IMG/VR virus record: IMGVR_UViG_3300044825_001003
Coordinates: 38,749 to 102,748 of that record
Strand: one strand, 5' to 3'
Length of the DNA stretch: 64,000 nt
Source: a virus
Below the pieces are notes generated by a model, which was not told where the DNA came from, did not search any database, and saw only the letters and a program-made list of their open reading frames with translations. Positions within the stretch are counted from its first letter, which is position 1, and each line of letters begins with the position of its first letter. Below, piece by piece: positions 1 through 64,000 of the stretch. The position numbers and the translations under genes were made by a program.

Positions 1-1
1 C

Positions 2-1051
2 GCCGAAGAAGCCTTTATCGCAAAAGGCGAACAGGTGTTTAGCGAGAAGGCAATTGAGAACCTTGAGTATTTTACCGAGCGTTCCCCTAAGCCATTAAAG
101 GGATTCTTTGATCGCCATGGGTATTTCCATGGATACAACGATAACGACCTAACCCGTAAGTGCCACCTGGACGGGTGCGCCATGTTCCACGAAGGCGAAG
201 ACCTTCATCTTTGGGTATGGGAAAAGCCAATTGTAAATGCTCGATATCAGATCGGTGTTGACGTAGGATACGGCAAGGGTAAGGATTATTCAGTTGCCTG
301 GGTAAACCGAGTTGGCTCGGCTGGCAGTGATGATGTTCACGTAGCTACGCTTAGGACGAACATGATTGATCCGCTGTCACTGGCCTATGAGATTGCTAAG
401 TTAGGCAAGTGGTATAACGACGCCCAGGTTGCGGTGGAGTATAACACTCCTGGCAATTCTACAGCAGATCAGCTTCTGACGAACCTAGCTTACCCAAACT
501 GCTATCGCAGGAAGACTACTACCGGCGCTCCGCACTGGCTAACGCTTCAAAACACAAAACCAAAGCTGATCGTAACGGCTGATAGATGGCTCAAGGAGGG
601 TATCTTTGTAGCTAGAGACCCTCGCCTTCTTGATGAAGTAAAGGTATTTACCAGTGTTGACGGAAGCCTTAGGACTGGCGCTCAAGGCGGATTCAACGAT
701 GACGTTGTGATGGCCGCGATGATCTGCTTGTTCACGGCACATGAGGGCGATTACGAAGATAATTACGGCATTGTCCCTAACAAGATCGAAAGAACCCCAG
801 ATACCTGCGACTACAAGATGACGTGCAATAAATGCGATAAAGTCTGGGGCGCTGACTCTCCAGGGACGATTCGCAATTGCCCGTTCTGCAATTCCATGTT
901 CATCAAAGCGGCCAGGAATATAAACGTCCCAATTGCTAGGCCGCAAGACCCACGAAACGACCTGCGAGACTTTGACCCGCAGCCAGACGGAGAGCATTCT
1001 TCCTACGGAAGTGACCGAGATTGGCACGTCAAAGACTACGCCCAGTTGTAA
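2..1051 (+). CDS. terL: Terminase large subunit, C-terminal nuclease part (5'-truncated by window)
   Basis: Frame is open from base 2 (AEEAFIAKG...). RNase H-like motifs YQIGVDVGYGKGKDYS, VAVEYN and DDVVMA; lies upstream of the portal; carries a CxxC...CxxC tail. Confidence 0.88.
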   Translation, partial: AEEAFIAKGEQVFSEKAIENLEYFTERSPKPLKGFFDRHGYFHGYNDNDLTRKCHLDGCAMFHEGEDLHLWVWEKPIVNARYQIGVDVGYGKGKDYSVAWVNRVGSAGSDDVHVATLRTNMIDPLSLAYEIAKLGKWYNDAQVAVEYNTPGNSTADQLLTNLAYPNCYRRKTTTGAPHWLTLQNTKPKLIVTADRWLKEGIFVARDPRLLDEVKVFTSVDGSLRTGAQGGFNDDVVMAAMICLFTAHEGDYEDNYGIVPNKIERTPDTCDYKMTCNKCDKVWGADSPGTIRNCPFCNSMFIKAARNINVPIARPQDPRNDLRDFDPQPDGEHSSYGSDRDWHVKDYAQL

Positions 1052-1092
1052 ATTGTTATCCTTTTGACTTTGAAAAACGGTAATATCTAATT

Positions 1093-1635
1093 ATGGCAAA
1101 GAGCACAAAATCAACGAATGTTCAAGTGAATCTCGAACTATCTATCCCCCAGAGCGACTACGCTGTATTTGAAGAAGTCGCCGCACCTCAGCCGGTGGAA
1201 GATTACGTAAAAGCTTGCGTAACGAATTATCTCTCTGCGTATGCCAATGGTGGACTGATGCTTTCAGCCGAAGACCTGACAGAGATCGGAGAGGCCAGTG
1301 GAAATGAAGTGACCTCTTCTTCTGATATTGTTGAAGCGGTGAAGTCTGGCGCAGGTAAGAGCACTGCTAATTCTTTTCAGATCTCCGTAGACCCAAGTTT
1401 GACGGTGAATATTGAAGACTCAGCCAAGTTCTTAGGCATCACTCCAGAGCAGTGGGTATATAACTGCTGGAGCCACATCCTTGCTAACGGCTGGCTGTAT
1501 GAAGTAAGCAACGATGTCACATGGATTCCATTTAGCAAAGATCAGTGCGAAGTGATCCGTAAAGCCGCTGGTAAGGATTGTAAATCTTCCGCTGATTTCA
1601 TGGATGCAGTTACTGCAAAATCGGGAGTAAAGTAA
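1093..1635 (+). CDS. Hypothetical protein
   Basis: 180-aa ORF filling the gap in the packaging operon; no motif recognised. Confidence 0.7.
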   Translation: MAKSTKSTNVQVNLELSIPQSDYAVFEEVAAPQPVEDYVKACVTNYLSAYANGGLMLSAEDLTEIGEASGNEVTSSSDIVEAVKSGAGKSTANSFQISVDPSLTVNIEDSAKFLGITPEQWVYNCWSHILANGWLYEVSNDVTWIPFSKDQCEVIRKAAGKDCKSSADFMDAVTAKSGVK

Positions 1636-1638
1636 GAC

Positions 1639-2025
1639 ATGCCTACTTACGAGGGGACATGCAAGAACGAATCCTGTGAAAAGGCTGGGGCGCTATTTGA
1701 GTTTTTCGTAAGACGTTGGACCTCGCCTAATCCCAAATGCCCTAATTGTGGAACCGAAGTGCATAGGTATCTATGTGCTCCAAATGTTGTTTGGGCAAAA
1801 GATGTAGGTCAGTATCTGGGCCAGAACTCTGAAGGGCATTGGGCGCACGCTCGTAATGAGCAGGGCGAACCGGTAAAGCATTTTATTCGCACACGCCAAG
1901 ACCAGAAAGAGTTTTGCAAGCGCTATGGGTACTATGACCCAAATGATCTGCCCTCATCTTGTACCGCTGACGAGAATGGTGTAACAAAGAAAAACACCAG
2001 CGGTGAAAAGGGACAGTGGATTTAA
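1639..2025 (+). CDS. FmdB-like zinc-ribbon protein
   Basis: MPTYEGTCxxxxC...CPNC pattern of FmdB-type ribbons often found next to phage portals. Confidence 0.7.
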   Translation: MPTYEGTCKNESCEKAGALFEFFVRRWTSPNPKCPNCGTEVHRYLCAPNVVWAKDVGQYLGQNSEGHWAHARNEQGEPVKHFIRTRQDQKEFCKRYGYYDPNDLPSSCTADENGVTKKNTSGEKGQWI

Positions 2026-2028
2026 GCC

Positions 2029-3918
2029 ATGGAAAGACTACCTCATTCGCCATCTTTAGCGAAAACAGGCGAGACGCCTGAGTACCGAGCCAATTATCTC
2101 CGCAAGGTAAAAGAGTGGCGAGATGGCACGAAGGAGCAGGCTTTCCTGTCTTATCGTAATTCTATCGAGTACTCAAACATTGAGAAGTATATTCGATACC
2201 TAGAGGGTGCGCAATGGGATAATAAGCGCCCTCGATACAAGAGCCGATATGTCGATAACAAGATGGAACTAATCCGCCGAGAGAGACTATCTCTTCTTAC
2301 GGATTCTCGCCCATCAATCGACGTAAGTACAAATGTTGAAGCATACGACGAACCCGCTAACGTGATTGGAAACACGCTGCGGGCAGAGTGGCTGCGTCAG
2401 AATATGTCCGATGCTTTAGTGGACGTAGTTGACATGGCCATGCTTCATGGCGTTGCCTATTGGAGAATAGGCGCGTCATCACCTGGATCAATGCGGGTTG
2501 TTCCTCTTGGGCCGGATAATGTACTTCCGATTCAACCCAGCAAGACGAGTCTTCAAGATTCCGCCGCCGTCTTGTATAGGAACTGGAAGCCGATCTCCTA
2601 CTTTAAGAAAGTGTTCCCTATGAGCGCACAGGGAATTGAGGATCAGGCTAAATACTGGGAGTCAAAATCACAGGACAAATACTCCCGTCCCGCGCACATA
2701 CCCGAATACACCTGGAGTCAGATGTCACCAGCTTTCCGAAAGCTAGTTGGCGTACAGACAGGTGATTACAGTGCCTATGGAGCTAAGATGTACGGCTCTA
2801 TCGAACTGGAAGAGTATTACGTTGACGATCTAAGTATCAATGAATCGAATAAAGAAGTTGTCGTAAGAGATCCATTCCTTCCGCCAGACATGCACAACTG
2901 GTGGTATACAGTAAAGCCAGGGCAAAGACTGTACCCACGTAAGCGGCTTATCATCTTCGCTGGAGACCGGCTGCTTTATGATGGCCCGTCCCCGTTCTGG
3001 CACGGCATGTATCCATTCGTGGATCTTCGACTCAACCCAGTTCCGTGGTCGTTTTATGGTTTAAGTACCTACCGTTCTCTTCTTCCGATGCAGGATGCGA
3101 TTAACGAAATCCCTGCCGGTATGCTAGATATGACGAAACGGGTACTCAACCCCACTCTTATCGCTAAGTCTAACGTGGCTTCAGAAGCCGCATGGCGCGA
3201 GTATCTTAGCGATATGCCAGGGGCTAGACTCAAGGTAAACCCGAACGTGAACATCGGCGCAGATATTCAGTACGGTCAGATTCCAGCCGTTCCTCAGTAC
3301 GTAATTGCCCTACTCCAAGGTGTGATTATGCCTGAGTTCGACAAGATGAGCGGCATCATGGACATGTCGAGACTTGCCGGAAAGAATCAACTTCCTTCCG
3401 GCGAGACAATCGACCAGATGAGGGATACATTGCAGACGCCACTACGCAGAGAAGAACGCTATATTGAATCGTTCTTGCAGCGATGCGGTACGCAAGCGGT
3501 ATCTAACGTAATTCAGTTTTACACTGCATCTCAGCGTTTGAGGATGCTTGGAGAAAACGGTCTTAGTTGGGAAGACTTTACTTTTGATCCAGGTAAGTTG
3601 TATCCAGGTGGCGCAGGAGACTTTGACAAGCAGAGAAAAGAAACCTTCTGGTCAATGTTCTCTTTAACCGTTAAGCCTGGGTCGATTCATTCTGGTGCTA
3701 AGGACCGTGAGAAGGTGGAAGCCGTAAGCCTCGCAGCTCGTGGCCTAATCTCCAGGAAGGAGCTTTATCGCAGACTTGAGATTGACCCAGAAAGAGCAGA
3801 TCAAATCCTAGCAGAACTAATGGAGGAGGCGCAAGCAACCGCCTCTCTCCAGACTTCAGCAAGAGCCCCTAGGACAGTAGGGGAGCAAAGCGGACCATCC
3901 GCCCCGATGCCGGGGTAA
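2029..3918 (+). CDS. Portal protein
   Basis: 629 aa between terminase and head genes; podovirus portal-like segments (LLYDGPSPF, YPFV, FYGLS..LLPMQDAIN, FDKMSG). Confidence 0.85.
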   Translation: MERLPHSPSLAKTGETPEYRANYLRKVKEWRDGTKEQAFLSYRNSIEYSNIEKYIRYLEGAQWDNKRPRYKSRYVDNKMELIRRERLSLLTDSRPSIDVSTNVEAYDEPANVIGNTLRAEWLRQNMSDALVDVVDMAMLHGVAYWRIGASSPGSMRVVPLGPDNVLPIQPSKTSLQDSAAVLYRNWKPISYFKKVFPMSAQGIEDQAKYWESKSQDKYSRPAHIPEYTWSQMSPAFRKLVGVQTGDYSAYGAKMYGSIELEEYYVDDLSINESNKEVVVRDPFLPPDMHNWWYTVKPGQRLYPRKRLIIFAGDRLLYDGPSPFWHGMYPFVDLRLNPVPWSFYGLSTYRSLLPMQDAINEIPAGMLDMTKRVLNPTLIAKSNVASEAAWREYLSDMPGARLKVNPNVNIGADIQYGQIPAVPQYVIALLQGVIMPEFDKMSGIMDMSRLAGKNQLPSGETIDQMRDTLQTPLRREERYIESFLQRCGTQAVSNVIQFYTASQRLRMLGENGLSWEDFTFDPGKLYPGGAGDFDKQRKETFWSMFSLTVKPGSIHSGAKDREKVEAVSLAARGLISRKELYRRLEIDPERADQILAELMEEAQATASLQTSARAPRTVGEQSGPSAPMPG

Positions 3919-3929
3919 TGAGGTAAAGT

Positions 3930-4628
3930 TTGCCTAGAAAACAAGCAACTAAGTCTAAGCCTAAAGCATTTGAAACAGGATTTACGCTTAGAGATATTAA
4001 ACCATTAACCGAGAATCAAGCAGCAGCATTTGAACATTACGAAGACGGCAAGCATCTACTACTTGCTGGCATGGCTGGGACAGGGAAAAGCTTTATCGCT
4101 TTATACCTTTGCCTTAAAGATTTAATCGAAGGCAAGCTATCTAGCGTTTTGATTATGAGAAGCACTGTACCTAGCCGAGATATGGGCTTTCTCCCAGGAA
4201 CGCTAGAAGAAAAGCTCTCAGCATACGAAGATCCATACCGGCAGATAGTCAATAACCTATTCGGCAGGGACGATGCTTGGTTTATTATGTGCAAGAAAGG
4301 CCATATTAAACTCTCGTCTACAAGCTATCTTCGAGGGGTAACCTACAAGAACGTAGGCATTATCCTGGATGAATCGCAGAACTGCACCCTCCATGAACTC
4401 GACACTGTAATTACAAGAGTCGGCTCGGGCTGTCGGGTGTTTGTCTGTGGCGACGAAAGGCAGTCGGACTTAATTGGCAGCAAGATCCCGCAAGGCATGA
4501 CGCACTTCCGCCAGATCCTTTCTTACGTGCCAGAATTCCGATCAGTCAGCTTTGGCATTGAAGATATTGTCAGATCTGGGCTAGTAAAGAACTACATACT
4601 GGCTAAACATAAGCTCGGATTAAACTAG
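3930..4628 (+). CDS. phoH: PhoH-family ATPase
   Basis: PLTENQ, Walker A GMAGTGKS, GFLPG, YLRG, IILDESQN, TRVG, GDERQSD, DIVRSGLV. Confidence 0.95.
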   Translation: MPRKQATKSKPKAFETGFTLRDIKPLTENQAAAFEHYEDGKHLLLAGMAGTGKSFIALYLCLKDLIEGKLSSVLIMRSTVPSRDMGFLPGTLEEKLSAYEDPYRQIVNNLFGRDDAWFIMCKKGHIKLSSTSYLRGVTYKNVGIILDESQNCTLHELDTVITRVGSGCRVFVCGDERQSDLIGSKIPQGMTHFRQILSYVPEFRSVSFGIEDIVRSGLVKNYILAKHKLGLN

Positions 4629-4680
4629 TATTAAATTTTTCTTTGCAGTATGAATGACGTATGTACAAGAATTAGATTAG

Positions 4681-4708
4681 AGCCTCAATAGGTTTAAACC
4701 TATAGGCT
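4681..4708. promoter_or_regulatory. Inverted repeat containing a perfect 16-bp palindrome just before an RBS
   Basis: AGCCT-CA-ATAGGTTTAAACCTAT-AGGCT followed by AAGGAGA and the ATG at 4720. Confidence 0.5.
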
Positions 4709-4719
4709 AAGGAGATCAG

Positions 4720-4995
4720 ATGAACGCACAGATCATTGGCACTTCTCAACCCGTCAAGAACGAGCCACGGAATGTGCTGCCTGAAAACCACGGTAAGCCA
4801 CAGGCTCAGACGATTGGTACAACGATGCCTCTACAGACAGTTGCATCCAACGTCAAGTACGGGGCCGGTACTCGCAGTGGTCAGTTCCAAGTAATTGGTG
4901 AGCAGATTAAGATGAGTGATGCTCCCGTTCTTGGCTATCAGTCGGCCAACACTCCGATGTCTAACCGGGCTGTAGACAGCAAGAAGGGTTTCTAA
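4720..4995 (+). CDS. Small head-region protein with short internal repeats
   Basis: AAGGAG RBS; repeated Q-x-I-G motif. Confidence 0.7.
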   Translation: MNAQIIGTSQPVKNEPRNVLPENHGKPQAQTIGTTMPLQTVASNVKYGAGTRSGQFQVIGEQIKMSDAPVLGYQSANTPMSNRAVDSKKGF

Positions 4996-5004
4996 GGATA
5001 TATC

Positions 5005-5358
5005 ATGGGTCCAGTATCAGGCGCACCGCCAATGTCACCAGATGTAATGGCTCAGCAAATGCCACCGATGGCTGCTTTTGCAGATCAAGGTCGGAGCATG
5101 GTTGGCGGCGGTGCCAATCCAGAGGCTGCTGATCCCATGAAGTACGTACAGGGTTTGCTCGACGAAATTGCAGGCAGTCTTATGAAGGTTGCGCAAGTCG
5201 TCGGCCAGAGCAAGCGAGAGCTTATGCCTATCGTTCAAAAGATGGCTGAAGCTGGCTCGATGCTCACGAACGAAATTCAGTCGAAAGCTCCACAGCCCGA
5301 GACTGCTCAGGCGCCTCCGCAAGCGGAAGGCCCTGGCGGTATGGGCCTAGGGGCTTAA
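5005..5358 (+). CDS. Hypothetical head-region protein (Pro/Gly/Met-rich ends)
   Basis: AAGGA RBS; lies between portal and scaffold. Confidence 0.7.
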   Translation: MGPVSGAPPMSPDVMAQQMPPMAAFADQGRSMVGGGANPEAADPMKYVQGLLDEIAGSLMKVAQVVGQSKRELMPIVQKMAEAGSMLTNEIQSKAPQPETAQAPPQAEGPGGMGLGA

Positions 5359-5442
5359 CCCAAAAATAGCAGGCAACTACCCTGGGCTGGCGTCGAAAGA
5401 CAGGTTACAGGAACTGGTTAGCTGGAGCTGTTGAAAGGTGAA

Positions 5443-6273
5443 ATGGCAGTAAATAGCTTTGATGAAGTTTTGAATAGCTTAGTTGGAGATCCTGATGACC
5501 GAGAAGTTTTAGAGAATCTCTCAGCGAAATATCCAGAAATTAAAAATGGATGGCTTCGGCAGTCCGATTATTCGCGCAAGCTTGATTCGTTCCGTGACAC
5601 GGAGAAGAAAGTGGAGGCGTGGAACAAGTGGGCAGAAGAGAATTGGGACAAAGATAACAACGCTCCCAAGATGGAAGTTTATTGGCGCAACAGAGCGCAA
5701 GAATTAGAATCACAGGCAGGTACGGATATGACGTTTGACGAGATCAAGAACTTTACTGAAGGATTGATGACCGAACGTGGGGTCATGACAAAGACAGATT
5801 TCGAGTCTGCTATCAACAGCAAGGCACAGGAGATTGATAAGGGGTTCCAAGGTTCCGCTTATTTTTCAGCCGTGATTGCCGAGAAGACAGCCGAGCATCT
5901 CTCTGAATTTGGCAAGCCACTGAAGGTTCGGGAGTTTATCTCCAAGCTAGGCGAATACGGTACGAACGATCTTGATGCTGCGTATGACCGATATGTAGCC
6001 GAGGACCGCAAGACTCGGGAAGAGAAGGCCCTTGAGGAAAAGATTGATCGAATCCGTAGCGAAGAGCGCGAAAAAGCAAAGCAAGAAGTTTTAGCTCAGC
6101 ACACTGGCGGTCTACCAATCGACCAGGGCGAGCCAACCGCAGGTCACCTAGAAGCTAAGTTACGCCTAGTAGGACAACCAGATGCAGCCGAGCGGGCGAA
6201 TCTGGGAGACGGCACACTAGCTCAAATCGCAGCACAGGCTTACAGGAAACAGCAACTTGGAATCACAGAATAA
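5443..6273 (+). CDS. Capsid scaffolding protein
   Basis: Acidic coiled-coil protein with LRQSDYSRK (scaffold-typical DYTRK-like motif), directly upstream of the MCP; ATG 5443 follows AAGGTG. Confidence 0.75.
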   Translation: MAVNSFDEVLNSLVGDPDDREVLENLSAKYPEIKNGWLRQSDYSRKLDSFRDTEKKVEAWNKWAEENWDKDNNAPKMEVYWRNRAQELESQAGTDMTFDEIKNFTEGLMTERGVMTKTDFESAINSKAQEIDKGFQGSAYFSAVIAEKTAEHLSEFGKPLKVREFISKLGEYGTNDLDAAYDRYVAEDRKTREEKALEEKIDRIRSEEREKAKQEVLAQHTGGLPIDQGEPTAGHLEAKLRLVGQPDAAERANLGDGTLAQIAAQAYRKQQLGITE

Positions 6274-6322
6274 CTCATGCGTGAGTGACTGTGGTTCCCG
6301 ACGACAACTCTAAGAGGAAATC

Positions 6323-7378
6323 ATGGCACTTACTTATAGCGATATCAACGCGATTACAACTCAGCACATCGTCCCCAAGACGACTGACGTAATCTTCAAG
6401 AACGATCCACTGTTCGTTCGGCTAATGTCGAAGAACAAGATCAATTTCGAGGGCGGTCTATTCATCCAGCGGCCAATCATGTTCGCAGAACTGGCCAACG
6501 GGTTCTTCGCTCGTGGCGACCAGTTCGACACCGGCTACCGCCAGACCGACACAGCTTTCAGCGTCAACATGAAGTTCGGTTATGTCAACGTAACCCTGCT
6601 CGGCACTGATGACGTTCTGAACCGTGGCCCAGAAGCAGCCTTCTCAATCGTTGAGAGCAAGATGGCTAACGCTTCACTCACCATGGCAAAGCTGCTCGGC
6701 ACAACTGTCTACCAGGATGGTCAGGGCGCTCTGTCTGGCACCAAGTCTCTCGACGGTCTAATGGCCTGGGTTGACGACGGTAGCACCAACGCAACCTACA
6801 CCAGCCTTACCGACGTTCGCCGGTCCTTCGCAGCAGTTGGCGGCATCACCCGCGCCGACATCGTTGCCGGTCCCAGCTCGGGCGATGCCACGACCTACTC
6901 ACAGGTCAACGGTATCAACGCCTACACCAACCGCGCAGTCAGCACCTTTGCTCTCTCCGATCTAAACACTGCCTACGGCTTTGCTTGGTTCGGTGCCGAC
7001 CAGCCCGATCTTCTAGTTTGCACCCAGGGCGCTTACAACAAGATCTGGAACGCAACAGTGTCCAATCAGCGCTACATGCGGGCAGATAGCGATCTTGCCA
7101 AGGTCGGTATCCAGAGCTTCCAGTTCAACGCGGCAGATGTCACCATCTCCAAGTACCTGAACGACGTTGCTGGCTCCACCTACGGCGTAATCCTCGGCCT
7201 GAACACCAACTACCTCGAACTTTATGTTTCCGCAAACAAGAAGTTCCAGTTCGGGTTCACTGGCTTCAAGGAAGCACAGAACACCATCGACGTGAGCGGT
7301 CAGTTCATGTTCGCTGGCAACCTGATCGTACCCAGCCCCCGTACAAACTTCAAACTCGTGGGCACCGCACTCGCCTAA
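6323..7378 (+). CDS. Major capsid protein
   Basis: 351 aa after the scaffold; GAGGA RBS; strongly biased C-ending codons; followed by a hairpin. Confidence 0.85.
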   Translation: MALTYSDINAITTQHIVPKTTDVIFKNDPLFVRLMSKNKINFEGGLFIQRPIMFAELANGFFARGDQFDTGYRQTDTAFSVNMKFGYVNVTLLGTDDVLNRGPEAAFSIVESKMANASLTMAKLLGTTVYQDGQGALSGTKSLDGLMAWVDDGSTNATYTSLTDVRRSFAAVGGITRADIVAGPSSGDATTYSQVNGINAYTNRAVSTFALSDLNTAYGFAWFGADQPDLLVCTQGAYNKIWNATVSNQRYMRADSDLAKVGIQSFQFNAADVTISKYLNDVAGSTYGVILGLNTNYLELYVSANKKFQFGFTGFKEAQNTIDVSGQFMFAGNLIVPSPRTNFKLVGTALA

Positions 7379-7386
7379 CCTGTAAC

Positions 7387-7409
7387 GAAGGGGGCCTAGC
7401 GCCCCCTTC
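7387..7409 (+). terminator. GC-rich hairpin after MCP (no U-tract; leaky terminator or mRNA stabiliser)
   Basis: GAAGGGGGC-CTAGC-GCCCCCTTC. Confidence 0.6.
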
Positions 7410-7439
7410 CTAAACAAGACTCTTTGAAAAGGAAAAAAT

Positions 7440-7805
7440 ATGCTAGGTAATCGCGCACTACAGGCTGGCGTAACTAACGTAACAGCCTCCACTACTCTTG
7501 GGTACGAAATCACTGGTTCGTCTCCCAATACTCTGCCTCCTGATCTGCTGACCGTATCGGCTGCTGGCGCAGCTACAATCACCCTACCTGAGATTACAGT
7601 TCCTCAGTACGGTGGTCTTGGTATCGGTGATTCTCAGGTTGTGCGGGTTCTAAACCTCGCTGCACAATCGGTAGTTCTCGCCGCCGCATCCGGTGACTCG
7701 ATTGTTGGCCGCTATGCTTCCTCGGCTACAATCGCAGTCAACACCGCAGCAACTCTCATTAGCAAGGCTACTAGCGCAACTGCTGGTACTTGGTACAGCT
7801 TCTAA
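7440..7805 (+). CDS. Putative capsid decoration/cement protein
   Basis: Small Ala/Thr beta-rich protein (ATITLP motif) right after the MCP. Confidence 0.55.
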   Translation: MLGNRALQAGVTNVTASTTLGYEITGSSPNTLPPDLLTVSAAGAATITLPEITVPQYGGLGIGDSQVVRVLNLAAQSVVLAAASGDSIVGRYASSATIAVNTAATLISKATSATAGTWYSF

Positions 7806-7811
7806 CCTGAA

Positions 7812-7832
7812 CCGGGAGGCTAGTCCTCCCGG
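7812..7832 (+). terminator. GC-rich hairpin (no U-tract)
   Basis: CCGGGAGG-CTAGT-CCTCCCGG. Confidence 0.55.
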
Positions 7833-7846
7833 CCCAACTATATCCC

Positions 7847-9010
7847 ATGGCTATTCAACAGCAGTACTCGACATCCTTAGGTGAATTAGTTGGGCGAGTT
7901 AGAGCAATCAAGCCCAACCTGCCTCCGACCGTGGCGCAGGACTTTATCAACGACAGGATTCGTCTCATCTTAGATCGCCAACCTTGCTGGTCTGGCAACT
8001 TCGAAGAGACGATTCTTTACGTCCCTGATCCATACGTTAACGGAAGCATTAGCTTTACCCAGAACAGTCGGACTATCACTGGTAGCTCGACTGTTTGGCC
8101 CGTAAGCGACGTAGTAAACACCACTATACCTGCGGGGATTACTCGTGCTGGGTTCCAGACAGTAACCCCCGCCTCTATGGATGGCATTACAGCCGACACA
8201 TACCTGTACGTGGATGCCGCTGGCACTCCCGAGATTGTGTCGGTGATTTACGTTGGACCGACTTCGTTTACGGCAATCTTCAATAAGACACACGCCGCTG
8301 GATGTACCACTACAACTAGTTCTTTCGCTGGCCGTCAATTGCGCTGTGGTAATACATTCCCGATCTTTACTATTGAAGCGGTAGTTTCCAATACTCAAGC
8401 AATCTTAGACATGGAATGGAAGGCTACTGCACAATCGGGAGCTAGCTACACAATTCGGCAGATGTATTATACGGTAGCACCGGACGTTAAGATGCTAAGC
8501 GCAGTAGTAGATCAGGCTCAGGGCATCCCGCCACTGCGTATCGACGTTCCAATTACCGAGATTAACCGCATTGACCCTCAGCGTGTATCTACTGGCTACC
8601 CTCAGATCTTGGCAAATCGCGGCACCAACGCTAACGGCAACATGCAGTGGGAGCTATGGCCAAGTACCCAAGAAGAACGTCAGCTTCGAGTATTTTACTT
8701 TAAGCAACCTCCAAAGCTGACCACCGAAGGCGACCGCATCCCGGCCTTTATGAACCCAACAGTTCTTTTCTACGGGGCAATGGCTGATGCTTTCAGAATT
8801 AAGATCGGTCCAGACGATGCTTTCTACGATCCTCGCGCATCACGGGATTATGAGCAGAAGTTTGAAGCTGCCTATCTCGATATGGCCCAGGCAGACAATG
8901 AAAAGCTACAGCAGCAGTTCGTGACTCGTGGCGCTGGCTCCGGTATGCCTGGAGGCGCTGACTGGAATAGATCGCACTCTATTGACGCACTGATGTACAC
9001 TGCGTATTAA
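7847..9010 (+). CDS. Head-tail adaptor/ring protein 1 with inserted beta-rich domain
   Basis: N-terminal SLGELVGRV..DFINDRIR, later LWP and LFYGAMADAF elements typical of adaptor rings. Confidence 0.6.
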   Translation: MAIQQQYSTSLGELVGRVRAIKPNLPPTVAQDFINDRIRLILDRQPCWSGNFEETILYVPDPYVNGSISFTQNSRTITGSSTVWPVSDVVNTTIPAGITRAGFQTVTPASMDGITADTYLYVDAAGTPEIVSVIYVGPTSFTAIFNKTHAAGCTTTTSSFAGRQLRCGNTFPIFTIEAVVSNTQAILDMEWKATAQSGASYTIRQMYYTVAPDVKMLSAVVDQAQGIPPLRIDVPITEINRIDPQRVSTGYPQILANRGTNANGNMQWELWPSTQEERQLRVFYFKQPPKLTTEGDRIPAFMNPTVLFYGAMADAFRIKIGPDDAFYDPRASRDYEQKFEAAYLDMAQADNEKLQQQFVTRGAGSGMPGGADWNRSHSIDALMYTAY

Positions 9011-9019
9011 GGATTAAAC

Positions 9020-9247
9020 ATGGACAGACAATACGAGAAGTACCGCCACCCAGTATCGACAGCAATTGAGGTTGAAGCATACAACCCAGTTACCAGCCCT
9101 GACTCTTGGGTTCGCGGGAATCACGTCATGAACGGCTACTCGAACTTCGACTTTGAGAAGAACTCAGTAGACAATTACGGGTTCCCTGAGCCGTGTAACG
9201 GTGCCGGTCTATACGCAACCGATAGCCGAGTAAAAGGCAAGAAGTAA
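9020..9247 (+). CDS. Hypothetical protein
   Basis: AAGGA RBS; 75 aa within the operon. Confidence 0.65.
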   Translation: MDRQYEKYRHPVSTAIEVEAYNPVTSPDSWVRGNHVMNGYSNFDFEKNSVDNYGFPEPCNGAGLYATDSRVKGKK

Positions 9248-9252
9248 CATAG

Positions 9253-9909
9253 ATGGCGCGTCTTACACTCGCAGACCTGAAGGAACAAGTATACTCTCGC
9301 CTTGAGAATAATACCCTTATGTTCTCAGGAACCGAGGTAACAAACGCCATTAACGACGGACTTCGCACGTTGAACATGATGTGCGGCTGGTATCAAAAGA
9401 CATTCTCTGTCCCTGGCGGCGGAACTACTGTTGCCGATAGAGTTATTTACGATGTACCACAGCAGATCATATTTGCTCAAAGAGTGGTTTGGGCCAGCAA
9501 GGTTTTAGAAAAATCTCCCCTTGGCCAGACCAGTAATGAGTGGCCGACGTGGATGAAGGATACATCCACGAATACGGGAACCCCTACTTCTCGCTGGGTT
9601 CCAATTGGGATTACTAAATTCGCAATTCACCCAGCGGATTCAGTGGGCGGCGCAACCCTCCAAGTCACCGGGATAACCAATCCAGATATCCTAGTTAATG
9701 ATACTGACATTGCCTATATCCCAAAAGAAGGCGTGACGGCAGTGGTTGACTACGCCGCCCATGCTGTACAATGTAAGATGCAAGGGGCACCATTCATGCA
9801 GTCTCTTGGAATGTACAGGAACTTCGAGTCCCTGATGAAGCTCAATAAATACTGGGCATCGTATCGGCAGCCGAACCTGTATTACGACGAACAATCACCT
9901 AGCAAATAA
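9253..9909 (+). CDS. Head-tail adaptor/ring protein 2
   Basis: LTLADLKEQV..VTNAINDGLRTL, IHP, AVVDYAA. Confidence 0.6.
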   Translation: MARLTLADLKEQVYSRLENNTLMFSGTEVTNAINDGLRTLNMMCGWYQKTFSVPGGGTTVADRVIYDVPQQIIFAQRVVWASKVLEKSPLGQTSNEWPTWMKDTSTNTGTPTSRWVPIGITKFAIHPADSVGGATLQVTGITNPDILVNDTDIAYIPKEGVTAVVDYAAHAVQCKMQGAPFMQSLGMYRNFESLMKLNKYWASYRQPNLYYDEQSPSK

Positions 9910-9918
9910 GGAGCTTAA

Positions 9919-10284
9919 ATGTTTAATCTCGGTCGCATTCGTGACTTTTTTTCCGGCCTTCTCAAGAAGTTCTGGGACAACAAGACTCTATACAATAACC
10001 TGATCTACGTTGAAGACCTAATTCCTAAGGTTGGTCCGTTTATCAAGATCGCTGGCGATATTGCGGTTGGTTTGATTCCCGGCAACGTAGATGACGCTGC
10101 TTGGGCCGCGCTGAAAGCCAAGTACCCAAAGCTGTTCGATGGAACAAAGGTAGATCCTGAGATCGCCAAGCTCTACGCTCTCGGTATTGCTACTGATCTA
10201 GTTGAGCGGCGGTATCCAGACATCTCCACGACTGTCGCCCGAACCGCTACCCAGATTGCCTACCTGCTAGAAAAGAGCAAGTGA
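9919..10284 (+). CDS. Hypothetical protein
   Basis: AAGGAG RBS; GTGA overlap with the next gene. Confidence 0.65.
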   Translation: MFNLGRIRDFFSGLLKKFWDNKTLYNNLIYVEDLIPKVGPFIKIAGDIAVGLIPGNVDDAAWAALKAKYPKLFDGTKVDPEIAKLYALGIATDLVERRYPDISTTVARTATQIAYLLEKSK

Positions 10285-10973
10285 ACTTAGCAATTCAGAT
10301 CGCCAGAATGACTATGTACATTTCTGCCGCAGTTCTGTGTATCTGCCTCTCCTATCAGGCTGTCTTTCTGCCGAAGAAGATGGAGCCGCGCGTATCTCGA
10401 CTAGCTGAGCGGCTGGAGGCACGGGATGAACAAATCAAGAAAATACTGTCAGACACTGGCGCGATGGTGGAGGATAACTACTGGACCACGAAGGCAAACG
10501 TGGAAACCACAGCGGTTATCCTCCGCGACGTTTCAGAGATCACCAGATCCATTAGATCGGAAGTAATTCCCGAACTGACGGACACCTTAAAGCATTTTCG
10601 TTTATTGATTAAGGCCACAGAGAATGACTTACAAGTATTGTCTGCCAGCGGAAATGAGACTATTAAAGCGACTACCGAACTGGTGCGTCAACTTGATAGC
10701 CTTACTGAAGAATTGGAAGTCCAAGTAAAGCAAGGGTCTCCGAAGGTTTTCCAGACCGTCGAAACAATAGACAAGCTGATTGCCGATATAGATAAACAGG
10801 TAAACAACCCTGACTTATATGCGATTGCTGGCAACGTAAAAGACATTACCGGCAACACGGCAGAAATCACAAAGACAGTGGATGTCGCCACAAGGCCGCT
10901 CAGAGAGAAAGTTAAACTGATTAAGATCGTACTTTTTCGCGTCCTTGGAATGATCCGCATTACCCCGTTCTAA
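10281..10973 (+). CDS. Membrane-anchored coiled-coil protein (possible lysis/spanin-like)
   Basis: N-terminal hydrophobic helix followed by a long heptad-rich region; function is inference. Confidence 0.5.
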   Translation: MNLAIQIARMTMYISAAVLCICLSYQAVFLPKKMEPRVSRLAERLEARDEQIKKILSDTGAMVEDNYWTTKANVETTAVILRDVSEITRSIRSEVIPELTDTLKHFRLLIKATENDLQVLSASGNETIKATTELVRQLDSLTEELEVQVKQGSPKVFQTVETIDKLIADIDKQVNNPDLYAIAGNVKDITGNTAEITKTVDVATRPLREKVKLIKIVLFRVLGMIRITPF

Positions 10974-10981
10974 GGTTTTGA

Positions 10982-11011
10982 TTGATATTGAACCACTTGC
11001 ACACCTAGAAT
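10982..11011 (+). promoter_or_regulatory. Putative promoter TTGATA-N18-TAGAAT
   Basis: Intergenic; same TTGATATTGA-N12-CCTANAAT pattern as at 27593. Confidence 0.6.
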
Positions 11012-11018
11012 AAAGGTG

Positions 11019-11834
11019 ATGCCTATTAGTGTTCGGCAAATTTACACTGAAGTTTGCGATCTTCTGCTTGAGCCGACCGCGCTCACGGGCGAGACCGTGA
11101 CCGACGATGACTTTTTGGAGATCCTCAACGATTGCTTGCGTGATTTCATGCAGGCATCTGAGTGCTTCAAGAAGATCAATCACATGCAGCTAGTTGCCGG
11201 GACAAGGGTATACAACGAAGCTTACTTCGTAAATCAACCAACAGCGGTATTCGCAGATGAATCTAATATCTATCGTAGCTCGGGAAATTACTGGGACAAC
11301 TCAGACTATCGCTGGCAACAGTCTGACAGCGGAATCCCTATGGAGTGGCGCAATGACCAAGTTCAAGAGGATCAGGTCGAGGTTCGCCCTGCACCGTCTT
11401 GGACTGGCGATACCGTCACTTGTGCCGCTGGCCTGTACGGAACCATTTCTTCTACTTCTAGTGCTGTTGATTTTGACATCACCACAACAGCCCCCTTATA
11501 TGGAACAATCGCCTCCGCGTATTCTGGTCCGGTATACCTAGAGACAACGTATTCTCTATTTGGCACCGCTGCTAATTTAATAGGCAGTACCAATAATCTT
11601 TCTCAGATCTTCACCTATACGTTTGAGTCAGAGATCACAAGCCTAGACTCCCGCATACCCGACATTCCAGATAGCTTCCAGCCGTATATCAAGTTCATGG
11701 TTCTTTCCAGGATTTTTGGCATGGACGGAGAAGCTAAAAACACAACACTACAGAAGTACTATCTTAATCGGTCGCAAGAGGCCGTGAGATTGCTTCGCGC
11801 TGTATCACAAGAGATTCTACTAGAGGTCGCATAA
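11019..11834 (+). CDS. Head-tail adaptor/ring protein 3
   Basis: ISVRQIYTEV..EILNDCLRDF, VRPAP, IPDSFQPYIKFMVL. Confidence 0.6.
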   Translation: MPISVRQIYTEVCDLLLEPTALTGETVTDDDFLEILNDCLRDFMQASECFKKINHMQLVAGTRVYNEAYFVNQPTAVFADESNIYRSSGNYWDNSDYRWQQSDSGIPMEWRNDQVQEDQVEVRPAPSWTGDTVTCAAGLYGTISSTSSAVDFDITTTAPLYGTIASAYSGPVYLETTYSLFGTAANLIGSTNNLSQIFTYTFESEITSLDSRIPDIPDSFQPYIKFMVLSRIFGMDGEAKNTTLQKYYLNRSQEAVRLLRAVSQEILLEVA

Positions 11835-12088
11835 TGCCATCAGCAGTTACCATCACGCCGCGCAAGCTATTCAAAGAAGACTTGCAATTAACGACAAACC
11901 CAAGCGCTCCCACCTCTAGCCAGACTGTTCTTGGCCTTGGCACGGTAGCTCTTAACCCAATTGACGCGGTTTTTTACTCAGCATTTACGCAGGCATCAAA
12001 CGATTCATCGGCTGGCGTAGCCGGTGTTGCGGTTGGAGAAATCTACTACAACACCACATCTAGCAAGCTAAAAGCACGGATGACCTAA
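11834..12088 (+). CDS. Small virion protein
   Basis: TAATG coupling; AGVAVGEIYY..KLKAR motif seen in fibre-associated proteins. Confidence 0.6.
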   Translation: MPSAVTITPRKLFKEDLQLTTNPSAPTSSQTVLGLGTVALNPIDAVFYSAFTQASNDSSAGVAGVAVGEIYYNTTSSKLKARMT

Positions 12089-12090
12089 AC

Positions 12091-15000
12091 ATGGCTCAAA
12101 ACGTAACGCAGAGATTCCCCTTCTCTAACAAGGGTGTAGTCCAGAAGATTGACATCAATCAACTGCAAGATGGCCAGTATTCATTCCTATTGAACACCGT
12201 GTCCGAGCAGGAAGGATCTCTGTCTCCGCGCTACGGAAGTAGGAACCTACCTGGAGAATGGAAGGCTTCAAATGGATCTACGACTGTAGCCACTCCATCA
12301 GTTATCAACACCCTGCACGTAACGCAGATCGGCGCTACGGCTGACCCGACAATCTATGCTGTTGGCGGCGTAAACATCTTCAGGAAAGATGGCGAGTTAA
12401 GCAACTATCGCAAGGTTGCCGATTCAATCACCGGAAACAGCAAGCGAATTGGTATGTCCACCTACAAGATAGACCAAGCAAGCACGTCTGGCGTAACTTA
12501 TATCGGCACTGGGTACAACACTCATACCTACGGTGGAAGTTCTTACTTTCGAGGTATGCTCCGGGATAGCGGTAAAACAGGAGAGGATTCTTACTATTGG
12601 GGCATTCTTCCGCCAGCGGCACCAGCAATCGCAACTCCCGGTTCGGTAGTAACTAAATCCGTAATTGTTGACGGTAGCGCCTCCTATACCGGAGATCCTG
12701 GTTCTGGCCCACCAGTGACTCTTACGGTAAACAGCACGAGAGTCACCGGAAACATAACGAGCGCGACAGAACAACCCACTGGCTCCAAGTTCTATAAGCT
12801 CGTGCTAAGCCCATCTTCTACAGAGTGGCTTCCTGGGATGTTTGTGAAGGATGCCGGTGGCCAAGCTTCTATCATTGAGAAAGTCGATTCTGCTGGCGCT
12901 ATCTATGCTTATTTCGATACCGCCCCATCTACTTCAATTACCGCATTAACCAGTGGCACGGCTACTGGGGCTGCTGGCTTAATGTATACCGCTACATCTG
13001 GTGCTATCACCGCAGATTTATCCTTTGGTGGAGTTGATGCAGAGGGATATATTAGCGATGACACAGTTGGTTTTTCGTTTTACACATCAACCCCGGAGAA
13101 GATCTACGACATCAGATTAAGGCTGTATACTGGTTCTTCGTCGAACTCTTACTACGAGAAGGCAATCTCACCAGGGCCGGTACAGGATCTTCAAAACGCA
13201 GCGACTGGGAACTCTTTCCAGAATCCAGAGAACGCAGATACCCAAGCTCTTGACAACGGAGCAAGCGACTCCGTTGGGGCTACGAATGTACCGCTGCCTA
13301 CTGGTGAAAACATAAACTACGACCCAATCCAGACTGGCTTAACTCCTACTTATTTAGCTCCGATGAAGCGCGGCGTTGGTGGGTGGAGCCAAGTAGAAAT
13401 CTCAAAGAGGTCTTTCATTGCGGTTGGCCAATCGGCCACTAATGACGGTGGCGGCGCAGGCAACCTTAGCTGGGCAAATATCACAAAGGTAGAAGTCCTA
13501 GTAAGGCCAATCACCACGACAGATGTGGTCGTATTTAAGCTTGGTGCTGTATTCGCCTACGGTGGAAAGGGAGTAAACTCTAACTACAGCGCTAAGCTTA
13601 CTCCGTACTCATACGTCTATACCTACAAGAATCCGACGACTGGAGCTGAGAGCAATCCGTCTATTGAGATGATTGCCGAAAGCGGTATCAATATCGTCAG
13701 GCAGGGCATCGGCGTCACGGTATTAGGTATCACTAATGGCGGATTTGATACTGGCGTAAGCCAGATCTGTATCTACAGGCAGGGCGGCAGTTTCACGGAC
13801 GGGTTTTATCGCAGGGTTGGCGTAATCACAAATCCAGGTGCTACGTACACAACCTTCATGGATACCGCCGACGATCTATCTATTATCGGCGCTCCGATAG
13901 CCGACTTTGATAACGACGCACCAGTAACCTCTGATCTTGGCTTTGAATATAAAGGCGCTATCGCAACAGCAAACATATCCAAAGGTAGCTCTCCAGTAAC
14001 GGTAAATGTTACCGGAGTAAGCTATCCATCTGGCGGAGATTTGAGGACTATTCTCACTCCTGGAACGATAGTTAATATCGGTGGAGGTATTGCTACCTCT
14101 ACAGGTAAGCAAGAATCCTGTATTGTCGCATCGGTTTCAGCCTCTTCATTTACTACCTACGTTCAGCACGACCATCTAATTGGAGAATCTATTATATGGG
14201 ATACGAACGCAGGTATTGCTGGAGATATTCTTTGCTCTGCCTTCAATCGGATGTGGGTAGCGGGAGACCCAAACAACAGGCATCTTCTTTATTCGTCAAA
14301 GACCGGCAGGCCAGAGTCTTTCCCTGTAATCAACCAAGGGACCGGGAACCCGCACGTACTAGCTGTATCCTCTCCTGATAATCCAATTAACGGTATTGCC
14401 GAGTTTAACGGAGAGATCGTATGCCTCTGCCAGAACGGAATTTACACCGTAAGGCTGGATAATGGTCGGCTCGTAGGTCCATTCAAGACCCCCGCAAACC
14501 GTGGTCTTGTTCTCAAGTACGCCTGGGGATACGTCGATAATGAGATCTGGTTTCTCAGTAATGACGGTATCTACGCATGGGGTGGTGGCGCGGTTCGTAA
14601 GGTTAGCTTTGCCATCGACTTTGTGTTCAACAAGAAGACCGTAAATGGGATTGCCTATTTCGATAGGAACAATTCCACATATTACCCAATGTGCAACATC
14701 CAGCAAAAGGGTAACGAGGTATTCTTTAATTACATTAACTCCGATGGATGGTTTTACATCCTGAGGTATCACATCCTGTTTGATCGCTGGAGTGTTGACG
14801 AGGTTTACGATCCTGCATCAAATATATCTAAGACGGAAAACGGCATCCCGTTAAGGGCTGTATCGGTAACGGCTATCTTTGCAGAAAAGGCAAGCAATAA
14901 GCTTTACGCAGCAAAGACTATTGAAACCGGAACTTCCCCGTCTTTTACCTACACAGCCTCATTGATAGAGTACGATGTGATCGGCATTCACCGGGACGCT

Positions 15001-18000
15001 GTGACTAACATCGCAGATCCATACGCCAGCGGAACCTCTGTTTACTACGAAGTAAAGACGAAGTTCTATGACATGGGGGCGTCTCTAACCAAGAAGAACT
15101 TTACCGATATTGGGATTGAGTATACCTCTGGAAGCATTGACTCCAATAACAACCCAGTAAACGATAACACGTTTAACTACAAGCTGTATTACGATTACGC
15201 CAGTACGGCTGATGCGTCTGACTCTAAGGTAATTCCAAGCTCCCCAGCATCCCGCAATATTGCCGAGTTCCCCTTGCAACAAGCTGGGTCTCCCCTCGCG
15301 TCAGCGGGCAAAGAGGCACGCTCTGTCATGTTTGCGCTTTGGGGTGTCTCCAAAGCGTACAACACGTTCCATAATTTCGCCTTTACATTTATCCCGCTGT
15401 CTGAAATCATCAAAGGCAGAGTTACGGACTGGGACGACCTTGGCCACCCGTTTGATAAGCGGTTGTTCAACGTAACTATTGAGTACGATAACAGCAATAC
15501 TGAACTTGTGCTCTACCTAGATACGGTCTCAGGGCTAAATAGCACCACTACGACCCTGGCCCAGCAGACCATCACGCTTGCGGCAAAGTCTGGTAGGGCA
15601 AAGAGCAGCATTCCGATCACTGCCGACATTATTGCCAAGTTAGTCAGGCTTCGCCCGAAAGTAGCCACGGTTGACTATCAGATCTTCAACTACTCATTCC
15701 AGAAGGAAGACTACCCTCGGGACATCGTAAACAACACTGATTGGTCGGACCTTGGGTATCCATACGAGAAGAGGCTTTATCAGCTTTACATTAACTGCGA
15801 TACTAACAGTCAAAATGTAAGCGTGGATATCGAGGCCGATGGCGCTGTACTTCAGACCGTAACGGTAAACGGCAGCGCGACGAACCGTATGCAGACAATC
15901 CCGATCAATAAAGACTTGATCGGCAAGTTGATACGTTTGAAAGTATCTGGCAGCATCCCTGCTGGTGGAAAGTTCCAGTTATTCGATTTCAAATTCGATT
16001 ACGAAAAACTGCCGCAGCCAACAGTTCTATCTACTCCGTGGAACGACTTCGGATACGACTACTTGAAATACGCAGAGCAGATCAGCTTTGACGTGAATAC
16101 AAATAACCAAGTGGTCCCGGTAAGCATCTACGGAGATGGCGTTCTGATGCAGACGGTAAACGTAACCGGAACTCAGGCAAACCGTAATCAAATTATTACC
16201 CTAAACCCAGCTCTCACCTTCCGAACTATGCGATTGGAAGTTGGAGTCATACCGGCTGGGGGCAGGTTCCAGCTATGGGATTACCGTCCAATCTTTAGAC
16301 CGGCTGACAAGGGCGAAGTCTATCACACTTTTGACTGGGATGACTTGCAATATCCCTACGATAAGAAGCTGACTGAAGTAAGCATAGAGTTTGAAACTGG
16401 GGCATCGGATGATGTAAAAATCGCTCTCGATATCCTGTCTGGCGTGGATGGGAATACCAGGACTCTAGCTTTTCAAACTCTAACCCTCCCTAATACGAGC
16501 GGGGCTAGAGGCTTTAAGACGTTTCCAATTAATGAAACAGTTTGCAAGATGATCCGAATTCGAGCAATCGGCTCCGGCTCACCGACGACATCTGTTCTTC
16601 CGGCTACGTTTAAGATGTACGGGTATAAATTTGGAAACGTAGTTCAATACCCAGCAGACATTGTTAATTTCACCGACTGGTCTGACTTGGGCTACCAGTA
16701 CGAAAAGCGACTCTATCAGTTATATGTTAATTGCGATACGAATGGCCAGAACGTAAGCGTAAATATCGAGGCCGATGGCACCGTTCTTCAGACCGTAACC
16801 ATTAATGGGACCGCCACAAACAGGATGCAGCCTATCCCAATAAACAAAGACTTGATAGGTAAACTGATTAGACTGAATGTGGTCAGCGTTCCGGCTGGCG
16901 GTAAATTTCAGCTCTTTGACTACAAGTTCGATTTTGAAAGTCTTCCCAAGCCAATCGTTCTATCTACTCCTTGGTCTGATTTTGGATACGACTACCTCAA
17001 GTATGCCGAGCAGATCAGTTTCGATGTAAACACAAACAATCAAGTCGTTCCCGTCAGTATTTATGGCGACGGCGTTCTAATGCAGACCGTCAATGTCACG
17101 GGAACACAGGCGAACCGGAATCAGATTATCACTTTGAATCCAGCGTTAACATTCCGTACCATGCGGCTAGAGGTCGGGACTGTTCCTGCTGGTGGAAGAT
17201 TCCAACTATGGGACTACAGGCCGATCTTCCGCCCAGCCGACAAGGGAGAGGTTTATCATACCTTTGACTGGGATGACCTCCAGTATCCGTATGACAAAAA
17301 GCTAACCGAAGTGACGATTGAGTTTGAAACCGGAGCCGCAGATGATGTCAAGATTGCCCTTGATACATTATCTGGGCTTAACGGGACTACTCAAACACTC
17401 GCTTTCCAGACTTTGACTCTGCCTAACACCAGCGGAATCAGAGGCTTTAAGACCTTTGCTATCCCAGAGACTGTCTGTAAGATGATTCGAATCCGTGCCA
17501 TTGGCTCCGGGTCGCCAACTACAGCGGTTCTTCCGGCATCCTTTAAGATGTACGGCTACAAGTTTGGCAATGTCATTCAATACCCAGCCGATATCGTCAA
17601 CTTTACCGACTGGTCGGATCTTGGGTACGAGTACGAAAAGCGCTTCTACCAGCTCTATGTAAACTGCGATACGAACGGTCAGAATGTGACCGTGAATATT
17701 GAAGGCGACGGCGCTGTATTGCAGGCAGTGACGATCAACGGAACGGCTACCAACAGAATGCAGGCGATCCCGATGAATAAAGATCTGATCGCAAAGCTGG
17801 TCAGGCTCAACGTAGTTAGTATCCCTGCTGGCGGCAAGTTCCAACTATTCGATCAGAAGTTTGAATACGAGAATCTTCCAAAGCCTATCATCTTGTCTAC
17901 TCCATGGACTGACTTTGGCTACGACTATATGAAGTACGCCGAGCAGATCACGTTTGATGTGAATACAAATGGATACCAGATACCAGTTGACATTTACTGC

Positions 18001-19194
18001 GACGGCATATGGAAGCAGCGCGTTGTTGTCGAAGGTACTCAGGAGGACAGGAACTTTAACTGCACCCTCAATCCTGCGATCACCTTCCAGACGATGCGCC
18101 TTCAGGTAAATCAAGATCAGATTCCAACCGGAGGAAGGTTCCAGCTTTGGGAATACAAGCCAATATTCCGTCCATCGGATAAAGGCCCGGTATACCACAC
18201 GTTTGACTGGGACAATCTTGAGCACCCATATGACAAGAAGATCAGCGAGGTCACGATTGAGTTCGAGACAAACGGCAAGGATGTAGTTGTAGTTCTTGAT
18301 ACGATCACCGGAGTTAACGGCAATACAGAAAATCTAGCCGTACAAAGCTTCACTCTAAACTCTACTGGTCGCGGATACAAGACCTTCCCCATTCCAGAGA
18401 CAATCTGCAAGATGGTAAGAATCCGCGCGTTATCCACAGGCGGTAGGGCAAATCGACTCGACCCTGACTTTAAGATGTGGGGATACAGGTTCGGCAATAC
18501 TGTCCCGTATCCACCAGATATCCAGAGGTTTACCGAGTGGACCGATCTTGAATACCCTTGCGACAAGATCTTCCGGGGCGTCGGACTGACGATTGACACT
18601 GGTGGTGTTGATTGTACTGTAACGCTTGAAGTTGACGGGGTAGCCAAGCAGACTTTTACGGTAAACACAACTAGCGCGGCGCGGCAAACATTTCTCACGG
18701 CTCAAAATGGAGTCGAAATTATTGGCAAGATGTATCGTCTTACTTTCACTCCTGGTACTGGAGGGAAGGCTCAGGTATTCTCGGCTCCACAGTTTAACAC
18801 CGTAAAGGACTCTTGCCCGTTCGTGTTCCTCGATAGCTACGAGCAAGGTCTTGGAAGTGCTGGATACTCAGTCCTTAAGCAATTCTGGGCTGACTACAAA
18901 TGCGATGGAAGTATCACGATCAAGTTCTACAACGAGGAGAATGTATTATTCTACTCAAAGACTCTGGGAGCGCACGCCTCAAGAGACGTGGAAAGATTCT
19001 ATCTTCCCTCAATCAACAACGGCGTAATCAACAAGAGCAAGAAGCACCGTATTACAATAGAAGCTGTAGACCCCACGAAGCCGTTTAAGTGGTATCGAGA
19101 CACGTCCCGGCTGGAGTATATCAACCTATCGGCAGACCAGCGCCAAGGCTACTACCAGTTCATTCCGTGGACCAACATGCAACTCCCGGTGTAA
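12091..19194 (+). CDS. Giant tail nozzle/stabilisation-like protein with ~12 tandem C-terminal modules
   Basis: Nozzle/propeller-type segments (NRMWVAGD, LYSSKTGRPESFP, INGIAEF, IWFLSNDGIY), YSYVYTYKN..ESNPS, then repeated W-x-D-[LF]-G/Q..K modules. Confidence 0.7.
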   Translation: MAQNVTQRFPFSNKGVVQKIDINQLQDGQYSFLLNTVSEQEGSLSPRYGSRNLPGEWKASNGSTTVATPSVINTLHVTQIGATADPTIYAVGGVNIFRKDGELSNYRKVADSITGNSKRIGMSTYKIDQASTSGVTYIGTGYNTHTYGGSSYFRGMLRDSGKTGEDSYYWGILPPAAPAIATPGSVVTKSVIVDGSASYTGDPGSGPPVTLTVNSTRVTGNITSATEQPTGSKFYKLVLSPSSTEWLPGMFVKDAGGQASIIEKVDSAGAIYAYFDTAPSTSITALTSGTATGAAGLMYTATSGAITADLSFGGVDAEGYISDDTVGFSFYTSTPEKIYDIRLRLYTGSSSNSYYEKAISPGPVQDLQNAATGNSFQNPENADTQALDNGASDSVGATNVPLPTGENINYDPIQTGLTPTYLAPMKRGVGGWSQVEISKRSFIAVGQSATNDGGGAGNLSWANITKVEVLVRPITTTDVVVFKLGAVFAYGGKGVNSNYSAKLTPYSYVYTYKNPTTGAESNPSIEMIAESGINIVRQGIGVTVLGITNGGFDTGVSQICIYRQGGSFTDGFYRRVGVITNPGATYTTFMDTADDLSIIGAPIADFDNDAPVTSDLGFEYKGAIATANISKGSSPVTVNVTGVSYPSGGDLRTILTPGTIVNIGGGIATSTGKQESCIVASVSASSFTTYVQHDHLIGESIIWDTNAGIAGDILCSAFNRMWVAGDPNNRHLLYSSKTGRPESFPVINQGTGNPHVLAVSSPDNPINGIAEFNGEIVCLCQNGIYTVRLDNGRLVGPFKTPANRGLVLKYAWGYVDNEIWFLSNDGIYAWGGGAVRKVSFAIDFVFNKKTVNGIAYFDRNNSTYYPMCNIQQKGNEVFFNYINSDGWFYILRYHILFDRWSVDEVYDPASNISKTENGIPLRAVSVTAIFAEKASNKLYAAKTIETGTSPSFTYTASLIEYDVIGIHRDAVTNIADPYASGTSVYYEVKTKFYDMGASLTKKNFTDIGIEYTSGSIDSNNNPVNDNTFNYKLYYDYASTADASDSKVIPSSPASRNIAEFPLQQAGSPLASAGKEARSVMFALWGVSKAYNTFHNFAFTFIPLSEIIKGRVTDWDDLGHPFDKRLFNVTIEYDNSNTELVLYLDTVSGLNSTTTTLAQQTITLAAKSGRAKSSIPITADIIAKLVRLRPKVATVDYQIFNYSFQKEDYPRDIVNNTDWSDLGYPYEKRLYQLYINCDTNSQNVSVDIEADGAVLQTVTVNGSATNRMQTIPINKDLIGKLIRLKVSGSIPAGGKFQLFDFKFDYEKLPQPTVLSTPWNDFGYDYLKYAEQISFDVNTNNQVVPVSIYGDGVLMQTVNVTGTQANRNQIITLNPALTFRTMRLEVGVIPAGGRFQLWDYRPIFRPADKGEVYHTFDWDDLQYPYDKKLTEVSIEFETGASDDVKIALDILSGVDGNTRTLAFQTLTLPNTSGARGFKTFPINETVCKMIRIRAIGSGSPTTSVLPATFKMYGYKFGNVVQYPADIVNFTDWSDLGYQYEKRLYQLYVNCDTNGQNVSVNIEADGTVLQTVTINGTATNRMQPIPINKDLIGKLIRLNVVSVPAGGKFQLFDYKFDFESLPKPIVLSTPWSDFGYDYLKYAEQISFDVNTNNQVVPVSIYGDGVLMQTVNVTGTQANRNQIITLNPALTFRTMRLEVGTVPAGGRFQLWDYRPIFRPADKGEVYHTFDWDDLQYPYDKKLTEVTIEFETGAADDVKIALDTLSGLNGTTQTLAFQTLTLPNTSGIRGFKTFAIPETVCKMIRIRAIGSGSPTTAVLPASFKMYGYKFGNVIQYPADIVNFTDWSDLGYEYEKRFYQLYVNCDTNGQNVTVNIEGDGAVLQAVTINGTATNRMQAIPMNKDLIAKLVRLNVVSIPAGGKFQLFDQKFEYENLPKPIILSTPWTDFGYDYMKYAEQITFDVNTNGYQIPVDIYCDGIWKQRVVVEGTQEDRNFNCTLNPAITFQTMRLQVNQDQIPTGGRFQLWEYKPIFRPSDKGPVYHTFDWDNLEHPYDKKISEVTIEFETNGKDVVVVLDTITGVNGNTENLAVQSFTLNSTGRGYKTFPIPETICKMVRIRALSTGGRANRLDPDFKMWGYRFGNTVPYPPDIQRFTEWTDLEYPCDKIFRGVGLTIDTGGVDCTVTLEVDGVAKQTFTVNTTSAARQTFLTAQNGVEIIGKMYRLTFTPGTGGKAQVFSAPQFNTVKDSCPFVFLDSYEQGLGSAGYSVLKQFWADYKCDGSITIKFYNEENVLFYSKTLGAHASRDVERFYLPSINNGVINKSKKHRITIEAVDPTKPFKWYRDTSRLEYINLSADQRQGYYQFIPWTNMQLPV
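15421..19191 (+). repeat. Intragenic tandem domain array; A-B-C triplet with 933-bp period
   Basis: STPW module starts at 16030, 16963 and 17896, exactly 933 bp apart. Confidence 0.9.
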
Positions 19195-19197
19195 TAG

Positions 19198-22100
19198 ATG
19201 GAAACAAAAGAACCAGATAGCAGGCTGTCGGTAAGGAAAGAAGACCTGGATGACCAGGAGCTTTACCGATTAAATCAAGTCATCAACGATCTTTACTCTA
19301 AGGTCTCTACGGCCAGAGATGAGACGGCTGATGCTGCGGGTAAATTCACCCGGTCTGGTGTAATCAAGTCACCCAATGACCAATCCACTAACCCTGTCCC
19401 TATTCTTCCTTCTACCGGGATACCTCAACCCGGAGCCGGTGATTGGACTCTTAATTCGGTAGTTTACTCAGCCGGAGAAGACGGTCTTCAGTATGGCTTT
19501 GCTAGTGCGACTATCTCTAATAAGTCGGCAGCAGTTGACTACTACTCCATGTTTATCCAGGACTACTCTTCTGGATATGTGGATACGAACGGAACCGCCG
19601 TCACTCTGACTGCCGCCAGTAAAGAAGCTGGAAATACTTTTGAGAACTGTGTAGCTAATCAGGTAATTAATATCAACGGGGTAGCTTATACTATTGCAAG
19701 CGCCCCGGTTTCTCCTTTTGAGAGCCTAACTTTAACTACTAGCGCTGGGGTCCAATCAAATGTATACTTCAACCTTAATCCAGTAAACGGCGGCAAATGG
19801 GAAGAGATTGCTTCCGATGCAGAAGCAGGAACTTGGCAACTTCGACCGCCTACTGGATGGGACGTTCCTTGCTGTATCACCGCAAGTACTAAAGACGAAA
19901 AGACCTACCAGCCGGAAGATAACGTAAACTACAAGCGCCTTGTATTTGCTCCATGGGCCGACGCTCCACAGGTGACGAACTTTAGCGTGACCGTTGAGCA
20001 GCAAGACCCAACTACAACGGACATCCCTAGCGGAAAATTTGTCGTAAATTTCACAAAGCCGCTTGACCCAGAATATTACTACGCTTCAGTTGAGCGCTTG
20101 TGGTACGTCAATAGTTCTTTTACCGGGAATATAGGAGCTACCGCAGTTGTAGATATTGTCGGAAACACGGTTACGTACAACTCTACTTCATCTATTTATG
20201 GAGCATACTTCAAGGGTCAGCTATTCAACAACATCCAGCCTGGGGACACTGTATATATAGATGTCGGGCCAAGCCTGCCGGAAACAAGTTCCTATATTGT
20301 CTCTGAAGTCATCAGCAATACTCAGATAAAACTAACAACAAACCCACCAGCGGGAACAGAGCGGCTTTTTGCTCAATGGGGTAGAGTAGCTGGGGAGATA
20401 AATCCTTTCACGCAAACAGACTACTGGCCCTTGCCTACTTCGGCAGAATACTGGAAATTCAGGTGTAGATCTGTAAACCATAGGGAAATCGCAAACAACA
20501 CCGCATTCCCAACTTCAAATGTAACCGTCCCTGCCTCTGGCGGAATCACGCCACTAACCCCAGCTACTCAGCCTGGATCTGGCGACTGGTCATTAAACGC
20601 ATTACAGTATTCGACCGACGAAGCTGGCAACTCTTCGATCTTTGTTAGCGCCACGATTACGACCCCAGCGGCAAACGCAGATTATTATTCACTTTTCTGG
20701 CAGCGAACATCGACTCCTGTTTCTGGAGACTGGATTGAAATTGCTGCTGATGCTACGGCTGGCACTTGGCAAGAATGGCCTTCGGCTGGTGCGACTTACG
20801 TTGTCGCTATCGCCGCAAACAAAAACACCTATAAGCTTGACCAGCCAGACGAAAGTATCCCGTCTTACTATAAGAGCCTTGTCATTCCGGCATGGGGTCC
20901 AGCGGATCAGGTAACCGGATTTTCCGTTACCGTTGAAACTCAAAACAGGGCTGGAATACCTAGCGGAAGATTCGTATTTAACTTTACAAAGCCATCCGAC
21001 CCTGACTACTACTACGCACAGATATCAAGGATCGCCACAGATGCGACCTACACCCCTCTGCCTGGAGCGGTTTATGGAGTAGTAGCCGGAGAGGTAAACC
21101 CAACAAAACAAACAGATTGGTGGCCTCTTCCTGCAACTGCTGAGTATTGGACATTCAAATCGGAATCGGTAAATTACCGAAAGGAATTTAACACAACTTC
21201 AGCGCCAATATCAAATGTATCGGTATCCACTAGCAGTGGCATTACGCAGATTGCGCCAGCAACTATTACGACAGCAGCTTTTGCTTCTACAATTCGGCCA
21301 GTTGATCTTGTATCTACGGCCTCTATATCCGTTAGTTCTATAGTTGTAGCTTCTAATACTGGGACTGTAACCACATCCTCCGCTCATGGACTTGCAAGCG
21401 GAAGACAGGTAGCAATATTTGGAGGAACAGGGACAAGCTCTAAGCTAAACGGTCTATATGCGATTACCGTAACTGGCGCAAATACATTCACTATCACAAC
21501 TTCAGGCGTATCCAATGGCACGTATAGCGCCGGGCTAAGTGAGGTTCCGCTTCCATCGCTTCCATCGGCTACATATCCAAGTGGGGCTGTAGCATTTATG
21601 ACGGCCAACACCAAGCTGTATAGATCTAATGGAACCTCTTGGACGTCGGCTGCTGACGGTAGCGATATTATCTCCAACTCTATCACCGCTGGCCAGATCG
21701 CCGCTGGGGCTATCAGCACGACAGAGTTGTTTGCCGGTGAAATATTGGTCGGCCAGGGCAGCGGGAAGCCAACTAGATTTAAGGTAGTAGACTCAAGCAG
21801 TAATACAATTGGCTTTATTGGGGATGATAGCAGCATTCCTTTTGTTGGTGCGTATTTCGTCAACCTTAGGATTGGGCCAAATATCAGCACCCCTATTATC
21901 TCGGCAAGTTCTTCTGGTGTCTCTATAAATGGAGCAACTTTCTCGCTTGCTGCGAATGGGATTACGACCACAATAGACAATACCACGTCTGGCGGATATA
22001 CCGCTGGGCTGAGAATAGTAAATACAGCAGCAGATAAACTGATCCAGCTAGGTCTTGACGGCCCATCTAATTACCCATCTTTCAGAGTAAACGACACGTC

Positions 22101-25100
22101 CGCTAATTCTGGGTTTGTTTTATCCGTAACGAATACTGGAGGGTCTGCTACATTCAATGATTTAGCTGGCTCAAGCGGCGTAGAAATACAGGGCCAGTAT
22201 TCTACGTATACTACAGGCGGTTTCCGTGGGTCTATTACCACTGGCAGAATCCAGGCAACTAGAGAGTTTCAACTTGGCAGTACCGCTACCGCAGGATATG
22301 TATTAACCACCGACGCCCAAGGCGTAGGCACTTGGCAATCTCTTCCAGGCGGGGGGATATCTTCAATAAATTCCCAGACCGGTCCTGCTATAACAATTGC
22401 AGCAAGTACTGGTATTTCGATTGCTTCTGCCACAAACACAATAACCATTACCAATAGTGGCGTCACATCCCTGACTGGCACTACTAATCAGGTAAATGTA
22501 TCAGCATCGACAGGCTCGGTGACTCTAAGCCTGCCGCAAGATATCGCAACTACGTCATCGCCAACCTTTACAGCCGTCAATACCGCTACAGTTGGCCCGA
22601 CCTCAGCTACCGCTCTCAACCTTAGAACGGACAATACTACCAGATGGTCAATTGATTCTGCGGGGATGCTTTCTCCAGGGGCAAATGATACCTATGACAT
22701 TGGCTTAACTGGAACCAGGGTTAGGACTATATATTCCAGAGCTGGAGAGTTTTACGTTTCTGGAGGGACTTCAACCAGCGACTACCTGACCACCAGGAAG
22801 TTAAATATTTATGATTCAACCGGGACTAACGCCGGATGGGACATACAAGCCACCGCCAGCCTTACCAGTTCACTGTTAATAAGGGACAATTCCGGTAACT
22901 CGGTAATTCAGTTCGTAAGAACGACCGGCTCTGACTATGCAGATGTATACGTAGACCTTCTACCAAGTCCAAATAACGGGCAAAAACTAGGCAGCGCTTC
23001 TTACATGTGGAGCGCTATCCACGTCACGGATATATACACATCTGGCGGAAGCGTATACGGGAGTCTCGATCCAGCAGCTACCAACACCTACACTATCGGC
23101 AGTACATCAAAGAGGTGGTCTCAGGTAAATACGGTTGCACTTAACGCAACAGGTACAATTACGTTTCCAACTGGCGCTTCAAACGGATACGTCTGGACTT
23201 CCGATGCTTCTGGCGTAGGTAGCTGGCAAGCTGTTTCTGGCTCAAGTCAATGGACTACCAGTGGATCGGATATATATCGAAGCACCGGGATAGTCACTGT
23301 CGGCGCTACTACGCCAACTGTTCGACTTGGACAGAATTTCAACGTAAACTACTCTAATGATTACTCCGGTATAGCTATAAACACTTGGTCTAGTACCGGA
23401 AGCCATGGGTCTATCGTAGATTTTAACAAGTCTGCCTCGTCAACAATCGGAACCCAATCAGCAGTAGCAAGCGGCAACTCTCTAGGCTTATTAGTATTTA
23501 GAGGTTCTGACGGAACTTCATTCCAGAGATCTTCTGAAATAATTGCAGAAGTTGACTCTTCCGTATCTTCAGGCATAGTCCCTGGTAGGATTTCGCTAAG
23601 GACAGCAAATTCTTCAGGTGTGATGACCGACAGGGTAAGAATTGATTCAACTGGCAAAATAGGCTTTGGAACAACCACTCCATCCCAACCTATTAACGCA
23701 TCAGTTACAGACTCTAGCACTGGGGCTACCAGCAGTATTAGCGGAAGCGATACCTTGGCTGGGTATTACGGTCAGACGTTCGCTTCTCCAAGCTCTAATC
23801 CGGCAGGAATAAGACTATATACCAGTGCGTATCAAGAAGTAACATCGACAACTGGTGGCGCGAATGTGACGGTGAGTGGCTCTGTTTCTCGCGCGAATCA
23901 TTCTGGTTCGACATTAATTGCAGCCGCTTACGGATCTCAGTCCTTTGTGTTTAACTCAGGCACTGGCAATATAGATTCCGCAGTCGGGCACCTTTATGGA
24001 ACCTATATTGTAGGATCTGGAAATATAGTAAACAATTTTGGGATCGTCGTAGGAACCCCCGTATTAACTAGTTCTGGTACTATAACCAACAACTATGGAA
24101 TCTATATTCAAGACCAGAATATAGGCACTACTAAATGGGGAATTTATGTAGACGGAAGCAGTGTAAATAGCTACTTCGCGGGTAGGATCGGTATCGGCGC
24201 AACTCCAGATGCACTATTAACTGTTAATACAATTGCAAGTTTCGGCGACGGCGCAGCAGCCACTCCATCCATCGCACACAAGGGAGACTTGAACACAGGG
24301 TTTTGGTTCCCCGCTGCGGATACAATAGCTGCTTCGACCGCTGGGGTCGAAAGGTGGAGGATAAACTCTTCAGGCGTCCTTGTTCCAGGAGCAAGTGACA
24401 CTTATGATATTGGCGTTACCTCTCCATCTTTGAATAGAGCTAGGAATATCTACTCTCAATCTATCAACACGGCAAGCGTAGATGTTGTCAGCGGTACGTC
24501 TGTCTCTTCATACTGGAGGCATTCGCTTTCTGGATCTAGCACATACAGGCTCAGCAGCGGAGGAGGCAGCCCTCAAATAGAATTACAGGCCACTGTAGTC
24601 AGCTCTAGCAATACACAATTCGGCATAAGGGGCACGCTATATCCTTTAGATACAACCGGATCCAATGGAGATTTAGGGTATTCTTCAATTCCATGGAGAT
24701 CCCTGTATATTAACGGCTTAATCAGCGCAAACGGATCGGTGGGGAGTAACGGGCAACTCCTATCTACCAATGGAACGACACTCGCTCAATGGGTCAATAT
24801 CACCAGCCAGCTTACCGGAGGAACCGGAGTTACTATCAGCGGGACAACTAACGCTACCATTTCTATCGGTCAAGCAGTTGGCACTACAAGTAATGTTACG
24901 TTTAATAGTATTACCCTGGCCAATGGTAACACTAATGGCATATCGCTTAAAGATACAGGCGGAACAGCCAGGGTGTGCCTCACTATTGGCTCCGATAACA
25001 ATCTATACCTAGACAACAATGATTCAACGTATGACATCTACATCAGACCAGGGGCCAGCCGGTACACCTTCGTGGACGGAGCTTACTTCGCCCCATTCAC

Positions 25101-25269
25101 GAACAACGGCATAAGCCTTGGATACAACGGACAAGGATGGTCGAATGTATATTCTTATGCGTACTGGGCTCACAACGGAACAAGTTGGACGGCTGGCTGG
25201 ACTGGAACATTTACCGCAGACGGCCAAACCGTGACAGTCCAAGATGGAATCATTACAAATGTTGTATAA
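19198..25269 (+). CDS. Tail fibre / receptor-binding protein
   Basis: Ser/Thr/Gly-rich; ITAGQIAAGAISTTEL, GYVLTTDAQGVGTW and repeated P..N..Y.IG fibre motifs; duplicated N-terminal domain. Confidence 0.8.
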   Translation: METKEPDSRLSVRKEDLDDQELYRLNQVINDLYSKVSTARDETADAAGKFTRSGVIKSPNDQSTNPVPILPSTGIPQPGAGDWTLNSVVYSAGEDGLQYGFASATISNKSAAVDYYSMFIQDYSSGYVDTNGTAVTLTAASKEAGNTFENCVANQVININGVAYTIASAPVSPFESLTLTTSAGVQSNVYFNLNPVNGGKWEEIASDAEAGTWQLRPPTGWDVPCCITASTKDEKTYQPEDNVNYKRLVFAPWADAPQVTNFSVTVEQQDPTTTDIPSGKFVVNFTKPLDPEYYYASVERLWYVNSSFTGNIGATAVVDIVGNTVTYNSTSSIYGAYFKGQLFNNIQPGDTVYIDVGPSLPETSSYIVSEVISNTQIKLTTNPPAGTERLFAQWGRVAGEINPFTQTDYWPLPTSAEYWKFRCRSVNHREIANNTAFPTSNVTVPASGGITPLTPATQPGSGDWSLNALQYSTDEAGNSSIFVSATITTPAANADYYSLFWQRTSTPVSGDWIEIAADATAGTWQEWPSAGATYVVAIAANKNTYKLDQPDESIPSYYKSLVIPAWGPADQVTGFSVTVETQNRAGIPSGRFVFNFTKPSDPDYYYAQISRIATDATYTPLPGAVYGVVAGEVNPTKQTDWWPLPATAEYWTFKSESVNYRKEFNTTSAPISNVSVSTSSGITQIAPATITTAAFASTIRPVDLVSTASISVSSIVVASNTGTVTTSSAHGLASGRQVAIFGGTGTSSKLNGLYAITVTGANTFTITTSGVSNGTYSAGLSEVPLPSLPSATYPSGAVAFMTANTKLYRSNGTSWTSAADGSDIISNSITAGQIAAGAISTTELFAGEILVGQGSGKPTRFKVVDSSSNTIGFIGDDSSIPFVGAYFVNLRIGPNISTPIISASSSGVSINGATFSLAANGITTTIDNTTSGGYTAGLRIVNTAADKLIQLGLDGPSNYPSFRVNDTSANSGFVLSVTNTGGSATFNDLAGSSGVEIQGQYSTYTTGGFRGSITTGRIQATREFQLGSTATAGYVLTTDAQGVGTWQSLPGGGISSINSQTGPAITIAASTGISIASATNTITITNSGVTSLTGTTNQVNVSASTGSVTLSLPQDIATTSSPTFTAVNTATVGPTSATALNLRTDNTTRWSIDSAGMLSPGANDTYDIGLTGTRVRTIYSRAGEFYVSGGTSTSDYLTTRKLNIYDSTGTNAGWDIQATASLTSSLLIRDNSGNSVIQFVRTTGSDYADVYVDLLPSPNNGQKLGSASYMWSAIHVTDIYTSGGSVYGSLDPAATNTYTIGSTSKRWSQVNTVALNATGTITFPTGASNGYVWTSDASGVGSWQAVSGSSQWTTSGSDIYRSTGIVTVGATTPTVRLGQNFNVNYSNDYSGIAINTWSSTGSHGSIVDFNKSASSTIGTQSAVASGNSLGLLVFRGSDGTSFQRSSEIIAEVDSSVSSGIVPGRISLRTANSSGVMTDRVRIDSTGKIGFGTTTPSQPINASVTDSSTGATSSISGSDTLAGYYGQTFASPSSNPAGIRLYTSAYQEVTSTTGGANVTVSGSVSRANHSGSTLIAAAYGSQSFVFNSGTGNIDSAVGHLYGTYIVGSGNIVNNFGIVVGTPVLTSSGTITNNYGIYIQDQNIGTTKWGIYVDGSSVNSYFAGRIGIGATPDALLTVNTIASFGDGAAATPSIAHKGDLNTGFWFPAADTIAASTAGVERWRINSSGVLVPGASDTYDIGVTSPSLNRARNIYSQSINTASVDVVSGTSVSSYWRHSLSGSSTYRLSSGGGSPQIELQATVVSSSNTQFGIRGTLYPLDTTGSNGDLGYSSIPWRSLYINGLISANGSVGSNGQLLSTNGTTLAQWVNITSQLTGGTGVTISGTTNATISIGQAVGTTSNVTFNSITLANGNTNGISLKDTGGTARVCLTIGSDNNLYLDNNDSTYDIYIRPGASRYTFVDGAYFAPFTNNGISLGYNGQGWSNVYSYAYWAHNGTSWTAGWTGTFTADGQTVTVQDGIITNVV

Positions 25270-25276
25270 TGTCGAT

Positions 25277-25603
25277 ATGGCAACACTCGAATTAAGCGTC
25301 AAACAACGCATCCTACTCGAACTTCTTCTCGGTCAACAGCGTGGCTCTGTCGCTGATATTGAGGTCTTCTACGATATCAAGAACAAGCTGCGGGTGAAGG
25401 ACCGCGAACAATACCTACAGGCTCTACCCACTGGCGAGGTCATCATTGATGAGGTTTCTGCCAATGCTCAGGGTAGCGAGCATTTCAATCTGGAAAAGGA
25501 AGAGCGCAAGCGTCTGCTTGAACTGGTCTCTTCACACAAGAACTTTTCCCCTAACGATCTTGAGTGGGTTCTCCCGCTGAAGAAGCAACTGGAAGCAGCG
25601 TGA
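25277..25603 (+). CDS. Hypothetical protein (possible fibre chaperone)
   Basis: Directly after the fibre; ATG is 6 nt after TATAAT. Confidence 0.6.
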   Translation: MATLELSVKQRILLELLLGQQRGSVADIEVFYDIKNKLRVKDREQYLQALPTGEVIIDEVSANAQGSEHFNLEKEERKRLLELVSSHKNFSPNDLEWVLPLKKQLEAA

Positions 25604-26235
25604 TTAAACTAATCCTGCTTGTGCTAACTGCAATTTCTTCAGTAGCGCAAGTTTATTCAGCAGCGACTAATCTGACCGTTGACCTAAAGGGAACGCCAGA
25701 CACTCGCCCCGATACATGGGGAACTGCTGGATATGCAGTAAAGGTAATCACGTTTAACCCGCCTCCTGGTTACAGGGTTCGGATTTTGCGCGTATACGGT
25801 GACTTCCTGGCTTGGCCTATCGGAAAGGTTGAGCCAGGAAAGTTTGCCGGTGTACTTCTAGGACTGCAAACTACCGCCCCGGAAGGCAGCGCACGAATGG
25901 ATTGGGGCGCTGATAACACCATGCTGTACATTCAAGATGCTACTGGCGGGAACCCATGCAGATCTGCATTTGACTACGATGTATCAGTCGGCGGTCTACT
26001 TGAGCCAGATAACAAACTACTGGTCAAGATGGCTGTGTGGCTCAACGACACTGGACTAGCTATTCACATGGAACCGTCCTTCGTAATGGTATACAGGTAC
26101 GAAAAGAATGATAACAATTACGCCCATCAACAGAAGCCCAAACCTGATCGGGTTGTGGTATCTGACTATGGCCCACTCGGGACGGGCCAATCAAGTGTTC
26201 TATTCGTTCCCCCACGACCTCAAGTTCGCCCTTGA
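25600..26235 (+). CDS. Putative exported protein
   Basis: GTGA overlap start gives signal-peptide-like MIKLILLVLTAISSVAQ. Confidence 0.6.
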   Translation: MIKLILLVLTAISSVAQVYSAATNLTVDLKGTPDTRPDTWGTAGYAVKVITFNPPPGYRVRILRVYGDFLAWPIGKVEPGKFAGVLLGLQTTAPEGSARMDWGADNTMLYIQDATGGNPCRSAFDYDVSVGGLLEPDNKLLVKMAVWLNDTGLAIHMEPSFVMVYRYEKNDNNYAHQQKPKPDRVVVSDYGPLGTGQSSVLFVPPRPQVRP

Positions 26236-26632
26236 TTGGGCAATGAACACGACCGCGTTTTACGGTGCCTTTAGAGATCAAGAACTTATCGGCGCTGGAT
26301 GGGTAGATAATCTCCTAGTAATTGGAGAAGATCCGGCGCTCACCAAGGCCGAGCTTGGATTCGGATTCATGCCAAGCTGCACTGTCTTCGAAGCTTTGCA
26401 GGCAGGCAGAATCATGCTAGACTATTCTTTTGACGTACTCGGAGTTGACTTCCTATTTGGCACAACACCGCGCTCAAACAGGGCTGCTCTTGCGTATGCA
26501 AAAAGACTAGGACTACGCATGTACGAGCCTGTCGAAAACTTCTGTACGTATCTCGGCAAGGTGGATGCTTGCGTAACCTCTTCAATCTCGAAGGAGGATT
26601 GGCATGGACGAAGCAAAAAGGAAAGAGCTTGA
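26108..26632 (+). CDS. GNAT-fold acetyltransferase-like protein
   Basis: ELIGAGW, AELGFGF, N.AAL.YAKRLG RimJ/RimL-type pattern; position matches GNAT genes preceding podovirus ejection proteins. Confidence 0.7.
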   Translation: MITITPINRSPNLIGLWYLTMAHSGRANQVFYSFPHDLKFALDWAMNTTAFYGAFRDQELIGAGWVDNLLVIGEDPALTKAELGFGFMPSCTVFEALQAGRIMLDYSFDVLGVDFLFGTTPRSNRAALAYAKRLGLRMYEPVENFCTYLGKVDACVTSSISKEDWHGRSKKERA

Positions 26633-27581
26633 CGATTTCCTGAAGACGGCGCGTAAGGAGTTTGGCGATACGGTCGTCATTACCGCAAACGATAAGCGTC
26701 AGAGAGTAGATGTGATCTCTACCGGATCTCCGAAGGTAGATATCGCAACTGGAATTGGCGGGATTCCCAAGGGGCGAATCACGGAAGTCTTTGGCATGGA
26801 GTCTTCTGGCAAGACAACACTAGCCCTACATGCCGCAGCTAACGTGCAAAAGGCTGGTGAGTCTGTACTGTATGTAGACGTTGAACACGCTCTTGACCCT
26901 CGGTACGCAAGTAACCTTGGCATCAAGTTAGATGATCTAGTGATTAGCCAGCCAGACAACGGAGAGCAGGCCCTTGATGTAATCAAGTTCGGCCTGAAGT
27001 CTAAGGCATTTGGCCTGATCGTCCTTGACTCAGTAGCCTCCCTGGTTCCGCGAGTTGTATTTGAGGGCGACATGGCCGACGCTAACGTAGGCGTAGTGGC
27101 TCGGCTAATGTCTAAGGCTTGTCCGCTTTTCGTAGACCTAGCGGCTAATGCCAATACCGCGCTTTTAATGATTAACCAGATCCGGTCAACCATCGGCCAG
27201 AGTTATGGCGATCCCACGGTTACCAGCGGCGGCAAGGCGCTGAAGTTCTATGCCTCTGTCCGTATGCAGACATTCCGATCCACCCTCCAGAAAGACGGAG
27301 AACTAGTGGTCGGTAATACTGTTAAAGTTAAGGTCGTAAAGAACAAGCTGGCACCGCCATTCAAGGAGTGCGAGGCGGAAATCGTTTACGGTGAAGGGTT
27401 TAGCATGGAAAGCGATCTGCTTGACCTCGGCCAAGAACACGGTCTAGTTGAGCGAAGCGGAGCATGGTACACAATTAACGGAGAGAGAATGCAGGGTGGC
27501 GAAAGAGCCATTCAATACCTCCTAGCCAACCCCGATCTGTGCAAGTCAATGTACGATCAGATCATGGCCACCCTAGCCTAG
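26604..27581 (+). CDS. recA: RecA recombinase
   Basis: ISTGS..DIATGIGGIPKGRITEVFG, Walker A GMESSGKTT, DVEHALDP, SQPDNGEQAL, LDSVA, INQIR, GGKALKFYASVR, KNKLAPPFK, SGAWY; GGAGG RBS. Confidence 0.97.
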   Translation: MDEAKRKELDDFLKTARKEFGDTVVITANDKRQRVDVISTGSPKVDIATGIGGIPKGRITEVFGMESSGKTTLALHAAANVQKAGESVLYVDVEHALDPRYASNLGIKLDDLVISQPDNGEQALDVIKFGLKSKAFGLIVLDSVASLVPRVVFEGDMADANVGVVARLMSKACPLFVDLAANANTALLMINQIRSTIGQSYGDPTVTSGGKALKFYASVRMQTFRSTLQKDGELVVGNTVKVKVVKNKLAPPFKECEAEIVYGEGFSMESDLLDLGQEHGLVERSGAWYTINGERMQGGERAIQYLLANPDLCKSMYDQIMATLA

Positions 27582-27592
27582 CCTAATTTACT

Positions 27593-27649
27593 TTGATATT
27601 GAGAGACTCCAAAACCTACAATCTAGGTAGAGGAGTCTCTTTATTTATT
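27593..27649 (+). promoter_or_regulatory. Putative promoter (TTGATA-N18-TACAAT) embedded in a terminator-like hairpin after recA
   Basis: Stem AGAGACTCC (27602-10)/GGAGTCTCT (27632-40), inner ACCTA/TAGGT, then TTATTTATT. Confidence 0.6.
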
Positions 27650-28498
27650 ATGGGCGGCGGAAGCAAACGCAAAGCAGCAGAGCAAGAGCAGCGAAATATC
27701 TACCAGCAACAGAAAGACCTCGCCGACTTCTTCATGGGTCAGTCCAAGGAAGAACTTGCTCGTCGTCGAGAGATGCAGAAGCCAGTAGTTGACTATTATA
27801 CCCAGCTTGCATCTGGAGATCCGTCAAAGATCTTAACAGCATCTGCCGTTCCTCTCGGCAATCTAGCTAAGATGACCCAGCAAGCTAAGGCTAATATTAT
27901 GGAGATGGCTCCCGGTGCCGCCCGAACCGCAGCTCTTGGCCAACTTAACCGTGAAGCCGGTGGTCAGCAGGCAACGATGCTCAACCAAGCATACTTGTCT
28001 GCTTTCCCCGCTCTACAGGGCATGGCCTCAGAGACAGGTAGTTTTGGTCTACAGCAAGCCGGTGCTGGATACCGTGGCATTGAGGGCGCAGGCGCTACCA
28101 ATAAACAGTTGATGGATACTTATCAGCAGCAGAAGGCTTCGCAGCTTGGCCTAATCGGAAGTCTGGCAGGTGCCGCTGGCAGTATGGTAACTGGTGGGCT
28201 CATGGGCGGCAAAGGAGCGGCCGGAACTGCTGGTAAATCATTTAGCCCATCTACGTTTCAATACGCTTTAGCTGGAGCGCCAAGTATATTTAACGCCGTT
28301 TCTCCCGGTGCCGGTGGCGGCATGTCGGCTCTCCCTCAGACTGCTCCAATTGGCTCTGGATTTAATCTGCCAACTACGTATAGCGGCATCCCTAATGCAA
28401 GTTGGTATACATCTCCACTACCCACGGCGGCGACTAATCCATACATACAAATTCCTGGATCTCCTGCCGGATATGGAGCCAGCGTAGGACCGAGGTAA
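27650..28498 (+). CDS. Ejection (internal virion) protein 1
   Basis: MGGGSK start, Gln/Ala/Gly-rich helical body with glycine-rich hydrophobic segment, typical of DNA-transfer proteins. Confidence 0.6.
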   Translation: MGGGSKRKAAEQEQRNIYQQQKDLADFFMGQSKEELARRREMQKPVVDYYTQLASGDPSKILTASAVPLGNLAKMTQQAKANIMEMAPGAARTAALGQLNREAGGQQATMLNQAYLSAFPALQGMASETGSFGLQQAGAGYRGIEGAGATNKQLMDTYQQQKASQLGLIGSLAGAAGSMVTGGLMGGKGAAGTAGKSFSPSTFQYALAGAPSIFNAVSPGAGGGMSALPQTAPIGSGFNLPTTYSGIPNASWYTSPLPTAATNPYIQIPGSPAGYGASVGPR

Positions 28499-28508
28499 TT
28501 TTACGACT

Positions 28509-30530
28509 ATGGCACAACAAGATCAACTAGGTCCATTCTCTGAGTACCTCACCAAACCAGCCGCTGCTGCCATGGCACCCATGCCTGTTCCGCAAGTGAC
28601 AGGACTAGAAAACACCGGAGCTGCGATTGGCAATATCGCCATGAATTTCATTAACGGCCTTCGCCAAGGACGTATGCAGAAGTATGCGATGCAAGAGGCC
28701 GAGAGAGAAAAGCAATTTAACGCATACCAACATGCTATTAAAACGGTAGCAGCCAGCGATTTACCGGATCAGCAAAAGCAGATGCTACATGCAAAGTTAT
28801 CCCTGCCTCTAATTCAGAGTATTGCAGGAGACAAGAACGCAACTTCAAAGCAGACCGGGAATCCGCTTACCGACGTTGTGAAGAACGTAGCAACTGGAAT
28901 AATCGGCGGAAATGTTCCCAAAAAAGGCCAGCCTCTTTCCATGGAGCCAGTAGTCGAGGCTCTTCAAATGGCCAGCGACCCGTCTTTTTCGAGAACTAGG
29001 CTTGCGTCTGGGTACGAGGCAAAAATTCGGGCAAGGGGATCGCAGATACAAAAAGAGAACCCCTACGCCGATGCAAACACCTTCATGAATGACCCTGAAA
29101 TACAGGCCACTATCAAGCAAGCCGAGGAACAAATTGGACCTTATGATTCTCCATACTTAAAATCGATTCGAGGAGAATTAAAAACGCCTAGCTACATGGA
29201 GCGAGCACAGCTTAAAGTACTTCAAGAGGCTGGAGTCTTACCGGGGGTACAGCAGGGAGCGCCAGAAGCAAGCCCCGCTGTCTCTATTGCTCCTTCTCCC
29301 GGCACTACTCCGACCGCAGGAACAACAGCAGCCCCGCCAGCAGAAAGAATAGGCCCAGTACAGTTAAACCCGGAAGCTTTGAATAGAGCGAGAGCTGCCA
29401 GTACTGTCCCTGGCTTTCAGGGAACATATAGACTTAGCCCGAATACCTCAGAGTACGAGTATAACGGAAAGAGAGTCGTCGTTAAGCCGTTCCAGGGGAT
29501 GCTGGACGGTAAGAGCGTTTCGGGGATGCTGGATGAATCAACCAATACTCTTTACCCTACTGGAGCGCTAACAAAACAGCTTCGCCCTGGGCAATACGCA
29601 ACCGAAGAAGTTGAGCGAGCCTACAATTCTATCGCTCCGCAAATAAAAGAAGTATTAAAAGGAGTAGACCCAAGGGTTCAATCCGCAATGCTCATGGAGG
29701 CTGAGGCATATAAGAACAGCGGAGATATGGAAGGAATAAAAAGACTTCCATCTAAAGCCTCTGATAGAGTCATTAAGCTAGTTGACGCCGAGAGAGAGGC
29801 GATCGAGAGAGAAAAACAAATAAATGCTGGCAATGCCAAGATGATTGCAACCTTAAACGATAGGGAAAAAAGAGCCAACAACACAGCTTTGACATCGGCA
29901 GTGAGTTATTATTTGGCCAGCCCGAGAAAGAAGGCTCTCGACGAAATGAGTATGCAATACAGCTCATTTATCGGGGAAACTCCAAATCTTGATATACAAG
30001 GATATCTCGCCAACCCCAAGGGATACAGAAAGAAGGATGGCACTCCGATCACCCAAGCAGACTTAACATTGATAGATAAGTCACTGGCTCGACTGATTGC
30101 AAAAATGACCGACGACCGAAGCGCTGTAAAGCAAGAAGAAGAACGCGGGTATAACGACCTAGTTGGAGTTCTCCAGAAGGCTGGCATCAATATACAGAGC
30201 GTTATTGGTGGAGGTAGTAATCTTGGAAATGACGAGACAAGAAGAGCTTTGTTTGGTGTTATATCCAGCATTCGTAGATCGCTAGATGAAAAAGCTAAGC
30301 AAACCAAAGAAGAAAGAAAGGCATCCATATCCCATCTCGGAATAGATCCAGAAACCGTAAACAGGTCTTTCGGGGACTATATCACCATAGGCGGAGTGGG
30401 CACTGAAGCTGCCCCAAGCATACCGGCCAGAAGGCTAAAGACAGGTGGGACGAACGCGCCTCCCTCTAGTGGGAAGCCATCGGGACTGGAAGCATTTAAG
30501 CATTTGAACCCCGAAGTAAAGGTGCAATAA
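28509..30530 (+). CDS. Ejection (internal virion) protein 2
   Basis: Helical low-complexity protein in ejectosome position. Confidence 0.55.
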   Translation: MAQQDQLGPFSEYLTKPAAAAMAPMPVPQVTGLENTGAAIGNIAMNFINGLRQGRMQKYAMQEAEREKQFNAYQHAIKTVAASDLPDQQKQMLHAKLSLPLIQSIAGDKNATSKQTGNPLTDVVKNVATGIIGGNVPKKGQPLSMEPVVEALQMASDPSFSRTRLASGYEAKIRARGSQIQKENPYADANTFMNDPEIQATIKQAEEQIGPYDSPYLKSIRGELKTPSYMERAQLKVLQEAGVLPGVQQGAPEASPAVSIAPSPGTTPTAGTTAAPPAERIGPVQLNPEALNRARAASTVPGFQGTYRLSPNTSEYEYNGKRVVVKPFQGMLDGKSVSGMLDESTNTLYPTGALTKQLRPGQYATEEVERAYNSIAPQIKEVLKGVDPRVQSAMLMEAEAYKNSGDMEGIKRLPSKASDRVIKLVDAEREAIEREKQINAGNAKMIATLNDREKRANNTALTSAVSYYLASPRKKALDEMSMQYSSFIGETPNLDIQGYLANPKGYRKKDGTPITQADLTLIDKSLARLIAKMTDDRSAVKQEEERGYNDLVGVLQKAGINIQSVIGGGSNLGNDETRRALFGVISSIRRSLDEKAKQTKEERKASISHLGIDPETVNRSFGDYITIGGVGTEAAPSIPARRLKTGGTNAPPSSGKPSGLEAFKHLNPEVKVQ

Positions 30531-32380
30531 TGGCGGATCAAGGCAAAAAGGTGTTAATGATTCTGCCTGATGGGAGTGAGGCGTACTTCCCAGAGGCTAA
30601 CGTAAAAGCGGCTCAAGACCTTGGGGCTAAATTATCTAGCACTACCCCGCCACCAACAAAAGGCGTTACGGAATTAGCTACAGCCGCATCTCAGCAAGCT
30701 AGAGGCGCGGCAGAAACCTCTGGGAGTGCGGCAAGAGCAGTAGCTGGCGTGCTAGGAGATTTTACCGCCGGAATTGGCACATCGCTTACCGCTATCCCTG
30801 GACAAGTAATGCGCTTGGCCGGTGGAGATCCGTCAAAGGTAGAACTTCCTTTCCCTCAAATTACTCCTACCGGAGAAAGAATACCAGCTACCTTAGAGTC
30901 AATTGGTAAACCTCCAGAAACCATGGCGGGAAAAACTGGAGAGGTGGTCGGCGAGGCTATGCAACTCGCCACTGGAGGGGCAGCAGTAAAAGGTGCCGCT
31001 AAATACGGTGCTAAAGCGCTAACTAAAGCCCCTCAGGTAGTTAATCTGGCCGCAAAAGCAGCTCCGCGTACCGCCAAGATGGCTAAAATTATAGAAGACG
31101 CTGCTGCCTCTTCGCCAAAAATAGCAGCAGCGGTAGAGTGGGCAGCGAAGACCGGCACTCAGGCAGCGCAAGACATAGTAACTTCTGCGGCTATGGAATA
31201 TTCTAAAACTGGCAATGCAGAAGAGGCCCTTGCTAACGCAGAAAAAGGAGCTGGTATAGTCGCTGGCCTATCGACTCTAGGTAAGGCTGTAGCGCCAACT
31301 GGGAAATGGTTAGTGGGTAAAGCTATGACTCGCATTACCGATTTTCCGGACTACCACATGTCGCTAATTGACCGCCTATACGAGACAGGAAGTAAGTTTA
31401 CTAAAGCAGGAAAGCAAGCAATAGAAGCTCGTGCAAAAGGCGTAGTCAAGGCCATGAAAGATGCCTCAGATAAAGCTGACTACTGGCTTAGGCAAGCAAA
31501 TGCTCAAATAGCGTCTGGAACCGTTCAAGATCCTTCTGGCATAATCCCCAAAGATGGAAGGATGGTTCCGTTTGCGCAGATCTTAAATAAAGAAATTGGA
31601 GACCTGCTAACAAAAGCGGGTGGGTCTACGACTAAAGTAGGTAGTAAAATCGCTGAGGCGTTAAACGACATCAAGAAACAGCTTCCACAGGATCAAAACG
31701 GCAATTTTATAAATCTTACATTCAAAGAGGCAGAGGAGAAGAAAGAAACTCTACAAGCGGCTTTGACGGAGTTTTATCACACTCTTGACAAAAATACAAT
31801 CGACGACCAGACTTTATTGAGGGTTAGAAAAGCAGTAGCCGACTCAATCAGAGAAGGTCAAAGGGCTGGCTTTGACATCCTTAAAAGCGCAATGGATAAA
31901 GTAAAACTGCCTAATATCAAAGATATGAAGCCATATCAAATCTGGCTTCCTGGCGCAAAAAGACCTGTCGATTACAAGGAAGCTGGCCGAACGGCGATGA
32001 AAGATTATGATTTGCTTGAGCTTGCCAGAATGTACGAACTAGAGAATCTTCCACAGAGAAAAGGCTCCGCAGGTACATACGCAACCGCTTCTATCTCCGC
32101 TTCCCAGCTTGCCAATCAAAGCTATCTTACTCCATCACAGATGTCTTGGATTGCCAGGAAAGTCTTCTCGCCAGCCACGCTGACAACAATGCCTGAAGTA
32201 ATGGCTAGAGCACAGAGAGCAGGTCGGGCTATAGGCCCTACTGTTGGTACGCAAATCACAACTAGAGCCGTTGGGGAGAGGACCGCTAAACCACCAAGTA
32301 TGACCGAATGGATCCAGCAGCAAGCCGCACCTGCTTCGCAAAATTCTTCGATTAACTACGACAGCCCCCTTAATCAGTAA
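30530..32380 (+). CDS. Ejection (internal virion) protein 3
   Basis: Ala/Gly-rich helical protein; TAATG coupling. Confidence 0.55.
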   Translation: MADQGKKVLMILPDGSEAYFPEANVKAAQDLGAKLSSTTPPPTKGVTELATAASQQARGAAETSGSAARAVAGVLGDFTAGIGTSLTAIPGQVMRLAGGDPSKVELPFPQITPTGERIPATLESIGKPPETMAGKTGEVVGEAMQLATGGAAVKGAAKYGAKALTKAPQVVNLAAKAAPRTAKMAKIIEDAAASSPKIAAAVEWAAKTGTQAAQDIVTSAAMEYSKTGNAEEALANAEKGAGIVAGLSTLGKAVAPTGKWLVGKAMTRITDFPDYHMSLIDRLYETGSKFTKAGKQAIEARAKGVVKAMKDASDKADYWLRQANAQIASGTVQDPSGIIPKDGRMVPFAQILNKEIGDLLTKAGGSTTKVGSKIAEALNDIKKQLPQDQNGNFINLTFKEAEEKKETLQAALTEFYHTLDKNTIDDQTLLRVRKAVADSIREGQRAGFDILKSAMDKVKLPNIKDMKPYQIWLPGAKRPVDYKEAGRTAMKDYDLLELARMYELENLPQRKGSAGTYATASISASQLANQSYLTPSQMSWIARKVFSPATLTTMPEVMARAQRAGRAIGPTVGTQITTRAVGERTAKPPSMTEWIQQQAAPASQNSSINYDSPLNQ

Positions 32381-32395
32381 AGGTAAACTATAAAC

Positions 32396-35300
32396 ATGGC
32401 TGAACAGCAACTGCCTGATATTAACGACTATATTAACGAACTTCCGGTAGACGCGGCAAAACAGGACAAACTTTACTATGCGTTTTATTCTGACAACCCT
32501 CGGAAGGCGCTTGAATCTATCCAGGATGTACCAAAAGAAATAAGGCAGGCATTGTTTTCTATTCGAGGAAAAATCCACAAGGGAGAACAGTACGACCTTA
32601 ACGACATTGTAAAATCTGCTGGCATATCAAAACCAGTAGTAGTTTCTGCGCCTAAGCCCAAGGCACCGCCAGTTGCCGGCACCCCTTCCCTTACTATTGA
32701 GCAGAACAACAATCCTTTTGCTTTGAGACCAACTTCGGGTGAGTCTTTTATTGGCGAAGAGAAGGGCGGGAACCGTGGGTTTGCAGTGTTTGATACGCCC
32801 TCTAGCAGCGCCAGGGCAGCTACTATTACGCTGCAAAATTACCAATCAAAGTATGGCCTGGATACGCTAAGGAAGATCTTCAATCGGTACGCTCCAAAGT
32901 CTGATAATAATCAGCCTGATAAGTATGCTACTAGGGTAGCCAAAGATCTTGGCGTTGACCCAGATGATCCAATTGACACCAAAGACCCTGACCTGATGAA
33001 GCAGTTGCTTAGGTCGATTGCAAAGGTAGAACTAGGGAGCGAAGAAAAAGCTGATAGTTACTTCCAAGACATTGAAGATGGGGTCGGTAGAGCGTTTGAG
33101 AGACTTGCTCAACAAAAACCGGCACCCTCGGCCAGAAAGGAAGCTACAACTTCAAGGGTCTCAAAGCCCGGGCCTTACATAACCAAGCTTAGTCCAAGTG
33201 AAGAACAGGAATTCATTCAATGGGCAGAAAAGAATAATGTACCGTTTGACTTAAGTGCGGATGCAGATTACGACATGCCTGGGTTCTGGAAAGCGCTTAA
33301 AGCCAAAGACCCACGGGCAACGACCGAGCAAAAACCAGATGGACTACATTTTCCTGATATATGGAAAACTCCAGCGCATGAAACTTTTTCTAGTGAAAGT
33401 ATTTACGCTGGGCCAGATGCTCCGAAGTGGAAGGGCTCAAAGCTGTACGATTCTACTGGCAAGCTAATCAAAGATGAAAGCGAATTAGCAAAGCCCGATA
33501 AAGAAGCCGAGAAGAAAACCGCGCCACCCCCAACTGCTAAACCGGTAGTAGAAAAGAAAGAATCAATCATTCCAGGGACCGAACTAACCGGCCTACCTGG
33601 AGTTCCGCTGCCTTCTCTTCCAGGAGAACGCGAGACTCGCAGAAGGATAAAAGAAGAAGGGTTTTTCTTTAAGTCAAAGCCTAAGCCGACAGAAGCGCCA
33701 AGGGCTGAGAGAAAAACAACTGTCGAGCCGACTAAAAACAAGCCTGTTGAAGTTCAAAAGAAAGACACCACAAAAACAGAGGCTATCGGCATTCCTCAGA
33801 TTTCTACCGCTAAGCCACCAGTAGAAGAAGTCTACGCTCCGTCCCTTGCTAAAGATCTATTCAACGCCACCGTCAGAGGAATAGTTCCTGGTTTCTTTAA
33901 TATCCCAAGAATACTAAGTCGCGTTCCTGGCGGATTCAGAGAAGATATTGAAGCTCTCCGCACAGTTCCTTCAGACATTCAGCGCAACGAAGGCTTTATC
34001 GGGCAAGAAGCAAGGGCAAAAGAAGATGCACTTAACCGCAAAAAGACAGCTCAGCTAATCGCCAGAGCGGAAGAAAAAGTTCTACCTGAAGCTCCTGTAT
34101 CTGGGGTAGCTAAGTTCACTGAGTCTACAGCTTCCACCGCGCCTTATATCGTTGCTGGCGCGGTCGGTGGGCCATATGCAACCAGAGCTATGGGCGCAGC
34201 CGCTGGCGCAGAGGAGGCACTTACAAGGGCAGACATAAGCGGCAAGCCACTCACTGAAGGCCAGAGAGTAGCCATAGGGACAGCGGGCGCTGGTATCGGA
34301 TTAACTGAAGCTATCCCTATTGATAGGGTTATCGGTAGGCTGATTGGTGCTGGTGTAGTTAACAAGGCCCTGACTGATGCTGATATTGTAAAGCTATTAT
34401 TCCCGAAATTAGGAGACCGCCTAAAGAGCGCTGGTGTTCAATTTGGCGCAGAAGCCCTGCAAGAAGGGTTCTCCGGATTAGCTCAAAATGCACTTGAATC
34501 CATGTATGGCGGCAGGCCGGTTGAAGAGATTTGGACCGACGTAGGAAATCAATTTGCTATGGGTGGCGGCGCTGGCCTAGTTATTGATATATTAAGCCAG
34601 TTGGCCGGAACCCGCATTGGCCGAAATCGCTTAAAGAGAATGGGGATTGACCCACAAGCATACAAAGAGTGGGTCGAGTCCGGCGAGGCAGATAAAGCCA
34701 AAGCGGAAGCAGAGGAAATTGCAAGGAAGGCCATGGCTCCAGAAGAGGCACCAGCCGCTCAGCCCGAGCCTCCTCCGGCAGTCGAGACGCCAGCTCCAGC
34801 CGTACCCACTGCACCGCCAGCGACAGCAGAGCAGCCTGCCCCCGTAACAGCAGAAACAGAAATTGAGCCAGTAGAAGCACCGCCAGTAATTGCCGAGCCT
34901 CCAACTACCGCTACCGCTACTCCTCCAGTAGTCACTGCTACCGCCGAGCCTCCAGCAGTAGAAGCAAAGCCAACTGAAGGCGTGACGACGGCAGAGGTCA
35001 AAGACCTAGAAGTTACTGATCCATTTAGCGGAAGTTCAACTACGGTTCAAGTTCCGTCTTCCGTCGCAGCTAAATATGAGACACTGACAGATCTCCAAAA
35101 AGAGGCTGCTGCTGGCAACTTCCTAGCCCTAGCATCAACCCCACTAGAAGATATCAGTAGCGAGATAAGGTCTATCAAGAACGACCTTAAGGAGTTAGAT
35201 AAAAACCCAGCGGCAGCGGCTGGACTAGACCCATACTTCCCCAGTCCAGAGGATTTCAAATCATTCACCAATGAAATTATCATTCCGTACTTGGAACATC

Positions 35301-38300
35301 TTAAGGCTTCATCTCCTTCCACCGGACTAACTACTGAGCCCGCACCTACGGAACCAACTGCGACAGCCCCTCCTCCGGTTGCGACACCTACGACGCCAGA
35401 GCCACCAACCGCTCCAGTTCCAGCGGCCCAACCCGCTCCCGCAACCACAGCCGCACAGGTCGCTCATCCCAAGCTCAACGACCAAGGCCAGCCAGTAATT
35501 ATCAATAGCCCATCCGAACCGACACCGGACACTACATGGACAGATCCAGCCACTACTGCCGTATTCGTTCCAGAGGGCAATACCCCAACTAAGATCGGCA
35601 ACACGGAACTTAAGCCATGGACCCCGCCTCAAGATGGCTGGTCTAGTATCAGTGGTGTAAATGAAAAACTAGATAACCGTAAGCCGTTTACTTCAACCCC
35701 AGGCAAGCAAGCTGCTTCTGGCGTGATTATTGTAGAAGACGATGGAAGAGTTTGGCTGATTTCACCGACGAATCAATTTGGCGGATACGACAACACTCTA
35801 CCAAAAGGCAAGCTCGATCCAAGCCTCAGTATGCAAGAAAACGCAATTAAAGAGGCGTGGGAAGAGACTGGTCTTAAGGTAGATATTATCGGCATAGTTG
35901 GTGACTACGAAAAGAGCACCTCTAAGGTCAGATACTATCTCGCCAAGAGGGTTGGCGGGACTCCCAAGAATATGGGATGGGAGGCACAAGCGGTAAAACT
36001 TGCCACCCTGGACGATGCAAAGAACCTCTTAAATCAACAAGTTGACAAGGATATCATCAGCGACCTTGAGAAGATGGTATCTTCCGGCAAGCTTGCAGAG
36101 ATCAAGGACGGAACCCCCAGAAAGCTATCGACTTACGGGCGAGAGGTTTCAACTAAGATCGGCGGGAGTAATCCTGGAGGATGGTATCAGGACGGCGGGA
36201 CCAAGTGGCTTGTTAAAGGAAACAAGCAGAAGGTAATCGGATCAGTAACTCCAGAGCAGAGCGATGCTAGGGCTGCTAATGAAGTACTGGCATCTAAGCT
36301 TATTCGTGCCGTAATGAAGATCTCAGCTCCAGAAATGAAGCTCGTTGATCTCGAAGGAAAGTACGGCGGTGGTCTTGGCGTAGCCAGTAAGAAAGTCCCG
36401 TCATTTGAATCATTTAATCCTGATAATCCAGGTCACGTAAACGCTGCGGCTAAGACGTTCGCTATCAACGCTTGGCTTGCGAATTACGATGTTCTCGGAA
36501 TGGGGTACGACAACACCGTAATCACGCCAAATGGAAATGCGATTAACATCGACCCAGGTGGCGCTCTTTTATTCAGGGCTCAGGGCTTACCAAAAGGTGC
36601 CTCCCATGGCGTAGTCAATGGCTTACTAGACCCATCGGCCCCTGAGTTTGAGTCAATGCAGAAGACAACGCCAGAGCAAAAGGCTGTCTTTGGCAAAATG
36701 ACACCGGAGCAGTTAAAGGATAGCGCCAAGCCACTGGCCACGATCAGCGACGAGACAATCAAGAAGCTGGTGAATACATACGGATGGGGAAGCGATGCGG
36801 ATAAAGCCGCTCTTGCCGATAATCTAATTCAGCGCAAGAACGCTATTTTACAAAAAGCTGGAGTTACTACCACTTCTTCAGTTGCTCCGGTCGCTCAACC
36901 ATCGCCCCAAGTAACGCCTCAGCCGCCATCGCCAGCAGTTGCTACCCAAACCCAGCAACCGCCTGTAGCTGCAACCGCCAAGCTGCAATTAGGAGATCCT
37001 ACATTTGGGATGAAACTAGATGCTTCACCAGCGACTGTAGCGGAGTATGAGTCGCTTAGTGATTCCGATAAAGACAATGCGTATAACTTAATCAGCGGGT
37101 ATATTGGATACTTTGAAGATCCAGCATACATCCTTAATCAATACCCAAATATCCTGTCTTTCGTCCAAGCAAGCATCAATACTACATCAAATGCTCAAGT
37201 CCCTTATTCCAAGGCAGTAAAACTATACCTAGAGGACGTCGCTAATCAACTAGCTGGCAAGACTGATTCAGAACAGATAGAGATAGTAAAGCAAATAGTC
37301 GATCAGTCTTCCGGCTGGACGCAAGAGCCGCCGCAGACATCGCCGACAGCACCTAGTTGGTCAACCCCATCGCTACCCTCGTCAGCAGCGCTAGCGGGTG
37401 CTTATCAGCCTTGGAAAGACGATGCTCCTCAGGATGTTCTCGATAAATGGAATTCGGCAACGCCAGATCAGCAAGCAGAGGCTTCTATTGGAATACATAA
37501 CATCGTAAAGCCTGTAGCCGAAATCATAGCTTCAGGTGGAAGCCCAGAAGAAGTACTTCAATTTACTATTGATTCTTACGAGAACGACCCATGGAGTCAG
37601 CAAGGCGTTAAAGATATTATCGTTCCCTATCTGAAGCATTTGAAATCAGAAGTTGTAGGAAAGTCTTCAAACGAGGCTCTGGATTACATTAACAAAGTTG
37701 GAGAAGATTGGGGTCTTGCAAATAATTGGATCGAATCCGTACCTGGATATCAGAGTTACGTTGCCTCCCAGTCTGGTCAGACTGCGCCGCCGCCATCTCC
37801 AGCGGTCGCCACTCAAGCACCGCCTTCCCTGACACAGCAAGCCGCACCAGCGGCAGTACAACCACCTCAATTGGCTGCCGCACAGCCTGCTCAGCAAGTT
37901 CCTCAGGTAAAGATTAAATACAAAGGCGGATCAATAGACGCCCCTCAGAATGTTGCGGCTAAATTCAGTATGCTTAACTCGTACTGGAAGAAGAAGGTTG
38001 CCCAATATGTAAGTGACGCAGCGACAGCTCTTGGCGGTTTTGCCAGCCAGAACTCAAGCCCAACCGAGGTCATTAATTATCTGGATAACATGATTTCTAT
38101 TTTCCAGTCAGCGGCATCGAGCCCAACGTCAGTAGTCGCTCAAACTGCAAATAGTTCAGTGCTTGTCCCTCTGTTTGAAGATATAAAGAGTAAGTTTTCG
38201 GCCACAACTAGTTTGATTACTCCTGGTTCGCCCGCCGCTGCCGATGTGAGCTTGATATACCTGCCGTTTAAGGGATTACTGGATAATTTTGCAACTCCAG

Positions 38301-45746: not shown

Positions 45747-46985
45747 TCAACTCCTTATCGAATATTCAATCGTCGAGATAAGGCCGTCTTCCTTGTCCCA
45801 GACGAAGCCTTGCGCTCCGAGAACATTCCCCACATACCCATGAGCAGAGTGATAGTAGTCAGGCGGACATAGAGCTGGAATAATTCTAACCTTAACGCCC
45901 ATCTTTTCATAGACTCGCTCTTGGTGTAGATGCCCAAGGTGTACCTCTCTGATTCTTGATTGCGCCCATAGGTTAGGCTGCTCGACTGCCATCATCAACG
46001 GCTTGTCTTTATGGGCACCCTTGTCCCCGTGTTCAAACATGACAAGATTCTCGCCCCACTGCCAGTACTTCCGCTGCGTTGGCTCGTTGTAGACATCAAC
46101 CGACTCATCCTTCTGATAGGTAATTGAGACGCAATTACCTAGATGCCATACAGATAAGTCATCGTGGTTTCCGCTGACAAACACCACATCTACCGGACAC
46201 CACTGCTTCATCTTCTCGATCTGCTTAACTACCGTTTTAAGAGTAGTCATGAAGACTTTGTGGTAGCGAGAGTCATTAGATTGCGGCGTTCCCTTCGTTG
46301 TCGTACCTTCCCGATTGTCGGAGTTAAGTATATCATTTCCAACAACATAGACGATACGCTCCAGGTTATAGAAACACCGAGCCAGGATGGTATCAATTGC
46401 CGTATCGTACTCCCGGCAAGCAATACTAGTGTCGTAGTTTCCCCAGCCAGTCTCATCCGACCAAGCCAGCTTACCGAAGTGGGTATCGTAAACACTGACC
46501 TCAAGAGCTAGTCCGGTCTTAGTTGGGTCGTTCTTTCTCTTTGGGAATACGAGAGGCTTAGAAGAGAACTCGCGCCTGATCTCCTCTACTGCCTTCTTGA
46601 CGCCTTCGATATTAACCTGAGACAGCCGCTTGAAGGTAGCCTTTACCTGATAAAGAGGGGATGTCCGCAGTTCCCCGCTTTTATCCTTAGCCCCGACCTC
46701 CCAGGAGTTGCAGATAAACCGCTCCACTTCCCACTGGGAGGTATCGACTTTGAAGAACTCGATCAACTGATCGAGTGTATGGATTCGCGTCTGGTTGAGA
46801 GTCAGGTTCCACTTGTCGCCTACGTACTCATGGCTAACGCCAGAAGTATCAGGCTTGGAAACCTTTAATGAGTTCAAGATGCGACGAGCTTTCTTTTCTC
46901 CGCAATCCAGCAAAGCCGCCAGCTTGTAGCGGCCTATCGTCTCCACCGTATAACCGGCGTCGGTGATAATCTTCCGATAGTCCAT
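45747..46985 (-). CDS. Calcineurin-like metallophosphoesterase
   Basis: DTH, GND, GNHD, HGD, GHLH motifs. Confidence 0.88.
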   Translation of the reverse strand: MDYRKIITDAGYTVETIGRYKLAALLDCGEKKARRILNSLKVSKPDTSGVSHEYVGDKWNLTLNQTRIHTLDQLIEFFKVDTSQWEVERFICNSWEVGAKDKSGELRTSPLYQVKATFKRLSQVNIEGVKKAVEEIRREFSSKPLVFPKRKNDPTKTGLALEVSVYDTHFGKLAWSDETGWGNYDTSIACREYDTAIDTILARCFYNLERIVYVVGNDILNSDNREGTTTKGTPQSNDSRYHKVFMTTLKTVVKQIEKMKQWCPVDVVFVSGNHDDLSVWHLGNCVSITYQKDESVDVYNEPTQRKYWQWGENLVMFEHGDKGAHKDKPLMMAVEQPNLWAQSRIREVHLGHLHQERVYEKMGVKVRIIPALCPPDYYHSAHGYVGNVLGAQGFVWDKEDGLISTIEYSIRS

Positions 46986-47004
46986 GTTCTATCTATTCTA
47001 CACG

Positions 47005-48108
47005 TTATAGGTACGAACTCATAATCTCGTGCAGCTTGTCGGTGGTCTCTCCCCAGGTGAACTTCGCCCCGAACTCAGAGATGGCCTTGCGCCTACGGCG
47101 AAGGTCATCCCGCTGCCGGTATGCTTGTTCCAATTTTGAGACAATCTCATCCAGGCAGGGTTCATGCCACTCTCCTAGGAATTGCTCCCCTTGAGTGAAG
47201 ATCCTTGGCTTGCCGCAATTCAATAGCAGGTCTTCGCATGGATAATCCAAGTCCCGAGTAATGTCAGTATGCCCTGTTGCGTCAGTTACGATACAAGGAA
47301 CGCCGCAAGCCAGTGCTTCCATTAGACACAGGTTTGTTCCAGCCTCGCAGCGATTAGGGAATAGAATTACATCACAGGCCCGATACGAAGTATCCTCCCA
47401 ATTGCCATGCACATTCAAGGAATTCTTAATCCCCTTATCCTCAAGCATGGCGGCATAAAGACCACGCTGATTCTGAGAATAGAACTGATCCTCCAGGGAG
47501 TAGTGCATCCTGATAGCAGTGTGCTTATTCCAAGCGAACTTGCGGATTAGATCTGGCCAAGGGTTATTCCAGTTGTATACCAGATTAACATCTGGGTGCA
47601 TCTTTTGGAATATAGCAAAGGCTGCTATGACCAGATCCTGAGACTTGCGGAACTCGAACTTCCCGAAAGACCCGACAACAAAATCTTCCGATAAAGTTTC
47701 TTTGTAGTAGAACTCGGCTGGATTCACCCCTTGGATTACCACCGAGGTGTCAATCTTCACCATGTCTTTCAACCACTCCCGCATCCAGGTACTGCCGCAA
47801 GCGATATGATCCCACAGGCGGTCGCCATAGTAAGCTAGGTTCTTGGCGTAGATATTATTCTCGATAAACCCGTAGCCAATATTCTTTACGCCGAGTTCGG
47901 ATGTAGTGTACTGGAACCGATGATCGGAGACAGGAGACAGGACTACATTGGCTACCGTAACCATCTCCATCCCCATCTCGGCTTCCTTGACATCTACCCC
48001 TTTATGCTGCATCCGCCAAGAGATCTCATTACCGCAGCGCCCCCATCCAGTAGGGGCGCTCTTTGGCATTCGACAAGCAAGGCTAGTCATTGTCTTTAAC
48101 CTCTCCAT
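47005..48108 (-). CDS. GT-B glycosyltransferase (GT4-like)
   Basis: GKFEFRKSQD, FPNRCEAGTNLCLMEALACGVPCI, FTW. Confidence 0.88.
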   Translation of the reverse strand: MERLKTMTSLACRMPKSAPTGWGRCGNEISWRMQHKGVDVKEAEMGMEMVTVANVVLSPVSDHRFQYTTSELGVKNIGYGFIENNIYAKNLAYYGDRLWDHIACGSTWMREWLKDMVKIDTSVVIQGVNPAEFYYKETLSEDFVVGSFGKFEFRKSQDLVIAAFAIFQKMHPDVNLVYNWNNPWPDLIRKFAWNKHTAIRMHYSLEDQFYSQNQRGLYAAMLEDKGIKNSLNVHGNWEDTSYRACDVILFPNRCEAGTNLCLMEALACGVPCIVTDATGHTDITRDLDYPCEDLLLNCGKPRIFTQGEQFLGEWHEPCLDEIVSKLEQAYRQRDDLRRRRKAISEFGAKFTWGETTDKLHEIMSSYL

Positions 48109-48412
48109 TCCGAACTCTCGGTTCGTTTACGATCTCTACCTGGAAGAAGGACTCAGCCGCTCTCATGGCATACGTCTTTGAAATAAACCCTCCTCGCACT
48201 TCGAAACTGTAATCCTGAAAGTACCATAGGCCATATCTACTGACCAAGTAGACGCTGGTTATTACGGCTCCAGTATTAAAGTTCGCAAGGTTATTACCGC
48301 GCCAAAATGCTTTTGGGCGTTCTTTGCTTTTAATAGATCGTACTGACCATACCAATACAATCATCGCCATGATAGCGGCTAAAGCTAAAACCGCAGCAAC
48401 GCTACTAGACAT
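48083..48412 (-). CDS. Membrane-anchored hypothetical protein
   Basis: N-terminal TM helix. Confidence 0.6.
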   Translation of the reverse strand: MSSSVAAVLALAAIMAMIVLVWSVRSIKSKERPKAFWRGNNLANFNTGAVITSVYLVSRYGLWYFQDYSFEVRGGFISKTYAMRAAESFFQVEIVNEPRVRNGEVKDND

Positions 48413-49760
48413 TCTTCAGTTCTCCCTTGACGTACTCAACTACATCACTCCACTGTCCGCACTTTGATTGTCGAGCAAGGGCGTGGTTGTCTCCGTAGAA
48501 ATCAGACTGGCCCTTAATCGTATTGAAGTCACCCCAGCGCCAGTCCGCGTTCGTCGGCAGCATGGTGATGCAGTTCGTTCCCAGCGCCCCAGCCATGTGA
48601 GACATAGCCGTATCCACCGTGACGACAGCTTTTAGGTTAGACACCACGGCAGCCAGAGACACTAGACCTTTCTTATCCCAAGCGTCAACCCCATGGTCCA
48701 TAAGAACGTCTTTTTCGGTATCCGTCAGATCATGCTGGATCGAGATCACGTTTGGCATTTCAAGGATCGGAGTCAAGTCGTTAATATTCATTGACCGGAA
48801 TCTGTCATTGTTGTGCGCAGGATTACCGCGCCAACAAACGCCAATCATCCCCTTTGACCAGTATGCCAAGTCTTTAATCTGCTGCTCAACTTGTATGTAT
48901 CCGCTATTCTTTACCGGACCATTGACTGTATCGAGCAAGTCAAACATCCAACAGAACTCCCCTCCTTCCAGTTCGATATTGCGTTGACTCGCCTTAGTTG
49001 CGGTAATCATATCACCATAAGAAGACATGATATCGTCAATAAAGGTATCGTGCCTGCCATCTAGCGATATCACTCTAACCGGAGTTCCATAATCAGTTAC
49101 CAGTCGCAGAATATACGGGATCATCATGATGCAGTCTCCCAGGCCCTGTTCGAGAATGACGTTCAATTGGTATGAACTAGTGATATCCCGATAGTTAGAT
49201 ACAAATTCAAGAGACTGAGGAATGTAGCGCTCATACATTACCTTACGAGCACCATACAATTCAACACCCTTCTTCCATTTGCTTCTGCCAGCCATGAGCC
49301 TCATACCCATGAGAGCCTTAGCCTCGGGAGAATCGCCAGCCTTAGCAAGATAATCATCAGCCTGCTTAAATCGTTTAAGTAGGTGCGCTGCGGCATGAGC
49401 GCGAAGACAAAGCTGCTCGGACTTCTCTTCTTTGAAATTAACAAACCACTCCCTGCATCTTCGCAGCGCCTCTTCCGGTTTGCCTTGCATCATCAGCGAC
49501 TGAGAGAAATTGCAGTAGTACTGCTCAGTTGGGCGCTCGTTAATGGCAGATAAGAAGTATCCATTCGCCATTAAGTAATCACGCGACTTCATGTGGACAG
49601 CGCCGATAGTGTTAAACACTACATCTTTATCTACGCCTCCATCATTATTTTCTTCAATCTCATAGAGCATCCGCAGCGCCCTGTCGTACTCTCCGCGCTC
49701 AATCCACGTTACGGCGGAAAGGTATAGATCAGAAGTCATTACTGACTGTGAGTTTTCCAT
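48405..49760 (-). CDS. TPR + GT9-like glycosyltransferase
   Basis: TPR-like N-terminus; EQGLGD, IGVCWRGNP.H.ND..RS, VTVDTAMSHMAGALG, DWRW. Confidence 0.88.
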   Translation of the reverse strand: MENSQSVMTSDLYLSAVTWIERGEYDRALRMLYEIEENNDGGVDKDVVFNTIGAVHMKSRDYLMANGYFLSAINERPTEQYYCNFSQSLMMQGKPEEALRRCREWFVNFKEEKSEQLCLRAHAAAHLLKRFKQADDYLAKAGDSPEAKALMGMRLMAGRSKWKKGVELYGARKVMYERYIPQSLEFVSNYRDITSSYQLNVILEQGLGDCIMMIPYILRLVTDYGTPVRVISLDGRHDTFIDDIMSSYGDMITATKASQRNIELEGGEFCWMFDLLDTVNGPVKNSGYIQVEQQIKDLAYWSKGMIGVCWRGNPAHNNDRFRSMNINDLTPILEMPNVISIQHDLTDTEKDVLMDHGVDAWDKKGLVSLAAVVSNLKAVVTVDTAMSHMAGALGTNCITMLPTNADWRWGDFNTIKGQSDFYGDNHALARQSKCGQWSDVVEYVKGELKNV

Positions 49761-50151
49761 TCGGGTAGATCCTTATTCGGAACTTCTTTTCGGTTGATTC
49801 GGTTACAGGATGTAGATAGACCGGAGCATTAAAACACCGGACGTTATCATCCTTCAATACCCTAGCTTTAACTAGGTAGTCAAGCACGGTTGTCCATGCG
49901 CCATCTCGGTCCATGGCCCAGGATTTCTTTGGAAGGTAAGCCTTGAACTCGACAGCGGGATGAACGAGTTCAAGGCCAAAGTATTCAGAAGGTATTTGAA
50001 GGAGAGCGTCGTTCTCTGCGTCAACTACCTTCTTCGGCTTAAACCTCCGGCCACCGCGACCGGAGGCGTAGGCATTCTTCTTAGATATCACATCAGCAAT
50101 GATAGTAATATCTAAAGGCGCATCGTTTTCATGTAGTGGCATTGGGCACAC
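49729..50151 (-). CDS. RusA-like Holliday junction resolvase
   Basis: SKKN...D.DG..TTVLDYL...DDN pattern; the usual catalytic Lys is not obvious. Confidence 0.6.
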   Translation of the reverse strand: MCPMPLHENDAPLDITIIADVISKKNAYASGRGGRRFKPKKVVDAENDALLQIPSEYFGLELVHPAVEFKAYLPKKSWAMDRDGAWTTVLDYLVKARVLKDDNVRCFNAPVYLHPVTESTEKKFRIRIYPNGKLTVSNDF

Positions 50152-50459
50152 AGAGTCTGAAGGTTATCCATATCATGAGTGCCGCCAGAACTACGGTTAA
50201 CGATATGGTCACACTGTAACTGAAGGACGCTAGAACAAGAACGGCAGCGCCACATGTCACGCTCGAACACCTGACGCTTCCGCATCTCCCAGAAAAGCCG
50301 GTGCAGCTTATCGAACACCAGGGATTCCTTCTTGCCTTTCTCGACAAAGACAGGAGCATCCCCTTCGTTCTCGGCCAGTCCGAAAGATTCCCGGCTGAGC
50401 TTTACAACTTTCCAGCCTGTTACTTTTTCAAGAGATGACTTATTCATACGACTGAGCAA
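50112..50459 (-). CDS. HNH endonuclease
   Basis: RD..RCRSC..DHIVNRSSGG..DNLQTLCAQCH. Confidence 0.9.
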   Translation of the reverse strand: MLSRMNKSSLEKVTGWKVVKLSRESFGLAENEGDAPVFVEKGKKESLVFDKLHRLFWEMRKRQVFERDMWRCRSCSSVLQLQCDHIVNRSSGGTHDMDNLQTLCAQCHYMKTMRL

Positions 50460-51240
50460 CAGCGACCCATGTAGCAGCGCACTCGCTAATCATAGCATCC
50501 ATGATCGCACTTTCGGAAGTAGACCCAACATAGGAGTGAACGCGAGGATCTTCGATAAACGCCTTCCACTTATTCACAACCTGCTCGTTTGTTCGGACCA
50601 CTACCTTGGATGGCATGATAACGTCTTTATCTACTAGCCCCATGTCGTGCATACGATAGATCAGATCTTCGTACGTCCCGCTCTTGGCTGACTCGACAAG
50701 CTGATTTCGAACTTCCATCTGCTTGTCCGAGATAATGCCGTTATTGAATGGCATAGCCCGAGCGATGGCCTTTAGCTTGGCGATAGTCAGACCGTCAAAC
50801 GTATTGACCGTAATATTCGGGAACTCCCTGGCAATACGAAGGCAAGCATAACCGTCGTTGCGGTTAACATGGAACACCTTCGGAACTACCGAGTCCATGA
50901 ACTCAGTAAAGTTCTTGCAGCCAAGCAAGTCTAGTACATCCTTGCGATACTGAAGGACAGCGAACAACCGACCAAGGATAGGGATTAGCTTCCGCTGCGC
51001 TCGGCCAACCCGACTGAACACCTTCGTGCAAGCGACGATATGATTAGCCAGATCGTCGGCCTTGATATTATCAGGAATCAGTACGTCAATCTGATCGTTC
51101 TGATTGTTAAAGACAGCGGAGATAATATCCTTCTCTGTCTCAGTGATGTCATCGCCAAGGAAAAGGGAGGTTAGCTCCTTTTCCGATTCAACCGAAACCG
51201 GCTGCTGTGCCGGTCTGCGAAGAACTTGGAATTCGCTCAT
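50440..51240 (-). CDS. Hypothetical protein (possibly DNA-binding)
   Basis: GAGGAG RBS; 266 aa. Confidence 0.7.
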   Translation of the reverse strand: MSEFQVLRRPAQQPVSVESEKELTSLFLGDDITETEKDIISAVFNNQNDQIDVLIPDNIKADDLANHIVACTKVFSRVGRAQRKLIPILGRLFAVLQYRKDVLDLLGCKNFTEFMDSVVPKVFHVNRNDGYACLRIAREFPNITVNTFDGLTIAKLKAIARAMPFNNGIISDKQMEVRNQLVESAKSGTYEDLIYRMHDMGLVDKDVIMPSKVVVRTNEQVVNKWKAFIEDPRVHSYVGSTSESAIMDAMISECAATWVAVAQSYE

Positions 51241-51248
51241 TGTCTCCT

Positions 51249-51524
51249 CTAGGAAAGGACGATAGAAGGCTTGTCAAACAGAACGGGAGTCGGAATCTCC
51301 TGGCCCTTAGGCACAAACTCCATTGACTGTAGACAGGTTACGATTGTCCCAAGCGGTAGTTCAGAGAGAGACTCCATCTCGATATCCATCTTGGGAAATA
51401 CTTTCTCGGCAAACTGCTGTGCTCGGACTACCGCATCGTCTTTGTCGTAAGCGGAAATATACAGGGAGTCAAGGTCTTTCTTTTCCCCTGGCTTACCGAT
51501 CAGGAAGTTAATTCTGAAAAGCAT
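51249..51524 (-). CDS. Hypothetical protein
   Basis: AAGGAG RBS. Confidence 0.7.
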   Translation of the reverse strand: MLFRINFLIGKPGEKKDLDSLYISAYDKDDAVVRAQQFAEKVFPKMDIEMESLSELPLGTIVTCLQSMEFVPKGQEIPTPVLFDKPSIVLS

Positions 51525-51550
51525 TCTTCTCCTTTTGATAACCCAGTATA

Positions 51551-52924
51551 CTACACCTTCTCCAGAAACTTATAGTAAGCTCCCTTGAAGTCCACTGGAA
51601 TAATACCTGTCTTGCCTTGGCGATTCTTGGCTACGATCAATTCGTCATGAGGCGGCGGCTGACCAGCTTTCTTCCAATAAAGACTTGGACGGTGCGGAAA
51701 GATAATCAAGTCGGCATCAGCTTCAATATCACCAGACTCTCTCAAGTCGCTCATCTGTGGGCGATTATCCCCTCCCGGTCTATTCTCCGCTGCACGGCTA
51801 ACCTGAGCAGCGACGATCATGCGAGTGTTGAATTCCATGGCGATATCCTTCAAGCTTCGGGAGATCTCAGACACTTCCTGAAAGCGATTGCCAGACTTGT
51901 TCGGGCACTTCATTCTTTGCAGGTAGTCAATCACTACCATATCCGGATTGCCGTGCTTGGCTTTGAATCGAGCAAGCTCAGCCCTTAGTGCAAGCGGGGT
52001 CTTGCCACCAGTGTCAGAGATCCGCAAGTTCCGAGGGGCTGAATGCTTAACGAATTCAATAACGCTTTCTTTCTCTTGCTGAGTCAGGCTATTGTGCAAG
52101 AAGTCTCCGCCCATGATGCCTACCTGCTGGCAAAAGATTCGAGTCCACATATCCTGAGCGTACATCTCGTGGCTGTAGAACAGAACAGACCTGCCGTTGT
52201 TGGCTGCTTCAAATGCGATCTGACACAGAAGCGCTGACTTTCCAACCGAGGGTCTTGCGCCAATGATTACCAGTTTCCCCGGCTCGAAGCCGTAGACAAA
52301 TTCATTAAGGGTTGTGAATGGGGTCAAGATTCCATCTCTCTTTGTCTCAATGAAATCACGAACACCGTTAGGATTAGATTCCACGATATCGTCGATTGTC
52401 TTAAGAGTGTTTGCTTTAATTGAATCAGTAGCTACGCCGCGAATAAACTCTTCGGCATGGCCAATCAGTTCGGCAGTGTCAGCCCCCTCGGTAATGTTTG
52501 CATCAATTCGCCTAGCGAACCCGAGGATCTTTCTTACGATATAAAGATCGTGCAGTAGATGACAGGCTGCCTCAACGTCAATGTCTTCACCTGATCCAAG
52601 GACATCACGCATCCCCGCTTCATAGTCTTCAGGATCAACCTCGAACTCCACGCTCCGCTTCGCTACAGCGAGAGCAATAGACGGGTCAGGGTATCGACCC
52701 TGTTCATTTGAACTGGCGATGTACTTATAGAAAACCTTATGCCGTACATCGGAGAAATCATCGACTGTTAGATTTGCAGTAATCACCTGTAGGTTTATCG
52801 GCTTCCGGAAGCAGTGGTAAAGAACCTGCCGTTCAACGTCCAAGTTCTTAGTCCTAAAGCTTCCATCTCCAAGAGATTCCGCGATTGCGGCAGCTACGTT
52901 CTGTTTGATTTTCTTACCTGCCAT
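51551..52924 (-). CDS. dnaB: DnaB-like replicative helicase
   Basis: GARPSVGKS, SHEM, VIDYLQ, ISRSLK, AQVSR, DLRESGDIEADAD, AKNRQG. Confidence 0.95.
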   Translation of the reverse strand: MAGKKIKQNVAAAIAESLGDGSFRTKNLDVERQVLYHCFRKPINLQVITANLTVDDFSDVRHKVFYKYIASSNEQGRYPDPSIALAVAKRSVEFEVDPEDYEAGMRDVLGSGEDIDVEAACHLLHDLYIVRKILGFARRIDANITEGADTAELIGHAEEFIRGVATDSIKANTLKTIDDIVESNPNGVRDFIETKRDGILTPFTTLNEFVYGFEPGKLVIIGARPSVGKSALLCQIAFEAANNGRSVLFYSHEMYAQDMWTRIFCQQVGIMGGDFLHNSLTQQEKESVIEFVKHSAPRNLRISDTGGKTPLALRAELARFKAKHGNPDMVVIDYLQRMKCPNKSGNRFQEVSEISRSLKDIAMEFNTRMIVAAQVSRAAENRPGGDNRPQMSDLRESGDIEADADLIIFPHRPSLYWKKAGQPPPHDELIVAKNRQGKTGIIPVDFKGAYYKFLEKV

Positions 52925-53570
52925 TGATTAACCTCATAAAATCAACACCACCTCGTTTGGTAACAAATTCATCCGGGTCCATTCCGTCAGGAAGAGTAGT
53001 AACCCTAATGGGGAACCGCTCCTCAGATAATCCTTCAACCGCTCTAGCTGCTGCCTTGGCACCAGCCGAGTCGCCGTCATAACAGATCGACACCCAATCA
53101 GCGCACCGCTTTAACAGGCGAAGCTGATGTCTGGTCATCGCTGTACCGCAAGTAGAGACTACGTTCCTGATTCCGTATTCCCACAAGACCGCAACATCGA
53201 AATACCCCTCGACCACAATCGCATATCCAGCTTCGAGGATATGGTCTTGAGCCTTGTCGAAGTTGTACAAAACCCTAGACTTGGAATACAGATTGCTCTC
53301 CGGTGAGTTGATGTATTTCTCAGGACTTCCGCTCATCGTCCTTCCGCCGAAAGCGATTAAGTCGCAGGCTGAATTAAAGATTGGGAACATCACCCTGTCA
53401 CTAAACCGATACATCGAACTGTCGCTAATCCTCCCGCAGTATCCGATCTCAAGATCTTCAATCGTCTCCTCCGATAGACCCCTGCCGAACAGGTACTGCT
53501 GAGCCACTTGATTGGACCGAAGACTTTCCTTAAACAGATTAAGGTACTGGATTAGCATTGTCTGGCTCAT
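52914..53570 (-). CDS. DnaG primase catalytic core (TOPRIM) lacking the zinc-binding domain
   Basis: RVMFPI, FGGR, KYINSPE, VEGYFD, GTA, YDGDSAG, DPDE. Confidence 0.92.
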   Translation of the reverse strand: MSQTMLIQYLNLFKESLRSNQVAQQYLFGRGLSEETIEDLEIGYCGRISDSSMYRFSDRVMFPIFNSACDLIAFGGRTMSGSPEKYINSPESNLYSKSRVLYNFDKAQDHILEAGYAIVVEGYFDVAVLWEYGIRNVVSTCGTAMTRHQLRLLKRCADWVSICYDGDSAGAKAAARAVEGLSEERFPIRVTTLPDGMDPDEFVTKRGGVDFMRLINGR

Positions 53571-53760
53571 TGACTTCGACCACTCTTTCGATTGTATCGA
53601 AGTCGAATATTCTCACCCACTTTCTAAGATCGAAGAAGTAGCTGCTTGTCCCGTCCGGGTAGTCGTGCAGTACGTACTGGCAGAGCCTCCACTTCTGCCC
53701 AATCTTTATCCAGTAAACACTTCCTGGATTTATATCACGAAGCTTGACGTCTTTATACAT
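53539..53760 (-). CDS. Small hypothetical protein between the primase halves
   Basis: GAGGGG RBS; overlaps both neighbours. Confidence 0.6.
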   Translation of the reverse strand: MYKDVKLRDINPGSVYWIKIGQKWRLCQYVLHDYPDGTSSYFFDLRKWVRIFDFDTIERVVEVNEPDNANPVP

Positions 53761-54394
53761 CGAAGTCCCCTCTTTCCTCCTTTGCTATCGCCATCCGTTT
53801 CCCAGAAAGAAACCACGTTGGATTCATCAACCCAATCCAGGATCTCTGGGTCTTGTAATATTCCATGAGTTCCTTTTCCGGCATACTCTCCAAGTCATTG
53901 AGCGCTTTCTCTTTAGCTGTCGCCTCGGAATAGAAATCATCTCCTTCCTCGCCAGCTCTCCGAGCTTCCCTGTACCGCCGCCACATTGAGTTCGTGTAGT
54001 AGATCAGGTTGTCAGACAATTGCTTCTTCCACTTGCGGAAAGCCGCCACCTCAGCCGCCTTCCGCCTGGACATCTCCTCGTACATCCGTCGCTGCTCTGG
54101 CGTCATGTACTCGTCCTTGATTCCGGCTATCTGCTTACAATGCCTGATTGCTTCTTTGAAGTCAACCCCATTTATTTTCTGCAAGAAAGACAGTACATCA
54201 CCTGACTCTCCGCAGCCAAAGCACTTGTAGAAACCACGGTCATCGCTCACGCAAAACGATGCCGTCTTCTCTTGGTGAAATGGGCACAGTCCAATCCACC
54301 GAGTCTTCGAAGAACCACTCCGCTTTAGCTCGACGTAATCCTTCACTACGTCCGACAGGGTGATCGACTCTTTGATGTACTGCGTGTCTAGCAC
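53753..54394 (-). CDS. Stand-alone CHC2 primase zinc-binding domain protein
   Basis: LCPFHQEKTASF..YKCFGCGESGD..FKEA; likely GTG start at 54394 after GGAGGA. Confidence 0.88.
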   Translation of the reverse strand: MLDTQYIKESITLSDVVKDYVELKRSGSSKTRWIGLCPFHQEKTASFCVSDDRGFYKCFGCGESGDVLSFLQKINGVDFKEAIRHCKQIAGIKDEYMTPEQRRMYEEMSRRKAAEVAAFRKWKKQLSDNLIYYTNSMWRRYREARRAGEEGDDFYSEATAKEKALNDLESMPEKELMEYYKTQRSWIGLMNPTWFLSGKRMAIAKEERGDFDV

Positions 54395-55758
54395 AGCGGT
54401 GTCGTTCCTCCGGTCGGCTCGTATGGACCACGCACTTCTTTCCATTTCGCGGAGGCAATCCGATACCAATGCTCGATCCGCTCTGGGGTTATCGCATCGA
54501 GGGAGATGGACTCTTTCTTGAATTCTTCAAGCTCATTCGGGGAGATTTGCTTTAGCATGTTCATCACCACGTCAGCCCTGCGAACTTTCTTCCGCAAGAA
54601 ATCCCTACCTGGGGAGTCAGAAACCGGATGCTGGCTAGCTGCTTGAATCTCTGGCATTTGAGCGTATTCGGCCCGTGGCGCGACTTTTTCTTCTTTTGCC
54701 ACCCCTTGATACCCCCAGGTATCTCCGCTTGCGATTTTCACGTATTTTTCGATCTGAGAAATGATCCCCCGCAGAGGCAATCCCCTTCCCAGCCAGTAGG
54801 AGTCTTGCTTGAATTCCTCCAAGGCCGCAAGACAGGAGTCCAGTCCGTAGGTGTCGATGACTCTTTCCAGGGCGTCCCCGAAGTTTTTGTAGAGAGTGGT
54901 AATGCTTCCGTTGTATTCTTTCCCTCTTAGCTTTTTCGGAATCCTGTCGTAAGCCTTGAGGAAAGTCCGCACGTCTTCGTTCATATTCTTTTCTTCTTCC
55001 TCGTTCTGAATTGTTTCTGTTTTCAGGGAAGGTTTTGAGTTCTCTTCTTTTTCCCTGTTTGCCAATAGGGTCGGTGATTTAGATGTTTCTGTCAACTCCA
55101 ACATTTCGGCAGTACGAAGATCTTCTTCTTCTCGTCTCCTAATTGAGTTTTCTTTTTCATTTAAGAGTTCTCTGCCTATAGGAGTATTGATGAAATTTCC
55201 CTTTACTCTTTCTTTATTACTCTCGTTACTCTTTATGTCACCTCTGCTGGAGGTGAGGGTCACCTCTGCTGGAGGTGAGGTATGCTCTGTTAGAGGTGAG
55301 GTATACCCCACTGGAGGTGAGGTGTGGCTTGGTTCTTTGTCGTCCTTGAGACAAAACAGGCTCGGGGTATACTCTGCTGGAGTAGAGGGTGCGTCATCTT
55401 GGCAATCTTCGGTCGCCTCGTCTTCTTTCTGTCGCATGGCCCTTGCTTTACTGGCCAAGAGTTCTAGGGTGCTATAGTTAACCCGGAACGACTGATTGTT
55501 ATTAGCTCCCAGATTTGTCTCGATCAACTGCAACTTCTTTAGCTGGCTGATTTTCTTGGAGACTGTCTTCTTGGCTATGATCCCATAGGAAAATTTAGAG
55601 ATAGTTTGGGCGTTGGTGCTGACCCAGTTATTCCCACTTCCAGTTTTTAGTTTCGACAATCTTTCGACGACGGCGATGATAGCCGCCATCGCCACATCTC
55701 CAGTGGCGAGCATGTAGTCTTCGTAGATATTTATATATTGTTTTGGTATAATACTCAT
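54388..55758 (-). CDS. Replication initiator protein (N-terminal wHTH; origin within the gene)
   Basis: Upstream of primase and DnaB; wHTH-like N-terminus, low-complexity middle carrying iterons. Confidence 0.75.
   Translation of the reverse strand: MSIIPKQYINIYEDYMLATGDVAMAAIIAVVERLSKLKTGSGNNWVSTNAQTISKFSYGIIAKKTVSKKISQLKKLQLIETNLGANNNQSFRVNYSTLELLASKARAMRQKEDEATEDCQDDAPSTPAEYTPSLFCLKDDKEPSHTSPPVGYTSPLTEHTSPPAEVTLTSSRGDIKSNESNKERVKGNFINTPIGRELLNEKENSIRRREEEDLRTAEMLELTETSKSPTLLANREKEENSKPSLKTETIQNEEEEKNMNEDVRTFLKAYDRIPKKLRGKEYNGSITTLYKNFGDALERVIDTYGLDSCLAALEEFKQDSYWLGRGLPLRGIISQIEKYVKIASGDTWGYQGVAKEEKVAPRAEYAQMPEIQAASQHPVSDSPGRDFLRKKVRRADVVMNMLKQISPNELEEFKKESISLDAITPERIEHWYRIASAKWKEVRGPYEPTGGTTPLC
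55140..55320. repeat. Putative replication origin: four iterons plus AT-rich strand-skewed tract
   Basis: GAGGTGA at 55250, 55272, 55293, 55314; first two copies are TCACCTC-TGCTG-GAGGTGA dyads; T-rich tract at 55140-55237. Confidence 0.8.
55724..55752 (+). promoter_or_regulatory. Antisense sigma70-type promoter
   Basis: TAGATA-N17-TATAAT with TGn extended -10. Confidence 0.65.
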
Positions 55759-55904
55759 GAGTGGTCCTGATGATGACTGTTTAGCTGTTCATGAGGAAAG
55801 CCTGTTCACGTTACGTGAAAATGTCGTTTCAGTGAAATTGCTTATACAGTCTGGGTTGATTTGCGGAGGCTTGGCGCTAACCTAATGCCTCCGCTTTTTA
55901 TTTT
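55759..55904 (+). ncRNA. Predicted antisense RNA to the initiator leader
   Basis: Bounded by the plus-strand promoter and plus-strand terminator inside a minus-strand operon. Confidence 0.5.
55863..55904 (+). terminator. Intrinsic terminator, antisense orientation
   Basis: GCGGAGGC...GCCTCCGC-TTTTTATTTT; U-tract only on the plus strand. Confidence 0.7.
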
Positions 55905-56508
55905 ACATCCGCCGACTGCCGAAAATGATTCTTTCTAACTCTTCTATTTCTTCTTGATTTTCCATTTCTATAATTCTGTCAAAGAACTTCGTGGTTTTGA
56001 ACTTCGAACTTTCAGGACTGTATGGATCTGGCCCTAAGCCTCTTTCGTATTTGTCTATAGCCATCTCAACTTCCATTCTCTCCATTATTTCTTCCATTTC
56101 TTCACTAGGAGTTTTTGATTCTATGTGATAGAAAACCCCGTGTTTACTATAGGCGCTGGCCAGTTCAGCGTATTCCGTGCGGCGTGTCTTTTCCTGTATC
56201 TCGGGAGTAATTGTATTTGTATTTATCTTGTATGAATTCCATCCGTCTTTTCTTTTCTTGCTTGAAATATACTGCATTTTCTGTAGTTCGCTCATCTTTC
56301 TGTGTATCGTCCTTGTTGATTGCGTGTTAAAGAAAAGCCTGTTAAGTTCTGCTGCGCTGATCTTTACCCATTCATCCGGCCTTCCAGATTTCCTTATCGA
56401 AGCGTGCTCGATTGCTGTCATGATTAGGGCAGAAAGCATGTCTCCTGTAATTGCAAGGTAGTCGGTTAATATTTCAATTTTGCAATCTGTAGCTCGATGG
56501 TTAGTCAT
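55903..56508 (-). CDS. wHTH protein paralogous to the initiator N-terminus
   Basis: DYLAITGDMLSALI...EWVKISA vs DYMLATGDVAMAAI...NWVSTNA. Confidence 0.75.
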   Translation of the reverse strand: MTNHRATDCKIEILTDYLAITGDMLSALIMTAIEHASIRKSGRPDEWVKISAAELNRLFFNTQSTRTIHRKMSELQKMQYISSKKRKDGWNSYKINTNTITPEIQEKTRRTEYAELASAYSKHGVFYHIESKTPSEEMEEIMERMEVEMAIDKYERGLGPDPYSPESSKFKTTKFFDRIIEMENQEEIEELERIIFGSRRM

Positions 56509-56570
56509 AAACTTTACCCCGGCCAGATTGCTCCAGCCGGGGCTTCCTTCCCTTGGATAAAGTCCAACCG

Positions 56571-56873
56571 TTACGCAGGTTGGCCGCTAGATTCCAACGG
56601 TGGCTCCGTTGGGAGGTCTTCGCTCTGGAAATATGACTGGCCGCAGCACTTGCATTTAATCCATGAGCCAAAGTTAATCATACCCTCGGCGTCCATTTGG
56701 GACAAGGCCATAGTCGCCGGGGTCATTCGCTTCTTTTCTTTGTCGTCTGTCCGATAGGGAACGTAGTCTATCCGATAGATGCCGTACTCATCCTCATAGC
56801 TTTCGTTCTCTACGGTGTAGCAGACGGTCTTGCTGCCCTCGATCCTATACTTCCGCTGGACCACTCGGCTCAT
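56571..56873 (-). CDS. Hypothetical protein
   Basis: 100-aa ORF within the operon. Confidence 0.55.
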   Translation of the reverse strand: MSRVVQRKYRIEGSKTVCYTVENESYEDEYGIYRIDYVPYRTDDKEKKRMTPATMALSQMDAEGMINFGSWIKCKCCGQSYFQSEDLPTEPPLESSGQPA

Positions 56874-57013
56874 TTAGCGCCGCCTTTCTGTAGGCTGAGG
56901 TTATGATTTCAGTCTTAATATACGGAGAAAGTAACTGCAATTTCTTCAGTAACTCATCCATCTTAGACTGATTTCCTTCGATCTGTAAGTCGGAGACGGG
57001 GCATATAGCCCCG

Positions 57014-58327
57014 TTAGTTCTCGGGTACAGCATCCGATTCCTCCGACTCCATATCGACGACGCCAGAATCGAGCATCTTGCTTTCCCATTCCAGGAACGC
57101 GAAGTTCTTATGCTTGAAGGCAAGCGAATGATCCAGGCGGTCAATCCGGACGACCACGCCTTCAGCCGGAACCTTGAAGTCGTGATACTTGCACATCTTC
57201 CCTTCGACAAGGCTGGTGTTTACGGTTTCCAGGAACTTCTCTTCCCATTCCCCTTGGACCGGGAAAGCAAAGTCATAAGCCCGTCCGTAGTAGATCTCCG
57301 GAACATGGTCAAGTCCAAGCTTCTGGCAGAACTCAACAACTTGCGGCCAGGAAAGCTCGACCACTTTACCGCTGTTGCTGGTCACGGTCACTCGATAGAC
57401 GTAAAGCTTGTGCTTCTTCTCCAGGCAGCCATAGTGGTAGCCCTTCTGGATCGGAGAACCTTCCTTGGTATAGCCGACGATCTCCCCGTAGATCGTGTAC
57501 CCCTGTGGGATTAGTTCCTTAATCTCGTTAAAGGTATCGGTCCAGACGTCGGTATCGTAGTAGTGGCTGGCGTCCTGCTTGGGTTCACCGACCCCCTTGA
57601 CGACTCGGCGCGAAGACCAGACGTAATCGTACTCTTCGTCTTTGATGTTGACGCCGAGTTTAACTAGGGCCTTCTCCCACCAGGACAGCTTGCGCTTAAC
57701 CAGGAGGTTGCCGAACACCGCGCTTGTGCCGTGCAGTTTATCGGTAATCGAGATGATCGAGTTGGGCTTGATCTGATCCAGGTTGCGGCTGAGTTTGGCG
57801 GTATCGTAGTGAAAAGCGAACTGCCCTTCCTTGATATTGTCCTCAAGCGAAACCTTGCGAACCTGCTGACGGTAGCTGCCGGATGCGCGGTTCATGCGAG
57901 GAACGTACTTGCGGCAGATGACTGTATCGTTGATCTTGTCGAACTCCGTACCAATGGCTATGGTTTCCGGCTGGTCGATAAAGCTAGTCAGTGAGGATAT
58001 GGGGATATAGAACCCCTCGGACTTGTGGCCGCGAAACTTAACGGCCCGAATCCGCCCGTGTTCCTCGAAGTATCCCTTCTTGGTATTGTCGGCATTTAGA
58101 GAGGCGTCACGATGGAGGTTGTTAGTCCGCAGGAAATCCTTGGTTAGCTGCGTCTCAACCGGGAAGAAGATACCGATGTCTCCCTCTTTGGTGTCCTTGC
58201 TGACGATAACCGAGCAGCCAAAGATGATAGCCGCCTTTACGTTATCGCAGTTTTCCAGCTTGCGGAAGTGTTTGAGTTGAACCACTGTCGCACAGTAGTT
58301 CTTATTGATTGGGTTTTCGATTTTCAT
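57014..58327 (-). CDS. ATP-dependent RNA ligase (Rnl2/DRB0094-like, N-terminal OB-type domain)
   Basis: Motif I TDKLHGTS, SRR, YGEIVG, HVP, EGVVVR, FKHK; N-terminal VKFRGHKSEG. Confidence 0.88.
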   Translation of the reverse strand: MKIENPINKNYCATVVQLKHFRKLENCDNVKAAIIFGCSVIVSKDTKEGDIGIFFPVETQLTKDFLRTNNLHRDASLNADNTKKGYFEEHGRIRAVKFRGHKSEGFYIPISSLTSFIDQPETIAIGTEFDKINDTVICRKYVPRMNRASGSYRQQVRKVSLEDNIKEGQFAFHYDTAKLSRNLDQIKPNSIISITDKLHGTSAVFGNLLVKRKLSWWEKALVKLGVNIKDEEYDYVWSSRRVVKGVGEPKQDASHYYDTDVWTDTFNEIKELIPQGYTIYGEIVGYTKEGSPIQKGYHYGCLEKKHKLYVYRVTVTSNSGKVVELSWPQVVEFCQKLGLDHVPEIYYGRAYDFAFPVQGEWEEKFLETVNTSLVEGKMCKYHDFKVPAEGVVVRIDRLDHSLAFKHKNFAFLEWESKMLDSGVVDMESEESDAVPEN

Positions 58328-58341
58328 TCTGTCTCCTTTAC

Positions 58342-58764
58342 TTAATCCGTGTACGCAACATATTCAAAATGCCCGTTTCCGAAGCTATTGAATCTGCCGC
58401 CAAAAGTTCCGCGAACCTCTTTCTCGACCTCGGCCTGCGTTGTCCCTTCCGGGTAGACGCCACGCTTTAACATTGTGAAATGTGTATGAGGTAGATTATG
58501 CCAGTCTATCTTGGTTGGGTCAAGTTTCCGTGGCTCCCACGCAACGTAGGTGTCAGTCTTCCGGTCAACCGCTACTCGGTATCCATTCTCGTAGATATCA
58601 TCCTTGCCTCGCCAGTCGCACTCAGGGCAGTAAGCCCGATCCTCGGTGCATCGACTACACGGAGGGCAGATGTGGCACGAGCAGTTCTCTACTTCTGACT
58701 CGGCAATAATTCCCTTGCATCCTTTGCGTCGGCACTGTTCGCCCGCTTCGTACCCGTATTCCAT
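58342..58764 (-). CDS. Cys-rich phage protein
   Basis: Multiple CxxC/CxC; C-terminal GTFGGRF..FEYVAYTD; AGGAG RBS. Confidence 0.7.
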   Translation of the reverse strand: MEYGYEAGEQCRRKGCKGIIAESEVENCSCHICPPCSRCTEDRAYCPECDWRGKDDIYENGYRVAVDRKTDTYVAWEPRKLDPTKIDWHNLPHTHFTMLKRGVYPEGTTQAEVEKEVRGTFGGRFNSFGNGHFEYVAYTD

Positions 58765-58955
58765 GGCTGCTTGTTCTCCTTTACCGGGACATAGTAAACC
58801 CCGTGGTCGTTTCGGAATTCTTCTTTAATGAATCCCATCTCAACCAGCTTGCGTAGCTTTTTCTTGATCGCTGGGTTGCTGTAATACTCATACCAGAATC
58901 GGTTCTTGGATCTGGTGATCTGCAAGATCTTGTCGATAGCCAAGCCTTTATTCAT
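58689..58955 (-). CDS. Hypothetical protein
   Basis: ATGA coupling; GGAGG RBS. Confidence 0.55.
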   Translation of the reverse strand: MNKGLAIDKILQITRSKNRFWYEYYSNPAIKKKLRKLVEMGFIKEEFRNDHGVYYVPVKENKQPWNTGTKRANSADAKDARELLPSQK

Positions 58956-59824
58956 CTCTCCCCTCCCGAACTCTCCGGGATTTCCGGATGGTTGACCTTT
59001 TTCCCGGCGTCGGTAATATGGTCGCGCTCGGCGGCGATGGCGTCGGCACGGTCGATCAGTTGATTTTGTGTAACGTGCGGTAGGTCGTCATGGAACACCG
59101 TGCCGCAGTCTTCCGCGGCCAACCGCCGCAACTCCTCCTCCGCCCCGATGGACCGCTCCCGCCGCCGCAGGTCGTCGAGCGCGGCGGGCGGGGATACTCT
59201 GTCTCCATCCATCGTGTTGAGCCACGGTCGCAGTAGACCCACGATCTGCGAGGTGTGCGCCTTTCCCTCAAACTCGACCGAAGCGTTCAGGTCCTCAGCG
59301 ATCTCAAAAGCATCCCCGATAGCTTCCGTGACCAATGCCTGCCACGCCAGCATCCCGGCCTCGCGTTCGCGGGCGTCGAGAGAAGACTTGACGGCGGCAA
59401 TAACGTGATTCGGATCGGACGGAATATCACCAAATATTTCTGCTATTTCGTCGAGTCCTTTTTGGGCGTAAGCAAACTCGGCCGCGTGAATGTCATTCAC
59501 CGCCCGCAACTCCGCCAACTCCTTTGCCGCCGCCTCAGCCGCCTCCATCTCGGAGTGGAAGCCGCGATTCGGCAGGGCCGCTTTCAGCGTGTCGAAGACG
59601 ATGTTCGCGCTGTTGTCACGGACCTCAATCTCGGATTCGAGTTCGCGGACGCGCTTTTGTGTCTCCCGCAGTTCAATGGCTGCGACCTCGTGCAATTCCT
59701 TCCACCGCTCAGCAATTCTCAGTGATTCCTCCCCTGCCTCGGTCAGCAGTTCGTTCTGCCGCCGAGCCTCACGCAGTTCGGATTTAAGGATCATTTGACT
59801 GTCACTTAACTCAGAGAAGAACAT
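58952..59824 (-). CDS. Coiled-coil accessory protein (GC-rich gene)
   Basis: AAGGAG RBS; Ala/Glu heptads. Confidence 0.7.
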   Translation of the reverse strand: MFFSELSDSQMILKSELREARRQNELLTEAGEESLRIAERWKELHEVAAIELRETQKRVRELESEIEVRDNSANIVFDTLKAALPNRGFHSEMEAAEAAAKELAELRAVNDIHAAEFAYAQKGLDEIAEIFGDIPSDPNHVIAAVKSSLDAREREAGMLAWQALVTEAIGDAFEIAEDLNASVEFEGKAHTSQIVGLLRPWLNTMDGDRVSPPAALDDLRRRERSIGAEEELRRLAAEDCGTVFHDDLPHVTQNQLIDRADAIAAERDHITDAGKKVNHPEIPESSGGER

Positions 59825-59841
59825 GATATCTCCTTTATTCG

Positions 59842-60036
59842 TTAAAAAGTTCTCTGCGATTTACGGTGGTAAAAGTTAGCGCCGCCAAAGTATTCCTCAC
59901 GACTAATTCCGGGGATGCGCTGAACCTTTACGTTGGGCGGAACGATTACCTTTGCCACTTTCTCTTCTGGCTTTTCTTTCTCAAGGCAGATGTCAGTGCC
60001 ACGGTACTTGGATCGGTTTGCAGTTCGCTTAGGCAT
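59842..60036 (-). CDS. Small hypothetical protein
   Basis: GAGGTG RBS. Confidence 0.6.
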   Translation of the reverse strand: MPKRTANRSKYRGTDICLEKEKPEEKVAKVIVPPNVKVQRIPGISREEYFGGANFYHRKSQRTF

Positions 60037-60298
60037 TTGTCACCTCGATATCGAAGTCGTCGTAATCAAAGATAGCTTCAAGGCTTTGGTAAGTACAGTC
60101 CCTAATCGCCTCCCTGAGCTGATGGGTAAATTCATTATCTGCGTCCAGGATAATCATTAAGAACTCATCTTTTGTCAGCTTGATATTAAGCTTTCCGCGC
60201 TTCTCGATGGACGTAACCATCCCCTCATGCTGGCCTTTAATTGATCCAGGGTCAGGCTCGGTGATCTTAATTGGCCAGATGTCTCCGGTGATTTTCAT
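60029..60298 (-). CDS. Small hypothetical protein
   Basis: AAGGAG RBS. Confidence 0.65.
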   Translation of the reverse strand: MKITGDIWPIKITEPDPGSIKGQHEGMVTSIEKRGKLNIKLTKDEFLMIILDADNEFTHQLREAIRDCTYQSLEAIFDYDDFDIEVTNA

Positions 60299-60319
60299 TC
60301 TCGTTCTCCTTGGTTTGAT

Positions 60320-60568
60320 TTATGGCAGAAACCCGCAAACAATCACTGCCGATCCGCTCTTAACTATCTCTGTTGGGAATTCTTTGAGATGTACATTCCG
60401 AAGCCTCCATGTAGTTTGGTCATACATTAGCTTGCTGAGTTCGTCAATTTTTTCTTCTGGATGATCTGGGTGATTGATGTACATTCTGTCGAGGTGCCGG
60501 TAGTCCCCTTCGATAATCACGAAGTCGATACCTGCTTCTAGTTGATCCCAGATTATTACGGTTTTCAT
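60320..60568 (-). CDS. Small hypothetical protein
   Basis: AAGGAG RBS. Confidence 0.7.
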   Translation of the reverse strand: MKTVIIWDQLEAGIDFVIIEGDYRHLDRMYINHPDHPEEKIDELSKLMYDQTTWRLRNVHLKEFPTEIVKSGSAVIVCGFLP

Positions 60569-60584
60569 TTTATTCTCCTTGGTT

Positions 60585-60658
60585 TGGCTGGCGAGGGAGG
60601 AATCGAACCTCCATACCGGGAGTCAAAGTCCCGTGTTCTGCCGTTGAACTACTCGCCA
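60585..60658 (-). tRNA. tRNA-Gln(UUG)
   Basis: Acceptor TGGCGAG/CTCGCCA, G73, encoded CCA, loop CT-TTG-AC, GTTCGATT T-loop. Confidence 0.95.
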
Positions 60659-60662
60659 ATGT

Positions 60663-60739
60663 TGGTACTCCCGATAGGACTTGCACCTATGGCCTTTCGC
60701 TTAGGAGGCGAACGCTCTGTCTGACTGAGCTACGGGAGT
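60663..60739 (-). tRNA. tRNA-Arg(CCU)
   Basis: Acceptor ACTCCCG/CGGGAGT, TTCGC-CTCCTAA-GCGAA anticodon arm, encoded CCA; T-loop TGCAAGT. Confidence 0.92.
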
Positions 60740-60745
60740 TTAAGC

Positions 60746-60821
60746 TGGTGGTCCCACTAGGGCTCGAACCTAGAACTGACAGATTATGAGTCTGCTCTTC
60801 TACCGATTGAAGTATGGGACC
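60746..60821 (-). tRNA. tRNA-CAU (probably Ile2; elongator Met not excluded)
   Basis: GGTCCCA/TGGGACC, loop CTCATAA, paired 1-72 so not initiator, encoded CCA. Confidence 0.9.
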
Positions 60822-60835
60822 GAAGTTGATAGATA

Positions 60836-60864
60836 AGCTTAACCTAATATCGAACTTGAGTCAA
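60836..60864 (-). promoter_or_regulatory. Putative promoter for the tRNA cluster
   Basis: Minus strand TTGACT-N17-TAAGCT, 14 nt upstream of the first tRNA. Confidence 0.6.
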
Positions 60865-60866
60865 GC

Positions 60867-61031
60867 TTAAATCCCTGTCCATTTTTGCTTCTCAACATCC
60901 CATCTGCACCCCTTGTATATCGACCCGTCATGGCGTATGGATCTGTCGTAGTATACCCAGAGGATTCTCTCATGCCACCTACCGGCTAGGTATCCAGCGA
61001 CAAGGAAAGTTAATGAGGCGAGGATAATCAT
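60867..61031 (-). CDS. Small membrane protein (54 aa, not in the ORF track)
   Basis: MIILASLTFLVAGYLAGRW...; GGAG RBS; starts 1 nt after the upstream stop. Confidence 0.5.
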   Translation of the reverse strand: MIILASLTFLVAGYLAGRWHERILWVYYDRSIRHDGSIYKGCRWDVEKQKWTGI

Positions 61032-61032
61032 G

Positions 61033-61224
61033 CTAATCTCCGAAGATCTTGCTTACGCTTTCCATTCGATTGTTTTTCGTTACGGTTTCAACGACTCCCG
61101 AATCTTCAGTTCCCTGCTCTGCTTTGTAGATAGGGACATCCTCGGCGCAGTCCTCGCATTGGTTGATAAATCCAGGTTTCTTTGGGGCGGGAGCAAACTC
61201 CAGGCCGCAGTCTCTGCAAGTCAT
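61033..61224 (-). CDS. Small zinc-ribbon protein
   Basis: CRDC...CEDC; GAGG RBS. Confidence 0.65.
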   Translation of the reverse strand: MTCRDCGLEFAPAPKKPGFINQCEDCAEDVPIYKAEQGTEDSGVVETVTKNNRMESVSKIFGD

Positions 61225-61226
61225 GA

Positions 61227-64000: not shown

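Follow-up and report, generated by a model that had tools for sequence, protein, structure and literature searches.

The window analysed here comprises the last 64 kb (positions 38,749 to 102,748) of IMG/VR virus record IMGVR_UViG_3300044825_001003, a linear genome of 102,748 bp with a GC content of 49.5% and a CheckV completeness of 100%, belonging to a phage whose DNA occurs in freshwater and drinking-water metagenomes and turned up in no RNA run. From position 40467 to the end of the window all credible genes are carried by the minus strand, and it is within this arrangement, in the 144-nt gap 55759-55902 between the minus-strand genes P0002 and P0001, that a predicted antisense unit is located (Table 1). 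A DnaG primase (two ORFs) and a DnaB helicase are encoded directly downstream of P0001.

Table 1. Genes and sequence features around the initiator start (window coordinates).
Feature	Position	Strand	Remarks
P0001, lambda-O-type replication initiator, 456 aa	54388..55758	-	target gene; iterons in gene; homologues P0003-P0005
AT-rich stretch, GC 0.34-0.35	55100..55250		adjoins iterons
Five iterons, 21-22 nt, GTCACCTCTGCTGGAGGTGAGG and variants	55237..55388		each with CACCTC/GAGGTG dyad
-35-like hexamer TAGATA	55724..55729	+	4/6 match; 17-nt spacer to -10
Extended -10 TGgTATAAT (TGGTATAAT)	55744..55752	+	reverse complement of initiator codons 3-5 (ATT ATA CCA)
Predicted antisense RNA, about 136-146 nt	55759..55904	+	start at G55759, 7 nt after -10; end in U-tract
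Initiator Shine-Dalgarno AGGA	55765..55768	-	6 nt before ATG 55758-55756; under predicted RNA 5' end
Perfect palindrome TTCACGTTACGTGAA	55805..55819		at tip of imperfect ~80-nt leader hairpin
hp3 terminator hairpin, GCGGAGGC-16 nt-GCCTCCGC	55863..55894	+	-17.6 kcal/mol on + strand
U-tract TTTTTATTTT	55895..55904	+	overlaps stop codon (55905-55903) of upstream gene P0002
P0002, 201 aa, paralogue of initiator N-terminal domain	55903..56508	-	stop codon abuts terminator

By itself P0001 has no Pfam match, no PHROG match and no PDB sequence match, a search of viral contigs with P0001 alone found nothing, and the Atlas gave leads only, to HTH_36/Phg_2220_C/Phage_rep_O architectures. More is gained from its relatives, among them the 91%-identical homologue P0003: two of the four P0001 homologues match phrog_678, weakly, at 6e-4, while P0002, which BLASTP aligns with the first 90 residues of P0001 (29% identity over 90 aa, E 7e-14), matches the same "replication initiation O-like" family at 2.5e-5. 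Searching the viral contigs with P0002 likewise found nothing. The five iterons fall in the linker-encoding part of the P0001 gene and probably constitute the origin, and analogous iterons are found at the same place in three related loci (L002, L004 and L005), each with its own different set. Since iterons and an AT-rich stretch thus lie inside the gene, since the paralogue and homologues have O-like matches, and in view of the Atlas leads and the iterons of the relatives, it appears justified to regard P0001 as an O-type initiator of the lambda O/ori-lambda design. That this gene is a replication initiator had already been claimed in an earlier note on this DNA, and the notion is furthermore in agreement with the DnaG and DnaB genes downstream.

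The promoter-like motif on the plus strand has its TG at 55744-45 and its TATAAT at 55747-52 and is formed opposite initiator codons that include ATA, the rarest isoleucine codon (14%). The perfect extended -10 TGNTATAAT occurs at one site in the 102,748-bp genome, both strands considered, where 3.1 are expected, and the wider motif TGNTAYAAT, as a class depleted, is likewise found only once on both strands of the whole genome against 6.8 expected. Loose sigma-70 matches, on the other hand, are not enriched (7 versus 5.2 expected in 6 kb), and it speaks against an antisense reading that the -10 sits in AT-rich N-terminal codons for conserved residues (I-I/V-P). Since the plus-strand genes of the phage are preceded by sigma-70-type promoters of the form TTGACN-17/18-TAnAAT, and since Shine-Dalgarno motifs stand ahead of most genes (59 of 106), the polymerase of the bacterial host should be able to recognise the site at 55724-55752.

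On the same strand, 111 nt downstream of the single TGNTATAAT site, lies a strong terminator, hp3. Its tail is TTTTTATTTT on the plus strand, with T at nine of ten positions on the antisense side only, but AAAUCAACCC follows it on the minus strand, and the element is therefore a one-way, plus-oriented terminator directed against the operon. A genome-wide search for hairpins followed by T-runs placed hp3 and its U9 among the strongest terminators of the genome, and no other intergenic one points against the genes on either side of it; the remaining strong ones (24006, 34139 and 79190/79209 in genome coordinates) have sense orientation or lie at a convergence point. Both strands of the genome included, hp3 is a single-copy element, a genome search for trans targets of its loop returned only chance 10-mers, and a search with the 17-mer of the loop gave two chance matches (L007 and L008). 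From the genome-wide site counts we roughly estimate the chance of a TGNTATAAT site being paired with such a terminator at ~0.004-0.03. The promoter-terminator pair is real, unlikely to have arisen by chance and plausibly functional.

The extent of the predicted RNA follows from the geometry of promoter and terminator. Its start would lie 1 nt before the initiator ATG, and it folds at -41.2 kcal/mol (z -1.9); no Rfam covariance model matched the region at E up to 5. The palindrome occurs once in the genome, is absent from the relatives, lies within the minimum free energy folds of both strands and could be an operator. In these respects the earlier note is largely borne out, as it had placed a plus-strand TAGATA-17-TATAAT promoter with extended TG in the first initiator codons, inside an all-minus-strand operon and ~140 nt upstream of a plus-oriented intrinsic terminator, and had predicted an RNA that begins near the initiator ATG and covers the AGGA and the leader; each of these motifs is present, and their geometry fits a coherent unit. 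Its further suggestion that CTCATGA pairs with TCATGAG in the leader and hides the AUG does not hold up, since the two sequences are present but their pairing has an ensemble probability of only 0.0003, and folding covers the AUG with a different small local helix instead.

For comparison four related loci were available (L002, L003, L004 and L005). L002 and L003 hardly differ from each other here and encode an initiator 43% identical to P0001. In both of them hp3 is found 20 nt before the initiator ATG with 32 of 33 positions identical, loop included (4948-4980 in L002), although the flanks are unrelated beyond the near flank. This near flank, GGATnTAnAATAnAA, is similar to that of the window and reads AUUUCUAUUG on the antisense side, and the counterpart of the U-tract in L002 is the U-rich ATTTCTATTG. 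Codons 3-5 are ATT GTA CCA in L002 and L003, so that the antisense strand carries TGgTACAAT, and as in the window the start is predicted at the G opposite the base preceding the ATG. The RNA predicted from these elements measures ~60 nt and begins with a free tail of 20-21 nt that covers the region where translation starts, followed by hp3 and a U-rich tail. The -35 position of L002 is however poor (TGGATT, 3/6), and a simple scan calls no promoter there. In the 97 kb of G002, the record of L003, TGNTAYAAT matches only twice, once at the initiator site; a general depletion of the extended -10 in relatives was considered and rejected, as there are 2 in G002 but 6 in G001.

Both hp3 and the antisense -10 are missing from L004 and L005. 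Conservation in related phages, which the earlier note had named as a check, is accordingly partial: the unit is kept in L002 and L003 next to a considerably diverged initiator, but not in the other two loci. This joint presence and absence of hp3 and -10 is the main comparative support for the antisense unit. The support is weakened by linkage, because the N-terminal domain of the window initiator is also most like that of L002, so that the co-occurrence may reflect shared descent, and it should also be mentioned that the unit was found in only two independent lineages (the window and L002/L003) and that only two versions of hp3 exist, nearly identical to each other. The P0002 gene is not present in L002, L003 or L004, and relative to L004 and L002 it has in the window been inserted between hp3 and a neighbouring hairpin, hp2. 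A pattern search with hp2 returned only two already known records, and a search with the upstream 100-aa protein only an unrelated context (L011).

Contigs from other metagenomes that align to the region provide strain variants. In a 98%-identical strain only one of the 35 substitutions listed over 1.9 kb falls in 55694-56001, where ~7 are expected (Poisson P ~0.006; three further differences of this contig lie beyond the 35 listed). The strain variants show no change in hp3, in the palindrome or in the promoter, and the leader varies at 55839-55845. The similarity of one variant ends at 55911, at the edge of the block common to the window and L002, which indicates that this block sits at a mosaic junction.

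The explanation that we favour, with moderate confidence, is that the locus encodes a cis-antisense RNA, possibly combined with interference between convergent promoters, that damps expression of the initiator in a manner akin to lambda pO/oop. The host sigma-70 RNA polymerase would initiate at about G55759 from the extended -10 within initiator codons 3-5, proceed away from the initiator gene across its 104-nt leader and stop at hp3 and the U-tract, abutting the stop codon of the O-like paralogue P0002. The resulting RNA of ~140 nt would be the full complement of the initiator 5' UTR, with an anti-Shine-Dalgarno sequence at its 5' end, and its pairing with the leader might block binding of the 30S subunit, create a substrate for RNase III, or both. 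Firing against the operon, the promoter would in addition reduce transcription that reads through into the origin, which lies ~370 nt deeper in the gene. During lytic growth the overall outcome would be that synthesis of the initiator and activation of the origin are limited or timed.

A different function of hp3 must be considered, since a terminator needs no fixed 16-nt loop and hp3 therefore probably has an added or different role beyond termination. It could mainly be an element of the sense strand, in RNA or DNA, serving as a 3' stabiliser of the message upstream, as a processing or protein-binding site or as a linker at the module junction, and the promoter-like motif would then be a by-product of the AT-rich N-terminal codons and any antisense transcript noise. 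This possibility, the chief rival, which we find unlikely but deserving of attention, would account for a hairpin and loop kept at 32 of 33 positions between unrelated flanks and for strain-variant similarity that ends at the block edge at 55911. It is likewise in agreement with the equal conservation of the neighbouring hp2 block, which has a GNRA loop on the sense strand, with the presence of some stable hairpin just 5' of the initiator ATG in all four relatives, and with the location of the conserved 33-bp oop/pO block of lambdoid phages at a recombination junction (PMC3349717). It leaves unaccounted for, however, why the run of T at nine of ten positions is on the antisense side only and has a U-rich counterpart in L002, and why a unique perfect extended -10 is found on the same strand 111 nt upstream. 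Nor can hp3 be an iteron or an initiator-binding site, a candidate role that was rejected because the window and L002 have unlike iterons but a near-identical hp3. Going further, one may imagine hp3 and hp2 as sequence-fixed mobile cassettes that move between diverged replication modules of freshwater phages, a speculative and rather doubtful idea; if true, an oop-like unit would be a recurrent required partner of O-type origins well beyond the lambdoids, antisense transcription would be coupled to origin firing, and a phage or host factor would bind the fixed loop.

Other roles for the hairpin or the transcript fare worse. A sense promoter just before hp3, making the hairpin a protective 5' structure at the beginning of the initiator mRNA, could be read from a -10 located 5-6 nt ahead of hp3 (TAAAAT in the window, TACAAT in L002), the flank GGATnTAnAATAnAA holding TAnAAT in both lineages at a constant distance from the hairpin, and the initiator of L002 might need a promoter of its own, as the hairpin before hp3, hp2, is there scored as a terminator of the sense strand. 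This is nonetheless improbable, in that a TG extension is missing and the -35 matches at just 1-2 of 6 positions in either lineage, whereas the evident promoters of the phage all have strong -35 boxes, and the A-rich flank simply mirrors, on the opposite strand, the antisense U-tract. Single-strand initiation or primase-recognition hairpins are known as the ssi sites of plasmids and as G4-type sites, and a sequence-fixed hairpin ~500 nt from the iterons and near the DnaG and DnaB genes invites comparison with these, the more so as conservation of the loop would suit recognition by a protein. Such a role in the origin region is however very improbable, given that L004, which has the same primase/helicase synteny and is there the closest to the window, has no hp3, and that neither strand of the genome has a second hp3. 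The earlier note had itself proposed copy control of the plasmid type, and hence a plasmid-prophage or carrier state, and the layout is indeed that of the counter-transcribed RNAs that control plasmid Rep (PMC4485353). We now consider this exceedingly improbable, as profile searches of the complete genome found no match to tyrosine integrase (PF00589), serine recombinase (PF00239) or ParB (PF02195) and none over the cut-off to ParA (PF01656), as searches of 185,579 bacterial genomes and of plasmid and phage collections turned up no relative, and as in lambda a unit of this type operates during lytic replication (PMC3985674). The phage collection was in this respect searched by DNA and by protein, and the bacterial genome contigs by protein and by hp3 pattern, in each case finding nothing. 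Finally, the plus-strand transcript might be a leaderless mRNA for a 42-aa ORF (55757-55885), whose ATG at 55757 is within 2 nt of the predicted start and which ends inside hp3. We rejected this as extremely improbable, since L002, in which a 1-nt indel in hp3 puts the ORF out of frame, does not conserve the peptide, and since all four strain-level substitutions in it are nonsynonymous, including L>S and I>T.

If the antisense RNA is real, the layout of lambda pO/oop is not peculiar to temperate lambdoid phages but recurs, unrelated in sequence, in a large and apparently virulent environmental phage, and this would support convergent or antisense transcription as a general tuner of phage origin firing. 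Cassettes of this kind should also caution against being taken as a sign of a plasmid lifestyle, and a sharply bounded, near-identical hp3 common to distant relatives presents a small puzzle regarding the retention or exchange of regulatory elements.

Among phages, P22 sar and other cis-antisense RNAs exemplify a short antisense RNA over a ribosome-binding site inside a phage operon. The predicted unit shares this layout with sar but differs in target gene class and shows no homology to it. Plasmid counter-transcribed RNAs, whose inhibition of Rep synthesis is dose-dependent, are likewise short (50-150 nt), end at an intrinsic terminator and lie over the start of rep, as is predicted here, and the promoters of those of pMV158, pT181, IncFII (CopA) and repABC are found opposite the leader or 5' end of rep, a likeness that in our case is at the level of motifs; the replicon here is however a phage genome that lacks partition and lysogeny genes. 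In pMV158, RNAII has a free 5' tail followed by a single hairpin and a run of U (PMC4485353), which is also the build of the RNA predicted for L002 with its ~20-nt free 5' tail, and the predicted antisense resembles RNAII in that it is complementary to the initiator mRNA around the start of translation. The RNA predicted for the window is by contrast longer and folded and has no evident kissing loop, and a CopG-like partner is not in evidence, unless that putative role should fall to P0002 or to the palindrome (55805-55819).

Judged by analogy, the unit resembles lambda oop RNA rather than anything pertaining to plasmid life. In lambda the O start codon (38686) falls in the -10 of pO (38684-88), OOP is a self-terminating RNA of 77 nt with its start at 38675, 11 nt before the O ATG, and the iterons (39044-39119) lie within O, ~370 nt inside the gene (PMC3349717). 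Part of oop together with pO furthermore forms a 33-bp block conserved among lambdoid phages that have different replication modules (PMC3349717). By convergent transcription pO diminishes the transcription that pR directs to the origin, normal lytic replication requires this activity of pO, and OOP itself acts on cII (PMC3985674). There is no homology between the present locus and the lambdoid 33-bp block, as local alignment gave a score of 10 against a mean of 8.3 and a maximum of 13 for shuffled sequences. The two arrangements differ in that the -10 is here 6-14 nt inside the ORF while that of lambda is on the ATG, in that the predicted RNA of ~140 nt spans the whole initiator leader and its Shine-Dalgarno sequence, and in that only the stop codon of P0002 is touched whereas OOP overlaps 55 nt of its target cII. 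Furthermore the conserved block is the terminator here but the promoter and 5' end in lambda, and the host replicon is a 103-kb, apparently virulent freshwater phage. They have in common, however, a backward-facing promoter at the start of an O-type initiator gene with its own iterons and an AT-rich origin, a distance of ~370 nt from start site to iterons, a short self-terminating RNA (predicted in our case) directed toward an upstream regulator-like gene, and a short, highly conserved block at a module junction, and by this comparison lambda tO-oop-pO is the closest known system.

The initiator gene itself probably harbours the replication origin, as it contains five iterons, each with a dyad and set at a phasing of 21-22 nt, together with an adjoining AT-rich stretch. 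At the equivalent place the related loci L002, L004 and L005 each carry a different iteron family, from which we infer that iteron and initiator specificity have diverged jointly.

At 18-32 nt upstream of the -35 element of the predicted antisense promoter there is an iteron-like site in inverted orientation, which reads CCACTGGAGATGTGG on the sense strand and agrees with iteron 4 in 13 of 15 positions; through this site the initiator could act on the promoter. The same nucleotides encode the conserved ATGDV, and the likeness to iteron 4 may be due to chance (p about 0.07 by a rough count).

The initiator leader contains an imperfect inverted repeat of ~80 nt, the tip of which is a perfect 15-nt palindrome, TTCACGTTACGTGAA, that is not present in the relatives. 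It looks like an operator, and a candidate ligand of this putative operator is perhaps P0002, the short paralogue of the DNA-binding domain of the initiator. P0002 is found only in the lineage of the window, as compared with L002 and L004, and is inserted between the hairpin hp2 and the predicted terminator hairpin hp3; one strain variant has other sequence upstream of hp3, its similarity to the window ending at 55911.

The hairpin hp2, of 11 bp and closed by a GNRA loop (GCAA or GAAA), is found at the end of a conserved 79-nt block that does not differ between the window and L004, is 71/79 identical in L002 and L003, and includes the stop codon of a 100-aa gene. It is flanked by the purine-rich GGAAGGAAG on one side and by an ATG 8 nt past the hairpin on the other, an arrangement that may represent a split ribosome-binding site with the hairpin looped out. 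The L002 copy is followed by a T-run and was scored as a terminator.

Features in and around the initiator gene (window coordinates unless stated)
Feature	Position	Strand	Remark
Split primase, whole	52914-54469	-	
Catalytic-core/Toprim ORF	52914-53570	-	
Zinc-ribbon ORF	53753-54469	-	
AT-rich stretch	55100-55250		adjoins iterons
Five iterons	55237-55388		within initiator gene
Iteron-like site	55692-55706		inverted
Palindrome	55805-55819		single occurrence in genome
P0002	55903-56508	-	
79-nt block	56517-56595	-	L002:4831-4909; L004:4914-4992

The initiator ends in the motif YEPTGGTTPLC (residues 446-456), which is invariant in the alignment of all four initiator homologues at overall identities of 43-55% and may be a docking peptide for helicase or primase. 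The DnaG-type primase is split into two ORFs about 180 nt apart, and that of L004 is likewise split, into two or three ORFs.
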